Shown here one piece after another: positions 1-10,032 of a stretch of DNA of 10,032 bases. The notes beneath the pieces were generated by a model, which ran no database searches, had not been told where the DNA came from, and saw only the letters and a program-made list of their open reading frames with translations. Numbering within the stretch: the stretch's first letter is position 1; every line of letters starts with the position of its first letter. The translations under genes were made by a program, and so were the position numbers. This DNA comes from an uncultured Methanosarcinaceae archaeon (lineage in GTDB: Archaea > Halobacteriota > Methanosarcinia > Methanosarcinales > Methanosarcinaceae): NCBI GenBank assembly GCA_963727895.1, contig CAVSHT010000010.1:1-10032 (forward strand), read 5' to 3'.

Positions 1-1343
1 CAGTTTCTCTATATTCATTTTAGCGGCAATACCCTTTGCAGCACCCGGTACTGATGTGATTACACCAATATCGAGTTCCTCACGGAGTTCGCGCATAACA
101 TGTTCGTCTGCGAGATCCCTGATTTCTACATTGAGTTTCTTTGCCACGTACTGTTTTGCGTCTTTAATCCTCATATTCTTTGAGAATTCCATCCTTGACT
201 TAGGTCTCCGGCTGCTCCCTTCCTGTCATACCTGAAGCCATTATGTGGGAGATCGGCATACCCAGAGGGTCGCCGACCCCGATCTATATGCCGTCTACTC
301 CAGCAATCTCGACCATTGCTTTACTGGCTCTGGTAACTGCATCCACAGGCGGAGTTTCGAGCATGGGTATTCCACCGACACCCATACCCATATTCACGTG
401 ACATGGGATCAGAGCTTTCACTGCTCTTTATGAATGTGACAGCACGTGCAAGGTTCCAGGCTGAGGTCTTGCTCGTATTGGTGTTGCACACAGGTCCGAA
501 AACGTTTGCGCCTGCTTTTGCAATAAGAGGTGCCTGCTTGTGAGGCCAGAGCCCTGCAAGAGTGACTCGTCATATTGAAGGTTTCCATGCATACCAAGTA
601 CACACTCTCCAGCCATGCCTGCTTCGATATACATATCAGGGAACTCTTTCCTCAGAGCCTGGATTGCGTGAAGGGTTCCGTACATATGAGCGTCGCCTGC
701 AGCTGCAGTTGTGTCGAAGTTAACACCATCTGCACCCGAGGCAAAGAGTTTCTGCATGACCCATACAGTGTCCCTTGTAAGGTGTTCGGCTGCGTGTTCC
801 ATGGAATCCCAGGCTTCCTGAATCTTGAAAGCCTTCATCAGGTCTCCGGGGTTTTCGAAAGGTCCGTCAGGAGTATAATACAATCCCATGTTCGGCATTG
901 CGCCGTAAAAGAGGGATGATCATATCTGCTCGCACACTTCCATTGCCGGCATTCGTTTGAAACAACTGGCTTCACAGGTTTGAAACTGTAGTCGATGTGA
1001 CCGAGTTCCATTGTGTCTGCACCAAATGCCCTCTCGTGCATCATGCAGCCAACAAGACGGCTTGAGGGAATTCCTACACCACTGTTGCCCTGGTCACCGT
1101 CAAGCGGATTGTACCTATATCGTGAGTAACCGGTACTTCCATACCCTGCTCGACACTAATTTGCCGGGCTTTGTAATATCATAAGGATTTTTGCAAGCTT
1201 GTCGATTTCGTCGGAGGTCAGGGTAGGGATCTCGCCAAGATCTGCAGCATTTGCTGTACCTGCCTCAATCTCCGAAACAATTTTGTCTTTTTAAGGAAGG
1301 CGCGTTTACCGTCTCCCATTCTCAAAGCATATTCGGTTGCCAT
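1..1343 (-). CDS. mtbB: Dimethylamine:corrinoid methyltransferase MtbB (pyrrolysine-containing); 3' end runs off the window; several frameshifts
   Basis: ATG at 1343 gives [14 protein letters not shown]. Fragments [30 protein letters not shown] and [30 protein letters not shown], then [21 protein letters not shown] and [28 protein letters not shown], match my recollection of Methanosarcina MtbB in colinear order across frames. Confidence 0.96.
284..286 (-). other. In-frame amber (TAG) codon decoded as pyrrolysine in MtbB
   Basis: Minus strand reads gta gac ggc ata TAG atc ggg gtc ggc gac cct = VDGI-O-IGVGDP, the known Pyl site of MtbB. The frame continues after the TAG. Confidence 0.95.
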
Positions 1344-1349
1344 CCCTTT

Positions 1350-1997
1350 TCACTTCCCCACAAGCAGTTCTTTTGCTTTTTTAACAGCTTCGCTTGCGTT
1401 TTCTGCATAGCAGTCCGCACCTATTTTGTCAGCCCAGGCCTGAGTTGCAGGAGCGCCACCTACCATGACTTTTATTTTGTCCCTCAGACCTTCTTCTTTC
1501 AGAAGCTCAATTATGTCCCTTTGACCCTGCAGGGTTGTGGTCATAAGTGCAGAGATCCCTGATCATATTTGCATTGACTTCTTTTGCTTTCTCGACAAAA
1601 TTCTTTGTAGGAACGTCCCTGCCCAGGTCATAAACTTCAAAACCAGAAGAACTCGAAGCATGGTTGAGACAATCGACTTGCCTATATCATGCACGTCTCC
1701 TTCAACTGTGCCGTTTACAATAACTCCCAGTTTCTTTGTTCCGCTTCCTGCAGGCATATCAGCTTCAAGTAGCTTGACTCCTCAGTCATTGCACTGCCAT
1801 CATTACATGGCGGAAGGAAAAGTTTTCCTCTTTCAAACAAAACTCCTACCTGATTCATGCCAGCAGCAAGTCCCTTGTCAATAATTTCTGACGGCTCCAT
1901 AACCTTCTTTGCTTCAACCGCAGCAAGTACTGTATCTTTCTTACAGGAAATTACCGCGTCTGTAAGCTCATGAATCATTTCTTCTTTTAGATGCCAT
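1350..1997 (-). CDS. mtbC: Dimethylamine corrinoid protein MtbC (frameshifted; split into 3 ORFs in the track)
   Basis: ATG at 1997 follows GGAGG (2005-2009). Has a B12 cap region (GMNQVGVLFERGKLFLP) and B12-binding motifs GTVEGDVHDIGK (DxHxxG), SALMTTT and VMVGGAP. Stop lies 6 nt before the mtbB ATG. Confidence 0.9.
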
Positions 1998-2004
1998 TTT
2001 TTGA

Positions 2005-2009
2005 CCTCC
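2005..2009 (-). promoter_or_regulatory. Shine-Dalgarno GGAGG for mtbC
   Basis: Minus strand ttGGAGGtcaaaaaATGgca, 7-nt spacer. Confidence 0.75.
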
Positions 2010-2481
2010 AATTATCGTCAGAGTCTATCTTCAGTATTGGATTATAGAGATGAAGCCTGATATCTGATTATATCTATTAATAGGTGTAAATGATATATAT
2101 AGCCCAGCCTATGGTGTTTTTTCTTAATGGCATGGAAATTGAACTTCTCCAACGTCAGTAAAAACTCAGAAGAAATGAAAGGGATCTTTAGAAAGGGCTT
2201 AAATGATGAGATTTTTTGATTATGGAATAAATTTTAATGCCGTTAAAAATAGAAGCAGTAACAGCAATGAAATTAATCAGAAAATAAGCTCAGAAACTGA
2301 AAAGTATTGAGGCATTAAAGGTTTAACGTATATTTTTTTTGTAAACTTTGGTTAACCCTATAACTCAAACTAGAATTCTTTTTTAAATTTCTATATTTTA
2401 AAGCATTCTACTATTAAACATAATAAACGCCTACATGTAAAACAGTCTATTTATAAAAGAAGTTAAAAAACTAACATATTT

Positions 2482-3141
2482 TTATAGTCCAATAGGACAT
2501 GAGACCATACACAACCCACAAGAATGTTTTCTGTAAAGTGTTTTTATATAAAGGCTCCTTTTTTGATTACATAATTTATAGTTAATTAATTCTTCACGTT
2601 TTGTGTCTATACTCCATGTGTAACCAGTTAAAGCCTTATAAGGACAAGCATTAACGCACATATTACAATCTGTTGGACATTTACTCTTTGTAATTGGGTT
2701 TCCTATTGGCAAATCCGAATTAATTAGTATTGCAGATAGTCTTACTCTAGGTCCATATTTTTCTGTAATCAAAACACCGTTTTTACCTATCCATCCTAGA
2801 CCTGCATTAACACTTGCAAATTTAAAAGAGAATGGTGCAATTAGAGTTTTTTCATTTGATTGTGAAGCAGGTGGTATATAATATTGGATTTTGGATTTAT
2901 TTAATACAGTGGTGATCTCTTCTAATAACAAATTGATCCCGTCATGTGCGTCATCTATTAACGTTTCAAGTTTCTCTTCTTTATAACTATTTATACTCAA
3001 TAATTCTATATGAGGAACAGCAAAAACTAATGCACATTTATAATCTAATTTATATTCACTAAAATTTATATTTGAAATGCCATATAGAACATCAGGGTTT
3101 TTCTTAAAAATCCCCAAAATAGTATTGTATAAGTCGCTCAT
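2482..3141 (-). CDS. Epoxyqueuosine reductase (QueG)-like / reductive-dehalogenase-fold 2x[4Fe-4S] protein
   Basis: Intact 219-aa ORF with AGLGWIGKNGVLITEKYGPRVRL, CPTDCNMCVNACP and C-terminal CGLCMVSCP motifs typical of this superfamily. Confidence 0.85.
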   Translation of the reverse strand: MSDLYNTILGIFKKNPDVLYGISNINFSEYKLDYKCALVFAVPHIELLSINSYKEEKLETLIDDAHDGINLLLEEITTVLNKSKIQYYIPPASQSNEKTLIAPFSFKFASVNAGLGWIGKNGVLITEKYGPRVRLSAILINSDLPIGNPITKSKCPTDCNMCVNACPYKALTGYTWSIDTKREELINYKLCNQKRSLYIKTLYRKHSCGLCMVSCPIGL

Positions 3142-3510
3142 GTATATTGATCCTTTGTAAAAATAATCTTCTTATCTTCCTATTTTGAGAATGTTTTTGT
3201 TGCAAAAATCGTATATAAAAGTAAAAAGGCAGTGTACTTGAAATTCTGTGGAAATACTATGGAATACTATAATACACTCTTGTTGATCGCCTAAAATATA
3301 ATCTACCTGTTTTGTATATTGATGTTGAAGAAGAATTTGAGAGTCTGGGAAGTTTATTGACTGTATGTATACCTGTACATGTACATGGTTTCCAGTGTCA
3401 TGCAAATTTAATTCTTGCACATAGTCTTTGGCAGCTTTCCATCAGCACATAAGGATTCAGAGCTTAAGTGATAAATAACTAAATGTCCTTGACAAAAGTT
3501 ACACTTACTT

Positions 3511-3957
3511 TTAGTGCATGTTTTGATCGCCCAGTACACAAACTCTAATTGTCCCGGTACTTGTCTGAAAATCCGTACAGATATCAGGATGAACAGGGAT
3601 TTTTTCGGGAGTATCTTCTTTTTTCTTAAACTGGCAAAAGAAGTCGCCTTCAAAACGGTATTTTCTGAAAAGCTCACAGGTTTCACAGAGGCAGCCCTTT
3701 TTTTTTTTTTCCTCTCCTATGACTATGCCTCCTCGAGCACAAAACATACCCTTATCTCCCCCCGGATAAGCAGAGCAGTATTTGCAGAGACAGGCTTTCA
3801 AGCAATGATATGAACCGCAGATTTCAAAATATCTTCCATATTCTTCTTTAGTTCTCTGGATAATATCGCCAGTCTCTTTAGAGGATCTTTCTGCAGTTTC
3901 TGTATTTTCTACATTTTTTATTGAGATTTCAGAGTTCAGAGTATTCCACCTGTACAA
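3511..3957 (-). CDS. Cys-rich DUF2769-like methanogen protein (start uncertain)
   Basis: Pattern CLCxxCxxY..MFCARG..GCLCxxC..Y..FFC resembles DUF2769. The start is TTG at 3957 or a later codon after AGGTGG. Confidence 0.75.
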   Translation of the reverse strand: MYRWNTLNSEISIKNVENTETAERSSKETGDIIQRTKEEYGRYFEICGSYHCLKACLCKYCSAYPGGDKGMFCARGGIVIGEEKKKKGCLCETCELFRKYRFEGDFFCQFKKKEDTPEKIPVHPDICTDFQTSTGTIRVCVLGDQNMH

Positions 3958-4076
3958 AAACGAATTAATTTATAAGGCGTCAAAATATATTCTATATTGC
4001 TTGAGGGTTTTATAAATACATTTTTACCATGCCATAAGAGTTCTGGAATTTAAAAAGCTCTGGAGGATAAGGGATT

Positions 4077-4950
4077 ATGGGATTTAATCAGGTAGCTGAA
4101 AGCGACGAAACGATTCTTGATGAAGCACTCGAAAGGCAGCGAATTCTGGAAACTGTGATTAACAACAGCCCTGTAATGGCTTTTCTATGGACCCCGGAAG
4201 AGGACTGGCCTGCCAAATATGTCTCGGAAAACGTAACTCAGATTGGGTACAGCGCAGAGGATTTCCTCACAGGCAGGATAATGTATGCAAATATTGTCCA
4301 TTCCGAGGATATAGATAGAGTAAGAAAAGAACTCACCAGATGCTGTGAAACTGGGGAAGACGATTTTGTAAATAGATACAGGATTATTACAGGTAAGGGA
4401 GAGATCCGCTGGGTCGAAGAAAAGACCTTTATCCAGCGCGATGAAAAAGGAAATGTGGTTAATTTCCAGGGCATAGTCAGGGACGTTACTTCCGAGATCA
4501 AAAATGAAAGAGCATTGCGCGACGCCCTTGAGAGCCAGAAAGCCCTGATGGAAAAACAAAAAGCTCTGCTCGAGCGGCAGAGAGCACTCGAAACAGTAAT
4601 TAATAATAGTCCTATGATAGTTTTTCTCTGGAAAGCAGAGAAATACTGGCCCACTCTTTATGTATCAGAAAACGTCCGACAGTTCGGGTATGCTCCGGAA
4701 GATTTTATCTCTGGAAGGATTCTCTACGGAAAAATTATCCACCCTGAAGATCTTCTCCTTGTGGAACTGGAACTTGAGGAGAACTGTGAAGAAGGCGGAA
4801 AAGAGTTCGGCCGTCGAGTATCGCATCCTGACACAGACCGGTGAGGTTCGCTGGGTCGAAGAAAAAACATTTATCCAGCGCAATCTGGAAGGAAAGGTTA
4901 CCAACTTCCAGGGCATTATCGAAGATATAACCGAAAAGGTAAAAGCTTGA
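4077..4950 (+). CDS. Tandem PAS/PAC (PAS_3-type) sensor protein, about 290 aa, one +1 frameshift near 4810
   Basis: Two homologous repeats (LETVINNSP..FLW..WP..YVSENV..GY..EDF..GRI.Y..I.H.ED and YRI.T..GE.RWVEEKTFIQR...G.V.NFQGI). ORFs 4077..4844 and 4660..4950 join to complete the second PAC. GGAGG lies upstream. Confidence 0.88.
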
Positions 4951-5082
4951 AAAATACCCGATGATCCTTATAACAGGTTTTTCACGTTTTTAAAATCAGA
5001 TTCATTCTTCATTTTCCCTTTTTTGCCTCTTTTACATTTCCATTTCCTCTCTATTTAAGTGTTTATATTACGAAGCGTAAAA

Positions 5083-5105
5083 CCCCTGAGTCTTTAGCTC
5101 AGGGG
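5083..5105 (+). repeat. IS left-end hairpin (TnpA binding site)
   Basis: 8-bp perfect inverted repeat with a TCTTTAG loop, preceded by the putative guide tetranucleotide AAAA. Confidence 0.88.
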
Positions 5106-5120
5106 ATATAAGCGTCAACT

Positions 5121-5516
5121 TCAACCCTGATTCCTTATGTAATATTCTGCTGCCTCTTTACTAACATTTCCTATAGTAGACGCAAAATATCCATCACTCC
5201 ATAACGTATTTTCACCCCAATAATATTTTTCCAGATATTCATTTTGTGTTTTCCATAACCTGTTAGTAGATTCTTGTTTCAATTTTCTGACAATTGACAA
5301 AACACTAACTTTTGGCTCACTCTTAATCAGGAAATGAATGTGGTCTTTGTCTGTTTCCATTTCAAGGATTTCAAAGTTTGACTCCTTTGAAATGTCAATC
5401 ATAATCTGTTTAAGCTCTTCGCTAATCGGTTCAAGTATGACTTTTCGGTATTTGCAAACAAAAATAATGTGGTACATTAACAAAAATTTGCTATGATTCC
5501 GTGTTTCACACTTCAT
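5121..5516 (-). CDS. tnpA: IS200-type Y1 HUH transposase TnpA
   Basis: YHIIFVCKYRK, HUH motif DHIHFL, LWSDGYFAST and catalytic Y in YIRNQG. ATG at 5516 preferred over TTG at 5525. Confidence 0.95.
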   Translation of the reverse strand: MKCETRNHSKFLLMYHIIFVCKYRKVILEPISEELKQIMIDISKESNFEILEMETDKDHIHFLIKSEPKVSVLSIVRKLKQESTNRLWKTQNEYLEKYYWGENTLWSDGYFASTIGNVSKEAAEYYIRNQG

Positions 5517-5523
5517 ATTTACC

Positions 5524-5562
5524 AAAAAGTATATATGTTGTTAAAGCATATAATACCTTTTT
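5524..5562. promoter_or_regulatory. Overlapping divergent BRE/TATA-like promoters for tnpB (+) and tnpA (-)
   Basis: Plus strand AAAAAGTATATATG (5524-5537) and minus strand AAAAAGGTATTATATG (5562-5547), each about 26-32 nt from the corresponding ATG. Confidence 0.55.
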
Positions 5563-6675
5563 ATGATGAAAGCGTTCAAGTTTAGACTCTATCCTACAAC
5601 TACACAAGCTGTTCAATTGAATCAGCACATTGGTAGCTGTAGGTTTGTCTACAATTGGGCGTTGGATCAAAAAATAAAAACCTACGAACAGACAGGAAAA
5701 TCAATTTCCAGATTTGACTTAAACAAAAAGATTCCTGTCTTGAAAGCTTCTAATGAATGGTTAGGAGAAGTTAACTCTCAATCTTTGCAGGGAATGACCA
5801 AACAGGTTGAATCTGCTTTCACTCGGTTTTTCAGAGAGAAGACCGGATTCCCTAAGTTCAAGTCTAAGAAAAATCCTATACAATCTTTTCCCGTACCTCA
5901 GCATTACACTGTAGACTTTGAAAAAAACACTATCAAGCTTCCTAAAATAGAACCAATTAAAGCAGTTTTTCACCGGAAGTTTGAAGGTGAATTGAAAACC
6001 GCTACTGTTTCAAGGACGTGTAAAGGACATTACTACATTAGTATCCTTGTTGAAGATGGGAAAGAACTTCCTACAAAACAGAAGTATTCAGAATCTACTA
6101 CAGTGGGTATAGATGTCGGGATTAAGGATTTTGCTGTACTCTCTACAGGTGAAAAGATTGAGAACCCTAAATACCTGAAAAACTCACTTCAGAGGCTTAA
6201 AGTCCTTCAGAAAAGAGTATCATGTAAGCAGAAAGGCTCTAAGAACAGGGCAAAAGCTAAACAAAGGCTTGCTGTGCTCCATGATAAAATAACTAATCAG
6301 AGAAATGATTTCCAGAACAAACTCTCTTTTAAACTGATATGCGAAAACCAAGCTGTAGCTCTGGAAACTCTGAATGTAAAAGGTATGGTCAAGAATCATC
6401 ATTTAGCTCAAGCTATTAGTGATTCTGCATGGAGTAGCTTTGTAACAAAATTAGAGTATAAAGCCGAATGGTTGGGAAAAACTATCTTGAGAATAGGACA
6501 GTTTGAGCCTTCTTCAAAGCTCTGTAGCGTATGTGGATACCGCAATAAAGAGCTTCAGTTAAAAGACAGAGAGTGGACTTGTCCTGATTGTAAAACAAAA
6601 CATGATAGAGACATTAATGCCGCTATCAATATCAAAAAATTTGCTCTCATAGATCAAAATCTAATTGGATCATAA
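5563..6675 (+). CDS. tnpB: RNA-guided endonuclease TnpB (IS200/IS605 OrfB)
   Basis: 370 aa. N-terminal KAFKFRLYP..G.CRFVYN, RuvC-I GIDVG, RuvC-II LETL, Zn finger CSVC..CPDC, RuvC-III DRDINAAINI. All three catalytic acidic residues are present. Confidence 0.96.
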   Translation: MMKAFKFRLYPTTTQAVQLNQHIGSCRFVYNWALDQKIKTYEQTGKSISRFDLNKKIPVLKASNEWLGEVNSQSLQGMTKQVESAFTRFFREKTGFPKFKSKKNPIQSFPVPQHYTVDFEKNTIKLPKIEPIKAVFHRKFEGELKTATVSRTCKGHYYISILVEDGKELPTKQKYSESTTVGIDVGIKDFAVLSTGEKIENPKYLKNSLQRLKVLQKRVSCKQKGSKNRAKAKQRLAVLHDKITNQRNDFQNKLSFKLICENQAVALETLNVKGMVKNHHLAQAISDSAWSSFVTKLEYKAEWLGKTILRIGQFEPSSKLCSVCGYRNKELQLKDREWTCPDCKTKHDRDINAAINIKKFALIDQNLIGS

Positions 6676-6792
6676 CACCTGCGGAACGCGGGGAAGAGCC
6701 CGTTGACTTGCCCTCGATAGAGGGAGGAATGACACAGGAAGCCACTCAGTCTTTAGCTGAGTGGTAGTTCACTCGGTGAAAGGAATATGACT
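6676..6792 (+). ncRNA. Predicted TnpB omegaRNA/reRNA (scaffold to 6772 plus flanking guide; 5' end probably inside tnpB)
   Basis: Lies between the tnpB stop and the right end. Stems CCTGCG-GAA-CGCGGG (6678-6692), CCCTC-GATA-GAGGG (6711-6724) and the RE hairpin. By TnpB precedent the guide is the DNA 3' of TCAC. Confidence 0.7.
6742..6764 (+). repeat. IS right-end hairpin
   Basis: 8-bp perfect inverted repeat with the same TCTTTAG loop, preceded by GAAG and followed by TAGTTCAC. Confidence 0.9.
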
Positions 6793-7078
6793 CTCACTCT
6801 TGACATAAAGGGTGATTTCACGCCACAGGAGGTAAGTGAAGTCATTCGTTCAGCGCTTGATCAGAATGAGCGCGTTGCAAAATACAAAATAAAAAAGTAT
6901 TCGGAGTATTTGTGAGAATTACGAAAAAAAATATGGGATGGATTCAGACCTTTTTATGGAAAAATTCGAAGCCGGAAAACTGGAGGACGACAGTGAATTT
7001 TTTGACTGGTATGCAGCAAAAAGGGGACTTGATATCTGGAATAAAAGGCTAAAAATCATCTCATCAATTGATGTATAA
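6787..7078 (+). CDS. ~96-aa FFDWYAAK-family protein, paralog 1 (antitoxin-like); one extra base near 6904; absent from the ORF track
   Basis: Manual translation MTLTLDIKGDFTPQEVSEVIRSALDQNERVAKYKIKKYS/ICENYEKKYGMDSDLFMEKFEAGKLEDDSEFFDWYAAKRGLDIWNKRLKIISSIDV* aligns end to end with 8124..8414 and 9701..9988. Confidence 0.88.
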
Positions 7079-7455
7079 ACTCTACCTTTAACCTCTCAAA
7101 ACTAGCTTCAGTCAAGACAGTACCTCTCCTCTCCACGCAAACTATATATATTATGGCATTCAAATAGTAATATTGTATAAAAGTCTCTAAATTGGAGAGT
7201 GTTTTTTCAGGTAATGCTGCACCAGGGATCAATTCGAGTGAACCTTCAGATGCAACTATTGAAGTTTCCAACTTTTTATCTCGTTTTATAAGCTTTCTAT
7301 AAGCGATACGTAATACGTTTTAAAGCGGGGTAGTTGCTTTATTCAAGCCGGTTGGATCTTAAAAAATACCTGAACTAAATTTAAATCACAAAAATAAACC
7401 AGAATAAAAAACGAAAATACTCTTTAGGGCCTTTATTCGCGAGGAATGAAACAAG

Positions 7456-7762
7456 ATGTCAGAAGAATCCGATGATTCAGACAGTAGTGATAGTAGTGGA
7501 AGTCGTCAGAAAATGCTCACAGCAGCCGGAATGGTCCTGTGTGTAATACAGTTTGCCTTCTTCGTGTACATGATTTTAATGTTCATGGAGATGGACTTTG
7601 CTGAGGGGTTTAAGTTCATGCTGCTTGCATATTCTTCAGCGTTCGTTTATAAGAACATGGAGAACTCCGGGAGTGATCCGGCAAATAACACGAAACTGAT
7701 GGCTGTGTGGATTTTTCCGGATCCACACCTTTTATATCTCATCTGTTCTGTTTCATATTTAA
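7456..7762 (+). CDS. Small membrane protein (2-3 TM) with acidic Ser/Asp N-terminus; probable +1 frameshift near 7717
   Basis: GAGGA lies upstream. Hydrophobic segments MLTAAGMVLCVIQFAFFVYMILMF and FKFMLLAYSSAFVY. Shifting frame gives IHTFYISSVLFHI* (TAA 7760-7762) just before a T-rich tract. The unshifted ORF runs to 7821 through that tract. Confidence 0.6.
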
Positions 7763-7840
7763 CCTATTTTTATTCTTTTTTTGATTTCTTTTCGTTCAAC
7801 CATAGCTATTTTACTTTTTAGTTTTTAAGAGCTAAAATGG

Positions 7841-7878
7841 TGAAGTATACAATTAATATGGACTGAAGTATACAATTA
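7841..7878 (+). repeat. Perfect 15-bp direct repeat TGAAGTATACAATTA x2 (23-bp period), candidate operator
   Basis: Copies at 7841-7855 and 7864-7878, each containing the palindrome GTATAC. Confidence 0.7.
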
Positions 7879-8123
7879 TGTGTCCGTGAATTTTGTGCCA
7901 GTCTAAAAACGTATTTCTAAAGACTGCGGGTAAACAGTACAAAAAAGAGTTCCTTATTATTTTTTAAATATGTGGGTGAGATTAAAATACTCACATTTTT
8001 TACCTGAGTCTCAGGCTTCTATAATTTCCCCGATTTTTCAGTGAATATAACTCATTAATAACTAGAAAAAGAGATATATAGGATTAATTTTTAGTATCAA
8101 GCAATAAATGTTGTGGGATAAAC

Positions 8124-8414
8124 ATGGATCTTACATTGCAGATTGATACCGATTACTCGCTGCAGGAAGCAAGTGAGGTTGTTCGCGCGGCTCTGGAACA
8201 TGAGAAACATCTTGCGAAATATAAGGTACAGCGCTATTCCATGATCTGCGATGAATTTGAAGACCAGTATGACCTGATATCTACAGAATTAATAAAAAAA
8301 TTTGAAGCTGGCGAATTTATAGACGACGACAAGTTTTTTGACTGGTATGCCGCAAAAAAAGGGCTTGACCACTGGAAGAAAAAGCTGAAGGTCCTTGATT
8401 CTGTTAAGTTCTAA
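8124..8414 (+). CDS. 96-aa FFDWYAAK-family protein, paralog 2 (antitoxin-like)
   Basis: Intact ORF with GGGAT RBS-like motif and AAAAGAGATATATA promoter-like motif upstream. Homologous to the other two copies. Confidence 0.9.
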   Translation: MDLTLQIDTDYSLQEASEVVRAALEHEKHLAKYKVQRYSMICDEFEDQYDLISTELIKKFEAGEFIDDDKFFDWYAAKKGLDHWKKKLKVLDSVKF

Positions 8415-8479
8415 CTGCCGATTATGTGAGATGCAAACTTAATCTGCACCCTTTACATTCTTAATCCATTTTCACATCT

Positions 8480-8570
8480 ATTTCTTTACTCAATTTTTTT
8501 CTTTCTTTTTCAGATATATTTCTTCTAATTTACCTCCGTTTACTTTCTAATTTCCTCTTTTTCATCTTTT
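8480..8570 (+). terminator. Pyrimidine/oligo-T tract, probable archaeal terminator region after paralog 2
   Basis: Several T5-T7 runs downstream of the 8414 stop. Confidence 0.45.
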
Positions 8571-8662
8571 CGCTATGCTGTAACGATGCCATACTTTGGA
8601 GATAAAGTTAAGTAGTCGGGTCTGCTATCTTTTATCAGTATAATTTTTTCTAAGGTGTTCAG

Positions 8663-9448
8663 ATGAATGATCAGGTTAAATTGACAGAACTTGTTTTTCT
8701 GTCTGATAAAAGGAAGAAAATTCTTCTTTTTCTGAAAGATAAGCCAAGGACAATGGCTGAAATTCAGGAACATCTTTCCTCAGGCCCTGTTTCAATCCTT
8801 CCCCAGATTAAAAAGTTAAAAGAAGGTAAGCTTGTTGTACAGAAGGGGCATACATATGAGCTCTCTTTAATGGGAGTGGTAATTGCTGGACAAGATGCCT
8901 CCTTTCCTGGACACTCTCGAGACTATAGAAGAAAACTTTGACTACTGGACGAAAAGAAATCTTGAAGGGATTCCTCCTTTTTTACGCAAAAGAATTTTTG
9001 AACTGAAAAACTGCAAACTCATCCTCCCAGATATGAGCCATATGTTCGAACTCAGTCCTGAATTCGTAGAAAAGCTTCATCTTCTCCACGCATATTCTCG
9101 GTTTTGCTTCCTATTTTCACCCTTCTTTCGTTTCACTCTATCCGGAACTCGCAAAAAAAGGAGTGGAAATTTCTTTAATGTTTACAGAGCCAGTAATTCA
9201 GAGGTTCAAAAAGGATTATAGGGAAGAACTGTTAATCTTCCTGAATTTTGAAAATGTCAGGGTATTTGTCTTTCCACGCGGATGCTAAAATTGCAGATTT
9301 TACAGTAACTGATAGATTTTTCCTGCTTACTCTTTTTTCCAGGGAGAAAGTCTTTGAACACGAAAGCCTGCTCAGTTCCGAAACTGAAGCCCTTAAATGG
9401 GGTACCGACCTTTTTTTACATATGCTAAAAGAAGCAGCTCAGGTTTAA
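8663..9448 (+). CDS. Winged-HTH transcriptional regulator (ArsR-like N-terminus plus DUF1724/FilR1-middle-like domain), about 260 aa, three +1 frameshifts
   Basis: LVFLSDKRKKILLFLKDKPRTMAEI..ILPQIKKL..YELS..G, then KMPPFLDTLETIEENFDYW, a hidden frame ASYFHPSFVSLYPELAKKGVEISLMFTEPV, then FTVTDRFFLLTLF..ALKWG. Typical Methanosarcina regulator family. Shifts near 8886, 9080 and 9273. Confidence 0.85.
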
Positions 9449-9700
9449 TAGGTTGGGTCCAATGTCCTGAAGCATTGATTGTAATTTTTAACTTCCCAAT
9501 CAAAATTTTGTTTTTCCTATCAATATAAAAGGTGGTAAGAAAAACTGAAGTAGTTATGAAAATAAGCATGGAATTAAGCTCGTGAGCTGAAAAGTCTGGA
9601 AGGAAATTTTAGCTGATATATTTCCGGTCGTTTATTTTCATAATTACTTTATACGAAGCAAACAATAATGAAATAAAAAACTTCTTTTATTGGGATAGAC

Positions 9701-9988
9701 ATGAGTTTCACGCTTAATATTGAGACTGGTTTCTCACCTCAGGAAGTATGTGAGGCTATCCGTTCTGCTCTGGAACATGAAAAGCATGTTGCAAAATACA
9801 AGATCAAGCGATATTCCAAAATCTGTCAGGATTACGAAGAGAAGTTCGGGTACAGCTCAAGTGAACTCAGGGGGATGTACGAAGCCGGAAAAATAGGAGA
9901 TAGTGACTTCTTCGACTGGTATGCGGCGAAAAGAGAGCTTGAGCACTGGAATAAAAAGCTTGAGATTCTCTCAGGGATTTCTCTTTAA
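9701..9988 (+). CDS. 95-aa FFDWYAAK-family protein, paralog 3 (antitoxin-like)
   Basis: Intact ORF with GGGAT upstream, TTTATA at 9648-9653 and a T-rich tract after the stop. Homologous to the other two copies. Confidence 0.9.
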   Translation: MSFTLNIETGFSPQEVCEAIRSALEHEKHVAKYKIKRYSKICQDYEEKFGYSSSELRGMYEAGKIGDSDFFDWYAAKRELEHWNKKLEILSGISL

Positions 9989-10032
9989 GGGGCAGCCCCT
10001 ATATTTTCCATTTTTCCTGAAACATTCATTTT

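Follow-up and report, generated by a model that had tools for sequence, protein, structure and literature searches.

TumE-TumA is a type II toxin-antitoxin superfamily described by Durairaj et al. (2023, Nature; PMC10584680), the toxin TumE corresponding to DUF6516 (Pfam PF20126). In that paper, the pairs tested came from six gammaproteobacteria, and the DUF6516 gene lies downstream of its partner gene. Here, we analyzed a 10,032-nt stretch of a Methanosarcinaceae contig (the window) that carries three similar genes, P1, P2, and P3, related to TumA (Table 1). The overall best explanation of this locus, to which we assign a probability of about 0.6, is that P1 is the relic of a tumA-tumE pair and that P2 and P3 are old toxin-less duplicates kept in a conserved cluster.

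Table 1. Location of the features discussed in the window
Feature	Position	Strand	Remarks
IS200/IS605 element	5062..6773		tnpA + tnpB + structured right end
tnpA	5121-5525	-	Pfam Y1_Tnp 4.5e-37
tnpB	5563-6675	+	OrfB_IS605 4.7e-30; Cas12f1-like_TNB 5.5e-23
Right end of the IS, structured	6676-6773		Fold -43.4 kcal/mol, z -2.35
P1, putative TumA-type antitoxin gene of the tumE-linked kind, without tumE here	6787..7077	+	Split by a surplus base
Spacer between P1 and the membrane gene	7078..7455		Place of tumE in G186 and of a tumE remnant in G140
Two-helix membrane protein	7456..7821	+	Acidic Ser/Asp-rich N terminus; 81 aa in relatives
P2 conserved upstream region	8040..8123	+	Alignment of 11 upstream regions
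P2, putative orphan TumA-family paralogue	8124..8414	+	Open frame, 96 aa
FilR1/Msr-type winged-helix (wHTH) regulator	8663..9448	+	HVO_A0261_N wHTH + FilR1_middle/DUF1724
P3, putative orphan TumA-family paralogue	9701..9988	+	Open frame, 95 aa

Three TumA-like paralogues and the tumE linkage of their family

A genome search with P2 recovered P3 at 53% identity (E 4e-31) and two halves of P1 at 45% (E 8e-17 and 2e-7). The first-pass annotation had listed three same-strand genes of 95 to 96 aa. That description fits two of the three, P2 and P3 (the latter ending 44 nt before the contig does), whereas P1 is split: its frame 1, starting at 6787, meets a TGA after 42 residues, and the remainder lies in another frame from 6908. 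Other observations in that annotation stood, i.e., the sharing of motifs among the paralogues (the invariant columns of our alignment A1 include E15, A23, C42, W74, Y75, A77, and K78), their interleaving with a membrane gene and a wHTH gene, and the lack of a tightly coupled partner, as no plus-strand ORF abuts P1, P2, or P3. Its suggestion of TumA likeness holds as remote homology. The NCBIfam model of TumA (NF045776) is an equivalog with a curated cut-off of 100 bits, against which the C-terminal part of P1 scored 32 bits (E 1e-7) and P2 16.9 bits (E 0.005), while P3 gave no match at E<=0.1; all three being below 100 bits, none can therefore be assigned to TumA proper. P1 and P2 nonetheless match the core of the model (positions ~19-59) and thus belong to the superfamily as remote homologs, to which P3 is tied only via the family profile. 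That profile retrieved 418 cluster representatives at E<=1e-3, and 80 of the 83 relatives scanned matched TumA at E<0.01 (best 6e-14, single-domain proteins), all of them under 100 bits. Every source naming family members calls these proteins "hypothetical."

Pfam searches with P1 to P3 returned chance-level rows only (DUF1896, 0.05; TMP_3, 0.034), and the best hit of the family profile among PDB sequences had an E value of 0.7. The AF2 model of P2 (pLDDT 90.9) found no PDB structure by Foldseek at E<=1e-3, and a wide VIA-align comparison peaked at Z 8.6 with unrelated helical hairpins, within the background of helical models. The predicted fold is thus an unspecific helical hairpin, and none of its structural matches is informative. 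Hits in the ESM Atlas (0.91-0.92) were unnamed clusters from Chloroflexota and Cyanobacteriota, with no named family among them. All the proteins have acidic isoelectric points, which is uninformative on DNA binding.

Linkage to tumE is a regular trait of this family. All 30 Methanosarcinales TumE loci that were fetched have a family ORF directly 5′ of tumE on the same strand, the called ORFs overlapping or lying at most 1 nt apart in 27 of them; the remaining three are accounted for by start-codon choices or a stop-bearing tumE. The same arrangement recurs in 29 of 57 bacterial loci found with a narrow nine-row alignment, nearly all from Chloroflexota, and Pfam TumE was confirmed in all five downstream ORFs checked among them. 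The family thereby appears as a distinct, unannotated branch of TumA that curated models miss and with which TumE is usually paired in Methanosarcinales and many Chloroflexota. Judged by sequence, the placement of P1, P2, and P3 in the Methanosarcinales branch of the TumA superfamily, taken together with the history of P1 outlined below, is highly probable.

Probable loss of tumE and persistence of the paralogues

Neither the window nor G000, the genome assembly of the contig, yielded a TumE in searches with the Pfam profile and tblastn, consistently with the earlier remark that no toxin gene is present here. The absence from G000 is weak evidence because this assembly is 84% complete and the contig apparently stems from another population. 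Given that neither the window nor G000 harbors tumE, P1 can therefore be regarded as an orphaned antitoxin gene. Window P1 shares 85% identity with the copy next to tumE in G175. A 4-nt overlap with tumE characterizes the P1-type genes of G175 and G208, and the same pair occurs in G165; P1 is therefore most likely the remnant of an ordinary tumA-tumE pair. An antitoxin gene directly 5′ of the toxin gene and overlapping or abutting it, as expected of TumE-TumA, is thus found for the P1 type in relatives and not in the window. The presence of a cognate toxin in operon with P1-type homologs in G175 and G208, an observation that the first-pass annotation itself had named as refuting, also speaks against the proposal that all three paralogues make up one undescribed system.

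Several relatives display intermediate states at the same place. In G186, a partial P1 is followed by a tumE interrupted by an in-frame TAG and then by the membrane gene; a deletion fusion of P1 and tumE sits beside the membrane gene in G140, and in G238 and G187 P1 is intact with tumE absent from that place. The corresponding spacer of the window is collinear with G238 at 85%, and tblastn with two Methanosarcina TumE proteins detected no tumE remnant in it. We propose that P1 belonged, as its antitoxin gene, to a tumA-tumE pair formerly located just 5′ of the small membrane-protein gene, that tumE would have been deleted in this lineage without a trace, leaving P1 an orphan, and that an IS200/IS605 element would also have displaced the upstream DNA of P1 in this contig. 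A single genus would thus present the pair at successive stages of decay, i.e., intact, with a broken toxin, as a fusion remnant, and as an orphan antitoxin.

P2 and P3 each form a clade of nine rows (100/99 and 98/94, respectively), none of the P2 rows being beside tumE. The two are sister clades (100/97) totaling 18 rows with a tumE adjacency of 0, and they are nested, together with tumE-linked rows of the P1 type, in a clade of 29 rows (99/96). Neither type was ever beside tumE in the 12 loci read. Median dN/dS values of 0.175 for P2 and 0.152 for P3 denote purifying selection, and G187, the proteins of which are named Methanosarcina acetivorans in the sources, a species for which genetic tools exist, carries five family copies (among them the P2 orthologue Q8TLN5 and its P3 neighbor) and no detectable TumE. 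Consistently with this pattern, P2 and P3 are probably functional without a resident TumE.

That orphan or chromosomal antitoxins act as anti-addiction modules is a general concept of the toxin-antitoxin literature. P2 and P3 might likewise be stand-by antitoxins that provide anti-addiction or immunity by neutralizing in trans the toxins of tumA-tumE pairs, which recurrently enter Methanosarcinales genomes and decay there. TumE is indeed common in the order (111 of 251 Methanosarcinales genomes, often in multiple copies), patchy in Methanosarcina (16 of 44 genomes, the family itself occurring in 43 of the 44 sampled), and often broken by stops or fragmentation (G186, G201, G218, and G238); moreover, 11 cyanobacterial plasmid records contain TumE genes. 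When scored with a profile built from tumE-linked members, P2 and P3 reach medians of 78 and 90 bits, only moderately lower than the 101 bits of the P1 type, and may still bind TumE. However, this role is somewhat unlikely. Both paralogues have stable chromosomal positions and separate conserved upstream regions, and their dN/dS stays at about 0.15-0.18 where no intact TumE exists, as in G187 and G238, the sole tumE pair of the latter being a broken second pair 340 kb off. In addition, the P1 type, nearest kin of the partner of the resident toxin, decays after tumE loss, and no family member was found in IMG/VR viral contigs (56 matches in a pattern scan, none a relative) or in plasmid records by tblastn with P2. 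Fixation, duplication, and purifying selection of P2 and P3 without the toxin are therefore better accommodated by a new role than by stand-by immunity. A domesticated or anti-addiction orphan, as suggested initially for all three genes, stays a fair reading of the sequences for P2 and P3 only.

Reading-frame breaks and provenance of the contig

Alignment with the intact G238 orthologues located five single-base insertions within 3.2 kb of the window: one near 6903-6907 in P1, one at 7669 in the membrane gene, and three (near 8888, 9084, and 9279) in the wHTH gene, which is spread over three frames. Because of the surplus base at 7669, the membrane gene encodes 121 aa here, not 81 aa as in relatives. 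Contigs from other public runs lack three of these five bases. The base at 6903 is missing from X2 record 13 (147 nt compared, 2 of them mismatched), that at 7669 from X1 record 2 (7 of 572 nt mismatched) and X13 record 10 (1 of 256 nt), and that at 9279 from X2 record 20, a contig with a likeness of only ~91%; no contig among the matches listed contradicts the bases at 8888 and 9084. RNA-library contigs of X13 spanning 7440-7844, across the membrane gene, do not have the surplus base either, and the failure of X13 RNA contigs to cover P1, P2, or P3 says nothing on expression of these genes. Among the matches listed, 9 of the 12 indels between the window and contigs of other runs are excess bases in the window, and the breaks of all three genes therefore look like assembly insertion errors, which is their likely origin. 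Alternatively, the breaks could be genuine and this copy of the cluster a decaying duplicate, as the density of insertions relative to G238 and the true decay of P1 in several other genomes might suggest. This is unlikely, since all five breaks are single-base insertions with zero nonsense changes, contigs 98-99.6% alike lack the surplus bases at 6903 and 7669, the same base excess extends to non-coding stretches, and window P1, when read through, has a dN/dS of 0.11-0.26.

The contig seems to derive from a different population than the rest of G000 and is probably mis-binned. Annotations should therefore allow for both its apparent single-base insertion errors and its probable mis-binning. 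At most 0.21 of the sampled words were present in any single public sequencing run. At the left end of the window, Rfam finds an mtbB PYLIS element; an assignment of the genes there as mtaB/mtaC was dropped.

The mobile element upstream of P1 belongs to IS200/IS605, as it combines a Y1 transposase TnpA with a TnpB in which OrfB_IS605, Cas12f1-like_TNB, and HTH_OrfB_IS605 all score above cut-offs. The alignable part of its copies on C15 and C5 runs from 5062 to 6772-6774, the contigs from X1, X2, and X3 diverge from the window at 6772/6773, and the similarity of the window to relatives begins only at 6775. The element ends 14 nt 5′ of the P1 start codon. These boundaries indicate that it took the place of the native upstream DNA of P1 and that its left flank is not native to P1.

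The cluster around P2 and P3 and comparison with known systems

The conserved order reads 81-aa membrane gene, P2, FilR1/Msr-type regulator, (PKD protein), P3, and fae. All 10 Methanosarcina loci that were read show the membrane gene, P2, and the wHTH gene in succession; the wHTH gene of genus g7 is preceded by a P3-type copy, and in G090 P3 adjoins fae ∼215 kb from the wHTH gene. Conservation in one genus and a sister genus may reflect inheritance only. The pieces of the regulator in the window match HVO_A0261_N (1.8e-5) and FilR1_middle (2.3e-8) in Pfam, and intact orthologues match FilR1_middle at 1e-29 to 9e-33, placing the gene among FilR1/Msr regulators. P2 and P3 have separate conserved upstream regions. 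That of P2 comprises an A/T-rich box, TTTTTAGTATCA(GCAAC), which relatives carry in one to three direct copies, and GGGATAAAC ahead of the ATG, from which we infer a promoter or operator role. Inspection of the upstream alignments by eye disclosed no operator motif shared by P2, P3, the wHTH gene, and the membrane gene.

The membrane protein matches no Pfam family, and its gene was detected among 251 Methanosarcinales genomes only in genera g1 (41 of 44), g7 (6 of 6), and g14 (1 of 2), with a family gene 180-830 bp 3′ of it in 39 of 48 genomes, as read from search tables. This single-copy gene, confined to genera with the P2/P3 cluster, could thus encode a non-TumE toxin to which P2, and perhaps P3, is the antitoxin. 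Such a pairing is improbable: the genes are 300-600 bp apart with their own conserved upstream regions rather than overlapping, genus g7 has a P1-type copy and not P2 after the membrane gene, and the family match is absent or weak in G217 and G241, which hold the membrane gene. A single integrated system, with the PAS-PAS protein as sensor, the wHTH protein as controller, and the three paralogues as a hetero-oligomeric output, can hardly be upheld despite the location of all genes on one strand within 6 kb and the Methanosarcina Msr-type regulators (HTH + DUF1724) that PMC11784639 describes near sensor kinases, as the IS200/IS605 element separates the PAS gene from P1, no PAS gene exists at the corresponding place in the 11 other loci read, and P1 is part of a separate tumA-tumE unit; the sensor role initially given to the PAS-PAS protein thus lapses, and its gene lies outside the conserved cluster on the evidence of gene order.

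Returning to the relic-and-duplicates reading, P2 and P3 would be older duplicates of a tumA gene that lost the tumE link before Methanosarcina diversified, and purifying selection would keep them at fixed places in the cluster. Each paralogue is predicted to be a helical hairpin that binds a partner via FExKY..S..F..KFE.G.L.D...FFDWYAAK. For the P1 type, this partner would be TumE, whereas for P2 and P3 a TumE-independent role seems most likely, that of small regulators that would bind protein or DNA and act together with the neighboring regulator or membrane protein. A regulatory, domesticated role of P2 and P3 in preference to that of a stand-by antitoxin is a tentative assignment, for which we see slightly less than even odds. 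More speculative still, and doubtful in this specific form, is that they are antitoxin-derived co- or anti-regulators of the FilR1/Msr factor, in a Methanosarcina-specific, toxin-independent module with the acidic-tailed membrane protein. If true, a type II antitoxin would have been domesticated into core archaeal gene regulation. The stretch in question adjoins one-carbon genes such as fae.

With TumA, the family shares a small helical protein matching the core of the model and, in relatives, the position directly 5′ of and overlapping tumE, the same gene order as that reported in PMC10584680. The window proteins differ in their low scores against the equivalog, their length (∼96 aa versus a 76-position model), and their archaeal origin, as opposed to the gammaproteobacterial pairs tested there; furthermore, tumE is missing from the window, and no P2 or P3 gene adjoins one. 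The gene between P2 and P3 has the same HTH + DUF1724 architecture as the Msr/FilR1 regulators of Methanosarcina in PMC11784639. Literature queries (DUF6516 with Methanosarcina, Q8TLN4, and guessed M. acetivorans locus tags) retrieved no Msr regulator with flanking TumA-like genes. Like anti-addiction orphans, P2 and P3 are antitoxin homologs without a cognate toxin gene in organisms where the toxin family comes and goes. Unlike these, they are fixed genus-wide as two conserved clades under purifying selection in toxin-free genomes. Two toxin-less descendants would thus have been kept through the whole history of a genus, beside a methanogen-type regulator, making P2 and P3 a testable case of the fate of antitoxins after toxin loss.

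Reading frames and provenance of the contig

The first-pass annotation had described three related same-strand genes, and its observation was largely right: the motifs that it listed occur in the family alignment, and a search of genome G000 (19 contigs, 84% complete) with P2 as the query recovered P3 (53% identity, E 4e-31) and both halves of P1 (45% identity). Frame breaks were overlooked, however. The claimed intact gene of 95-96 codons at 6787 (P1) is closed by a TGA after 42 residues, and its remaining 56 residues, with the FFDWYAAK motif, lie in a different frame from 6908. The AF2 model of P2 (pLDDT 90.9) begins with an extended N-terminus, followed by helices that span 13-49, 53-61, and 68-93; fold searches with it returned generic helical hairpins and nothing else.

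Features of the window
Feature	Position	Strand	State
Left-end methylamine genes (dimethylamine methyltransferase gene and corrinoid-protein gene)	1-2011	-	methyltransferase gene with in-frame TAG
PYLIS_2 (Rfam)	189-286	-	82 bits
Corrinoid-protein gene	1350-2011		three frame pieces
Fe-S cluster protein (219 aa) and DUF2769 protein genes	2482-3957	-	
PAS-PAS gene	4077-4950		ORFs 4077-4844 and 4660-4950
IS200/IS605 element	~5062-6773		tnpA and tnpB intact; structured right end, z -2.35
P1	6787-7077	+	two frames
Membrane gene	7456-7821		
Upstream region of P2	8040-8123		
P2	8124-8414	+	open frame, 96 aa
wHTH gene	8663-9448		three frames
P3	9701-9988	+	open frame, 95 aa

Compared with G238, the closest complete relative (one of its proteins is identical to a protein named as Methanosarcina hadiensis), the window has five single-base surpluses: one in P1, one at 7669 in the membrane gene (121 aa as read in the window versus 81 aa in relatives), and three in the wHTH gene (~8888, 9084, and 9279). 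No nonsense changes were found in this comparison. The surplus base at 6903 is absent from a contig of the public run X2, and that at 7669 from a contig of run X1 and a pair of contigs in RNA library X13, all of these contigs being 98-99.6% alike; that at 9279 is absent from a contig ~91% alike. For 8888 and 9084, no contig without the surplus base was found among the matches listed. Surplus bases in the window, some in noncoding DNA, account for 9 of the 12 indels listed against public-run contigs. Since contigs of other runs lack some of the surplus bases and P1, when read through, has a dN/dS of 0.11-0.26 versus its orthologues, the P1, membrane, and wHTH genes are probably intact in the organism, and their broken frames appear to stem from errors in assembly. 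The PAS-PAS gene is likewise spread over two frames, probably through the same sort of single-base error.

The window spans the full 10,032 bases of contig C10, and all its parts have counterparts on other G000 contigs at 72-83% identity. Contig C3 carries an orthologous cluster consisting of the membrane gene, P2', an intact 263-aa wHTH gene, P3', fae, a DUF1699 gene, a second regulator, and a flavodoxin gene. A match to the membrane gene is present in 42 Methanosarcina genomes, of which G000 alone has it twice; in trees, the C10 genes group with those of G238, whereas P2' of C3 groups with G163. C10 is thus probably a mis-binned piece of a second Methanosarcina population. Given the counterparts, the doubled membrane gene, and the tree placements, the five family copies in one genome probably belong to two organisms, and the lack of TumE in G000 therefore says little about the source of C10.

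Rfam PYLIS_2 describes the mtbB element for pyrrolysine insertion, and its match identifies the gene at the left end of the contig as a dimethylamine methyltransferase gene of the mtbB type. A corrinoid-protein gene comes next; contig C9 has a counterpart at 75-81% identity. Between these methylamine genes and the PAS gene lies an A+T-rich stretch (GC 0.28-0.32), where Fer4 matches to the Fe-S cluster protein scored close to the cut-offs or under them.

Kinship with TumA and the decay of the P1 pair

Pfam returned no family for P1, P2, or P3. With the NCBIfam TumA model, the C-terminal part of P1 scored 32 bits (E 1e-7) and P2 scored 17 bits (E 0.005), both under the model's cut-off of 100 bits; P3 gave no match. 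A 19-member family profile retrieved 418 cluster representatives at E<=1e-3 from 1.84 billion proteins, the nearest non-archaeal relatives being Chloroflexota; TumA matches at E<0.01 were found in 80 of the 83 representatives scanned, every one under the cut-off. Stronger evidence of TumA kinship than these scores is gene linkage. The toxin partner TumE (Pfam PF20126) is encoded in 111 of the 251 Methanosarcinales genomes sampled, and all 30 fetched TumE loci have a same-strand family ORF directly upstream of tumE, in most cases overlapping it by 1-8 nt. Of 57 bacterial loci, nearly all from Chloroflexota, 29 have a TumE ORF immediately downstream (downstream ORFs so placed were Pfam TumE in 5/5 checked; other downstream ORFs, in 0/11). 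The TumA likeness proposed by the first-pass annotation is borne out, as remote homology with sub-cut-off profile matches and strong tumE linkage. G163 also has a second TumE type of 124 aa (L126 1616-2292, - strand), overlapped by a preceding 106-aa ORF with a more distant form of the family motif (EKKYGMDFSAFEKR...EEWDDFIIW), which the alignment profile did not detect at E<=1e-3. At the Chloroflexota locus L062 (1826-2590), a gene with TIR and EAD7 domains begins 25 nt past the TumA-like gene, at the usual tumE site.

A 123-aa TumE gene overlapped by 4 nt by a P1-type gene is present in G175 and G208, and the same pair occurs in G165. Beside the membrane gene, which is the position of P1 in the window, relatives carry this pair in several states: a partial P1 and, after it, a tumE interrupted by an in-frame TAG in G186 (G186:C1:3283847-3284074, - strand); a deletion fusion ORF made of the ends of P1 and TumE in G140 (L004 9568-9903, - strand); P1 remnants only in G245 and G162; and an intact P1, with tumE absent there, in G238 and G187. 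Over 6775-7779 the window and G238 are collinear, and no trace of tumE was found in the window, this stretch included. G238 has a second tumA-like/tumE pair 340 kb away, in four broken pieces (L129 1365-2048, - strand). At the level of sequence, P1 is best described as the antitoxin gene left orphaned by the decay of an ordinary tumA-tumE pair.

The IS200/IS605 element ends 14 nt upstream of the P1 start codon. At 6772/6773, contigs from three runs diverge from the window, and X2 has other upstream DNA there, which by eye resembles the native upstream sequence of G238; the left flank of the element is unlike that native sequence. Because the element intervenes and its left flank is not native upstream DNA, the PAS-PAS gene is not a conserved neighbor of P1, and its proposed part as upstream sensor of the paralogues is not supported. 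Copies of the element on other G000 contigs are only 73-80% alike; sequence depth at its right end reaches 43-72 in X1, indicating that it is multicopy in that sample.

Descent, neighborhood, and role of P2 and P3

In a family tree of 55 members, the P2 and P3 clades (9 rows each; support 100/99 and 98/94) are sisters (100/97), and none of their rows lies beside tumE. Both are nested within a clade of 29 rows (99/96), together with the P1-type genes from Methanosarcina and family f4 that are linked to tumE. Given this nesting and the tumE linkage of all 26 rows outside that clade, descent of P2 and P3 from a tumE-linked tumA would be the simplest reading. The family is present in 43 of the 44 Methanosarcina genomes sampled, and TumE in 16 of them. 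G187, whose proteins are named M. acetivorans by the sources, has five family copies and no TumE, and the only TumE locus of G238 is its broken distant pair. P2 and P3 have median dN/dS values of 0.175 and 0.152, respectively. With a profile restricted to tumE-linked members that fall outside the 29-row clade, P1-type proteins reach a median of 101 bits, P3 proteins 90, and P2 proteins 78. Judged from sequence comparison, P2 and P3 are genus-wide toxin-less descendants under selection.

The regulator encoded between P2 and P3 is a winged-helix protein that carries a FilR1_middle (DUF1724) domain. The ten Methanosarcina loci examined have the order membrane gene, P2, and wHTH gene, followed by a PKD-repeat protein gene (in some), P3, and fae; in G090, P3 and fae lie ~215 kb from the rest of the cluster. 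The membrane gene is confined to genera g1 (41/44), g7 (6/6), and g14 (1/2), and by our reading a family gene lies 180-830 bp downstream of it in 39 of 48 genomes. Genus g7 has a P3-type copy before the wHTH gene and a P1-type copy after the membrane gene. Metatranscriptome contigs of X13 (1-3 mismatches) cover 7194-7360 and 7440-7844, i.e., the membrane gene and part of its upstream spacer, a weak hint of transcription, as DNA can occur in such libraries.

P2 and P3 each have a separate conserved upstream region. That of P2 has a 17-nt element (TTTTTAGTATCAGCAAC) between an A/T-rich box and the start codon. The window has one copy of it, and five relatives (L002, L004, L005, L008, and L044) have two or three in direct repeat; it may be an operator or merely a 5' leader repeat. 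For P2 and P3 we tentatively favor a role that is associated with the regulator and independent of TumE (probability roughly 0.45) over service as stand-by antitoxins, which we consider less likely. The sources name these proteins "hypothetical protein" and nothing further, and a literature search on them found no publication. The undescribed three-paralogue system proposed by the first-pass annotation splits into an ordinary tumA-tumE remnant, P1, and the retained toxin-less descendants P2 and P3. In the wider family, the order of family ORF and then tumE matches the two-gene order described for TumE-TumA (PMC10584680).
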